Positions 1-64,000 of a stretch of 64,000 nucleotides of DNA are shown piece by piece. The stretch lies in contig JBEWZL010000077.1 of the NCBI GenBank assembly GCA_045837725.1, positions 496,001 to 560,000 on the forward strand. Direction: 5' to 3'. Origin of the DNA: Vermamoeba vermiformis. Lineage: Eukaryota. The notes beneath the pieces are model-generated. The model ran no database searches. It was not told the DNA's origin and worked only from the letters and a program-made list of their open reading frames with translations. Numbering within the stretch: the first letter of the stretch is position 1; each line of letters opens with the position of its first letter. A program made the position numbers and the translations under genes.

Positions 1-2870
1 ATCTTGCTACTCAGCTCTGTCCGTTCATGCCCAATGCTGTTTGGGGTACCGAGTACGTACTTGGCTAGTGAACTGAATTTGCGTCTCGCTTACTAATGAT
101 CATTAACAAAAGAATTAGTGTTGACTTGAAAGTGATACAGAAACTTGTGCAGAACGATGCAGATTGGAAGAATTCGATCGACCATGTACTTAACATGTTT
201 GAAGACAACCTGGAATCAAAGAAAAGAAAAAAGAATAATACCGACGATGGCCCTAAAACGAAAAAACAAAAGCTCTTAGATTCTTCATCGATGCCGGCTC
301 CTATTGACAAAAGATGGATTCGAATGAGCAATTTCCAATTATTTTAACGCAAGCAGACAGTGCCACGCAAGATGAGGGCCAGACAGGCAGCAATCCTGGT
401 CTCCAGACTACTGTGATGAACAAGGGAATTGCAGAAATCAAAGCAAAAAAGGGGCGCATGGACGGTTGTTTCCATCTTACAAAGGAGATTTATGGAACAA
501 CAGTTATTTTCGAATACAAATCTGAACTGAAAGGCACAACTGACACAGCAATGAGAGAAGCAGAATTAAGTGCAAGGCTGCAAACCTCATTCTATGCAAT
601 ACTTTGTCTTCTCTATCGTGCCTTCACGTACCCTAATGTCACTCACAACATCATTGCATTCATCTGCTTTGGCTGGGTTGTGCATGTTGTGCACTATCAG
701 ATTGACACACAGAAAAAAATTAAGCATAATCAAATTGAAATTTTTGATCTCAAGCAAGACAAAGAGTACTTGAAATATTGCTGCCTTCTGACACATCTTC
801 CGCACTTCATTGAGGCTGAGAGTGAAAAAATGAAGAGGTCTGGAGATGAAGAAAATAGTAATAACAACAGTGAAGACCTACAATCAAGCCAGCCTGTTGC
901 CTATAGTTCAAACAGCACAGGTCAATCAGAAAAGCCAGAACCAAGGGAAAACAAAAAGGACAACACTAATCAAGGTACATCTGGTGAAAGCTCAGCTGGA
1001 CCTCCAACAGGTGAGTACTTGGGTTGCACTAATCACCAAACTCACCTACTTTGATGCAGACAATTTGTTGTGTGTTCCTTTTGTGCTACAACCACCACAG
1101 GGACTGTTAGGCTCCCACCTGCAAGTGGATGACTTTGCACCTGAGTATAACAAAGACTTGGTTGAATGGCCCTCCAAGGTTGGGTACCGAGGCTACACAA
1201 CAAAAACACAATTTGGTGCTAATGTGGAGGTTCGAAAGACTGAGGGTTTTCACTTTGAAGTTCAAGTGCTGCGCAAGATGCAAGGCAGACTTGGTGTGCC
1301 AGAGTTGGTTGCCTATTACAGCAAGAAGTCTGATCGGTTCCAACGCACTGTGCATGTCTATGCCACCTTAGAGTATCAACTAACACCCTCAACACTTACT
1401 ATAAAAGGCAAGATTCGAAGTCTCCTCCAAGCTCTTCATGTGCTTCATGCAGAGGGTGTCCAGAATGGTAGAATTCGAGCAGATTCAATACGGTGGAGTG
1501 GTGATGAAATTAAGGTAAGTGCAATTCACAATTGCAGTCTGGGCAGTTTTGACAATATTTGCAGTTTATATCATGGTCTAATTGTAGAATTCGACAAGAA
1601 GCATTTGACTTTGACGAAGCATACCCTGGATATGACCTCTTGGGTGCAGGTCAAGTCATCAAGACATGGTGTTCACAAGCTTCTGAAACTGAGCGAGTGC
1701 AGTTCAATCGCCTTGCTGATGCATTGGTGAGTTCAAATTCATATTGTAATGTATCTGTCGCTAATTGGACCTCAGATGGGTCCCTGCTCGTATCGCAGAA
1801 TATCACTTGAAGCAGCTCTTGAGTCCATTGATGACCTGAGTGTGTTGGACAGATTCTTCGACAAGTATGGCACCATTGATACCATGACATTTGAGTAAGT
1901 GAATATACTTGACTACTGTGTTAATGCATCCCTCAGGGAAAGATTGAAATGCTGCAATGATTGCGAGTTGGCAACCTACGTAAACAAAGTAACTGCACAA
2001 ATGTTTGCAGGAGATGTTCCTGAGATGACACAGGAAGAGGCTCTTGCTCAGATTGGGGTGAAAAGCTATTGAGCAAACAAGTACCACCCACACGTCTACA
2101 AGGGCATCTATAATGACTGTCCAGTGTTTGTTAAAATCCTCTCTGACCGGTTGGCTGATCGTGATGTGGGTTGTGAATTCATGATCTCACAATTGCTGAG
2201 CAACAAGAGTGTTCACTTTCCAGAACTGGTCAAGCACCACTTGTTCAAGAATTCAGCCAATTGGGAAAGCAAATTCAACGTCATGATGGTCTTCAGTGCG
2301 TACAGACGACATCCACCAAAGAAATCCAAAGACATCATCAAATTCAGCACTCAGTTGTGTGCAGCAATTGAGGATATGCACTCGCTTCACTTGGTGCACT
2401 CAGATGTCGCTCCACAGAACATTGTGTGGGACTTAAATGGTGATTTAGTGGTAAGAATTACCTGTGTTTTGCATAACAATTTTTAAACTATTTCATCTGT
2501 ATTAGTTGATTGACTTTGGCAGCACGTACTACGCAAACATTAATGCAAATAGTGAAGCAAACTGGATATTGCCATTCGGTCACAAAGGTTTCATGGTGGA
2601 CCCACCTGAACGACACCGGTTTTTTGGGGCAGATGTTTACAGTGCAGGAAAGACAATTGAATATTATGCCAAACAGTGGAATCAATGGAACGACAAGATT
2701 GCTTCAATTGTTAATTTGATGGTAGGTTTTAGTGTTTGACATTGTTCTCATACTTATAGTCATTTTTTTCCAAGACTCCTGCTCAATGGGAGGACAGAAT
2801 TTCAATCAAAGAAGCCAAGCAGAGGTTTGAAGAATTCCAGACCAAAGGCACCAATGAGAACAATAGTTAA
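1..2870 (+). pseudogene. Crinkler/CR-effector-like gene: putative PD-(D/E)xK nuclease-like domain + pseudokinase + protein kinase. The 5' end probably lies outside the window and there are two apparent lesions.
   Basis: GT-AG introns (e.g. 1011-1059, 1515-1564, 1727-1776) join the ORF fragments. Motifs are DG..x..IFEYK, a degenerate kinase (HAEGVQNGRIRADSI...IKFISW) and a second kinase with HSDVAPQNIV and LIDFG. There is a frameshift at ~308-344 with no GT donor available, an in-frame TGA at 2070-2072, and a terminal TAA at 2868-2870. Confidence 0.6.
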
Positions 2871-3003
2871 TTTGCAGAACAAAATTTTTCATTCTTAAAT
2901 TTTCTTTTGCTTTGATAAAATCTATCAAAACTAAATGCTCAAATAAGTGAAGTTGAAAACAAAACTATTTACAATTTATACAACAAACAACTCCTATCTA
3001 GAG

Positions 3004-6000
3004 TTATTTCTTTGATGGATCAGCGATGCCGTATTTTCTGTCGCTGTCAATTTTGTGTTTCGAATCCGCCATGTTTCGCACGGCAAGGGCAATCGTGAAG
3101 CCAGCTTTCAATAGACCTCTTGTGGGCTTCAAAATGATGTACGGAATCACCTTGACACTTTCGTAGATAACGCCCTATATAACGATTAGGAAAAAAGATC
3201 CAGATGCGGATGTAGTTTTTGACACTTACAGTCAGACTTTGTTTCTTATATTCTTCAGCTGCGTCATATATCTGTTGCCTTACGCCTTCTAATTCTTGGG
3301 CGAGTGCATCTAAGGCCTGCGACAAGCCTTCACCAAAAGTTCCAGGCTGATTCGCGTACGCCGAGCTGATGACTTTTCTGCGCATATTTCTGCGGTCCTT
3401 ATTGTGCAACAGCGCATTAATTTCTTCGTCTTTTTTGTAGTCGTATTGATCTTCTTTTTGTTCTTGCTCGCTGTGCGATTCTTCTTCCTCGTCCAAGTCA
3501 CGGATCTCGGATCCGCTCTTCGGCACAGGAGCATTGGTGTTGCTATTATTGTTCGTAGTATCAATAGGGCTGAGAGCTATGTCAACCACACGCCATGCAC
3601 CAGCCAATGCACGTGCAGCAAAGGTCGCAGCTGTCGCGCCAAGTTTGCCTGGCGACGCGCCTTTTACAGCATTTACTGCGGATCGGAGTTCAGTGAGACC
3701 TGGGAACGAGCCCAACATTTTAGGAGCCTATATGATAGTGTTAATATAACGACATAGGCGAGCATAATATAATCTTATAGTTCAAAGTACCTGGTGTGGC
3801 AATTGGCTCCAGATCTCGTAGCCCAAAAACGTGAATAAGTTGCCCCAGCCATTCACGTCGTGAATTACAATTTCTGAGAATTTGACGTACGTTCTTTCCG
3901 TGCTAATTAAACGCAGTTTGATGTCGACTAAGAACGACATGGGCGATATTCTAACGTACTCGATGAACGACTCTTCGGACGGTTTTTGATCCTTGACACT
4001 GCTACTGTTGTTGTTATTGTTGCCGGAGTTAGGCTTGACGTCAGACGAGAACGCGTATTTGAAGAATCTTTGCAGAAATCTCGCTGTTGGTAACGCCAAG
4101 TTGACGCGCAAAGGCAACATATTAACCTACTCATATCGCCATTAATTAACGTATATTTCATAATAAATTCATCAAGTATTGATAATATTTGTATAATTGT
4201 AAGAAATGGCTTATGTTTGAAGGGAGATCTAGTCCTGAAAAAGATCTGATCCGGATGTACTTACGGTCCAATGATACGAATTCTTTTGCTGATTGTCCAC
4301 CAAGACCGAATAAGACTTCAGTAGTGTCGAGAATATATGGCTAGTCTTTGCTTCCTTAGAGTCATCGCAGCACAACAACATGTGATTGTTAGACTTTGGC
4401 ACAGCATCGATGAGTTGAATATCGTCCACATCGAGTCTAAGCATCCAATTAGGCAGCTCTAGGCGGCCATTTTTCAGCGAAGATTCCATCAAATCTTTCA
4501 CGTCCTCGAAAGAAAACAAAATCATTTCAAAGTTGAACTTGTCAAAAAATGCTTCGACCATCGGCTTGCTGGATCTCGGAAGTTTCCGGCGCGGGTGCTT
4601 GTGCTTGTCGGGCCAATCACTGCCGTTGAATAAGTTGACGATAAGATCGAGTTGTTGGATCGAAATAAAAGTCGACGGATCTGGGTAGTCGTGTGGCACT
4701 GGAATGTTGAAAAATCTTTTTGGGCTCGGATGCGCTCTCGGAAAATAATTTTCCTGGAAATTGATGAAATTGTCGGTCGTTAACCATCGCGAAACCGATT
4801 CTGGTCTATTTTTAGCCGCAGATTCGTTTGCAGCTATGTTCTCGAAAATAATCTGGTCGTCCAATCTCGCTTCGTTAGGATTTTCCGCCAACAATTCTTC
4901 CACGGGAATCTCCGCTGGTTCGTTGTTTTGGACCTCGGGATTACTCGCAAAGAACGCGGAAAAGAATTCCGAGAATACTTGCAAAGAATCCGGACAAAAG
5001 TTGAACGTGATCTTCGGCTGCAAAAATTCCATATGCAAACCAGGCTTAGTCTTTTCTCTAGTAGTGATGCGCATTTCAAATGGTCTGAAATTAGCGACTG
5101 GCACGAACTGTCTGTTGAGCCAAAAGTTCAATAACTTGTCGTATTCTAATTTGTTATTGACGTTGCTGTTCGAACTTTTCTCCGAAATTAATACTGTCAA
5201 CGGCTCAAATTTGAAGTTAAGCACCGTCGGTTGATTGTTTTGAGCTGGAAATTTTGACGGAAAATTCATCGTGATATTTTTCACAGCGATCGCTGCTGTC
5301 GGCAAAGTTTCCATATTTAGCAAGCTGCTGTTCAATTTGACAGTAGAATTGCGGATATTTAGCTGCATCAAATCTTCGATCTGGCCTTCGAGTTCAAAAA
5401 AGCTCTGTCGGGTAAAAATTTGCCTAAAATGGGAAATCCATTCATCGCTCAATTTGTACTCCAACAACAAATTCGTGCCAGTGATCACCATGGAAGTCTT
5501 CAACAATTGTTGCAAAGGTCTGTTCGTCATAATTAACCGCAAAGCTTTGCCGTGCTCGCCAGGGAACGGATAACTCGTGATGATTCGTTCATGAACGGTT
5601 GTTGTGGCTTCGAGTTGTTCCACCGTGACAGTAACGAATCGGTTCGTAGTGCCGGCGTGACCGACCACCGTGAAAATCTCCAAGTGATCTGCCGTGAGAT
5701 TATATTTCCGCTCTTCATCGAGTCCAATGCAGCCTTCAACTTTCGACGTTTTGACACGTATTGACATGTCGCTGATCTTGCTGGCATTGTTCGGCTTAGG
5801 AGCAGCGGAATTATTGTTATTTGCCACGGGATTACTACTTGGTGGCACCTTGTTCATGGCCAGCACGAAGAGCTCGATGGTGTTCATCAAGGTGTCGTAG
5901 TCACTTTTCATCAAGTTCGCGGTGACAGGTGCCAACTGGATAGTTAGCGTTGTTCTTGATTGGTTCATGTTATTCAGTATAAATTCTGACCAATCAGATT

Positions 6001-8355
6001 CGTTCTCTGGAGTAGGGTTAAGCGGCCTCGTAACGGCAAATTCACTGAAACTGTTGAACGCGATGCAATTGTTTCCGTATTGATCGCACACTGCTTGCAC
6101 GATACGTTGTTTGGTGTGGCCTGTAACGACGTATATTTTGATGTTTTGAAACTGCACCAAGTTCAATTGTTCTTCGTGATGTGACGAGTAGTTGACATCT
6201 GTCAAGTCAATCATGATGCGATCTTCACGCAATTTCATTGTCCTATGAGAGTGCTTGTCAGCTACAATACATTCACAGAAATCATTTCAGTGAAAAACTT
6301 ACGCAAAGTCTTGTACATCGATCGACTTGAGGTCTTGAGGCACCAATAGTTGAAGTCGGATCAACTGACAATTGACTCGCATTCGACTTGCGGGTACTTT
6401 TTGCCGTTGTGCTTGCTGGCTTCCTTTTTTAGAAGCATCGTTCTTATTCAATTTTGCCAACATAGTCGTAAAATCATTGACGCAATCGAGCCACTTGCGA
6501 AGTCTGGCCAGAATCAAAATATCAACCGGAATATCAATGGGCTTGATAGTGAGTTGCATGTCCGAGATATCGTCAGCAATTCCGCTGCTCAATTTGATCG
6601 CTGGCACGTCCTCGGGCAACGGCAAAATATCTTCGTGCCTGTCAAGTTCTTCGTCCGTGAAAAATTTGAGTATGTGTCGGGGCTGGAAGTTATTGCCATC
6701 CAACGATTCAATGAACTCCAAAGACGGAATAATTAAGTCCATAGATCCTTTGTGGTTCTGACTGAACGAAATTTTACGAGCCCAAAGATTGATCTGGTCG
6801 CTGATTAACTCTTCGTAGATCTTCTTATCGACATTCTTTGCCAAAATATTCCTTTGCGGACGCTTGTAGAGCAATGACGCGTTGACACGTGTCACTTTGA
6901 CGTCGACGACCCACTCGATTTGTTGATCAGTTGTGACAGCTGTTTGCGAGTTCGGTGTAAACCATTCGTCCTCGCTTATTCTCGTTGCTGAGAGCTCGCT
7001 CGATATACTTAAGAACATATCATCACTAACTGCGCCTTCATCTGGTATATAACTCTTGTTGTTGTAGATGCTGGTGCTGATCCGGATTTGGTTGTTGTTA
7101 TTTTTTGAAGAATTGACCGTCTGGCCCATAGTCGAATGATATACGCTGCTTGATACTTGTGACATCATCATACTAGCATTAGGCCAGTCTTCGTAAGCTG
7201 AATGAAATTGATCTTGCTCCATCCCGAAAGTTTCGGTCAAATGGTGAATTTCTTGTAATTGTTCCGGGCTAAGTAGTATATTAATTGACTCCATATTAAC
7301 CTCCGCTAGCATCTTCTTAATTCCAAAGAAATTCTTCGAACGATAAAGATCCATGGATAACGTTACGCAATTGAAAGTTCTATTCTTTCGCGTCAGATCT
7401 CCATCATTGATTGAAAATATTATAGCAACATTCTCTCTATTGTCCATATTAAGCATAGTATCCTTATCCAATGCTGTTTCAAGCTTTGGACGGGTATACA
7501 GTCCGATCTTAAATCCGTTGAAGTAAATCTGCTTGTTCAGGTACGAAGGCAGTTGTGAAGCCATCATTGATTCCGTCGATGATATTTTTGCACCGTCTAT
7601 ATTCTTCACCCACATAGACTCCAAAAACAAAGCTAAGCCCATTCTTTCGGCCAGATGTGCCTCTTGACAAACTTCAGCACGGATCACGATGGAACGCAAC
7701 TCGATTTCAGCGTGGAAAAGCAGTCGCTCTAATAGACTAACGAGTGTAGTCTTCGTTTTGACATGTTCTTCGTTGCGTCTATCACTAGGCACGGAATTTT
7801 CGATAAGATCTGTTATTTTCTCGTGGAAACTTGCAACAAGATCTGACGGCTTGACATCGCGTTTTGAAGCTTAAAATATATTAGCAAAAATAGTAGGTGA
7901 TGCGTGTTAATATTTGCTTACAGTTCTTTAAGTCTTCGCTTTGATTGGGAATTAAAATTGTTTCAATTCCGTCGACTATTACTTTCAGATTTGGTCCGAC
8001 ATTAACTTGCGCTAAATTAATATGAAGGAGCCGAAATTCGAATGGTAATTTTAGCGGTGATATGGCCTCGTTAAGTTTCTGTTGAAATATCGTCAATTAT
8101 TTTTAATTTCGTAAAAAATTGCGGATCAAATAAAAATTAATTTTTGCTTACCACGTAGTCAAAATCTAAATCTCTCACGATTAATTTTCCATTATCATTC
8201 TCTATTTGTTCTAAAGCGAGAGGTCTTTGCAATAAAGGCCCGATCGCACTCTGCAGAGTTTTCTTTACAATCCTTATAGCAAAGAAATCAACCAGTGTTT
8301 TGAACGTACCCGAGTTATTCGTACTCTGGGTAGTTGTAGACCCTGTTTGACCCAT
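3004..8355 (-). CDS. ATG2: Autophagy-related protein 2 (ATG2; Chorein-N lipid transfer protein), multi-exon
   Basis: Chorein-N-like start (IVKKTLQSAIGPLL..LALEQIE..GKLIVRDL), long beta-rich middle exons, and ATG2 C-terminal signatures (GYEIWSQLPHQV, SAYANQP..FGEGLSQA, IP..ILKPT..AVRN..D...KY). Confidence 0.85.
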
Positions 8356-8867
8356 TTAAATAAATAAATCGGGTCTCAGTCTTGTGTTGTCATCAATTAA
8401 AAAAATACGAAATTTAACAGATTCAATTCTTTTTCTGCACTTATGTCCCTTTGCGTGCTTAACCTATTTTTCGGCCTATAAAATAGCGAATTATCGTTTT
8501 GAAATATCAAAACAGCCAAATATGCCATGACCGACAGGGAAAAATGAAGATCGAAATCTGGACGTCAGATTTCTTCGGACGGATCGAATTTTTTAGCCAG
8601 GAGCTTCACATTATTCATGCTGAAGTACAGAGTATGATCGAATTAAGTCCCTTGAAGCAGAAGTAGGCATTCTACGGGCTCAATCAGCAAATCTAAGCGG
8701 ATCAAGCCCAAATAATACGAATTACAATAATAGAGGTCAATTTAGAGCACGTAATACTAATAAAATAATAACACTCCAATTTATGTTAATAATACTAGAA
8801 CTGTCGTTGAAACTCCTTACGAACACAAAACTCGGTAAATTTACTCAAGATAATTAGAGCAGAATGA

Positions 8868-10870
8868 TCAAAACATAGTAAGTACAATTGCACCAACAAT
8901 CAATCCAATCACTGAGCACTCTGCTGTGCTACCCAAAGACACTTTCCGGGTAGGAGTTGAACTGACAGGAGAACTAACAGGAGTGCTGCTTTGTTGAGGA
9001 GGATCAACTGGGGCACTGACTGGAGCACTGACTGGAGCACTAACTGGCTCTGCTACTGGAACTGCAACAGGAGCATTAACTGCAACATTAAATTAGTACA
9101 AGTCACTCAAGTTGCAGTTCTGACTTACCACAAACATTGTTAGAGCAAGTGTTGCTTGTGCAATCAGAGTCCTGATCACAAGTGCTGCCTAGTGTACAAG
9201 GAGAACAAGCTCCACCACCACAATCAACGTCAGTTTCATTTTGATTCTTCCATCCATCCTCACATGATGGAATTGCTATCAAGAAGTGAGTAGACAACCT
9301 TTCAGCTGTTGATTGATACTTACCACACATGTTAGCTGGAGAACAGTAGTTGTTCTGACAATCTGAAGCTTGGCTGCAAGTTTTACCAAGAGCACATGCA
9401 GAGCAGTTGGGTCCACCACAATCCACATCAGTCTCATCTTGGTTTTTTTGATTATCAGTGCAAGTAGCCTCTATAATGAACCATTATCAGTATAGTTTAA
9501 GTATTATTAGTCTCAGATCTGAATACTTACTGCAAACATCACTTTCACACACATTACTGGTACAATCACTATTGAAAAAACAACTGCTGCCTGCTGCACA
9601 AGTACCACAATTTGGACCACCACAGTCAATGTCAGTCTCATTTTGGTTCTTCAAGTTGTCAGTGCAAGTTGCCACTGGCGAGGGACTGATAGAATAGTAA
9701 AGGCCAGTTGATGAAATTTTAGTTGGGGCACCAAAATTGCTGCCAGTGTCCATCATGTAGAAGAAATAAGTGTTTCCTGATGACAAATACAAGATGTAAG
9801 TTCTGCCACCAATGTCCATGGCTGTCAGTTGTGCCGCTTGTAAACCAGTATCTCCTGTGTACACTTTGACTAGACCTTGGTCACTATCAACATATTTAGC
9901 CAAAGTATTAGGTCCCTCCATGATATAATAGGCCGAGTTGTGAATACAAAACCAAGTTTTCGAAGCCAAGATCTGCAAAAAATCCGATTGGCTGGTTGTA
10001 GCAGCTGGTGTCATAGCGCCAAAATTGCCGCTAGCATAAAATGCATACAATGTATTTTCTACGACTTGAATAGTCCATACCATTGGGTTCATTTTAGTGA
10101 CAATGTTGGATGTGGTTGCGGATGTCGATCCACGAGTTGCGTAGCCAATTCCATCGAAATAATTGAACCAAACATCTTGACCACTCATAACAACCTCTCT
10201 TAGTGGTGAGGCAGAGCCCATTGAGGTGATATCTGCGTTCTCGCCATTAGCATTCAGAGTGTAGGCGTAAAGCGTTAAATCGCCGGCAGAACCCTTTATT
10301 AACGGAAGAATTAGCTGGGTGCCCGAGGTGTCGAGGTGAATGATGCAGGTAGGACAGTCATAACTAATAGGTATTATCGTTAAAACCAAAATTTAAAGTC
10401 ATTACGGGATTAGAATTTTTATATTTTGAATTTAGCAGATTCTTGCATAATTTGAATTCAAGATCAAGTAATAATAACGTTTTGTGGTTAAAAAATAAAT
10501 AGCGTAATCACTAATGTTAGCAAAGAAATCTTTGGATCGAAAATAAACGTTACGCAAACTGAATCAAATTGCTCGGGAAACTCCGAAGCGGTGAATACTA
10601 CCAATTTTTACATGACAAATTATAATTACTAAAAAAATCAAAATAATTATCGTGGAGCAGAGGGAATTCATCCAACCCACATCCACCCAAAAATGCTTAC
10701 CCTGCAGGCAGACTAATCGTCTGTATCTCCGATCCGTCAATGGCGTACTCCGTGATGCCCCCAGGACGAGCCACTACAAAGGTGTCTTTGGAGAACGGAG
10801 CTGATCGACCAAGTTGGAAAGTCAAAAAAGAAATAATAATCAATAAGCAAGCAATGCTGATGTTTGCCAT
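8868..10870 (-). CDS. Secreted, probably GPI-anchored surface protein with three CxDxxKNQxETDxDCGG cysteine-rich repeats and a PVSA stalk
   Basis: Signal peptide MANISIACLLIIISF..., a ~280-aa beta-rich domain, three Cys repeats separated by introns, (PVxA)n stalk, and a hydrophobic C-terminus with no cytoplasmic tail (..VIGLIVGAIVLTMF*). Confidence 0.75.
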
Positions 10871-11278
10871 GAGGTGAACATGCAACGACTAAAACAAATT
10901 TAAGTTAGCGCCCCAACTCCAACGTTTAGCAACTACTACTAAATTACCTAAAAAGGAAATTTTGGCCCGTGCTGTCGCGAAAGAATCCGACAATTAAATA
11001 GCAGAGTTATTCTTCATGCCACGCTTAAATACTTCACTTCATATTTGTGGTTTCGTTAAATCCATCGAATTCGTTATACACGCGAGGGAGTGCCGATCTG
11101 ACAAATTTTCATGCCGGGCAATCGAGTCCAGCGTGTGTCCAGAACATCGATGTCTGAACTGAGCACTGGGACCTCCTTCTAATTGCGAGTGCATTGATAA
11201 GTACTGCATTTCTTGCGTACCAATCCAGCGCCGGATCATCAGAGAGCTTTAAGTTTCGTCGTGCTGAATGCGAGTTGA

Positions 11279-11701
11279 TCATAATAACCGAGCTAACACC
11301 GAACTGATCGATTTGCCATGGGCCATCTTCGGCAAATTAGGAAGGAGGCCAAGATCGATTGTGGCACCTTTGTTGAACGGATCGGAATTGTGCTTCACAC
11401 GCGCTTGTAACGTTACAGGCGCGAGTCCGCAAAAGGCTTTGCACGAGGCTTCTCGATAAATAACCATGTAAGTTGCGTATAGAGCATGATAATCAGTTCG
11501 GTAATATCCCCCATACCTTGAAATTTGGACCGCGGTCAGTGGATTTGATCGAGTTTTGATATCAACTACGGACTCCATTCTATTAACTAATTCATAATCA
11601 TATAGTACGAGGATTTGATGCCATTCTTTGAAGTTAAGCGTGGCGAGCTTTGTTTCATAATTAAAATATAACCCGGTTATAATAAATTTCTTTAATTCCA
11701 T
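11279..11701 (-). CDS. Hypothetical protein (probable exon; gene limits unclear)
   Basis: 140-aa ORF with plausible composition and an upstream AT-rich intron-like segment; no recognisable domain. Confidence 0.3.
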   Translation of the reverse strand: MELKKFIITGLYFNYETKLATLNFKEWHQILVLYDYELVNRMESVVDIKTRSNPLTAVQISRYGGYYRTDYHALYATYMVIYREASCKAFCGLAPVTLQARVKHNSDPFNKGATIDLGLLPNLPKMAHGKSISSVLARLL

Positions 11702-12690
11702 TAGCAGCGTCTACTGTAAAATTGATTAATAAGTGTTAATATGAATTTCGTAGAAGTGTTATTACGCGGCAAATATTCCGTCTATTTTGCAAAACTCGAT
11801 CTATTAAAATTTGTATCGTTGTACAAACCCATACCGTAGGAAAAATAGCGGCACTAATCCATATACCTGTATACATACAAATTTTCGCACTGTTGTGGTG
11901 GATGTCGATCAGAATCAAAAAATGCGCTTGAGACAGTTACGAAGGATTCAGGTTCGTGACCCTGCACAATTTGGCTTAACGCCATATTTTTGGTCAGACT
12001 ATGGCGTAATAGCTAATAAACCTATAACCGGTGGAAACCCAAACAACAGCCAGATCGGCCGAAGCGAAGGCTACGATTTAATCACGATTGCTGAATCTCT
12101 ATTCAATTAAACATGTATTAATTATATTATATTTTATTATGTTTGTGTACCTAAATAACTTAGATATTTTTGAAAATCTCCAATCGCGGGATAATTTTAG
12201 GCAGTGACGTGGAATTATCGGTAATGGATTTTATGACTCTATTGCTTAATAAATAAGCTATCTGTACTCCGAGATATTAGTATTAAGCATAGTGAGCTAG
12301 CAAATTCGTGATCTATTGAAAAATTAGAGCAACTTGATCGTCAACCAAAGAACCGGCTTTATTAGCAAATCAATACTTGCACTACAGTATACTTAGCAAC
12401 AAAGATACTAAGTTTCTCTCGTATAATACCGAAATTGAACCAACAAAATCTTTTTTGTGAGCTCGAAAGATATTTTTGGATCAAATTCAGTTCATTACGC
12501 AAAAAGAAGTAATTTGATACGATAATAAGGTGCTGCGTATTACTTTTAATAATATTTATTGAGTTACAAAGTTTTTCGTTTTTTTACAATATTGATCAAA
12601 GGACAATCATTTTGCATTTAAAAATCTTGTGAATTATAGAAGCGCGTAGGCTTTATACTATAATACGCAAGACATTGCTATGCACTGCTC

Positions 12691-12969
12691 TTATTTCTTA
12701 GCAGCAGCAGACTCGATTTCGGTCAAGAAACCCTTTCTGTCAACAGTTTTGATGTGAACATTGGGGTCGACGACGGGCTTGGATTTGTCAACGGTCTCGG
12801 CGTGCTTGAGCTCGTGAGGGGCAGTAACTTCGTTCAAGAAACCACTTCTGTCGACGGTCTTAATGTGGACATTAGGGTCAACAACAGGCTTGGATTTGTC
12901 AACAGTCTCGGCGTGCTTGAGTTGGTGGTCCTTGGTGACTTCTTGGAGAAGAGCGTTGTGGTCGGCCAT
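12691..12969 (-). CDS. Actobindin (G-actin-binding, tandem WH2/thymosin-like repeats)
   Basis: 92 aa, intronless, with a duplicated LKHAETVDKSKPVVDPNVHIKTVDR unit typical of amoebozoan actobindins. Confidence 0.9.
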   Translation of the reverse strand: MADHNALLQEVTKDHQLKHAETVDKSKPVVDPNVHIKTVDRSGFLNEVTAPHELKHAETVDKSKPVVDPNVHIKTVDRKGFLTEIESAAAKK

Positions 12970-13651
12970 GGTGATAAGGGTAGGTGTGTTAGTGTTAATG
13001 AATTTGAATGATTTTTTGGTTTTGAAAAGTTTTTATTTTTTGGGTCAAATTCGAGCCACGTGAAAAATATGGCCGAAGAACCAATAGGAACGCGGTATTG
13101 GAAAATCTTGGTCGCCACGTGGGTCGAAGCTTGATGGACGTAAGGGAGATTTGATTGAAAATTGAATGAAGAATAATCGTGTGGCCATAAGTCGTTTCAA
13201 ATCCGAATCTAAGGTCTGTTTTTTTCCTCCAGTTCTCTGTGGATGCGAGTTTGACACTTTTAGCCGATCTGCCAGAAGTATGTCAGGTATGCTGTAAAAC
13301 GTTTGTAGGTTCGCACCCCGCTATTTCCGACTTAGATTTTTTTGTGGGGACATATCTGCTTTTGTGTCGGCCAACAATCGAAATTTGGGCTTGGTATCGG
13401 CGGAATATGTCTTTTTACACGGTACAATATTGTGACAAATTAAGCTGAGCTGTTTTGGAGCTCGCGTTTCGAGATAGCCAATTGTTTCAATTTCACAAAT
13501 TTAAATCGTGATCTCGTTTCAGTATCTTCTGTTAAAGTTCTAAAGTGTTTATCGCACGGTATTATATTAGCGTATAGCGTGCCAAACTGTTTAAGAGTTG
13601 ACAAAAGTTTTGAAATTAAATTATTTTTTATTTTCAATTTTTTTCAGACGG

Positions 13652-16624
13652 ATGAACATGCAAGCGCTAATCAATAGCAAATTGTTCGTTCAAACGTCCG
13701 CGAAGGTCCTTCGTAGGAGCTCACAAGGCCTTATTGCCAAGCAGAGCACGCGCCAGTACGCGACCTTGTTTCAACGAGCATCCGTGACCAAATCTAACCA
13801 ACAAAAGCACGAAAATATAAGAAAAACGACGATTATAAGCCCATATGGAAGCCACTTCAATACTACATTCCGATTTTATGTAAATGAAGACTTTAAAAAG
13901 AAAGATCGAGAGCGAGAAGAAGAGGCTAAACAAAAAGATGAAGAGGAAGCCGAAGAGTTCCGCCAATACCAACAAAAACAGAAAGAAAAGGAGGATATGA
14001 AGCGCAAAATAGAAGATGAGTTAGATGAAGATGATAGAAAAGCTTTTGACAAACTACGTAAGATCCCATCTAACTGAAAAATTATTAAAAAATTCAGAAA
14101 ATTAGCCGTACACTTCAATATAGCACGATTGTACGTTTAATAATATTGTTAATATATTAGGCAAAAAAGAATCGACATGGGAGAGTTGGTTTGGTTCCGC
14201 CGGCATCCCTATTGTTGTCGGTATTTTATTAATTATATTACTCAATGCCCGAAGATGGCAAAAACAAGCCGAAGATAAAGCATCATTACAGAATAACCAA
14301 GAGAAGCTATTAAAGGACTGGCAGGTAAGCTAACCAATTTCATTTTGTAACGGTCGATCGCAAGTGAACTCGCGACCTGAAAAAGTTAAAAATTTACTAG
14401 AATTACTTATAGCGTTACATATTATCATAAAATAACAACGATCTTAATATTATGAATTAGATTGATGCTCTGAAGAAGTTACCGACACGTGTAGGATCTC
14501 GCATCTGGGGTTATCTTACTCACTTGACTTTGCCCGTATGGTACGTCAAAATATCTTATAGGACCCTAGTACTATTAAATAATATACGAGATCATTATAT
14601 CAAATTATTCCGAAGTCCGTGGCGGCGACGTGTATGACGCACGATCCAAACTAAATTTTTTTTTGCACGGTTAAATTTACGTTTGCTGATGGTTTCAATT
14701 TATTTATAGGATGCGTAAATATGTATATGGTGCTTATGCTTCTGCTTTTGGATGCAATCTCGATGAAATGGAAAAGAAAATTGAAGATTATCCGTCACTG
14801 GCTGCATTCTTCGCACGACATTTGAAAGAAGGTGCTCGTCCGCTTGACCCACGTGGCGGTGATTTGGTAAGGAGCTAATTTACCATATATAGTAATAATA
14901 GTGCGACACGCGTACGTGGCGTAGCGTAACTATTGGATCCGCTAAATTAACCTTTCTCTTTAACGGGTTATTCTTGATTACTTAGAATAATTCGTTCGCT
15001 TGGAAGGAATATTAGTGCATAAATAGTTGCAATAATATATTAATAGGGATCGTTATCAAAGTTTAAAAAAATTTTTTGAGATCGTGTGGATCAGCTAGTT
15101 AACGGCAATTTTTCTTTGAACAGTTCAGTCCGGTCGATGCACGAGTACTACACTATGGCATGGCTACTAAGGACACCATCGAGCAAATCAAAGGTGTTCG
15201 ATATTCTTTGCCAGAATTCTTGGGCAAGGACTCGCCAATCGACGACAAACTCGGATCTTATCCGAAACCTGGTGACAACGTAGACCCGAAAGAAAAGCGA
15301 CTTTATTATTGTCTATTATATCTAGCCCCTGGTGACTATCACGGAATTCATTCGCCGACAAATTGGACCATCGAATCTGCTCGTCACTTCCCTGGTAAGA
15401 ATCCACGACAAGATCTTTTTTCAAACTAATAATCATACTACTGCTAATAGTACATATACTAATTACTATTAATATAGGCCATTTATTCTCGGTTTCATCG
15501 ATTGCTGTTCGTTTAATCAAGAATTTGTTTGTTTTGAACGAGGTATGTTACGCGATCTGATGCGTCATTATTATAGCACGTACGATTAAATACTTATAAT
15601 ATGTTATAATAGAGGATATGCCTAAACGGTAAATGGGATCACGGCTACTTCTCACTTTCACCTGTCGGCGCTTACAACGTTGGATCTATCGAGTTGTCAT
15701 TCGATAAGGTAAAGTTCATGAAAACGGTTTGAAGTCAAATTAAGAAATTTCAACGAGTTCTATTGAACTCAGAACGTCGATTAGTAATTGCACATTTCAA
15801 AAACAAATTATTTTTATAAAGATTCTGCGTTTAGCGCGCTATCGGAATTTCTGATCTGTGCCGCGATAAATCGAATCAAATTGATATGTTTGCGTATTAA
15901 TATTAACTATGATTATAGGACATGAAAACGAATTTGCCCGGTCAGAAAGCAGAAGGACCATTTATCGAAAAGAAATACGCATCTGGTGTTCCTTCCAAGG
16001 TCGGCGAGGAAATTGCATTTTTCCACTTAGGATCAAGCATCGTGCTCGTGTTTGAAAGCCCTGAATTCTTATTCACGGTCAAACCTGGTCAAAAAGTCAA
16101 AGTAAGTACATTTCGATTTGTGACACTCAGCTGAAAAAAGTCAACTTTGGTCAAAACCACGTGATCATTTTAATTTGCATCATGATCACGAGCAATATGG
16201 TTTAAATGAGAAGCAAACTTTTGCTGATTGCTAAATCGCTGCACGAAAATTATTTCCTTTTATGGAATTGCAAAATCTGGCCAGGTCGATACTAATTTTA
16301 TTTTATTTTTCGTAGTTGGGCCAAAGATTGGGTCTTATTATGACACCCGAGTTATCAGGCATCATGGAGTCGTTGGACCACGAAACGAGAAAAATCATCG
16401 TTGATTACAGACGCGCACAATTTAAGAAGTTCGTGAACGCAGAAAAGAAACGAGCATTGGCTGGCGAACCAACTTTTTCCCGCGCACCTGAGGAAATTGA
16501 TCCTGAAATGCCCGTCAAAGAAATTGAAGAATTTTTGCGACAAACTCGCGGTCCTTATCGCGTACCAAAGATTCCGCGTGAAGTTGTTGAGGCAGTGAGA
16601 CCTGAAACTGAAAATAAGAAATAA
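13652..16624 (+). CDS. PSD1: Mitochondrial-type phosphatidylserine decarboxylase proenzyme, multi-exon
   Basis: Arg/Ser-rich transit-like N-terminus, TM segment, [26 protein letters not shown] and an FHLGSS autocleavage motif. Confidence 0.92.
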
Positions 16625-16943
16625 AATCAACAGCATTGTCTATCCGTTACCGTCGGATCTAATTGATCAATCGGACTTTAAATATATATATATATATTAA
16701 TTAATATCGTAAATTACGGTATGTAAAATGAACGATTTAATCATTAAGTTATTATTAACATGATATGCTCACGTTGCGGTATGATTTTAATGTCAAACGA
16801 AATCTTATTATTTAGCGCATTAATTAAAAATCCATTCTAACCGCTCACAAATGAAACTTTAAGAATGAGAAATACTAGGCCAGTTCAGCATATTTGTTGC
16901 CAATAAAGTCATTTATTGTTTTTAGAGGCTTGCTAGAACGGAT

Positions 16944-19295
16944 CTACACACGTTCGTAACGATCTTCATTTGGATTGGACAACAAGCCCCGTCGTTCCGG
17001 ATCATTCGATCGCTTTTTGCACCAAAAAACGAGGCCGACAACTACAGCAGAAATAACAGCGCCAGTACCACCAATAAGAGCTACAAGACAAAGAGTCAGT
17101 AATCGTAATTATTGATAACAATAACCAAAAATTCATCATTGATGCTTACCGAATTTGCTCAAACCACCGGGTTGTGCACTAGGTGTAGGTACAGTGACAT
17201 TGTGCGAGGGTGTGTTGACGGGTGATTTGACAGGCGACATGACAGGTGCCATGATCGGGGCTTTGACAGGTGGATAGGGGCTCTAACAGGCGGCATGACA
17301 GGTGCTTTGACAGGTGACATGACAGGTGCGCTGACAGGTGCGCTGACAGGTGCCATGATCGGGGCTTTGACGGGTGGCATGACAGGTGCGCTTACAGGTG
17401 CGCTTACAGGTGCGCTTACAGGTGCACCCTTGCAATTCTGGGTGAGTTGATACACTTTGTATCCAACTTGGGGTTGGAAGGCCGGCCCCTGACGGGGCAC
17501 AAAGGCCAGCAATTGATCACAGCTCATGGCTTTAACTTGGGCTACCGTCATGTTGTTGATCTGAGCGTTTGTGATGTTTGGAATGACCGAAGGTTGAAGG
17601 CCTGAAATGCCGTAGGGACTGATGACGCCAAACGCAGTAGCAGGAATTTGCATCAATTGCGTGCCGTTGAGAGCACTGGCAGTGTCATTGATGAGGTACG
17701 ACGCTTGACTCGTGTTGAGCAATGAGAAAACAGCAGGAGCCATGTGTTGGACTTGATCAATACGGAGACCCATCACCGCTGAAGGAGGCAGTTCTGTCAT
17801 GAACTTTGAGTCCAAGTCCTTGCTAAGCTTTGGGTCGAGAAGTGCTAATTGAAGCCACGTTGATTGTGACACTGGCCTGGGATCCCAGGTGGTCCAATTA
17901 GTGTTCTTCACAATCGTTGGTATGAAGAATTTGAAATCTAATAAAGTTCGGTTAATACGTGCTCAAATAGAGATTGTCATATTAACTTACAGGAAGCACT
18001 GGCCATCGGGTATTTATAGGTTTGTGAGATTGTCCAATTGTAGATGAGGTCAGTGCCAAGGGTAATTGAGACAATACCAAGTTGATTGGCTGTCATACCA
18101 CCAAGATTTGAGTAATACGGCGACAGATTCAGAAGCTGATCAAGAGATGCAGCTTGAATTACAAAATTTGAAACGCTTTTGAGTTGCGTGTTAAAGCCTG
18201 CAAATGCAGCAGGAGGGATCTTTGTCAGCTGATTTGTACGTATGAGAGTAAAAATCTGTTCATTAGTCACTTCAATGCAATCAGCCGTGAAGCCAGTGAA
18301 AGCGTTCGGAGTCATTGAACCGACGAAGTTGTACATCAATCCACTGCACGCATTAGCCATATTTTGCAAGCACGCAGAAGTCATGCCTGAAGCACTTGTC
18401 TCAGGAAGGGCGTACACTTGATTGGCTGTGAGGCCTGGACAAGAGTTGGGGTTAATAAACTTAAGTTGGCCAGCTTGAATGCGCGTGAATGCCGCTGATG
18501 GGATCAGCTTAATACATGCAGCAGAAAGGCTCGAGAATGCATCAGTTCCAATTCCAGACAAGAAATCTGCTTGAAATCCCGCACAAGGTGAAGCTTTCGT
18601 GGTCGTGTCGAAGTTATTAACGCAAAATCCCCTGAGACCGGATGCAGCTTCCGCAGGCATGTTTTTGATGTGCGAGCTATTCAATCCGCCACAAGCCTCG
18701 TTATTGAGATTGCTGAGATCGTATAGGTTGATGAGCGAAAAAATGTCGCCGGGGCTATTGGCTACGCATTGCTTCGTCCATCCAACAAACGTCTGAGAGT
18801 CTGCCTGCGCAACAAAACCTGCCTTGAGACCAGAGCAGGATAAGGGAGGCAACTCGGTTAAGCAAGTAGCTATAAGTCCTTTGCCAGTAGTGTTTTGCAA
18901 GCTAGCCAATTGCGAAGCTTTGAATCCGGCACAAGCTAACGGATTTAACCATAGTAATTGAGCAGCAGCAAGAGCAGCAATGGAGGCGTCCGGAATCGCG
19001 TTTAATTGATCCGATCGAAAGCCAATGCACGCCTATAGTTAAAAAATTAATAATTAAAAAAAAAAATCGATCTCGATCTAAAGTTGGATGGATCAGGATT
19101 TACGACCCGCTCATATTAAATTGAACTTACTCCGACAGGAATAGATGCCAGCTGCTCCGGAGTAATTGTTGCGAAATCATTCGCTGGTAGATTGCTCAAT
19201 TGCGTTGCGTTGAGGGTGTTCCAATTCACGCAGTAGCCGGTGCCGAATAGGGCCAAAGAAATGACTAAATAAATCGAATACGATTCGCGATGCAT
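16944..19295 (-). CDS. Type I membrane protein with ~24-aa Cys/Leu repeats, PVSA/PVM stalk and endolysosomal sorting tail; apparent frameshift in the stalk
   Basis: Signal peptide MHRESYSIYLVISLALFGTGYC, repeats like L..IP.AAF.G.T..Q, and TM ALIGGTGAVISAVVVGLVFWC. The tail has ERRGLL and a terminal YERV. The frame breaks at ~17274. Confidence 0.7.
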
Positions 19296-20120
19296 TGTCT
19301 AAGATAGCCGACAAATGTGCAACTGAAAGCGAAGTATCCTAAAAAATTCTGCGTTCTGGCCATTTTTGGTACAACGCTTTATCCGTAGAAAATTCTCATC
19401 AGCTTCAGCCACGAAAATTTTAGGATTCTGTTTAGACTATGTTGTTAGTATGCGCAATGATCATTGACAAATGAATAACAAATTGGTTGGAAAGGTGTTC
19501 GTACCCAACTCGGTGCTTGGGAAGCAGATCTGCAACTTTTTTTGCCGAATCGTTAAGACGTCCTGGGCGGATCGTTAAACTCCCGCGTAATCCACAAATT
19601 GGAGGCACGAGCGGATTCCTATAATAATACGTTCTAATTTAGGACTAGTAATTACGTCTTACTTAAATTAGTCCATCATAAATATTGATTTCGTTCAAAT
19701 AACTTGGAGCTTATTTGTAAGTCCCGAAAAAATTGCACAATAATTTAGCATTAATTACCTGAATTTACAATGCTCAATTGGCTGCTTGGATGGTTGCGCG
19801 GCAAATCTGAAATAATTTATAAGTTTTGAATATCAATACAGTGACACTCAGCGAATGCTCTACTTACAAGCGATAATACCATTTGCTATTAGATAAAGAT
19901 AAACCGATTTGTGTCGGTGCGCAATGCATCCATTCGAGATTCAAGATCGCTTGATGAGGTTATCGTCATAAAAGACGTTGTCGCAATCCTCGGAACGCGT
20001 GTATTGTTGAGCAATAAGGAGTGGTTGTGCTGCACTGATAAGACCATTGATTGTCTCGCCTGTCACTCAAACAAAATTTAAATTAATTCTGTTTATTGTG
20101 AGCAACACCATGCACACGTA

Positions 20121-22192
20121 ATGGAGCAACAAGGCAAAAAGGACAGCGAAAATAATATAGAAAAGGAGAAGTCTCAAGCGGTTGAGTCAGATCTTGAACA
20201 ACAGATTCTGAATAGCAAAAAGAGAAAAGCAGAACGCAAAGAAAAAAAGGCACAAAAGAAGACTAAATACATGGAGAATATTTCGACGAAAAATGAAAAG
20301 AAAGGACAAGCTGTAACAGATCAGCAACCTGATCCAAATAGCTCTACGACTTGTCAATTTTATTTAAAGAAGAAAGCTAGGTTTTGTAACCAACACCCAA
20401 AGCCAGGTATTTTTATGCTGTTTTTTAAATTATTTGAATTATTTATGAAATTTGTTAACTGATCCGGAATTGGCTGAAGCTTAACAACCATTTTCTAGGC
20501 TTCAAATTTTGTCCCAACCATATGGCTGTGTACGGTGGTAAAAAGAGAATACCTTGCCCGTTTGATCCGCGACAGTAAGCAAGATCTTTTCTCGTCATGG
20601 TAAAATCTGACCGCTGTTATAGCACTGTTTACGAAGATAAAATCAAAAAACATCTGAAAATATGTGCAGCTGGCAAAAAGAATGAAGCACCGTATATTGA
20701 CGATGATTTAAACGCTGGTACCGACGATGAAAACGAATCCACAAAATCAGCCCAAGCTACCAGCAATGATATAACCACTAAAATACCTGATAATAATAAT
20801 AGTGGTCAAGATCAAAGTAATACAGAGCTATACGTCCCATTGAATCTTAACGAAGAAAAAAAACCGCAAGCGCCATCCAAGATCTCATTAATTTCTCGAG
20901 AACAAATCGCAGAGCTCGTCGATAAAATTCAAAAAGCATATGATAAGAACGTACCAACATTAGAAACTGCTATATTAAGTCATCCTTACGCTCAGGCGGA
21001 AAATTTACCCGAAGGACGGTACGGATCCAAATACTTTTGTGATTATTCTTTTTAATCGATATTGTCGTATAGACCTAAGGCTATTAAGCATGCATTGCAA
21101 CATTCTTCTATAATTGGTCATTTAGAAAAACTTGGTTCGTTTACGAAAGATCAGCTGTTCATCGAGTTTGGCTGTGGCAAAGGTCTATTACTTAATAATC
21201 ATAAAATATATGTTATCGCATTTATATTAATATAGATTTTAGGTACATTATCGCATTTGATTCATTTGGGTCACCAAGGCGATCATATTCTGGTTGACAG
21301 ATCCAATTTTCGACGCAAGGTAAGAATCGACAGCAAAATATAACACTGATAATAACATAATTATATAGGCGGATAGATTTGAAAAGGAAAAAATTGGATT
21401 ATTTAAACGGATAGAAGCGGATATTAAAGATCTAAATTTGTATAGAATTCCCGAACTAGTTGAACGACGCAGTAAGTTTTAAAATCAAATCGCAAACGCA
21501 TAATTATACTAATATATGTTAGGCCATCCTATAACAGCTTTCAGCAAGCATCTATGTGGCGCTGCGACGGATCTGACTTTGCGATGTTTATTTGCGAAGA
21601 ACAAACAACCCGACGGATCCAAGCAAAATTCAAGCACAAACGAATCAAATGACAGTAATAAGAATACAGACGATACTATAGTGCATGAAGGCGATGAGGT
21701 GGTTGATTGGAAATTAAATTTGAACGCGATCGCGATCGCTTTATGTTGCCATCATAAATGCAGTTGGCAAGCCTATTGCAGTACGTAATCACATTCATTC
21801 ATACGATAAGACAATATTAAATCAATTTGTTCAATAGACAAACAATTTTTGCTTGACTCTGGATTTACAAAAAAAGATTTCGAATTGCTTTGTTCGATAA
21901 CAAGGTACGCAAATTAATTACGTATTTGAGACATACTTATGTGTTAATTGTTTTTCCTAGTTGGGCGAATTGTGGTAGTACTTCAGATGAAAAGGATTAC
22001 ACTGGAATGACCGGATCTGAAAAACAAGCAATCGGCTGGAAATGCAAGAGAATGTTGGATATTGGTAGAGTTAAATATATCAATGATAAGCTTAAAGAGC
22101 TGAATTTAAATATGGACGTAACGCTCCTGAAGTACATTGACAGCTCGATCTCGCTTGAAAACGTAATGTTACGTGTTGAACGACGGTCATAA
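20121..22192 (+). CDS. TRM13: tRNA:m4X 2'-O-methyltransferase TRM13, multi-exon
   Basis: CCCH finger (CQFYLKKKARFC..FCPNH), CHHC finger (CPFDPRH..HLKIC), EFGCGKG, KHLCGAATDL, IALCCHH, SLEN. Confidence 0.93.
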
Positions 22193-22387
22193 AGCTCTGA
22201 ACGGATATTTGCAAATTTCATTTATTGTCTTCTTTGAACTTAACTGGAGTCGATTTTGTTTATCCTTAACGAAGCACGATAAATTTGATCCTTTTTTAGT
22301 TTTCTGCAAATTTCGCAGGTGAAGCGAGAAAAACCCGAATTTGTTAAACAAACCAACAAACACGCAACGAACACCACAACTCAAAGC

Positions 22388-22573
22388 ATGTCTCATTTAT
22401 CTCCCTCGTCTACCACAACAGCGGACGCGCCAATACGAATAAAGAAAACGCTTCCGCCACCAATTGTATCTACCGTTGAATACAACGATTCTACTGACGA
22501 TGCCCTGAAAAACGCCGGTATTTACGATATTGTACCACCGAAGCGCATTCTGGCAATTCTTGATCTGAATTAG
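22388..22573 (+). CDS. Small hypothetical protein (61 aa)
   Basis: ATG follows an A/C-rich leader resembling other genes here; intronless ORF; AATAAA just downstream. Confidence 0.4.
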   Translation: MSHLSPSSTTTADAPIRIKKTLPPPIVSTVEYNDSTDDALKNAGIYDIVPPKRILAILDLN

Positions 22574-23370
22574 CTAGAAAGAATGTTTTTTTAATGTAAA
22601 TAAATATTATTACCAAGTAACGATATTGTTGTACCTATTAATAAGAAGTAGTCTAATAAGCAAAAGGGTTGCCTGCTCTGTTTTTTCGTATCAAGATCAA
22701 TGCGTGTACAAAAATTAGGAAATTAACGAAAATCGGCCGTAATTTTAATGACAATAATTTGCTAAATAATATTATGAACATAATCAATATTAAAATTTAA
22801 AGAAGTGGTCTCGCCAAGGCAAGATGCAGCATACCCTGATAATGACAGATGCGCAATAGCTGGAGGCAAAAGAAACCATCAACGGTTCGTGGTGTTAGTG
22901 TTGAAAGAATAAAAACGCGTGGAAAATCGAAGGTCTCGTGGGAAAAGAAGGCTCAGAAATTTGACGACCAAATTTTGGTAAGGGCAAAAACCGTGTAAAG
23001 ACCGCAGGAAATTACTTGTGATAATTTTTGTTTCCGTGAGTGAGCAAACACACGGACTTTGTATTTTTTTGCTTTGTATATTATCTTAATTGAAATCGCG
23101 TACAGGTAAGCCCATCCGAAATTTTTCAGATTTATGTTTTGTCAAGCTTCATTTGCATAGCCATCTTATGCACGTAAATTAATTTATAATGTTGACTTTT
23201 GTGGTTGATGCTGTTTTCCGTTCATTATTTAAAGAATTATTTGGATTCTTCTGAAGATGTGCATCAGAAAAGTTTTGCTCAGGCAATTAAATTCAATTTA
23301 AATTTTAAAAACCTAGAAAATATAAGATGACATATTACTAATATTTTAATAGTATTTTCGCCACAAGAAA

Positions 23371-25467
23371 ATGAGTTCTGACGAGTACGACGACTACGAT
23401 GTCGATGACTACCAAGACATGGACGTAGATTCTGACAACGAGATTGGAGACGTATCAGGATTAGACGATGAAATTAAGGGCTCTCGAGAGATTGCGAAGC
23501 AAGCCTCATATGAAGTAATTACAACCAGCGAGCTGGAAGAAAACACCAAAAGCATGATCACGGAAGTTCGTGAAGTTCTCGACATTCCAAGTCGGTCTGC
23601 CAGTATTATTTTATTAAGACACTTCCAGTAAGTAATAGACGTTATATTAATTCTTCCAGAACAAATTCAAATCTGGATTCCGAAAATTTAAAAAAATTCA
23701 TAAAAAGATGCTGCAATTTACTGACAAACCGTAAATTCAGTTGGAACAAGGAAAAGCTTATTGAGTCGTATATGGAGAACCCTGAAAAGGTTCGCAAAGA
23801 AGCCGGCATTAGTACGCTCGAATTGGAAAAGAAGCCCTCGAAAAAGAAAGAATACGAATGCCCGATCTGCACTGAAACTTATAATGGCGCAAATATGTAC
23901 GCCCTAGGGTGTGGTCACAAATATTGCCTCGACTGCTGGAAGAGTTATTTAGAGGTACGTACTAGAATATTCTTTTCGGATCGAATCCTACATCCATTTC
24001 TTCCGCGCTCCGAAATTAACGATCTATTAACTGTAGCTCAAACTCGTCGGCTCTAGTGACGCAGCTTGGACGAAGTGCCCTAATCCTCGCTGCAAAGACA
24101 TCGTGCACGAGCGTGCGTTCAAGAAATTAGTTAGCAAACAAAATTACAAAATTTACGAAAAGGCTTTATTACGGTCAATGGTCGAAGACAATCCTAATGT
24201 AAGTACTATTGGAAAATTAGAAATTAATTTTAAGACGGAAAATAATGCAAAAGCGATCTCGATCTAACGTCTGCGAACTTTTTTTGGCAATTACTATGGT
24301 ATTTTTTAATTATCATAAATATGAAACGAGGTTTGCAATGCCTTTGTGCTTATTTATTTGTAATATTGCCAAGCTCTAATATTCTTCCGTTTAGGTAAAA
24401 TACTGCCCTGCCCCTGGTTGTACAAACGCTATTCGCTGCGAACGAAAGAACAGAAAAGAAGCTGTTGCCTGCAAATGCGGTTTCAGATTCTGCTTCCGTT
24501 GCGCAGATTATGACAAAGGTGATCACATGCCTGCCACGTGCGAGCAAGTCGAAATGTGGATGCAAAAGGCATCTGATGAATCAGAGAACGTCAAGTGGTT
24601 GATGGCTAATACTAAGAAGTAAGTCCGAGCAATAGAATGTCTTAGAAATTCTAAGAAATCATTGCAAGATCACGTTACATCGTGCACAAAAAACACCTCG
24701 AATTTTTATTAATTTTTCTTCTGTAGATGTCCTAACTGCCGTAAGCCTATTGAAAAGAACGGAGGTTGCATGCACATGACATGCCGCAAACAGAGTGGTG
24801 GCTGTGGTTTCGAGTTCTGTTGGTTGTGCCGTGGTGATTGGAAGGAACACGGAGCCGAGACTGGTGGCTACTACGCTTGCAACAAGTACGACGCTTCTGG
24901 TGCTAAGGGTGAGGACGCCAAGGCCCAAGAGTTGAAGACTGAATTGGAGACTTACATGTTCTACTATCATCGATACGAGTCACACAAGAACGCCATGAAG
25001 GTTGCTGATGAACAGATCCGCAACGCTGACAAGAAGGCTAACGAGCTCCTTGAACGATTCTCAGTTCGTCCTCAAGATACTAAGTTCTTGAAGGAGGCTA
25101 CTGAGCAATTGCTTAACGTAAGTACATTTACAGATCCTGTCTTGATCTCGATCTGTCATGCGAACTTTGGTACTAATAATAACCTATATAGAACCGCCGA
25201 GTATTGGAGTGGTCTTACGTCTACGGCTACTACTTGGACAAACAAAAGACTGCCGAAAAGAACTTGTTTGAGTACTTGCAAGAAGATCTTGAGAAGCACA
25301 CTAACCACTTGTCCGAACTTTACGAGATGCCTTTGGAGAAGCTTCAAGGCGATTACCACGAGTTTATCAAGTGGAAAGAAGACGTCACTAACTACACTCG
25401 TGTCACTAACAAGTTCTTGGACAAATTTGTTGAAGGTGTAATGGGCGGCCTGACGCAAAACGATTAA
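23371..25467 (+). CDS. ARIH1: Ariadne-family RING-IBR-RING E3 ubiquitin ligase
   Basis: Acidic N-terminus, RING1 (CPIC..CGHKYCLDC), IBR, RING2 (CPNCRKPIEKNGGCMHMTC), Ariadne domain (RRVLEWSYVYGYY). Confidence 0.93.
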
Positions 25468-25800
25468 GTGGTCGTTCAACCATAACGAAGCAACACCGAC
25501 TAAACCCTTGTAAATCATTTTAATTGCGTGTTGTAACCAGTATAATGCAAACAGTAAATATTAATTGTTTATAGTGCACGTCGTGTGCATCCACCGTTGC
25601 CTTTCGGAGCTGCTTCCGAAAACAAGCCCCAATAGCTTACTCTTGTTTGAGATTATATATTTAAATTAATTGGTAAACCACCAGGAGGTCATTTGATAAT
25701 TCTAGCGAAGTTTCTGCCCGGGCCACAAAACCAAACCGCTTTGTTACCATCACTCGTACACGATTATACCATCTGAACAACAGATTTGATAGTCGTAAAC

Positions 25801-27918
25801 ATGAACAAGTTGCACCTTGTCGTCGTTTTAATCGCATCCTTGTTGGTTCTTGAAGCCTTCGCCGCTATCAAGCTCCCTCTCTACCGTAATAAGAACCCTG
25901 CTAAAAAGAGAGCCAACGCTCCTCTTGGTGGCGGTATTTCTACTGCTGGTGAATTTTACGTCCAACTCCAAGGTAAATCCTCGATGCGAGAAATAATTAG
26001 ATTCAAGACCAAATTCGTCAAAAATATTCAAACAAATTTTGATACTAATAAACGGTATTAGTTGGTACTCCCCCACAAACCTTTGAGGTTCAAATCGACA
26101 CTGGATCCACAGATTTGTTGATCTACGACGATAGATGCCAGAACTGCGACGACAAGAACTACTACACCCCTAGTGCTTCTTCCAGTGGTAAGCACAATAC
26201 TGATACCAAGTTAATAAATTTATTGATTTGTGCAACGGTAATATTTTACCGATCGCCGCTTTCAGTACAGAATAATAAACTGATTTATTTTATTTTTAAA
26301 TAGCTTCTGCTGTGGCCTGCAACATGTTCCCGTAAGTTCGCTTAGAGCATCGTCCTTCAATTCCATATTTTTGGAGCTAACTTAATTTTCTAGATGCCCT
26401 TCTTGCGGTAGCAACAACCAATGCACTTTCGACGATGCCTATGTAAGATACTACGACATGTGCACGAAATATTGTAATGGGAGCCTTACATTTTTATTCT
26501 AGGGTGACGGTAGTGATGTGAACGGTCGCGTCTTCTACGACACTTTGACTTGGGGTGGTTTGCAAGCCAACATCACTCTCGGTGCCATTGATTCATCCAC
26601 CGCTCACTTCGAACCTGTAAGTAACGGCTCCCGTCATTCGGGCGATGCTAGACTGAACCGCATCTGATCTCAAATTACCTATTTTAAATAATATTATTAT
26701 TACCCGGTTCGAATGTTCTTGCTAATAATTATTGCTATAGACCGGTGTTGATGGTATCTTCGGTCTTGCCTTCAAGACTTTGAGCTCTTGGACTGGTACG
26801 TACAATTAATATTAATTCAGATCGAGCATTTTACTTACCGAATATTAACCTAGGTCAATCCGCCTTTTGGAACTGGGCTTCTCAAAACAACTTGCCTCGC
26901 GTCTACTCTATGTGCTTGACTCCTTCTGGTCCCTCTATGACCATCGGTGAAAACAAGGCTTCTCAATACCAATGGACTCCTATTCTCCAAAACACTTACA
27001 TGGTTGGTAAGTATATTATTATTTAGGCATTCGTTCGCGCTCTATGATATTTAATAATTATTAATGCAAATGGATCGCGTTTTAATATTTTAAAATTTAG
27101 TTGCTATGTCCGACATCCAAGTGAACGGCAAATCCATCTCCAACGGCAACGTGTTCAAGAGAACTCAAACCATCGTTGACAGCGGTACCACTTTGATGAT
27201 CATTCCTACCTCTGCTTACACTGGCTTCTCCAACATCTTGTTGAGCATGTGCAACAACGGCGTCAACTTGGCTGGTATTTGCGACCAATCTGCCAACAAC
27301 TCTTTGTTGGCTGGCAACTGCTTCGCTTTGCAACCTAGCGACATTACTCCTTATCCTTCTGTCACTGTCAACATCAAGGGTATCAAGCCTCTCGTTTTGA
27401 CCGGTCAAGATTACATGATCACTCAAGTCTCCCAAGGCGTCACTTACTACTGCTTGGGCATCCAAGGTGCTGATAGTAAGTACTCCAGCTTAATATAATA
27501 TTATTTGGCTCGTTTATTGCGGAAAATTCGAAGCAAAAAGTTTCGATCGGATGTGGTTTGTTGGTGCGGGTTCTAGTTATGATGGCAAGTAGTGACCCGA
27601 ACACTCAGATACGAGGCGTCTCGGGCACGACCACACTAACAAGAATGCACCGCTTCCCGTCCGATCAGCGAAGTTAAGCTTGTTCAGGCCTTCTTAGTAC
27701 TGGGGTAGGAGACTACCTGGGAATCGGAGGTGTTGTGCTCTTTACTTTTTTTTACTTTTTGCTCTAACTAGCAATATCTATCTTACTGGTCCTAACCTTG
27801 TTTTTTCATAGTGGGTGGAGTTGGTACTATCCTCGGTGACGTTTTCATGCAAAAGTTCAACATTGCTTTTGACTTCGATAAGAACCGCGTTGGTTTCGCT
27901 GACGTTTCTACTTGCTAA
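25801..27918 (+). CDS. Secreted pepsin-family (A1) aspartic protease, multi-exon
   Basis: Signal peptide, catalytic DTGS and DSGT, YGDGS flap, DGIFGLA, ILGDVFM. Confidence 0.92.
27623..27741 (+). rRNA. 5S rRNA gene, inside intron 27476-27811 of the aspartic protease gene
   Basis: 119 nt. GGGCACGAC.. pairs with ..GTTGTGCTC. Conserved 5S motifs CCCGTCCGATC, GAAGTTAAGC, TTAGTACT and GGGAA are present, followed by an oligo-T Pol III terminator. Confidence 0.95.
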
Positions 27919-28051
27919 GTTTGATTAAGGGACGGCAGCTCAATGCGTCATAGCCTTTTTTGAACGCAATAAAGTTGAATTAATTTTTTCCGGTTTGTTG
28001 CAAATCTTGCTGATAGTTATTGTTCATTATTTTGCAGCAGTGGTAACAGAT

Positions 28052-29584
28052 ATGAGTAGAAGTGACGAGGAGGAACCTAGCTCTCCGCCCGTAATTGTTG
28101 GGCGAAAAATACTCGACTCGCCTAGCGAGATCACGAGTAAAAAAGATTACGAGCGAATTTTAAAAGTAACGACTCGTAAGAGGTCTCTATCAACAAGCCC
28201 TGTAAAAGAAAAAGCCGAAATTAAAAGTAAGCGTCAGATCCAAACTATTTGAATTATTTTTTAATTGTCAAAAATAATACGTAATTACTAAATATTAATT
28301 CTTATTAAATTGACGATATATTAATAGACCATAATTTTGTCTGTAGGTGAAAAGCCTAGCCCGAAAAAGAAACAAAAAATCAGGCACAGTACCGAGGGCA
28401 GCACCTCAGATGGTAATAATATGGTGTATATATATCTCTAACTTAACTAATATTTTATTTTAAAAGATCTCATAAAAAAATATCATTGTTATCACGTTTA
28501 CTGCAATTGGTCGGGCATCGACAAGGACGACCTAAACAAGCACGAGCGCGATGAGGTCTATCATGAAAATCATTTGCAACGTTCGCAAATATTTTGCGAG
28601 GCCTGCAAAAAGTTGGTCGATGATAAGGTTTGGCCCGACATCCACGGTCAACTAATCGTAAATGAGGCAAAAAAGAGGAAACCAGAGATGATAGCATTAA
28701 TTAAACGATTGGAAAAATTACAACAGACGAAAATTGAATTTAAGAAGGCTGAAGAAGAGTTTATATACCGACACGATGAGAATTATAGACCTGAATTGGT
28801 TTCGCAGCCTGGACTGTTCAATCCTACTTTTAAAAATACACCTGCAAAGATCGAACTTCCAAATGGCGTTCAAGAATTTGAATTATTACCCGAACAATGG
28901 GAGAAACAAAATATTTTAGAAAGTATTCCATCAATTGAATTTAATGACGATATTCCAGTGGTCGCAAAGAATATTATAGAGAAATATAAAGCGAAGGAGT
29001 ACAGCGTAGAACGTTTACAACGAATTTTCAAGGATATGACGGATCGCTACAAGCAGATTCAGACCGACGAAGTTTACAAACAGTGGCTGCTGTTTAATAT
29101 CTGCCAATTGAAGTTATTTATGCAGAAGAAGGGATTAAAATTGAAGCAGAAGAAACCAAATAATAATGTAACTGCGCCTATTAATAGCCCAGTGACAATC
29201 CCGACTCCAGTCCAACAGCAGATCGTGCCGCAAAGTCCCATGCCGTATATGATGAGTGACCCCAAATTTGCTCCATATTTGTGGAGCGCAATGATGCAAT
29301 ATTTCGCCGAGAACTATAATAATACGCAAGGCGGAATGCCCGGTCTCCAGCAACAAATGCAGATGCAGCAGATGCAACAAACAAATCAAATGCCAGCGAT
29401 GCCACAATATGCTCCAACGCCACCTCTTCAGAATTATAATATGATGCCCAACATGAATTGGCAACAATGGATGCCTCAACCGCAGCAGATGCAGCCCATG
29501 TTTGGATCGTCGCAGTCAAGCATGCCGCTGCCGCCCTCGCGTTCTTCGGAGAAGAAAGATAAGAAAAGTAAGCATAAGAAGTGA
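28052..29584 (+). CDS. Hypothetical, probably nuclear protein with Q/M/P-rich low-complexity C-terminus and basic tail
   Basis: Spliced short 5' exons plus a ~336-aa exon; possible Cys/His cluster (HLQRSQIFCEAC); KKDKKSKHKK end. Confidence 0.65.
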
Positions 29585-29705
29585 TAGATGTAATTGTAGA
29601 ATAAAGTTTTGTAGATAGAAGGCGGATTTGGATGCGGGTAAAAATAGGTCAACGAAATTCGGTTTTTTTCGTTCCTGTCACCTTTAGAGCACCACACGTC
29701 CCATA

Positions 29706-32538
29706 ATGGACCCTTTATATGTTGTAATTTCAGTGCCTACGACGTTTAACGTTGAGAGCGGCAAGAGCTACACGGTAAATTTCTAATTTGCGAAACTGAC
29801 AAGCAAATCTGATCCGTATCTTAATTAATTACTTAAAAAAATCACCAAAATACGTACTTAATTAATTTATATTTATTTATTAATTATTAATTGAAAAGGC
29901 GTATCAAGTAGAAGTTAAAAGTGAATGTGGTCCTCATTCGACAAAATGGACCGTTACAAAGCGATATAATGATTTTGGTGATGTTAGAGAGTCTGTAAGT
30001 AATTGTATTATTGCTAATTTCAATTGTGTGTAATTTGAAAGATTTGAGTACTTGCAAGAGTTCGATCGACGCCAAAAATACAAACCAATGATTACATTTA
30101 TAATAATTATTAATTAATAATTCATTATTTATCAGTATTATTTTTACTAATTGAATTCTTTACGGATCAGTTAATGAAGCACCACAAAAAAATCAGTGAT
30201 TTTGATTTCCCCGCAAAACAAATCTTAAACAGATTCGACCCCGTAAGTACTATATTTATACTAATAATATATTATTAGTATATTACAAGCTGTTACTTTA
30301 CGAAAGTCACTCGAAGAGACAGATCTCAGTTTTTTCTTTTTTATTATCGTTTAATTATACCAGTTATTTTTGCATTGTTTTTAGTTGCGGAATATTTAAT
30401 ATTAAATAATATTATCCCTAGTAAATAATTCATATTAATAGTTTTGTGTTACGTATCTTTGCCTCTCATACTAATACTCGACTTTCCTAATTTAGAAATT
30501 GATCGAGTACCGTCGCAGCGCTTTTGAACGATTTTTGCGCTCGTGTGCCGAACATGAAGACATTATTAATGACCCCACTATGAAGAAATTTTTGCAAATC
30601 AACACTGTAAGTACTTACCTAAACAGATCTAACTCGTATCATTCATATTAATAACATATATGAATATGTCTATTTAATACAATACATTAATTTGTAGTGA
30701 CGTTTTTTTGCACTGTGAAATATTTTTTGGATCCGATTTTTTAACAAATGACGTACAGACACAATGATACAAAATTAGTTCATATTGATAGAAATTATTA
30801 CACTCGGGGCCTATAATAACCATGTAATATAACAGGGTCAAACAATTTCAGCTAAGCGTGCCACAGCTCCAGTAACCAACGTGTCAACACCGACACTGAA
30901 CACGAGCTCATCGAATCTCAACAAACAAGCGCACAATTCTGTCGCGGTGATGCAAAGTGCCAAGCCTGCCACTAGTTCACCGAGTGTGACACGTGATCAA
31001 GTTGTCGCTGCTTATGACTTCAACGGTGAAACAAACTTTGACTTGTCTTTCAAGGTACGACGAACACCTCATTCCCTCACTTATTAGAATTATAATATAC
31101 TGGCCGCTAAATATACTGTCGTATTATGGTTCATTTGATTAGCTAATGTGCATTTGATTGACAGACAGGTGATGTGATCGGTGTGCTCGAAAAACAAGGC
31201 GAGTGGTGGAAAGGTGAATTGAACGGCAAAGTCGGTTATTTCCCTGCCAATTACGTGCGAGCTGCTGTAAGTACTTGATAACACCCACACAATAATATAT
31301 CACAAAATATCAGCTTTACGGCCCCGCTCTCCACGTGCTATGCAAGATTTAAACGTTTAATGAGCCATAATTTCCAAATAAGGCAAATTTTGTTAAAACC
31401 TACTCGCTTGCTGGAGCGCAGTTCGGGTGTAAAAAACAGTTTGTGTGACCGAAGTAACATTTTTGTGTCAATGACAGGATGACAGCCAGGCCGCCAGACG
31501 GTCGTCAGAACAAGCCCCTACCCCAGCACTGACTCAAGCCCCGTCATCGTCCTCTGAAGGCCCTCCAGATTTCTTGGCTGTGGCAATGTACGACTTTGTG
31601 GGCTCCAAGGATCAGATGGAAATTTCATTCAATCTCGGTGATATTATTGGTTTGTACGCTGAAGAATGTGCTGACAAAGAGGAGTGGTGGCAAGGTATGT
31701 ATTTATATACTAATAGTATGATATTATAATCGCAAATTATCGGTCTGAAGTTGGTGTTTGGATCGGATCCAACATCTTTTTTCGCAAGCAATATTTTAAT
31801 GTTTTTTTCATATAAATGCATTGCATAATAATCGGTATGCAAATATTAATCATTTATTTCCATAATAGGTTATGTCTTGAACGACGATCCGAACAAATTA
31901 TACGGAGGTTATTTCCCACGCATTTACGTGCGCCGATTGACCAAGAACGATTTTGTCTATGACGACGAATCAGGAGCTTATTATTATAAGACCGACATTA
32001 CTAACTACAACTACGACGCCAACACTGACACGTGGATCCCGATCGGCGGCACGACCTCAACTCCAGCCCCGAAAGAAGAGCCGAAGAAACAACTTGCAGA
32101 GCCCGCACGTCCTGCCTCGCAGTCGGTGTCGATCTCAGACAGCGCGCACCGACGTATGTCGATTATTGCCACAGGACACATGTCTATGCAGTTGCAAACC
32201 GTACGTAGCACATGATCCGACTTTAGTTCCAAAAACTACCTTAAAAAGTCTCAACGATCAAAATTCCACAATAATTCTAAGAATTTATTCTATTTGTATG
32301 AACCATATTATTTTACGTAATGTTATTTGCTTCTCATTCGAGATCTGGATGTTGGTTTTTGGATCTGGATCTGCAATCCTATTTTGGATTTATTTGATTA
32401 TTAACGGTGTTATTATTACTCATTTAGATGTTCCAACAAGACCCAAAAGACCAAGCAAATGCACAGCCTTCACGAGCTACAACGGTGGTTCGATTGCAAC
32501 GACCCAAAACAAGACCTCCCCCTCCTCCACAACATTAA
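29706..32538 (+). CDS. PX domain + two SH3 domains + aromatic (OCRE-like) repeat protein
   Basis: Spliced PX (WTVTKRYNDF..FPAK..IEYRR.AFERFL), SH3 (AAYDF..DLSF..GEWWKG..GYFPANYV), second SH3 (AMYDF..EEWWQG..GYFPRIYV), YDDESGAYYY..YNYDANTDTW, Pro-rich end. Confidence 0.85.
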
Positions 32539-32842
32539 GAACCACGGTGATGTATTCAAGACTATCCATATGACAGTAACTATACCTTTGTATTGCATTT
32601 GTAATTGATTCCATAATAATTTTCAAATTTTTCTAGTTTGTAACGGATCTTAGTTTAATTTTATATGAACAAATTTAAGCCAATAGTGAATAATGATACG
32701 TTTCAATTATAATAATATCATGATTCAAAGAAGTTTTTCTTTTATTGTTTGACAGCAAAGTCAGATGTGCTCCGTTCAAAGAATACTTCAAATTTAGCTT
32801 TTTTTGGTTCTCAGAACGTTTATTTTCTATCTTACGGACTCG

Positions 32843-34425
32843 ATGAAGACCACAAGAGTCGTTTTCATATTATTTATAGCGATTTTGAATGGCTGAAGCT
32901 CAGCGCAGTTAGCGGCAATTGTGAATGGATCTTGGAGCACTTTTTTTGGCGGTAATTTCTACATGTGCGCGGATGAGGCGTCTGGCGAAGTCAACGTAAG
33001 TCGATCATATTTAATTAATTGTATTAGAGTCGTTTGTTAGCGATACTAAAGAATTCTAACGGATGCGGATGTACCTCAAAAAATCTTGATCGTTAATGAA
33101 CCGTTTAGGATTGATTTTTGAATTACAGAACTTGGATACGTAAAAGGGACTATTAGCGGCGAATATGTCCTCGGGCAATGGTTTCAAACAGGTTTGAATG
33201 TCGCGGATCTGGATGGCAACTGCTGTACTGCTAACCGAGGCACTTTTATGTTCCATTTCGCTGCAAATTCATTTACTGGTAAGTCCCTTATTTTTTGGGC
33301 GTACATTTCGTTCATGAAAGAGCCGTAAATTTCAATTTCTAACCGGATCGAACTTTACTTAAATTTTTTTAGGAAGTTATACGTTCGAAGTAAAAGATAA
33401 GGGTGGTGAGTTATGGAGTGGTACTAGACAAAGCAGTTATAATCCTTTGCCGTCTGAATGCTGGAGTCCAAAAGAAACTTTGACCAACTCGCTTCACGGC
33501 AGATGGAGCTCGGACTACACGAACTATTGGGACCAATGCATCGATGATAATGGACGGTGGACTGCGTCGTATGAATATGGTCTTCCTGTTACTCGTGGGT
33601 ACATCTATGGGTAAGTACCAGCGAATCCGATCTCGCTTTCGAAATTTAGAGATCAATTCCTTGAAATTTAATCGACCTAAAATCGCTTTGAATGAATATT
33701 CAAGTCATAATTAATCATATTTATGCCATCGTTATGCTGAAAAGATTGTCAGTGTCCGAATTTTTTTGAATCAAAAACAAGATCTTCGTTGGATTTTAAG
33801 GCAATGTATAGTAATAGCACTAATATATGTCTATAGACAATGTTTTTTCAACAATCAGCTCTGCCACGGCGATTGGTTCGAGCCCAACAAAGTTACAGGC
33901 GGTTACATGGCCCGATTGCTCGCCAACGATGAAATGATTGGAACTTGGTGGCAATTCAACGCGTCTGATATCGATGATAAGACATATATTAGATATCATA
34001 CTGATTCGTCGTATCATGGAGTTGATTCTCGAACGAGAATAGGAGATCCAATGATGTGTAACAGAAACGCGGATTTGTTTTTCGATCCAAACGCACCCAC
34101 GCTCAGTGTCGGTGCTATTGTTGGCATATCAGTTGGTGTATCTGGAGGTAGGCGATGAAATACATTTCAAGCACCAGATCTCGAGCAAAAAATTCGATTT
34201 AAAAATGGATTCGATCCGTTTTATTCCGACCATACTGACGCAATTCATTATTCAGCCGTTATTGTTACTGGTATAGTACTGCTGTGCATATACTGCTGCA
34301 ATCCTTGCAAAGACGGTGGTGGCAAAGGCGGCGGAGGTCTCAAAATATTTTCTAAATCCACAACAAATACTCGACGAAGCGGATTTGGTTCTAACCACAC
34401 TAGATTTGGCGGAGGCTACTCGTAA
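32843..34425 (+). pseudogene. Type I membrane/secreted protein with two Trp/Cys-rich beta repeats; in-frame TGA in the signal peptide
   Basis: MKTTRVVFILFIAILNG*SSAQ.. with TGA at 32894-32896; repeated GxW..C..GY..G..GxWF motif; TM GAIVGISVGVSGAVIVTGIVLLCIYCC. The first intron phase is not cleanly resolved. Confidence 0.55.
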
Positions 34426-34843
34426 TGTGCTCATGAATTCCGGCTGCAATGTCACGCGTGGCATTCTTGTACTGTACTTTTTTTTCTACATTTGTACTAA
34501 AATCGGTCGCTGATGCTTCTCTTGTTTCAGTAACTTGCCATTTCTGCTTTCTTGCCTATTGTTGCTAATCCGATCGGATTTTAAAATCGGATCTGCTGAT
34601 CTCCCGCAATGTGAAAGGACTGCTCACTTTTCTGATGAACTATGCTGTCCAATGACACTAGTTCCATCAATAAGATTTCTGGCAATATGCAGCTTACAGA
34701 GGCCTAGACTTTGTGGTACCAGCGTGTATGAAATTTGTGGAGTTGTGAGAAAGCGTTAAGAAAAGTCTTTTATCGGTCCCAAAAATTTTGTTCTCTGATC
34801 TTGGAGGCGTGTTCTTAACGAGGAAGTGATGCAACAATGTTTT

Positions 34844-35174
34844 GGAGATGCGGTCCTGCTACAATTCATCATTACATTACTGCTTCATTAGCGTTTGTGA
34901 GGCGTATGGTAATGTGGTGGTGAAGGGTGGCTTGGTGTGCTCTAATTCGTTATCCTAGCAATAGGACCATAGAGTGCGACAAGTTAATCCCCGAATAAAC
35001 GCGGGTGCACACGGTTCCTCGGTTATATTGTTGGATCCGCGAGGATCTGATAGTACAATTACTCTGAATTCAAAGTATTTTCACTCGAGACAATAGCTTG
35101 TGAATTTCTAGCTTGAAGGAGCAATCTGGATAGTTGGTTATTTCCGCCCCTTAGGGGGTCGCATCTTCTTTTTT
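34844..35174 (+). ncRNA. Unidentified highly structured ~325-nt RNA, probably Pol III-transcribed
   Basis: The 5' GGAGATGCGGTCCT pairs over 14 bp with the 3' GGGGTCGCATCTTC, which is followed immediately by T6. There are several long internal G-U-containing helices, two capped by GNRA loops. It is intergenic and the ORF track lists nothing there. Confidence 0.75.
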
Positions 35175-35337
35175 AATTGACATTTTTTTAGTGTAGTTGT
35201 GGCAGCTTAACAATTAGTTTGTTAACTGGATGCAAGTTTAATATTATGCTAATATTTACATTTTTGTACAAAATTGTTTTGGCGGCAGCAAATAAATAAC
35301 AAGGAATTCTATACAAGTTAGAAATGACCATTTTTGG

Positions 35338-38300
35338 TTATTTCAAGCAGAAGCTAGGCAAGGTCAGTGCTTGAATTTCCGGTGCACGTGGCATTGATGT
35401 CGGGAACTTGATTGCTTTAGACTCGGCGATTTCAATGGTGCTGCCCAAGACGTTACCACTCAGCACCATGAGGTGATCTTTTGATTTTTTCGAACTGCTA
35501 GAACTCGCGCCATTCTCTTGTTCGTTGACAGGCTTGTTGATTTTCAACGTGCACTTGCCTTCTAATACACCTTCGAACCATTTGCCTTCGATGGTCGTGC
35601 CATTAACGTCAACAAACACGCCGGGACCGTGTGGCTTGTCATCTTTGAAACTACCCTCGTAGCGCGAGCCATTGACTAGGACTAATTGACCCTAAGCACA
35701 ATATCACTATTAGTCATAATGATCGTACGAATGAGTTTGACACGTGTCATTGGACCAGTCAATTTTTTTGTATGACACGTGTCAAAGTGTCACTTCGTGA
35801 CTCATAAACTCCGAAGTGTCAAAATGAGTGCTACTTACTTGACCGCTCTTGACATCACGGACCCACTCGCCAGTGTATTTCAGTGAACTGGAGCCAAAAT
35901 AGTAAAAAGTGCCTTTGCCGTGTCGCTCGCCAGTGCGCCACTGACCCTCGTACTTGGAACCATCGCGGTACTTCACTGTACCGTTGCCGTCGTACTTTCC
36001 TTCAAAGAACGTGCCGACATAGACTGTGCCGTCTGAATTAGTTTGGTCTAATGTGCCTTGGCCGTGTCGCTAAAAAGAATAAAAAATTAGATCACATCCG
36101 TAGTCAAGATCGGTCATAAATTATTAAAATACGGAAAAATCATTAGTTCAGTATTTGTATAAGTATTTCCTTATTAAGAAAGTGAGTTTTTGTACCTTAT
36201 TGTTAGCCCATTCACCGACGTAGTTATCGCCATTGACCCGGATCAAAGTGCCAGTACCGTGTTTGAGACCATATTGCCACTGCCCATCGTATTTTTTGCC
36301 CGATGGATGCACTAATGTGCCTTTGCCGTGGAACTGACCGCGCTGCCAATTGCCTTCGTAGCGCATGCCATTGCTCATGGTCAAGGTACCGAATCCGTCG
36401 AACAGATCTTCTTTGAATGAACCTTCATATACATCGCCGTTCTTATACTTTAAGGCACCTCGTCCATCCTTCTTGCCGTTCAGCCATTCGCCTTCGTAGA
36501 CATTGCCATACGGATCCGTAAAAGTTCCTTGACCGCCTATAAAACGAAACTCGCTTAGTCATCATATAAATAATCTATAAATGGTAAAATATGCTAAATA
36601 TTGTTTCGTAAAAACAAATTTTGAATTTAGATTAATATTTCCAAATAAAGCAATATTTTTTCAATATCGCATCTACAAATTTCAGATCGTATTTGATCGT
36701 CTATCTGACTATTATAAATATATATTGTTACTTACTAGGCGAGTCATCTTTCCACGCTCCCTTATATGCACTGGCAGTGAAGTAGTTCATCGTGCCTTGT
36801 CCGTTCTTTTTGTTGTTTTTCCATTCGCCGACGTATTTATTGCCCATGTGCGTCCAAGTACCAACTCCGTGGCGCTAAAAATAGGCTCATAAGAATATAT
36901 TCTAAGAGTACGATGTTATTATAAGTTACTTACGGTACCGTCGCTCCACCAGCCTTCGTAAACAGATCCGTCGTTATAAATAAACTTGCCGTAACGACGT
37001 TGGTCATCTATTACAGGATATATTAATACATGATAGTAAATAATAATAAGGTTGCTATATTTACCTTTCTTATACTTCAAGGCTGCTAAAATATAGCCGA
37101 GCAGATCTTGCATCCAACCGGCTTTTTCTTCAGGGCTTGTGCAATAGACTAAAGAAATTATATTTTAGATATTTATATCGAATATATCAACAATGGTATA
37201 GACTTACTTATATAGGCATTATCAGGACCAATAATTTCGAATGAGAAGTCGATGCTATTCGCTGCATGAAAAAGTTTTAGTTTATAAAATAGAAACGATC
37301 GTATACATATTATTTAATATGATGTATATTACTTACGATGATCTTTAATCCATACGAGCTTCAAAGGCCATTGGTACTTTGCTTTATGCGGCTTGATCTT
37401 CTTTTTCGGATTTTCATTCTTGATGAGAATATCACTAAACAATGCAAATTGTAGTTGATATCGCTTAGAAGTAGCCATGACTTCAGCAGTGACTATTCCG
37501 TCGCGAATAAATTGGCGGTGAGGCGCTACAAAGCTCTGCATGCCGAGATCGAGGACTTTTTGAGAGTTCTGTTGGTTTCGAACGAAAGAGTTGATATGAT
37601 CTGTGCGATAAAATAACGTTATTAATATGCATATTAAGTTAAAACTTGCAAATTTTTCCGTCGTATCGAGATCCAGATCGTTACAAATGCGCTGATTTTT
37701 GGATCGAGTACGAAAGAGCATAAAATTAAGTGAATAAGATAAGTATACTTACCAGCAATATCTTTCATCTTATTTAAAGAGTCTTCTATATTTTTGTAGT
37801 CTGGATGCGAATCTACGGTATGTTTCAGCAGATCGCGCAGAAGCAATTCATAGCGAGGAATGCGCTGAACAGGCTTGATTAAGAATGCTTCAACATCATT
37901 GCCAGCCTTCTTTCTAAGATCTTCTAATAAATCGTTCGTCTTCGGTGAGTCGCGTAATTTCTTCAAAACTTCGAGTGCGTTGTTATAGTTGCTTGCATAG
38001 GCTGTATACATCTTCAAAAATGGGGCCTAGATATTATTACGATTAAATTAGCCGTAAATTAAAGAAAAAAAGTCAGCTGGTTCATTGCTCCATCCGCATC
38101 CGAAAATTATTTTTAAAATTTGGCTTTGAATTGTGACTTACTAGTTTCAAAAATATAGGTCCTAACAGTTGCATAGGTCCCCAACTATCTATACAAGTCT
38201 TCAGCTCTTTGTAAAACTCCGAATTGAACTGCAGAATGACTTCAATATTTGAAAATAAAGCCTTGAAATCTGCATCGGAGAGGTATTTGTCCTTAACTAG

Positions 38301-40265
38301 TGACTTAATAGGCGGTAAGAATATAGTAGTAATAGTGCCTAAACTCTTCACGTAAGCCTCTTCTGTCGATAAAATTTCTTGAACGATTCTATTTCTCGTC
38401 TCTATAAGAAGAGTATGTTATTAAAAACGTTATAATAGTATGAATTGCTTATAATAAGTAATATTTTAAGCATTTTCGAAGTTTTTTGTTCGTTCTGAAT
38501 AAGAGGCGCGAGATCGAGTATTTTTAGTGATTGCGACAATTCGAGTCTAATTATTGAATTTTCGATAATACTCTTAATTAAGCAATTTCATCATAACCAT
38601 TATCGATATATTATAATATTATACCTTCTTCGCTTAATTCTCTCGGTGAGTTTGGTGCTGGCGGGCTCGCAGAATTATTGGGAATTGAAACTGACTGGCG
38701 AGATGAAACTGATGAAGAACTAGATGTGAGACTAGCACTAGATGGTGGTCCATTATTGCCAGGCTATATTAATAAGAGCGTTAGTAGTAATAAAAAACCA
38801 TTTCGAAAATTAATTAAGTGGCAGATCTCAAACGATATTTCTTTAAACCAAGAATTCATGTTATAATAAGACTAAGCCAAACGATTAAATATTATATCCT
38901 ATTATAGTCCTTTATAAGCAAATTAAAATGCGGATCTGTCGCTAGCAATCGGTTTTTCGATAGATCTTGGATCGACAATTCGCAGGGGTCTTAGAAATTA
39001 TTCAAAATATTTATATAGACGTACCTTATCTTTGCCAGGTAATGGTGGTAAAGGCCTGACTTTCAAAGCTGGCTCGTAAGCATTCATCGTACTGTAGGTA
39101 CTGTATCCGCCAGCCACGGAAGTTGAATATCGCTTATTTGAGCCTGAACCTGCTGATTTATGTTTAAATTCATGTGAAATCGATAGTAACTTCGTTTTGA
39201 ACTTTTTCATAATGGTTTAAATAATGTTCTATGTCAGATCTGGTTTGTCCTCTGCTCTGATCCGATCGAAAAATTTGATTTTAAAATGAATGTCACGAAA
39301 TTGTCGCGAGAAAAACGGAGTGTAGTTTTTTCCCAGCGCATGTTTCAGACCAGAACAGAGTCCTTCGCCACAGAAATTCTAACTTTTTTTGAATACGCAT
39401 CAATTTCAAAAGAAATTTCAATAAAAAGTACGGGTTTTAGTTTCGATTCGTCGCTTAATTTATCTATAATCCGATTTAGAACGGCAATTAAACAGCTTGC
39501 GCTAATTTACGGCATTTTTTGAATTAAACTAAATTAAATTAAAATCTGTTTTGCCAGATGTACTTACTTTCCGAATTGTAGCCATTATTCGTTGATACCG
39601 ATGCGCTAGAATTTTGTAGCGATCGAATGAAGCTCGGTTGCACGTTTCCGTTCTGTCTTGGGCTGATCAAGCTATCTACAACTCCGGGATTGGTTGCAAA
39701 CGATTTACTTCTCGGCCTACCTTCTTCATCTTCAACAAATGCATTGCGCGCTGGTACTGGTGGTGGTACTCGAGGAGGAGTACCTGCGAGTGATGTAGCT
39801 CGGCTTAAAAATCCTGCGTTCGGAGCAGATCCGGTTACAATGTTGCTAGATGGCGGACTGTTTTGAGAAACAGATGTGCTTCGCGGGATGGCTGGTACAC
39901 TCTTCATTTTTTTGGGTCGTTTTGATGCGGTGCAATTGTCCAAAAGTTGTGCAGAGCAATTTAAGTGGCAGTAGATGTCACAATCTAGAGCCGGTAGAAA
40001 TTTGTTAAAATTTTCAATCAACCATGCCCAAAAAAATAAATACAAATATAGCATAAATTTAGGGCAATTATAATTTCGTATCTGTAATCAATTATGGTGA
40101 TTAAATTTTGAGCGGATCAATCGGTAAATTTAATAAAAGATTATGAGAGTTCTTACCGAGGCAATGGTTTGCTTTATCGCTTGTTAATTCTTTTTTACAA
40201 ATGGTGCAAATTAATCCTGATTTTTTAAAGCTCTTTGTTTCGAGATTGTGTGGCGACGCTTCCAT
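35338..40265 (-). CDS. RhoGEF: C1 zinc finger - Pro/Ser linker - DH - PH - MORN repeats (ALS2-like DH-PH-MORN module)
   Basis: N-terminal H..C..C..C..C..H..C finger, DH (EILSTEEAYV, LIKPVQRIPRYELLL), PH, and many YEGxW..G..HGKG MORN repeats. Confidence 0.88.
35736..35786. repeat. 15-bp perfect inverted repeat built on the palindrome TGACACGTGTCA, intronic
   Basis: TTTGACACGTGTCAT (35736-35750) and ATGACACGTGTCAAA (35772-35786) are reverse complements. Confidence 0.8.
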
Positions 40266-40661
40266 ATTTACAATTAGTCGTGCTTATATACAACTGTACC
40301 TTGTGCTACCATACGTATTATATAATTTATAGTATGATGTGAGTTGTTGTATTCAAATACAAGTTGTTAAATTTTGTCGGCGAAGTTTCGTTTGGCTCGG
40401 GTATTGCGGGATCAAAGAAAGACCTACGAATGAAATAATATGCCCAATAGGCAGAGTATACTTCTAATAAAGTAATTCATTGCGAAGTAAGTTCAATGGC
40501 TAGTTCCCGAAATTTATTCCGTTGATCAGATCCACGCTGCGACAAAAAAAGCTGTTGGGCCCGAAACCGCTTTAAATTATTATTTTTAGCAGCCAATAAT
40601 TTCAACAAGTATAAGCGAAGGTGCTCGAGGAACATCAGCGAGGTCAACCGCGTTGCGAAAA

Positions 40662-43600
40662 ATGGATGTGGATCAACCGAGCAATCCAGGTCCTTTTGTT
40701 TCGTTAAAAGACAAATCAATAATTGTGGTATCTCCCCACAGCCACGCCAATATTTATAAGCAGATAGAGGTATGTAATTGAGTCGATCTGACCTATTTTT
40801 AGGAATTATTACATCCGTGGCTTTCTTTAATTCGTTTTATTTTCGAAAATTTGTTTTTCAGTATCAAATAATATTATTATGATATTGTCTCTTATTTTAA
40901 GATTTAACTGATTTATTTTCTAGAATTTGGCGCTACAAACTTCAGATCTGCGAGAGAAAAATCCTTACAGCGGGAATCATGAAGAAGAACGACCTGTTAA
41001 GAAGCGAAAATTAACTGAAGAATTAGCGGAAGAAAATAACAATAATAATAACGCTAAAAGACGCAAAACGGATCTTCCTGAAGCTATTTTCCGAGTGATC
41101 GAAGAGCAAGAAGATTTTGTGCCGTTCTTTTTGCGTCCAAAGTCTTATATTCGATTTAAAGGTATGATACTAATAATTAGGGTAATTTAGAATATTTTTG
41201 TTTCATTAACGGATCGGATGTCACTTTGTGTACAACGGATCGTCGATTTAATCCTGATATTCAATTAAATTCGATTAATAGCTGTGCATTATATTTAGAT
41301 AAATTTATCATATACTTTCATATTCTTATTTCACTTAAAATAATTCACTAACACGAGATCCACATCCAGAAAATCCATTTGCCGAGATTATCGACGAAGA
41401 TGATACACGAGTTGAATATGAATTAGATAGCGATGATGAAACCTTCTTATCTAATTATAATAAGAAGATGGAAACGGATCAAAAAGAGGCCTTAAAGCTC
41501 ACTAACGAGGCGTTTGAACACATTGTCGATGTTTGCGAAAAAGAAGCTTTTAAATTGGTACTACAACCTTCGCAAATTTATTATACGAAGTCGTATACTA
41601 ATGTATGATATTATTTAAGACTATGGACAAGCTCAAAGAAAATGAAATTGAAGCCGCGCATAAAGTGTGCACAGTTTGCAAAGACGGATCCTCCGATGAT
41701 AATAATCAGATTATTTTTTGCGATGGCTGTGATATGGCTGTACATCAAGCATGTTATGGTGTTAGGTACGTCTATGATATAATATCATTACTAATAATAC
41801 CACAAATATTTTTTCAAGGTCGGATCCAGATCTCCAGTCCAATTTTTATCGATTGAATTTTCGATTAAAAATATTGATATTATTATATTATTAGATCTAT
41901 TCCCGAAGGTACATGGTTCTGTGAGTTATGTGACATTGGTATTGGTCCAGATCATCCGTGCAAATTCTGCGGTCAAACTGGCGGTGCCCAGAAAAAAACC
42001 GCTGTGCCGAATAGAAATGAATATGTGCACGTACAATGTGCTTTGTAAGTATAGATATCATAATTATATACGAGGTTGTTATACTAACCGAAAAAAATTG
42101 TTGGCGCCAAATTTGGATCGCGTTCGGTAGAAATTTCAAATTAATTAATTTTATTTACAGGTGGTTGCCCGAATGTCATTTTAAAGAAGACGATTGTTAT
42201 GGACCAGTGTATTATAGAAAAGAAATTGATAAGGACCGATATCGATTGCAATGCAACATTTGCAACAAACGAGTTGGCGCTCCAATTCAATGCTCGGATA
42301 AGTACGTATTATTATCATATAGTATTTATAATATGCCTGATATTAATATAATATTAATTTCTTAGAAAATGCTTTACATCGTTCCATATTACTTGTGCGC
42401 AAGACAAATGTTACGTGCTCGAAATGGAAGAAAGTGATCAAGGCGTAGATTTCTTCGTAAGAATAATATTATAATATTATAGTATGACATGTTATATTAA
42501 TATTAATAGTCTTGGTGTCCTAAACATACTCCGCCAGAATTGAAAGAAAAAAGAGAAAAAATGATTAAAGACGCGGAGAAAAGAGAACAATCCCGCAAAC
42601 GTGCTGAAGCGATGAAAAAACAAGAAGGTAATTATATATATTATTTAGAATAATACAGAACAATTACAAAGAAAATTTTGGTTTTCGATCTGATCTTGAT
42701 CTCACCGGATGTGCCATTTTAGAGCAAGTCATGCTTTTGAATCCTAAGCACTTTGAACACGAGAAGTTCTGTGGTGGATTAGAGCTCGATAGAGTCAAAA
42801 AGAACGTTAAAACTGTTCAGCCTCAAACTTGCAGCCACATTTTTAGATATTGGGCGGAAAAACGTAAACGACGAAGAGGTTTGCCGTTAATTAAACGATT
42901 TCAGGTAAATAATAACAGCCTATATTAATGTCTAAATATAGTAATAACCTTTTTAATTTTAGCCGTCTGTTTTGAAACTCGCACCACCTCCGCCAAGGCT
43001 TGAAGACATGGTAATTAATTACGATGTTGTAATTTTACCATATTTGGCTAATTGTGGTATATTTGCAGAGCCAAGAAAATATGATTCAAGGCCGTAAAGT
43101 TATGACGAGTTTGAGAGAACGATTGGAAAAATTGCGGTTGATGCTGGATCTCGTTGTCAAGTAAGAAAAAACGTTCATTAATCTAATCTATTTATATTAA
43201 TCAATATCCTTTTCAGGCGAGAGAAAGTCAAGCAAAGATTAGCGCAGATCCAAACCGAACGATTTGAATCATTAATATTACCTGAAAATATCCGATGGCG
43301 AGCCATTGTTAGCGCACTCGAAGCGTGAGTATAATATTGCCTAATCAGGAAATCCCATTTGTTAATAACTTTTTTTATCTTGTAGCGAGGACACTTCAAG
43401 TCTATTTTTGGAACCTGTTTCGACGCACGTGGCACCGGATTATTATGAAGTCATCAAAACACCAATCAGCTTTTACGACATTCGAAACAAAATTAACAAT
43501 TGTGAATATAAATCTGACGAGGAATTCTGGGTAAGTTTTTTAAACCTGACAAAAATCGAGGTTTTGGTTTGACACGTGTCATTAATATTTCCTTATTAGG

Positions 43601-45375
43601 CTGATGTGTCGTTGATCTTCAAGAATGCCAAAGAGTACAACAAAGAAGATACTTTTGTGTACGAAGAAGCCGTGCGAATTGAAGCAGTAATGACACGTGC
43701 CAAAAAAGACCTTGCATCGGAGCAAGTTCCGATCATTACGAAACGTGCCAGAGAACAAGTTGAACCTGTCAAAAAGCCTGTTTCGACTAAGAAGGCTCCT
43801 GAATATGAACTCACGAACAATACGAACACGAACAATAATACCAATCGTGACGATCAAAATGCCATGGCGATCGATGACAAGCAAAGTTTGGTCCCGCAAA
43901 TTGACGCCATGAACAGCTCATTTGCAGGCGAGCCTTTGACAGGTGTCAACACGTCATTCCCGCTCTTGAACACCGCGAACGATTTGAACATGTCAAATTT
44001 GGATATGGTCAACGACAGCACTGCTGTCAACATGTCACTGAATTACGGCAAATATTTGAACAACAACTTGGACGATGATTTGAACGGATCTGATTGGGCC
44101 AAAATTGACGCGGACAGCAGTCTCAATATTGAAGATTTTTTGAACACTAGCGTCACGAATAATACGACTTCTTCTAATAACAACAATAAGCAAGAAGACG
44201 TTGAAATGCGCGATGCTGAAAATTCGAAGAAAAACGAACAAGACGCTGCAAATCAATCTGTCGAAGCAGGCAATAACAATGCGATGATGACACCACCTGG
44301 ATCCGCTGTGAAAAAATCAGCGGCGAATAAGAAGGCCAATGCCAAGTCTAGCCCGACAAGCAAGTCCTCGAAAACTCCGAAGAAATCATCTGGCCAATCA
44401 GATAACGCCAAACAAGAGGACGAAAGTAAGCCCGTTGAAAGTTCGGCCGCTGAAAGTACGACCAAAGAAGACAAAGAAAAATCTTCCAAGAAAAGTCAAG
44501 CTGTCACAGATAGTCCTAAAAGTGACGCTAAGCATGCGAAGAGAATGAGCCCGAAAGCGAACAAAAAGAGTGCTGATAAGGCCCAATCTGACAACACTAA
44601 CAACAGCACTGAAGTCGCAAAGAAAAACGACCTGGAAGTTAGTGAAGAAAAAGACAATAAGAAAGATTTAAATACTGCCAATGAAAAATCAACGGCGAAA
44701 AGTTCCTCGAAAAAGAGTTCATCAACAGCAACAGCAGTGGAATCGAGCAAAAAATCAGCAGCGACACCCAATGGACACGTGTCAACGTTAAGCGAGAAAA
44801 AGAAGAGCGCGACGAGCAAGGAAAGTCCGGCGAAGAATTCTGCAGCGGAAAAATCGAGTTCTAAAGCCAAGAACGCCGAAGAAAAGAAAAAAGAACCAGC
44901 GAGCGATCCAAGCCCGAAGAATACGAGCACTAATAATAATAAGACCCCTGCAAAGTCTGATCAAAAGAAAGAACCGGCGAGCGAAGGCACAAAAAGCACA
45001 AAAAAGTCAACGAAAAGTCAAACTGAAAAAGTAACGGCCAATAATGCCAATGAAAATGAAGAAAAAGATGCGCAAATGAACGGCGTTCATGAACAAGAAC
45101 CAGCAACGCCTAAGAAGACTTCACCAAAAAAGGCAACTTCACCGAAGAGCACAAAGAAACCAGATCCGAAATCGAGCAAAAAAGCTGATGCAAAGAATGA
45201 ACCAGAGACAAAAACTCCGCAAAAGAAGTCAAGTTCGAGTGCCAAAAATAGTAATAAGAATGATAAGAGCGATGAAAATAAGACTGAAACCAGTCCGAAG
45301 AAAAACGAGGCTAAAACACCGAAGAAATCTGAAGCCAAAACTCCTGCAAATGGTAAAAGCAAGTCTACGACTTGA
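40662..45375 (+). CDS. BRPF/Nto1-like HAT-complex scaffold: EPL1 - PHD - Zn-knuckle/PHD2 - bromodomain - long K/S-rich tail (start uncertain)
   Basis: [13 protein letters not shown] ([30 protein letters not shown]), PZP second finger, and a bromodomain ([22 protein letters not shown]). Confidence 0.88.
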
Positions 45376-45458
45376 TTGGCTACTTAAGAAATTAATAAAT
45401 ATACTATTTATGAACATAAATTTGATAAAAATTAGTGGCTTTGTTAGCCCTTCTCAAA

Positions 45459-47790
45459 TTATTTCTTTCTGTGTTTGCTGCGTTCTATTGCTTCATTAAT
45501 CCACTTCTGTAATACTCCATGTATAGCCAAACCCAAGCCATCTTGTGGGAAGAGCCATTTCAAAAGAAAGTTAAGTGGTTTTGGTTCAAGCACCGCATAA
45601 TGAAGGACTGTAATGTTAAGTTAGCAGAAATTACATTACAACATGACAGGTTACCAGGAAGTTCTTCCAATCTATATACTTGTTTGAATGCAACAACTCC
45701 TAAATCCTCTGGGCTAATGTTGAACTCTCTTTCCAACTGCTCAGGATCATACATATGATTGGTGTTATGAATTGCTGCAAGGCTAATCTCAGTTATATGA
45801 TGAACTGTAAATTCACTGTTAGTACATCAAACATTCAAAATGTCACTTACATAAGAGTTTCTTCTTAAGCTCTGGTTGCTTTGCCATAGCTTTGTCCAAA
45901 ATGTTATGGCAGTCTGTTTGCATTTTTGCAATTGCTGCTTCAGAGCTCCAAGTTAACATACTAATAGCTTCTGCCACTGTTTTTGGAGCCTTTAGATTTA
46001 TGTCTTTCATTGCCTCTGGAAGGTCCATGGTGTTCCAATTTGCCAAAATATTCAAGAGCAGTACAATAAATCCAGGGCGTCCCTGAAAGTTTTTAGCAAC
46101 ATCATCAAGAAGAGCTTCCAATTGTTGTCTCTCCAAGTCAGTAGCTTGAAGTTTCAATTCTTCAATTGCTAAGTGCTTGTGCAAAAATTCTTTGACTTCC
46201 TTTTGTGTAAGCAGTGGAAAGTTCATGCTCTGGTTTGTTTGATAAAACACTGACCCTGCTTTTGCCACAGCAGTTTTTCCTGACTGGTCAAGTTTTTTCA
46301 ACGCAGTTCCTGCTACAATTCTTCTTGTACCTGCATTGCAGCTGTCCAACAGAGCTCTTAGCAAGCTAAAGTTTTGTTAGAAATTCATCTGCCACAACAT
46401 TGCATTACTTACTTTTCATGTTTAGAGGCAACAGATTTGCCTTGAGTTTCATTCAATAAAGTTTGAGCATCATCAACAGCTAACCATACATTGTATTTTT
46501 CCAGCAAGGGATCAAGCAACTTTGACTGAATCTCTTTTGGACTGAGAAACTCTTCCTTGGCAAAATAATCATTCAACTTGTTTTGAATGGCAGCAATTAC
46601 TTCTTGTCCAACACTTGTGGACCAATAGAGCCAATCTCTAGTAGAAAGATTTGGTGCTCGTTTATGTAGTATCTCCAAGGCCAGAGCATGTGCCAACCAA
46701 AAGACTGTACAATACTGACTGATGATACATGATGTGTTCTCAATCCTGTTGTCCTTTGTGACCTTGTCAATCTGATTTGCAAGATCTTGGAATGGTTTGT
46801 TGACCTTCAATAACGGTCAGATAGTTACTTAACATGCAAATTTGCTTACATTGTCCTTGACAGTTTGGCCACAATTAACATAGAAGACAAATGCATGGTT
46901 ACTAAGCTCAAAGATAGCTCCTGTTGATGATTTTTAGCAACAGTGCTTATTAGTTGTTAAAGACTTACCAGTTTTTCCAGCACCAGAAGGTGCACGTAGT
47001 ACAAACAGTTTTAACTGTTGTTCTCTTGAAGGCACTTTAGCTTGCCTAACAAGGTAGTTTGTAATTTCATCACTGACTGTCATGCCCAGCCAACAGGGAT
47101 CAAACTGGCTTTCATTTTTGAACAGATTTGTTGGCAAATTTCTTTTGTACAGTATTCCTAATCTTTGTTGCTGATAGGTGGCAATGTCTTCTGGCGACTT
47201 TTTATTCCAAGTCCAGCCATCAAAACAAGACTCACAATGTTTGATGGCATCTTCAATCGTCCAGTCAAGAAAAAGCTTGGCTTTTTGAAACATTAATGAG
47301 GATAACAAGCATTAACAGAACTTACATTGTTTTAGCAGCAGTTCCTTAAATGCCTTGATGTAGTTTGGTTCATTTACTGGCCAAATAATCATTAATAATT
47401 CAGCTTTGCAGAATTTGCACCTTACGTTTCTCAGCAATTTCGTTTGCATGACCAGAAGCTGTACTTATCCACCGCTTTTGCATTGCAACTTGACTAGCAA
47501 TCTTGGTAAATAATGCATTGATGCACTATAAATACGAACTCACCATTTACGAGAGTTCTTTTGCTCGTGAATGCCGTTAAACGGATCTCCGCCTATTTAA
47601 TTTACATTTGTTAAAATAAATAGCACAAATCATTATTAAATTAATTTTAGTCCTTACAAATAATGCGAGGTAACTTACAAAATATTTCGGTGCTTTTTGT
47701 GCTTGGATGTGCCAAACCAAAGAGTCCTCGATCTGCCGTTCGAATAGTGTGTAATGAGGCAGCAAACCTCTTTGCAAGTGTAGTATACAT
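45459..47790 (-). CDS. P-loop NTPase of CR-effector/STAND-like type (5' end uncertain)
   Basis: Walker A APSGAGKT, Walker B WLAVDDAQ, IVAGT sensor, GRPG helical motif; spliced by short GT-AG introns; CpG-poor. Confidence 0.65.
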
Positions 47791-48156
47791 TAGCAATATA
47801 ATTTAAGTATATACTATAATATGCACTAATCTGATCTGACGTCTGGTCGTTTGAGTCTGCAAAAGTCAAGATTCGCGTTTTTCTTTTAATCGGATTAACA
47901 TGTTAATTTTTGCACAAAGTAAGAGGCCATGGTTTAATAATCTATGTTCATATATCAATTACCTATTAAGACCGGTTCTTCATCGATGAATAGCTTTACG
48001 TTTTTGCGATCCGGTCTCCAAACCAGGAAGTGAAACGTTTCTTACTATAGGTCATTTAAATATAATTATATTCCAATATCATATTGATTTTTGCACGAGG
48101 ATGTTAATAGAACTCGGAGTTATGCAAAACTTAGAGTATTTTTTATGTCGGAAGAA

Positions 48157-49993
48157 CTAGCAAGCATCGACTTCAGTAGCCAAGTTGTTAAATGCAGCGT
48201 TGATATTTGAGTTGATGATGCATGTCTGAAAATAATAATTAATTAATTAACAAAATAGGAGAATAAAAGATCCGGATCGCATCTCCAAATCTCGTTTCGG
48301 GTACTTACTGCACCACCACCGCGATTACGCTGAGACGTCATACGATTAATATCACCGATACAAGTCACATAAGGGTTGCTGCGAATGTGTTTGTTCGAGC
48401 TCATAGGAGAGACGGCCCATTTGGCATGATCTTTCGTTTCGCGGAAGGAAATTGACGAATCAAACGTGACTTGCTTAACATTCATAGTCTTATAACTACC
48501 ACTACATTCGCTAGGCATCAATGGTCGCTAATTATTGAAGTTAGATCTCGTTACAAATAAAAAGATCGGATTTGAATCTGAACTTGAAAACGAAACTTAC
48601 GCCCCAACTTTCGACAATAAGATTGGCCTTATAATAAGGTGCCACCAAGTCGTCATAAAGGTCTTGATCCCAGGCTTTATCCTTGGCAAAGTCGGTGAAA
48701 AGAACTCCGCCGGCAGAATATACGTTAGTGATGTTGTTAGTGACTGTCTTGCCCTATAATACATAATAGTATTAATATTAGTACCGAATGTATATTTTTG
48801 GCGCCTAGATCTGGTAGCCATAAGCACAAAAGTAGGATTTGGAACACGTACCGATTCAGAAACGAGCTGCGCGAAATATGAATAGGCATTTCCGACATTA
48901 TTAGGAATCGCCGATGCATATACGAAAGGATTATTGATGATATATTGGCCGGCAATTTGGTTCAACTGATCGATGCCTACATCCGCCAAACAGATCCGTT
49001 AGAACAAGTTCATAGTCTGTATATATGTTCAACATACCCATAGTAATGCAAAGCAAGGTCTGTCCATAGACTCGCTCGTTGTCAGGGAACGAGTAACCGC
49101 CGTTGGATGGATCCTCAGGAAAGCGAGGAATACTGTGGCGTAAAAAGAATCCACCGTTCATATCTAACGTCATAAGGCCCTATATCATGATATTATATGA
49201 GTTGATGTAAGCTTAAAAATCCCTTTTCAGGCCGATCGAGTTGGAAAGATCTCGTTCGAATTGAAAAGTCCGCAGCATAATGCTAAACGTCCTATTAGTA
49301 GGGATTATACCTTGGCATGAGCTTTGGTGCTAGTCTTATGACCATCAGGAGACTCGTCTAATTAAGAACAAATTAAGTCCCTGAAAATGCCGAGCAAATC
49401 CGTTGCTATAATCTCTTACCATTCCACATAATATAGCCAGATGGATTGCTATAAAACGGATTCAATGTTGCTGATAAGGCCGAGTTGTTATCATCGAGGC
49501 TCTTGGTTGAGATCTGAGAGAAAGATATCTCCGATTAGATCTACCCTCGTAATCTATCAGACATTGAGACTAACCTTCCACTGGGCAGATGTATATGTAT
49601 TGGCATCTATATATGCATACGATGTGCCTGCTTCAGCTCTTTTAGCATCCTCAGGAAATTTGTAGGTGATCCTGGTTGATCAAAAAAATCCCGTTAGAAA
49701 ATTGAATTACTTTATTTATAAAAATATTATTCTAATTGATAAATAAATGTAAATACGATAATCATCGGTACAATCAAATTTATCTCTCTCTAGTATTTAA
49801 TTTAATATCGGATCAATGGGACACGCACGACACGACATTATTAATTAGGATAGGATCATAATAATAATTACCACCAATCTACAGGAGCACCACTAAAATC
49901 ATCACGGCACGTAAACGAGTCCGCAATGCAGATTTGTAATTGACAAGCGCAGATCAACGCCAAGCCAATTAACAATCGCTGTGAAATAGCCAT
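48157..49993 (-). CDS. Deoxyribonuclease II (acid DNase, PLD family), copy 1
   Basis: Signal peptide, PVDW, AHAKG and DHAKW catalytic motifs, GFFLRHSIPRFP, YGQTLLC, CIGDINRM.SQ..RGGG. Confidence 0.93.
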
Positions 49994-50370
49994 CGTCTCG
50001 TCGATTCAGATCAACCTCCGATCTAAATTATAGCGTAGTGTTGAGTAACACTGCGCCGAGCTGAAGGGTTAAAAAATAATGGTACCGCCGATAATCGCTT
50101 GGGACTTCAGTTCACCAATGGAGTCTAAAAATAGCCCCTTGGAATATTACTATCATGATTAATGTAAGTAGTTTGAATGGCAAGATGGCTGGCCAATCAA
50201 AGCAGCATCCGTAGGTGACCCCTGAATCCACTTTCATGAACTGTTTGGCAATAAAAGGTTATTATTTATGCCTCAATAATAGCGTGGAATGCCATCTCGA
50301 TAGAACTCCAAAACAGCGCTCGAAATCCTCAAGTTCTTAATGTACAAAGATGGGTTTATTGGTTATTGGC

Positions 50371-52129
50371 CTAACAAGCGTCTACTTGACTGACCAAGTT
50401 GTTGAATGCAGCATTGATGCATGGATTAATAATACATGTCTGGAAGAATAACGAATGAGTAAAAAGTTTTTTAAAAGATCGCTCAAAAAAGCGAATAAAA
50501 GATCCACGTCGCATCTGAATCTCGTTTCGAGTACTTACTGCACCACCACCGCGCCTACGCTGAGACTTCATACGATTAATATCACCAATACAAGTCACAT
50601 AAGGGTTGCTGCGGATGTGTTTGTTCGAGCTCATGGGAGAGGCAGCCCATTTAGCATGATCTTTTGTATCTACGAACGATATCGTCGTATCAAATGTTAC
50701 TTCTTGAACATTCATAATATTGTGGCTACCATCGCATTTACTTGGCATCAGCGGACGCTTTGAATTGAAAATTAGATCCGGTACAAAGGCTCCGTTACAA
50801 AGGAGGTAAAAGGGTTGAATTTGAAATGAAATACTGTTTGAAACGAAACTTACACCCCAACTCTCCACAATAAGGCTAGTTCTATAATAAGGCGCCACCA
50901 AGTCGTCGTACAGATCTCGATCCCACGCTCTATTCTTAGCGAAGTCGGTGAAAAGAACTCCGCCAGCGGAGTATATATCAATGATGTTTGTAGCAGCTTT
51001 TTCCTGCTATAAGCGGTTAAAACAGGTTAATTCAAAATTAGCAAGATCTAACGTACCTGAACTTCAACCTCTCGTGCGTGCTTTTTCGCCAGCTTAATAA
51101 GCTCCCTAAAGGAAGTAAACTGGCTATCGATATCACCAGGCACCATATGTGCGTAAACATAAGGATTGTTGATGATGTACTGGCCAGCAAGCTGGTTTAA
51201 CTGAGCCGCTTCTAGATCGCCATACAGATCCGTTAGCTATCAGAGCTCGTGCCATACGCATCCTATACATACTCATAGTAATGCAAAGCAAGGTCTGGCC
51301 GAAGGTTTGTCCGCTTTTCGGGAACATGTAACCGCCTCTTGATGGATCCTCTGGAAATCCAGGAACACTGTGTCGTAGAAAAAAGCCTCCATCGTTATCG
51401 AAGGTCATAATACCCTGTTATATAATCACGTAAGTGTATATTCATGATAGAGAGACGGTCGTAGAATAGATGCAAGACAAAGCGACGAGATCCCGAAGAA
51501 TTAATTGGAACACGAAATTGAAAAGTCGGCAGAAATATCGAATAACGATTGCCATTAATTACGATATCGTACCTTAGCATGAGCTTTAGAAGAGGTCTTG
51601 TAGCCATCAGGAGCTGCATCTACAGTTGACAAATTTAGACCGCATCCAGTTTGGACCATTAGACCTTCTTACCATTACACATAATATACCCCGTTTGGTT
51701 GCCATACATCGGTATTAATGTAGCTGCTAAGGCTGAGGTCTCGTCGTTTAGATCCTTGCCCGAGATCTAATGAAATGTTTGACATCGTTCGAGTCCAACG
51801 AATATGCCCAACAAAACTAACCTTCCATTGGCTCGATGTATAAGTATTAGCATCCATATAAGCATAAGATGTGCCTGATGGAAACTTATACGTAATCCTG
51901 AAATATTAATCGTTAACTCAATCTGTGACACTTGAAAAAACAATTCAAATATTGCTTATTTTGAATTATTTAAGTGCTATAATAATTACCACCAATCTAC
52001 TGGAGCAGCGGAAAAGTCATCGCGGCAAACAAAAGTGTCAGCAACGCAGATGTGCATCTGGACCGCGCAGAGCAACGCCAAACTGAGCAAGAACCGCTCG
52101 TAGTCAGTCATCCTGCTACTAAGAGTCAT
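50371..52129 (-). CDS. Deoxyribonuclease II, copy 2 (tandem paralogue)
   Basis: Same motifs and matching exon layout as copy 1 (AHAKG, DHAKW, CIGDINRMKSQRRRGGG). Confidence 0.93.
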
Positions 52130-52392
52130 ATTCTTGGTAGTTTGGCGAAAGTATTGAGCAACACTGCGCTGAAAAGTTTTATGTGAGCTGCGTACTTTCT
52201 GACTTTTAGTTTGACGAATAGTCGTGAGGTCTAAAAATATCAACCGTGACATCTTGCAAGTTAGTTCAAAATATTAATATCATAATTAACCCCGAATAAC
52301 GCAGAGCTGACATGTTAGATCTTGAACGGATGGAGATGAGATCCGGATTTGGTTTGCAAATCAAAGCGTTTACTTGCCTTACAAGTCGCTGT

Positions 52393-54677
52393 CTATTTCT
52401 TATCGACGCCAATACCGGGCTTATTCCAAGGTGCAATTAAGCCATAAGCTTCGCTTCCAAACTTCGCCCAGGGGATCGCCTGCAGCATGTCATTAGATCC
52501 AGTATCTTGCGACCTGGATATGTTCGCTAGTTATATCAAGTATAGCTTACTGTTACTGGATCAGACGTGTCTTTAACTAAAAGAGAGCCATCAAGATCTC
52601 CACCGACACTGGCAAAAAACGAGCGGGTCAGATCCGGAGTTAAAAGGAACAATAGGCTTACGTAGATAGTGGCAGTAAGTGCAAATGAGCCACAGTACTG
52701 AGACTGCTCGCAACCATCATGCCAATCCAAACCTAGTGCATTAAATTTAGTGATATCACGTAACCATTGTTGAAGTGGATCTTGCAAGACGTTTATACAC
52801 GAACAACATTGCTTTAGAAGCGTTGAATCGTGGGATTAATACTTGCGTCGGGACCTATGACCAGTATGCAATATACGTACCTTCTTATTCAGCTCTTGAG
52901 CTTTCAAAATTGTTCGCACAGCCTCCCGGTAGCCTCCGGCTTTATCCATCTTGACATTCGCTCCATCAATAATATCCTAATAAATATGTCATTAATATCT
53001 AATGTATATTCATTATGGAAACGAATCACAATGGTACCTTTAGTTCTTCAACTTGCGTCGCGTTGTGGATCGACTCATCCGCGAAGATCAAAATGCCGTG
53101 CTTTGAGTACTCTTGACGCACCACTTTCCATTCCTCGAATTCTTCTGGCGTTAAATGCGCCGAGAAAGGTTGTTCGAGCATATAACAACGCGTGAACGGA
53201 TGTTCTTTGTTAAGTACCACGTTGTGCAAGAACTCCATGGCAACAGCGGGAGTCCAATCGGAGTTGGCATCAATAGACCACTAGTATCTGCCGTTAGATA
53301 CGCATTTGATAACTATATAGCGACGTACCACGTAGTCAGACACGTGCGGATCCACTTTTTCCTTGAAGAGTTGCACGAGTCTATTAACGATTTGCGAACC
53401 TTTAATTGACCGTTAGTTATGCTCTTAATAAATATGCAAATGTTTTAGTACCTAGGGCGATGTCTCTGTTTAACTTAATCTTAATGTTAGGCGTGTATTG
53501 CAAGCCAAAAGTAGTGGCTTCGACGATCAGATCGATTTCTTTGTTCAAAGCAGCGGTATAAAAGCCTCTCTTCTTCGTGGGCTCGGTGCCAATAAGCTCA
53601 TATATCTACATTAAATGTGAGTTCATATAAAAGAACAACAGAAGGCACGTACAGGTTTGTGAGTGATCTTGCCCCACGCGTCGAACAACGCAATCTCCAC
53701 GGCATTTCGTGCAGTACAGCTAAACTTCTCGGCATTCAACGGGCACTCATCGAGGGCCCTAAACTAAAGTTAGAACCGAACAAAAAGGAAAATGAATCCA
53801 GATGCGCAACTGTCTAAAAATGAGCTTCAGAAATGCCGTAGAGAACACGCGTAATAATTGAAAGGTCATCGGCAGTAATGCCGCATACGTAAGGAACAGC
53901 AGCGAGTTCTTGCAAAAAGCAAAAAAGAAACTGGCCTAACTCGGATTCGAACCGAGGACCTCCCGCTTACTAGGCGGGCGCAATAACCAACTATGCTATT
54001 AGGCCGTTGTTGGTGCGACTTTTTGAAAAGACGTGGTGGCGTCTCGTTCAATAAGAAATTACCTGAAAAACGCTCGTAGGGCCTTGATCTGCGCGCTATC
54101 GTTATCTTTGACGTTCATCGAGGTGAAATATTTGTTGTCAAAACCATTGAACGGATTGTAAGCGGCTGACTCGGCTACGGAAGTAACCTCTTTGATCTGC
54201 ACGCGTGTCAGGACGGTTCTATGGAAATACAAGCTTACCTTTTTGTCCAAAGCTTCGATGTATGTCTTAATGTCGTTGAAGTCTGCATAGTAGACACCTG
54301 GTTTCTTCGGTGGAAGGCCGCATTCGCCCAATCCGCTTATTGAGCCAACCTATGCTCGCTGTTATTTTTCGCTTGTTGCATAAATTAAATTATATCGATA
54401 TGAATGCGAATTGAGTACCTCAACAATTATCAGAGCATTTAAACGCGAATCTGAATAAGAGTGGCTTGTTCTGCACAAATCAACTATTTAATAAGCATAT
54501 TGCTGTTATTCGTATTGCAGTATTAATTTATAAACATTTTACGAATTATCTATCGAGTTGTAATTACCCAAAAGTCGAGCGCAATTGTAACGGTAACTCA
54601 ACCAAGCGCAGTGCAAGATCTACGCCTTCGCACTTGTATGTTGCACTAAATACTGTATTGCTTTGACTGGTGCTCAT
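52393..54677 (-). CDS. Enolase-superfamily dipeptide epimerase (L-Ala-D/L-Glu epimerase family), multi-exon
   Basis: The spliced protein has LPLQLRSTFGTSH..GECGLP, KIK, IDAN, LEQP, ADES, NVKMDKAGG and DLDG. These are the KxK/D/E/D/K and DLD signatures of the family. Confidence 0.85.
53932..54005 (-). tRNA. tRNA-Thr(AGT), inside intron 53759-54062 of the epimerase gene
   Basis: Cloverleaf with acceptor GGCCTAA/TTAGGCC, anticodon arm CCCGC-CTAGTAA-GCGGG and T arm CTCGG-TTCGAAT-CCGAG; oligo-T terminator downstream. Confidence 0.95.
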
Positions 54678-54764
54678 CTTTGGCTGCACAAGATATTGTT
54701 CCCGCAGAAAATCTCGAAACTTTTTCGTGCTCACACCAACCACAGATTCCGTTCATAACGCCAA

Positions 54765-56655
<1,891 letters not shown>

Positions 56656-56821
56656 CCCTATGTATCCTTGTTGATGTGTATATTTACAAGTAGGTCATAA
56701 AATAATGAACAAAAAAACGTTTTGGACTTGGTTCATGAAGGGAAGGCACGTGCGCTAATAGGAAGGTTATCAATAAAAAACTACTTTATCTAATAAATAC
56801 TGCAAAATGGTACTAAAATAT

Positions 56822-57856
56822 TTACAAAACACCCCAAGCCTTCATTTGCTTCATTCTGTTGTAAAAACGTGTGCCAGTGCGACCGGTGATCTTCTCGTAG
56901 TCAGGGCTTGGCTTGCTGAGAGCATTCGTCGCTATCTGATTATACAATTCAAGCAAGCCCTTGGCTTGATATTGAGGAAGGAAGTTGGAGAAGAAAGCGA
57001 GCGTTTGTTGTGGATCCGCATCCACGAATTGGACAGGCTTGCCAATCACCTTGGAGAGTCGATGAGCGATTTGTGCACCAGACAATGCCTTGGGGCCAGT
57101 CAATTCATAGACCTTGTTTACATGTGGATGAGGATTCAAGAGCACTTCAGCAGCGGCATTGCCAATGTCATCGACGGAGATCGGGCAGAACGCTCCTCTG
57201 CCAATAGGCTCGGCAAAGAACCCCTTTTGAAGGCTATCTTTGTGCATGAGGAAATTTTCCTAAAGTTGCACTGTTAGAACACTTCCGTAACAAAGAAATT
57301 ACGCTTTAAATTGCCGGTTTGGTCTCAGCAGAGACAGACTTACTTGGAACGCTCCTAAGCGAAGGACGGTGTGAGGAATGCCTGAAGCATCAAGATGCTT
57401 TTCCAAAACTCTAAATTCGCGTTGGAAAGTGGTGGATTCGTTCGCTAAATTTGTTCGGTCAGTAAGGTTTTGTGGGCTCGATCGGCGTTGGAAATACTTA
57501 CCAGCTCCAAGGGTAGATCCTGCAACAAAGTGCGTGACGCCAGCCTTCTTCGCAGCGTCGACGAGGTTGTTAAACAGCTGCACGCGGTCGCCTTCCTTTT
57601 GTTGCAAGGTTGGAGAAGGCGGGATGCCCCAAACTCGAGTAACGCCCTTGAGAGCTTCCTTGAGGCTGTCCTTATCGGAGAAGTCTACCTTGACGAACTC
57701 TGCGCCATACTTGACGAGGTCTGCGACTTTGTCTTCAGATCGAGCACCAACGCGAACTACGTAGTGGTCGCGATCGGCGCGCTTGAGCAGATGTTGAGCG
57801 GTGGCTTTGCCGGTATTACCATTAGCACCAGTAACGAGAATAACAGTCTTAGACAT
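56822..57856 (-). CDS. NmrA-like atypical SDR / NAD(P)H-binding oxidoreductase
   Basis: ILVTGANGNTG Rossmann motif, E..L..SGIPHTVLR, ISVDDIG..AA..L, YELTGP. Confidence 0.88.
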
Positions 57857-58668
57857 GATGAAGTATTGATAGAAGCGTTGAGTGGTTTGAAACTTGCGCG
57901 GATGTAGCTAGAAGCACTACTGTAGCTGAGTCGAGTGTTGTTGTTGGTTGGTTGAAGCAATACTAATACTCGTCGGCTATTTAAAGGTTCGTCTACTAAA
58001 ATATCCGATGTTCCATTGCGACGCAACATGAAGCTTCTTGAAACCTTCGGTTCAGTTCGGACAAAGTTCTAGCAGCCGTATTACTACCATAAAAGGAAAC
58101 TGCGTGAAGCTTCGCCACGTGCCTGTATGTGAACGAAAAATGACCCGTTTCTCCATCTTCAGCTCTTATGGCTAGATTGTGGCCATAAAGCGATTGCGGG
58201 CTTGTTTGGATCCACTGCTTCGTTTCAGATGTGTTCAATTTGGCAAGCTCGTGTCTCAAAAGACGCACTCGTCAAATAATCTCAGTAGTAGGTGAGGTTA
58301 AGCTGCATCACACTCATGGCTCTGCGCAGGGGATCAAACGGAGAAATTGGTGGTTTGCATAGGCTGCTAACAAAAATTTAGATATAATTCTTGGGGAAAA
58401 TATATCGTCATTTAATAATATTGAATATTTACCCGTTAATTTTTGAGACTTCTTCGATCACCGACCAGATTAACCATAAAAAATGTCAGCTAGGCTCCCA
58501 AAGCCTTTGACGCATTAGCCAATGACCTTGCGTGATATTATTTTGTTAGGCTAAGTCTTCATATTAGTTCGTTTGATGATTTTGTTTGGTGCTGTTACGT
58601 GGCGTAACAATAAAAATCCCACAGCGCGGTCTTGTTCTTTTGTATCACGAATCAACGCATATACAACA

Positions 58669-59396
58669 ATGAGCAAGACATACACTTGGGAAGAGGTCGC
58701 TCAACACAAGACTAAGGCTGATTGCTGGGTCGTGTTTGAAGGCAAAGTTCTCAACATCACCAACTTCTTGTCTGAGCACCCTGGAGGTGAAGAAGTTATC
58801 ATGGACCATGCTGGCAAGGATATTACTCAACCCTTCGAGGATATTGGCCACTCTGAAAACGCCAAGGAGTTGACTGAGAAATACGTTATTGGTAAAGTTG
58901 TATGTACTTGCTCCAACTTATTTTTATACAGTGTTAAAAATTATGGAGACGTTTATATTACATTTTCAGACGAGTTTATATTTTTTAATGAATAATTTGG
59001 CGTCGGTATAATTTTTTTTCCATTTAATTATTACGGAACGGGATTCTCTTTGTCGAGCGTCACCGTAACGTGTTTTTGGAGAATGAAAGCATAATATCAA
59101 ATAATAACAACAATACATCACGTAACGAGGTTAAAATCTTTTATTTTTAAATCAAATTTCCGTAGCGGGCCGAAGATCGACGTGATCAGATTTAGACTAC
59201 GTCTTGCGAACAGCATTGCTAATAAGTGCATTTTATATAGGACGGTCCTGCTCCTTCCCTCAAGAAGGCTAACCCCAACTCCGTTCCCGCCAAGCCTGTT
59301 ACCAAGCCCGCTGCTCAAGGAGGATCGTCATCCACCACTATTTTGCTCTTGGCTATTGTCGTTGCTATCCTCGCTTACTACTTATACAGCAAATAA
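58669..59396 (+). CDS. Cytochrome b5, tail-anchored (one intron)
   Basis: HPGG heme motif, GKD.T..FEDIGHS; the second exon encodes a Pro-rich linker and C-terminal TM (ILLLAIVVAILAYYLYSK). Confidence 0.93.
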
Positions 59397-60125
59397 GTCC
59401 TTTTTAGAAGTAAGAAAATTTTATGGTCTCTTAGAACAAAAAAAAAGACCGCGATCTCTTTCGAATTGCAGATTTGCAACGCGTTGTCGAATTTGAATAA
59501 AAATTCGTTTTTGTATTTAAAATTCCAATTTATATAATGTGCTTAGCAGTTAACCAATCAAAAGGCCTTGGGATCGAGCTTTACGGACTTTTCCGAACTC
59601 GCTGTTACGAAACAAGAAAATTGACAAATTACACAAATTTATTACTAGGGCCATAATATATAATAATACGTAATATCGCTTGAGTTGAGATTTGAAGGCA
59701 AAGGAGATTTGGCTAGAGTGTCAAATACTTTCAAGCAGAGACTAATCGGACGCATTAAGGACGGTATCGAGTATAATTTAAGAAAGCTATATTAAACGGT
59801 TTAATGCTCATCAAAAAGGTTGGCAGCGCAGGATGCACATCCACCTCCGAAACTCACAATTTCGATGTTTTTGGGACGGTATCCAAGTGGTCTTAACTGT
59901 ACACCTATTTTCGATTGCTTATAATAACAATGTACGTATCTTTGATGTTGGTGACATTGCGGCTCAGTGACGTTCAAATGACATTTTTGAACCAAATTTT
60001 AATTTTATTCAAATTCGCAGGTCCTTGTTAACACCAGTGATAGTCAAGTAGCAAAATTGTATATTAGTGTAAATAATATTGTATATTTCATTCTCTGCAA
60101 CAGCTGCTCTTTCAAAATTTAATCA

Positions 60126-63100
60126 ATGGAGAAAGGGATGCTTCAACGAAAAGACAGCGTTGCGCAGCATATGAACACCACGGCGGAAGCAGCTGATACA
60201 TGGAATTATAATGAGCCTGATGGTCCTCATAATATTCAGTTCGAGCCCACAGAACAAGGAAAGATCAAGTCAATTACATTTCCTAAACTAATTCAAAAGT
60301 TGACTTCGGCGAAAAATTATGGTAAGACTTAAGTGTTATGTGCTAATAAAAATACTGCTTATTTTCATAAAATTGAGGAATATCGTAATAACATTTTTTT
60401 TCTTTGACAGATGCCAATCTGCTTCACGAGGTCATGCTCACGTACCACTCATTTACCACCTCAAAGCAGCTATTAGGAGCCTTAATCAAAAGATATCCTT
60501 TTTAACGCAGCTATTCACTAACGTTTCTCAAATTTAAATTTTAAGTTATTACTTTTTCTTAACGAATCCGCAGCACATACGAGACCGTTCCCAACGATCC
60601 TGATCGACCAGTAGTATATATAAGGTAAATAGTAAATTTCAATCGTATTACGAGGTGCCTCTCAAGGGGCCAATTTGTCCAGATCGTTGCAATTTCGTTT
60701 GAAAACAACTTTGTTTGAAATTGAAGGTCTATACCTGATCAAATTAAAAGTAAACGTTTACTGCGATATCATAAATATCTAGAGGGCCTTTTTTGGTCCA
60801 TCGAAAGATTTCCGGATCCATAAACCCGTTTTTTTGAACATTGCCCGCGTCTTATTTTGTTTCAGTTTGCTAATATGATCTTATCATACAGATTGTTCAA
60901 CGTACTGCGTCATTGGGTGGACAATTATTGGCACGATTTTACGCAAGATCCGTCTCTGATTGGCAGCCTTGAACTTTTTTTGGATCGAGTGATCAAAGAT
61001 AACATTGAAGTCACGCGAGCTCCAGCCCAATCAGTCAGCGCCTCTTTGATAGCCAAGGTACGCTATAATTTTAGTACAATGATACAATTAGACCACATTT
61101 CAGATCGTTTTTTGTCGGGTCGATCGGACAGATCCAAATTTGTTAGTGCAATCAATTCAATCGTTTTATTAATTGAACTTGTTAAATAAGATATCAGCCG
61201 TTTATAATATTAATAGACTGTACTAAGCAAGTAATTTAAATCCTTAATCGAAACACACGATGATGTTTTGTGTTCGTTATTGTGCTCCAAAATCAATCCC
61301 ATAACGTAATTCGCATCGAATAATATACTCGTACATATATTATATGCATTTATCATATACTATTAATATTGGATTGAAGTGTCATATTTATGACACGAGT
61401 CAAATTGGACGTGTCGTTAGAAAGCAACAATTTAGCTGTTTTAAATTGCTTTAAAATTCGTAGAATTATGCGATGACCTTGGAGCGACATAAATTCTCAA
61501 TATGAGATGTCGCTAATTGCATCAGCGCTATACTCTATTTTTTTTCATTTTTGGATTTGTTCGATCGGATCTTCCCCTCGATAAATTTCTTTGCAGAGCG
61601 CAAATAACGACATCTATCGCTTATTTATATTTCGTTTGATGATTTCTTGCTAATTGCAAACAATTTTTCTGCAGCTGAACAATCAAACGAAAAAGTTGAT
61701 CCAAACGCCCACAGGCGCACCAAGACCAATTCTTCCGCGCATACCAAATTGTGATATATTAGATGTGGACCCTGAAGAGGTCGCCCGACAACTTACCTTA
61801 ATCGAATGGGAGCTTTTTGTCAACATCCAGCCTTGGGAGTGCTACGGTCTTGCATGGACCAAAAAAGACCGCGAACAACGAGCGCCAGGAATTATTGCAA
61901 TTACTGGTCAATTTAATTATGTTAGTCGATGGGTCACTACTGCTATTTGTACCGAAGAAGACCAAAAAAAGCGAGTTGAATTGATCAAAAAATTCATTAA
62001 AATTGCAGAGGTAAGCTAGATCATATCTAATACAATATTCATAGTATTTATAGTATTATCGGCATTATTATATATTTTTGGCATTTTTTGCAGGATTTTT
62101 CTAACGGTCTAATTTTTTTTTTTGTAGCATTTAAAGAATATGTCCAACGTCAACGGCTTACTTGAAATTATCTCTGGCTTGGGACAAGTGCCTGTATTTC
62201 GTTTAGATAAGACTTGGGAGGTACGTCTGACTTGCTCATTATAATTACCAAAATCAAAATGGATCCCGCAACAAATTTGCGTTGTTGAGCCAACTATTAT
62301 GATTATTTTCTATCGATCGTATACCATATTACAAACGGATGGTAAAGCAAAATGACGAGTAGATCTGATTAGTTTGCTATTTTAGGAAGTGGATTCAAAA
62401 GTTCGCCGATCATTTTTGCAAATGCAAGAGCTAACGCATGCAGAAAAGAATTACAAACGAATCAGAGAGTTTTTGAAAGGAAAATCACCCGCTATTCCTT
62501 TTATTGGCGTTTACTTGACGGATCTTACGTTCATTGAAGAAGGCCACAAAAATACCTCGACAATCAACGAGAGCTTAATCAATTTTACTAAGAGAAGACA
62601 GACCGCTGAGACTATTAGAAAGATTAGGTACGTACTACTGAATTACGAACAAAATTTATGGATCTGACTATGTTTGGCCGTTACAGAGACTTCCAAGCGT
62701 ATCCATACCCATTTGAACCAGTCCAATCTATTCAAGCTAAGCTAAGAAACTTGCGTATATTAGATGAGTCAACTCTCGACGAGTGTAGTTACTGGATCCA
62801 ACCTCGCGCTGGTACGTCTCATTTACAATAGATTGGTGTCGCATTAATAGTTCATTGAAATACATACATCAATATAAATATACCGAATATATGCATAATT
62901 TATTAATCCTCTTTAATGTAGATAAAGAAAGAGGACCCAAACCAGATGCGATGAACATCAATTACAGACCGCCAGAGGACATTAGATTTGATCTCGAAAT
63001 TATCAAAGACTATCCGTTCTATGCAGCAGATGATCCTACAAATATCCGTGTTGAAAAAGATTCCAATCAGATCAAGGGCGGTACGCTGCCTAAAATTATT

Positions 63101-64000
63101 GAGCGATTGACGCATCATAAGACACCAGGTACGTCATAGTATTAATGACATATATGCATATGTTAATTTTTATATTAGATGGTGCTTCATTGCCGACGTT
63201 CTTAGCTACGTACCGAACATTTACTACTCCTCATGAGGTTTTGGATCTGCTAATTTGGAGGTACTCAATGCCTGCTTGTCGTGATAGATCACTTGACGTA
63301 CAAACAAAATTTAAAGAGTTAATGCTCGTGCCTGTTACTACAAGGTAAGTTTTATCAAGTTTGTAACGGATCTTCCTAAAAAGGAAAGTCCGTTCTAATT
63401 CGAGGATTTAATTGAATGCATTTGGGCTAATTAAAACTTATAGAGTCTTTAATGTGCTTAAGTTATGGGTTGAGAAGCATTACTACGATTTTGAAGCGGA
63501 TCCCGAGCTGAAAAAGAAGCTAGTCAATTTCATCGAGACTAAATTAGCTGGAACAACGTGGCAAGGCTTAATGAAGAATTTAATCGCCAAAAAAGAAGGT
63601 CAACCTGGTTTGGTGAGCGCTGGATCCACTCTGACGAGAAAAGAGAAGCCTCCTGCGCCTATTTTGACCTGTACTTGCCCACCGAACTTTACACCGACTA
63701 TATTCGACTATCATCCTGAAGAAGTTGGTCGTCAAATGACTTTAATGCTGCATGATCTCTACGTGCAGATCCGGTACGTACAAACCGACAACTCGGAAAT
63801 TTAATCGATTATTAGCGTTAGTATATGATACAAATATTATTAATACGCAATATTAATCATATTGTTATATTTATAGACCGCCAGAGTTCATTACAATGGC
63901 TCAGAAGTTCCGTCGTGCAGCGCTCCAAGCGAAGCAAGCGCACGATCCAGATTTGTACATTAAAGCAGCCAATGGCATGGCTCTACAGTCAGCAGCGAAT
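60126..64000 (+). CDS. RasGEF with two tandem REM + CDC25 modules (runs off the window end)
   Basis: REM1 (KLIQKLT..LFNVLRHWV), CDC25 (EVARQLTLIE, PFIGVYLTDLTFIEEG, INFTKRR), REM2 (KIIERLT..VFNVLKLWV), start of a second CDC25 (EVGRQMTL). Confidence 0.9.
60493..60576 (+). other. U12-type (minor spliceosome) AT-AC intron
   Basis: 5' ATATCCTTT, branch site TTCTTAAC ~13 nt upstream of the terminal AC. Removal restores REM-domain sequence LIKR|YETVPND. Confidence 0.88.

What the first reader, a model, noticed from the sequence alone, without database searches (positions are those of the whole stretch)
34844..35174. Unidentified ~325-nt highly structured RNA gene with 5'/3' closing stem and oligo-T terminator
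Seen in sequence: a 14-bp helix joins the first and last nucleotides, directly followed by TTTTTT. A 16-bp helix (34865-34880/34909-34924) extends into a further stem. A segmented hairpin at 34929-34985 is capped by TCCTA-GCAA-TAGGA, and a 13-bp hairpin at 35026-35055 is capped by GCGA (both GNRA loops). A further stem GAATTCAAAG../..CTTGTGAATTT and a possible long-range pairing GGGTGG(34925)/CCGCCC(35144) are also present. The many G-U pairs favour a plus-strand RNA over a DNA palindrome. Established knowledge: a closing stem plus T-run is typical of Pol III RNAs. By eye it lacks the RNase P/MRP CR-I/CR-V motifs, the SRP helix-8 motif, a TTAGGG template, and group I/II or hammerhead cores. 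Inference: a novel or extremely divergent ncRNA. Its size and GGA start recall 7SK-like RNAs, but that is only a hypothesis.
Basis: partly seen in the sequence, partly recalled or inferred. Interest (0 to 1): 0.85.

Follow-up and report, generated by a model that had tools for sequence, protein, structure and literature searches.

The report
New structured small RNA of amoebae
This is a real, expressed gene for a roughly 320-base, tightly folded RNA of an amoeba; its fold is kept in a related species, but it matches no described RNA family, so it may be the RNA part of a cell machine not yet described.

Summary
The + strand of 34844-35174 folds far better than shuffles (z -5.58, against -1.56 for the - strand). 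A second, about 74% identical copy, found in a stray eukaryote-like contig (L001), keeps the fold: 80 pairs, 160 of 160 cells paired, and 13 pairs changed on both sides (slid controls 0-2). Both copies carry an exact Dictyostelium upstream sequence element (TCCCAAAA) at -67 to -60 and end in a T run. This marks an independent, polymerase III-type small-RNA gene of an amoebozoan. Contigs of three RNA libraries cover 34843-35163 and nothing beside it, and 20 of 24 listed runs from 14 studies hold at least half of its words. Rfam gives no credible match, and the features tested for RNase P, RNase MRP, SRP RNA, 7SK, U3, telomerase RNA, group I introns and ribozyme circles are not met. I read it as a new conserved RNA family, most likely the scaffold of an abundant ribonucleoprotein; its function is not shown. 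RNA contigs also contain head-to-tail joints (321 and 309 nt). These could mean a circular form, but assembly of rare chimeric reads explains them equally well.

The parts
34777..34784 (+). Upstream promoter element TCCCAAAA, an exact match to the DUSE consensus [AT]CCCA[AT]AA. It lies at -67 to -60 from G34844.
   Evidence: Sequence. The same octamer sits at the same offset in the homolog (L001:1212-1219, RNA start 1279). The consensus and the ~63 bp distance are from passages of PMC3188802, and ~60 nt from passages of PMC7919456. The motif is not enriched in the window as a whole (12 found, 12.4 expected for the looser WCCCAHAA), so the shared offset is what counts.
34844..35168 (+). RNA gene body, from the predicted start G34844 to the last paired base C35168 (325 nt).
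   Evidence: Fold z -5.58. The homolog keeps the structure. RNA-library contigs cover 34843-35163 only.
34844..34857 (+). P1, 5' strand of the closing helix (GGAGAUGCGGUCCU).
   Evidence: It pairs with 35155-35168. Helix 1 (which adds two pairs just inside P1) has 16 pairs: 4 changed on both sides and 5 on one side, none broken. The outermost 4 bp change from GGAG/CUUC to GAGA/UCUC in L001.
34865..34924 (+). Hairpin A, about 24 bp. It has an invariant 8-nt apical loop UAGCGUUU (34889-34896) and an invariant 3' bulge GUAU (34904-34907).
   Evidence: Helices 2 and 3: 24 pairs, 6 changed on both sides and 7 on one side, none broken.
34925..34930 (+). GGGUGG, invariant. It is a candidate partner of CCGCCC at 35144-35149.
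   Evidence: Both segments are identical in the two copies. The helix appears in the L001 MFE with probability 0.44, against 0.02 in the window. There is no covariation, so it is untested.
34931..34983 (+). Hairpin B: an outer stem, an asymmetric internal loop (AUUCGUUA / CCA), a 5-bp stem and a GCAA loop (34958-34961). It is the most conserved part of the RNA.
   Evidence: Helices 5 and 6: 19 pairs, 2 changed on both sides and 3 on one side. 29 nt are identical between the two copies. Summed depth is highest over 34933-34973 in run X4, which includes contigs of other organisms.
34984..35017 (+). Conserved core UUAAUCCCCGAAUAAACGCGGGUGCAC. It contains AAACGC (34997-35002), complementary to GCGUUU in the hairpin A loop; the palindrome GUGCAC; and helix C, GAAU (34993-34996) with GUUC (35014-35017).
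   Evidence: The core differs at 2 positions between the copies, and no variant is listed for 34988-35010 in the three runs with contigs. Helix C has one one-sided change. The pseudoknot is invariant and therefore untested (helix 4).
35026..35055 (+). Hairpin D: 13 bp capped by GCGA. In L001 it is 7 bp plus a 2x2 U/U loop, capped by GCAA.
   Evidence: Helix 8 has 2 one-sided changes. The variant 35048 T>C in all three runs with contigs turns G35033-U into G-C.
35080..35104 (+). Helix E (UUCAC/GUGAA), closing a conserved 15-nt loop UCGAGACAAUAGCUU.
   Evidence: Helix 9 has one pair changed on both sides. Besides one 3-bp helix seen in 4 of the 5 runs, it is the only helix of the 3' third recovered under all five alignment settings.
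35108..35137 (+). Hairpin F: CUAGCU/AGUUGG, an internal loop, GGA-GCAA-UCU.
   Evidence: It is present in the MFE of both copies. By eye, three one-sided changes on the 5' strand keep pairing with the invariant GUUGG. It is not in the MAFFT-based consensus.
35155..35168 (+). P1, 3' strand (GGGGUCGCAUCUUC).
   Evidence: See the P1 5' strand. RNA contigs stop at 35163, inside this strand.
35169..35174 (+). T6 run, a polymerase III-type terminator.
   Evidence: Sequence. L001 has T7 at the same place, 1607-1613.

Best explanation
34844-35168(+) is a single-copy, independently transcribed gene for a highly structured small RNA of about 321-325 nt. The organism is an amoebozoan. The RNA belongs to a conserved family that no library describes.

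Shown:
- The fold is significant on the + strand only.
- A second species keeps the closing helix P1, hairpin A, hairpin B and helix E through compensatory changes, while the loops and the core stay invariant.
- An exact DUSE octamer lies at -67 to -60 in both species, and a T run follows P1 in both.
- Contigs of RNA libraries cover the unit and not its flanks.

Inferred:
- Transcription starts at about G34844 under DUSE control and stops at the T run (polymerase III).
- P1 clamps the two ends.
- The invariant single-stranded elements are the working surfaces for proteins or tertiary contacts. These are the hairpin B internal loop with its GCAA cap, the hairpin A loop UAGCGUUU, the core AAUCCCCGAAUAAACGCGGGUGCAC and the helix E loop.

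I read the RNA as the stable scaffold of an abundant, constitutive ribonucleoprotein, rather than a guide or template RNA. The loop-core pairing GCGUUU/AAACGC may lock hairpin A onto the core.

I put 0.75 on 'a real gene of a new RNA family' and about 0.4 on the scaffold reading of its function.
For: Fold:
- z -5.58 on the + strand against -1.56 on the - strand.
- The homolog L001:1279-1613 has z -4.73.

Conservation of structure:
- RNAalifold predicts 86 pairs, 14 of them with compensatory changes.
- The curated structure has 80 pairs. 160 of 160 cells are paired, 13 pairs changed on both sides, the slid controls give 0-2, and 0 of 500 shuffles reach any measure.

Selection on the RNA only:
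- blastn gives 74% identity over 299 nt, and tblastx finds nothing in the flanks.

Promoter and terminator:
- TCCCAAAA lies at the same offset in both copies, matching the consensus and distance given in passages of PMC3188802 and PMC7919456.
- A T6 or T7 run follows the closing helix.

Expression and spread:
- 20 of 24 listed runs hold at least half of the 32 sampled words; 9 of the 20 are on record as RNA; they come from 14 studies.
- In X4, X6 and X16, depth is 0 in every bin outside 34810-35178, apart from the neighbouring gene in X6.
- Variants fit the helices: 35048 T>C makes G-U into G-C, and 34963 A>G makes U-A into U-G.

Copy number:
- One copy in the window and one in the 8.8-Mb assembly that holds L001.

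No known family:
-.

Taxon:
- The only named protein relatives are amoebozoan.
Against: - Only two full-length sequences were available, so the covariation rests on one species pair, and the 3' third is poorly aligned.
- Logan contigs cannot show ends, strand or level. The one raw-read run laid nothing: 0 reads in X21, so it is no test.
- The rest of the genome could not be searched. I could therefore not show that canonical SRP, RNase P and RNase MRP RNA genes exist elsewhere in it. U6 was not found in the assembly that holds L001, so no exclusion test was possible there either.
- The function is not shown by any result. The scaffold reading is an argument from abundance, conservation and the lack of guide or template features.
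- The RNA contigs stop at 35163, inside P1, although the last 4 bp of P1 covary. No explanation here fully accounts for this.
Confidence: 0.75

Rival explanations
1. The mature form is a covalently closed circle of about 321 nt. The primary transcript would be cut beside the outermost 4 bp of P1 and its ends joined, which turns P1 into a hairpin capped by GGAG (GAGA in L001). This adds to the main reading rather than replacing it.
For: One search shows three head-to-tail joints.
- 35163->34843 in X4 (321 nt, contig depth 127).
- 35163->34855 in X6, in a 339-nt contig whose two ends overlap by 30 nt, so it is a closed 309-nt cycle (depth 132).
- A diverged relative in X4 has 185 letters between 35010 and 34875. 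The way round the window's circle is 184-185 nt.

The two cut sites would each lie at or 1 nt before the 5' side of one strand of the covarying 4-bp helix GGAG/CUUC. This symmetry recalls sites of the splicing endonuclease (recalled).
Against: - The 5' side of the joint differs between runs (34843 against 34855), and the joints carry 1 and 3 ambiguous letters, as template switching would give.
- Heterogeneous circular-junction reads are reported for abundant small RNAs such as RNase MRP, RNase P and U3 in total RNA-seq (passages of PMC7464727).
- De Bruijn assemblers clip short dead ends. One rare chimeric path can therefore replace the true linear ends (recalled, not tested).
- The predicted start at the DUSE distance is the 5' end of the circle. 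That end would carry a triphosphate, which the known ligases do not join (established knowledge).
- There are no 3-nt bulges of a bulge-helix-bulge site and no ribozyme match.
- The circular fold is no more stable than the linear one: -105.2 against -109.2 kcal/mol for the same 321 nt.
Confidence: 0.22
2. It is an extremely divergent SRP RNA, RNase MRP RNA or RNase P RNA that the covariance models miss.
For: - Size, closing helix, terminator type and abundance fit these RNAs.
- SRP RNAs of whole phyla have escaped computational detection (abstract and passages of PMC4605306).
- Hairpin B, with its large internal loop, is followed by GUUAAUCCCC. This resembles a P3 helix followed by the MRP CR-I motif (7 of 10 letters; motif recalled).
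Against: - No Rfam family for any of these reaches E<=10 on 136-, 333- or 601-nt stretches.
- There is no AGARA (CR-II) and no GARAR loop. CR-I and CR-V match only with 1-3 mismatches, at places that are not conserved or are in the wrong order.
- The only partner for a P4 helix (GGGGG at 35154-35158) is taken up by P1, which is 19 bp in L001.
- The 5' end enters P1 directly, so there is no Alu-type 5' domain with a UGUNR motif (feature from passages of PMC4605306).
- None of the three GNRA hairpins has the conserved helix 8 loops (motif recalled).
Confidence: 0.08
3. It is the RNA client of the amoebozoan LARP7/MePCE pair. It would be either a 7SK-like regulator of transcription elongation or a polymerase III-type telomerase RNA.
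For: - LARP7 and Bin3/MePCE occur in Amoebozoa (passages of PMC7928011 and PMC8917221); those passages name no amoebozoan RNA partner.
- The size (about 325 nt), the 5' G, the snRNA-type upstream element and the U-run terminator are as in 7SK.
- Ciliate telomerase RNAs are polymerase III transcripts, and plant ones are polymerase III transcripts with a P1 closing stem (passages of PMC12133305).
Against: - There is no 3'-terminal hairpin next to the U tail, which LARP7 binds in 7SK (passage of PMC8917221).
- The GGAUC pair of hairpin D is not kept in L001.
- No 7SK family match.
- No C-rich stretch has one and a half repeats. The best candidate, AAUCCCCGAAU, differs at two positions in L001.
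- Depth is about 25 times that of the neighbouring mRNA in X6 (131.6 against 5.3). This is a poor measure, but it does not suggest a rare telomerase RNA.
Confidence: 0.1
4. It is a SINE, MITE or integrated copy of a viroid-like or retrozyme element.
For: The internal structure, a polymerase III terminator and head-to-tail joints in RNA contigs would fit such an element.
Against: - One copy in 64 kb and one in the assembly with L001.
- No self-cleaving ribozyme match and no CUGANGA core.
- The same promoter element lies at the same offset in two species whose flanks are otherwise unlike. This marks a host gene, not an insertion.
- The substitutions are compensatory.
Confidence: 0.03

Closest known systems
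DUSE-dependent small RNA genes of dictyostelid amoebae (spliceosomal snRNAs, Class I RNAs)
   Same: The exact octamer [AT]CCCA[AT]AA lies about 60-63 nt upstream of the start. The RNA starts with G, a stem joins the 5' and 3' ends, a T run lies downstream, and expression is high (passages of PMC3188802 and PMC7919456).
   Different: Class I RNAs are short (42 nt upward in the passage seen; about 65 nt at most from recall), with a short stem of about 5 bp and an 11-nt motif. This RNA is about 325 nt, with a 14-19-bp closing helix and at least six further helices. It has no Class I motif, and it matches no snRNA family. The organism's best named protein relatives are dictyostelids at only 73-74%, so it may lie outside Dictyostelia. 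The authors of PMC7919456 did not expect DUSE there.
7SK snRNA (metazoa)
   Same: About 330 nt, a polymerase III-type terminator, an snRNA-type upstream promoter, a 5' GGA start, an abundant and highly structured RNA.
   Different: There is no conserved GAUC-GAUC hairpin, no 3'-terminal hairpin and no family match. The two ends pair with each other.
RNase MRP / nuclear RNase P RNA
   Same: A P1 helix joins the ends; a hairpin with a large internal loop (P3-like) is followed by a conserved C-rich single strand; the size is similar; circular-junction reads are seen in RNA-seq (PMC7464727).
   Different: The P4 pseudoknot partners, the CR-II/CR-III or GARAR motifs and a family match are all missing.
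Polymerase III telomerase RNAs (ciliates, plants)
   Same: A polymerase III transcript of about 150-300 nt; in plant telomerase RNAs, a P1 closing stem and long distal stems (passages of PMC12133305).
   Different: No recognisable template, and apparent abundance.
Y RNAs and vault RNAs
   Same: Polymerase III transcripts whose 5' and 3' ends form a long terminal stem; abundant cytoplasmic RNP RNAs of unclear or regulatory role (recalled).
   Different: They are about 70-140 nt with a simple central loop, and neither Rfam family matches. This RNA is three times larger and multi-branched.

Membership tests
DUSE-driven small ncRNA gene (Amoebozoa) | [AT]CCCA[AT]AA about 60-63 nt upstream of the RNA start | tested here: met
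   TCCCAAAA lies at -67 to -60 in the window (34777-34784) and in L001 (1212-1219). The consensus is from passages of PMC3188802.
Polymerase III transcript | A run of at least 4-5 T directly after the RNA | tested here: met
   T6 at 35169-35174 and T7 at L001:1607-1613. Which polymerase acts was not tested.
Nuclear RNase P RNA | Match to RF00009; CR-I and CR-V forming P4; CR-II AGARA | tested here: not met
   No match at E<=10. No AGARA. CR-I matches only with 2 mismatches, at non-conserved places (motifs recalled).
RNase MRP RNA | Match to RF00030; CR-I GAAAGUCCCC pairing with CR-V; GARAR loop in P8 | tested here: not met
   No match. GUUAAUCCCC has 3 mismatches of 10. No GARAR. The GGGGG partner lies in P1.
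SRP RNA | Match to an SRP family; a 5' Alu domain with UGUNR between helices 3 and 4; helix 8 with a GNRA loop and conserved internal loops | tested here: not met
   No match to any SRP family. The 5' end enters P1 directly. No GNRA hairpin has conserved AGCA-type loops in both copies (helix 8 motif recalled).
7SK snRNA | A 5' hairpin with a conserved GAUC-GAUC duplex; a 3'-terminal hairpin before the U tail | tested here: not met
   GGAUC occurs twice, only in the window's hairpin D, and is not kept in L001. The 3' end is the P1 strand. No RF00100 or RF01052 match.
Telomerase RNA | A conserved single-stranded template of about 1.5 telomere repeats | tested here: inconclusive
   No tandem 1.5-repeat lies in a conserved single strand, and the C-rich core differs at 2 positions between the copies. 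The telomere repeat of the organism is unknown.
U3 / box C/D snoRNA | Box C RUGAUGA and box D CUGA near a terminal stem | tested here: not met
   No RUGAUGA without a mismatch. snoRNA matches score 12.8-15.5 bits, against gathering scores of 45-48.
Ribozyme-bearing circular RNA (viroid-like, retrozyme) | A self-cleaving ribozyme defining the unit ends; tandem or many copies | tested here: not met
   No ribozyme family at E<=10. No CUGANGA. One copy only. Head-to-tail joints are present.
Group I intron | A family match; a terminal G at the 3' end of the circle | tested here: not met
   No match. The joint lies after A35163 or U35164.
tRNA-intron-type circle (bulge-helix-bulge substrate) | Two 3-nt bulges flanking a 4-bp helix | tested here: not met
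   P1 is continuous on the inner side of GGAG/CUUC, with no bulges. Only the symmetry of the two joint sites fits.
SINE / MITE | Many dispersed copies with target-site duplications | tested here: inconclusive
   One copy in the 64-kb window and one in the 8.8-Mb assembly G001. The organism's whole genome is not held.

The most novel reading that the evidence does not exclude
A host-encoded, promoter-driven small RNA gene whose product matures into an abundant, covalently closed circle of about 321 nt. The circle would have a compact fold stabilised by GNRA loops. It would be made without backsplicing and without any known self-cleaving ribozyme, either by an endonuclease-ligase pair acting on the covarying 4-bp end helix or by the RNA itself. 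That would be a new class of circular structured RNA in eukaryotes.
Probability: 0.2. Interest if true: 0.9.

Novelty: categorically new. Interest (0 to 1): 0.72.

Why it matters
Abundant, strongly conserved structured RNAs of about 300 nt in eukaryotes have so far nearly all been parts of core machines: SRP, RNase P and MRP, 7SK, telomerase. An unassigned one, with a 29-nt block identical between the two species compared and words held by RNA libraries from soil, roots, biofilms and sludge, points to an undescribed ribonucleoprotein in free-living amoebae.

It may also give a candidate partner for RNA-binding proteins of Amoebozoa for which I know no RNA client, such as LARP7 and MePCE (their presence is from passages of PMC7928011 and PMC8917221; the lack of a known client is from recall).

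It also suggests that the DUSE promoter element, described in dictyostelids, works at the same distance in an amoebozoan whose best named relatives are only 73-74% identical in a conserved protein. That makes DUSE a usable handle for finding further RNA genes in this group.

If the head-to-tail joints are real, it would be a new route to circular RNA.

Tried and rejected
Searches for more homologs:
- Two scans of metagenome contigs with invariant 23-mers found nothing.
- Five scans of viral contigs were run. Four found nothing. One search gave four loci that all hold one phage coding stretch, sharing only the 18-mer; these are chance matches.
- One scan of genome contigs gave L001, the only homolog.

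Other copies:
- Short matches in G001 (E 0.39 or worse) are noise.
- nhmmer with the two-sequence profile finds only the locus itself in the window.

Exclusion through other RNA genes:
- U6 was sought in G001 and not found. The control genomes did not ring either, so this says nothing.
- The search for eukaryotic SSU rRNA gave a machine error and was not repeated.

Raw reads:
- X21 laid 0 reads, so it is no test.

Rfam near-hits were rejected as chance hairpin likeness:
- mir-1260b: 24.4 bits against a gathering score of 81.
- symR: 13 against 61.
- SNORD105: 12.8 against 45.
- snoZ118: 15.5 against 48, on the minus strand.

Structure ideas dropped:
- The window-only helix 34979-34986/35094-35101 is not kept in L001 (by eye).
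- A P4-like pairing of AUCCCC with GGGGGU conflicts with the P1 extension.
- The likeness of UUAUCCUA and GGACCAU to the snR30/U17 m1 and m2 motifs (recalled) does not hold up, because the RNA has no H/ACA architecture.
- UAUGG in hairpin A is not an 11-nt receptor, because there is no CCUAAG opposite it.

Other DUSE matches in the window (11 more) show no comparable unit downstream.

Papers:
- Aspegren et al. 2004 could not be read.
- PMC5804921 has only a methods passage on ncRNA annotation.
- Supplements were not opened.
- The statement that no such RNA is in print rests on searches only. None of them searched for the sequence itself.
Full report
**1. The observation**

- a 14-bp closing helix, 34844-34857 with 35155-35168, followed at once by T6 (35169-35174);
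- a long hairpin at 34865-34924;
- a segmented hairpin at 34931-34983, capped by UCCUA-GCAA-UAGGA;
- a 13-bp hairpin at 35026-35055, capped by GCGA.

Folded as RNA, the + strand gives -117.8 kcal/mol against -90.6 +/- 4.9 for 100 dinucleotide shuffles (z -5.58; 0 of 100 as low). The - strand gives z -1.56 (6 of 100). The signal is therefore strand-specific, as expected for an RNA with many G-U pairs and not for a DNA palindrome.

**2. No known family**

- Rfam at gathering scores finds only a 5S rRNA (27623-27741, +) and a tRNA-Thr(AGU) (53932-54005, -) in the window.
- With permissive filters and E<=10, the 601-nt stretch gives one junk match on the minus strand.
- The 136-nt core gives none.
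- The 333-nt unit gives three matches at 12.8-24.4 bits, against gathering scores of 45-81.
- Scans with recalled consensus motifs find no CR-II, no GARAR loop, no box C and no hammerhead core. They find CR-I and CR-V only with 1-3 mismatches, at places that are not conserved or are in the wrong order.

**3. The organism**

No whole genome is held. The window is eukaryotic: it holds RhoGEF, IBR/Ariadne, ATG2 and WH2-repeat proteins in split frames.

The only relatives that carry organism names are amoebozoan:
- actobindin of Tieghemostelium lacteum (52%) and Entamoeba nuttalli (42%), among 46 hits;
- Ariadne-like ligases of four dictyostelids (73-74%) and Arcella (63%), among 120 listed. Unnamed transcriptome proteins are closer, at 76-99%.

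I take it to be an amoebozoan that is not close to any named genome.

**4. A homolog, and what it shows**

An exact scan of 185,579 prokaryote species genomes with a 23-mer from hairpin B hit one 3069-nt contig (L001, 40.7% G+C). It is filed under a cyanobacterial assembly, has no long open frames, and is most simply read as a eukaryotic contaminant.

- L001:1279-1606 aligns with the window RNA at 74% identity over 299 nt. Nothing in the flanks is alike, even by tblastx.
- It is followed by T7, folds with z -4.73, and occurs once in that assembly.
- RNAalifold on the pair predicts 86 pairs, 14 of them with compensatory changes.
- For a curated structure of 80 pairs, all 160 cells form standard pairs and 13 pairs changed on both sides. 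With the 3' partners slid by 1-3 columns, only 38.5-50.0% of cells pair and 0-2 pairs change on both sides. 0 of 500 shuffles reach any measure.

Pairs changed on both sides, by helix:

| Helix | Pairs | Changed on both sides |
|---|---|---|
| P1 | 16 | 4 |
| Hairpin A | 24 | 6 |
| Hairpin B | 19 | 2 |
| Helix E | 5 | 1 |

Two sequences are few, and the tool warns that related sequences can exceed shuffles. The slid controls and the complete absence of broken pairs among 31 varying pairs are the stronger argument.

The loops behave the opposite way. The following are identical or nearly so:
- UAGCGUUU and the GUAU bulge of hairpin A;
- 29 nt of hairpin B;
- the core UUAAUYCCCGAAYAAACGCGGGUGCAC;
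- the helix E loop.

The 3' third is poorly aligned. Only helix E and one short 3-bp helix (in 4 of the 5 runs) are recovered there, and only helix E under all five alignment settings. Hairpin F is present in both single-sequence folds and is kept by one-sided changes.

**5. The promoter**

Both copies carry TCCCAAAA at exactly -67 to -60 from the first paired G (window 34777-34784; L001 1212-1219). This is an exact match to the Dictyostelium upstream sequence element:
- PMC3188802 (passages read) gives it as [AT]CCCA[AT]AA, about 63 bp upstream of many ncRNA genes.
- PMC7919456 (passages read) places it about 60 nt from the start, in front of both polymerase II and III genes.

In the window as a whole, the looser motif WCCCAHAA occurs as often as chance predicts (12 against 12.4). 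The evidence is therefore the identical offset in two copies whose upstream regions are otherwise unlike.

Together with the T run, this defines an independent transcription unit that starts at about G34844. The polymerase III assignment is an inference from the terminator.

**6. Expression**

- Of 24 runs listed, 20 hold at least half of the 32 sampled words. Nine of those are on record as RNA, and they come from 14 studies of roots, biofilms, sludge, wastewater and soil.
- Contigs of three RNA libraries cover 34843-35163. They have zero depth in every other bin of 34400-35600, except a weak contig on the downstream gene in X6 (5.3 against 131.6).
- Contigs show presence. They do not show ends, strand or level, and the raw-read run laid nothing.
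- Variants fit the fold: 35048 T>C (all three runs) makes G-U into G-C in hairpin D, and 34963 A>G makes U-A into U-G in hairpin B.
- In X4 the summed depth over 34933-35014 is 10-30 times that of the rest. It comes from contigs that run on into unlike sequence.
- One loose end of such a contig...GTTTCCGCAAGG, repeats the L001 form of hairpin D. Further lineages of the family therefore exist, and hairpin B plus the core is their common part.

**7. Head-to-tail joints**

One search shows three:
- X4 has a contig that runs 34980-35163 and straight on to 34843-34937, a 321-nt unit.
- X6 has a 339-nt contig whose ends overlap by 30 nt, a closed cycle of 309 nt (35163->34855).
- A diverged relative in X4 has 185 letters between 35010 and 34875, which is the length of the way round the circle in the window.

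If the ends were joined after GCA(U), P1 would become a hairpin capped by GGAG (GAGA in L001). The two sites would lie symmetrically beside the covarying 4-bp helix GGAG/CUUC.

Several points argue against a real circle:
- The 5' site differs between runs, and the joints carry ambiguous letters.
- The 5' end coincides with the predicted triphosphate start.
- There is no bulge-helix-bulge motif and no ribozyme.
- Such junction reads are reported for RNase MRP, RNase P and U3 in total RNA-seq (PMC7464727, passages).
- An assembler that clips short dead ends would let one rare chimeric path replace the true termini (recalled).

I give a real circular form about 0.2.

One point remains unexplained. 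The outermost 4 bp of P1 covary, yet no RNA contig contains 35164-35168.

**8. What it is and how it most likely works**

Shown: a strand-specific, structure-conserved, expressed, single-copy unit with a shared promoter element and terminator.

Inferred: a polymerase III transcript whose ends are clamped by P1. Two long arms (A and B) and several short GNRA-capped hairpins present invariant loops.

The invariance of single strands, set against freely covarying stems, is the signature of protein-binding or tertiary-contact sites. Two complementary invariant segments, GCGUUU in loop A and AAACGC in the core, could form a pseudoknot. GUGCAC in the core is a palindrome. Neither can be tested without variation.

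I commit to a stable RNP scaffold, at about 0.4 given that the gene is real. My reasons are that nothing resembles a guide (no C/D or H/ACA boxes), a template, or a known catalytic core.

**9. Comparison and novelty**

The gene type matches dictyostelid DUSE-driven small RNA genes. The RNA itself is closest in size and gene style to 7SK, and in layout (P1, a P3-like hairpin, a C-rich strand) to RNase MRP. It fails the defining features of both, and of SRP RNA, RNase P, U3, group I introns and ribozyme circles (see the membership table). Telomerase RNA cannot be fully excluded, because the telomere repeat is unknown.

My literature searches turned up no description of such an RNA. They were word searches and did not cover supplements.

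I rate it as a new RNA family of unknown function: a real finding of fairly high interest. Its function is the main gap, and the circular form is the boldest reading still open.

Noticed in passing
window 27623-27741 (+): A lone 5S rRNA gene (104.7 bits), followed by a T run. No DUSE-like motif was seen in the 143 bases read upstream of it.
   Followed up: partly
window 53932-54005 (-): tRNA-Thr with anticodon AGU, 70 bits.
   Followed up: no
window 12700-12960 (-): An actobindin-like gene with two WH2-type repeats (direct repeat D6, 85% identical). The best named relative is actobindin of Tieghemostelium lacteum at 52%.
   Followed up: partly
window 48288-50000 and 50518-52100: Four blocks repeat in the same order at a spacing of about 2.1-2.25 kb, with 75-83% identity. 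This looks like a tandem duplication of a gene-sized segment.
   Followed up: no
window 17193-17425: A 12-nt tandem repeat inside a long minus-strand frame that encodes APVS/APVM repeats.
   Followed up: no
run X4, an 847-nt contig that touches window 34905-34969: A contig much longer than the RNA shares only 65 nt of hairpins A and B (7 differences), then runs on for 255 unlike letters. It may be a chimera, or a longer transcript that carries the hairpin B element.
   Followed up: no
window 35006-35011 and L001 equivalent: The invariant palindrome GUGCAC lies in the single-stranded core, a sequence that could support loop-loop dimerisation.
   Followed up: no
L001 (whole 3069-nt contig): A contig filed in a cyanobacterial genome assembly looks eukaryotic: 40.7% G+C, no long frames, and an amoebozoan-type RNA gene with a DUSE. 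It is probably a contaminant from a grazer in the culture.
   Followed up: partly
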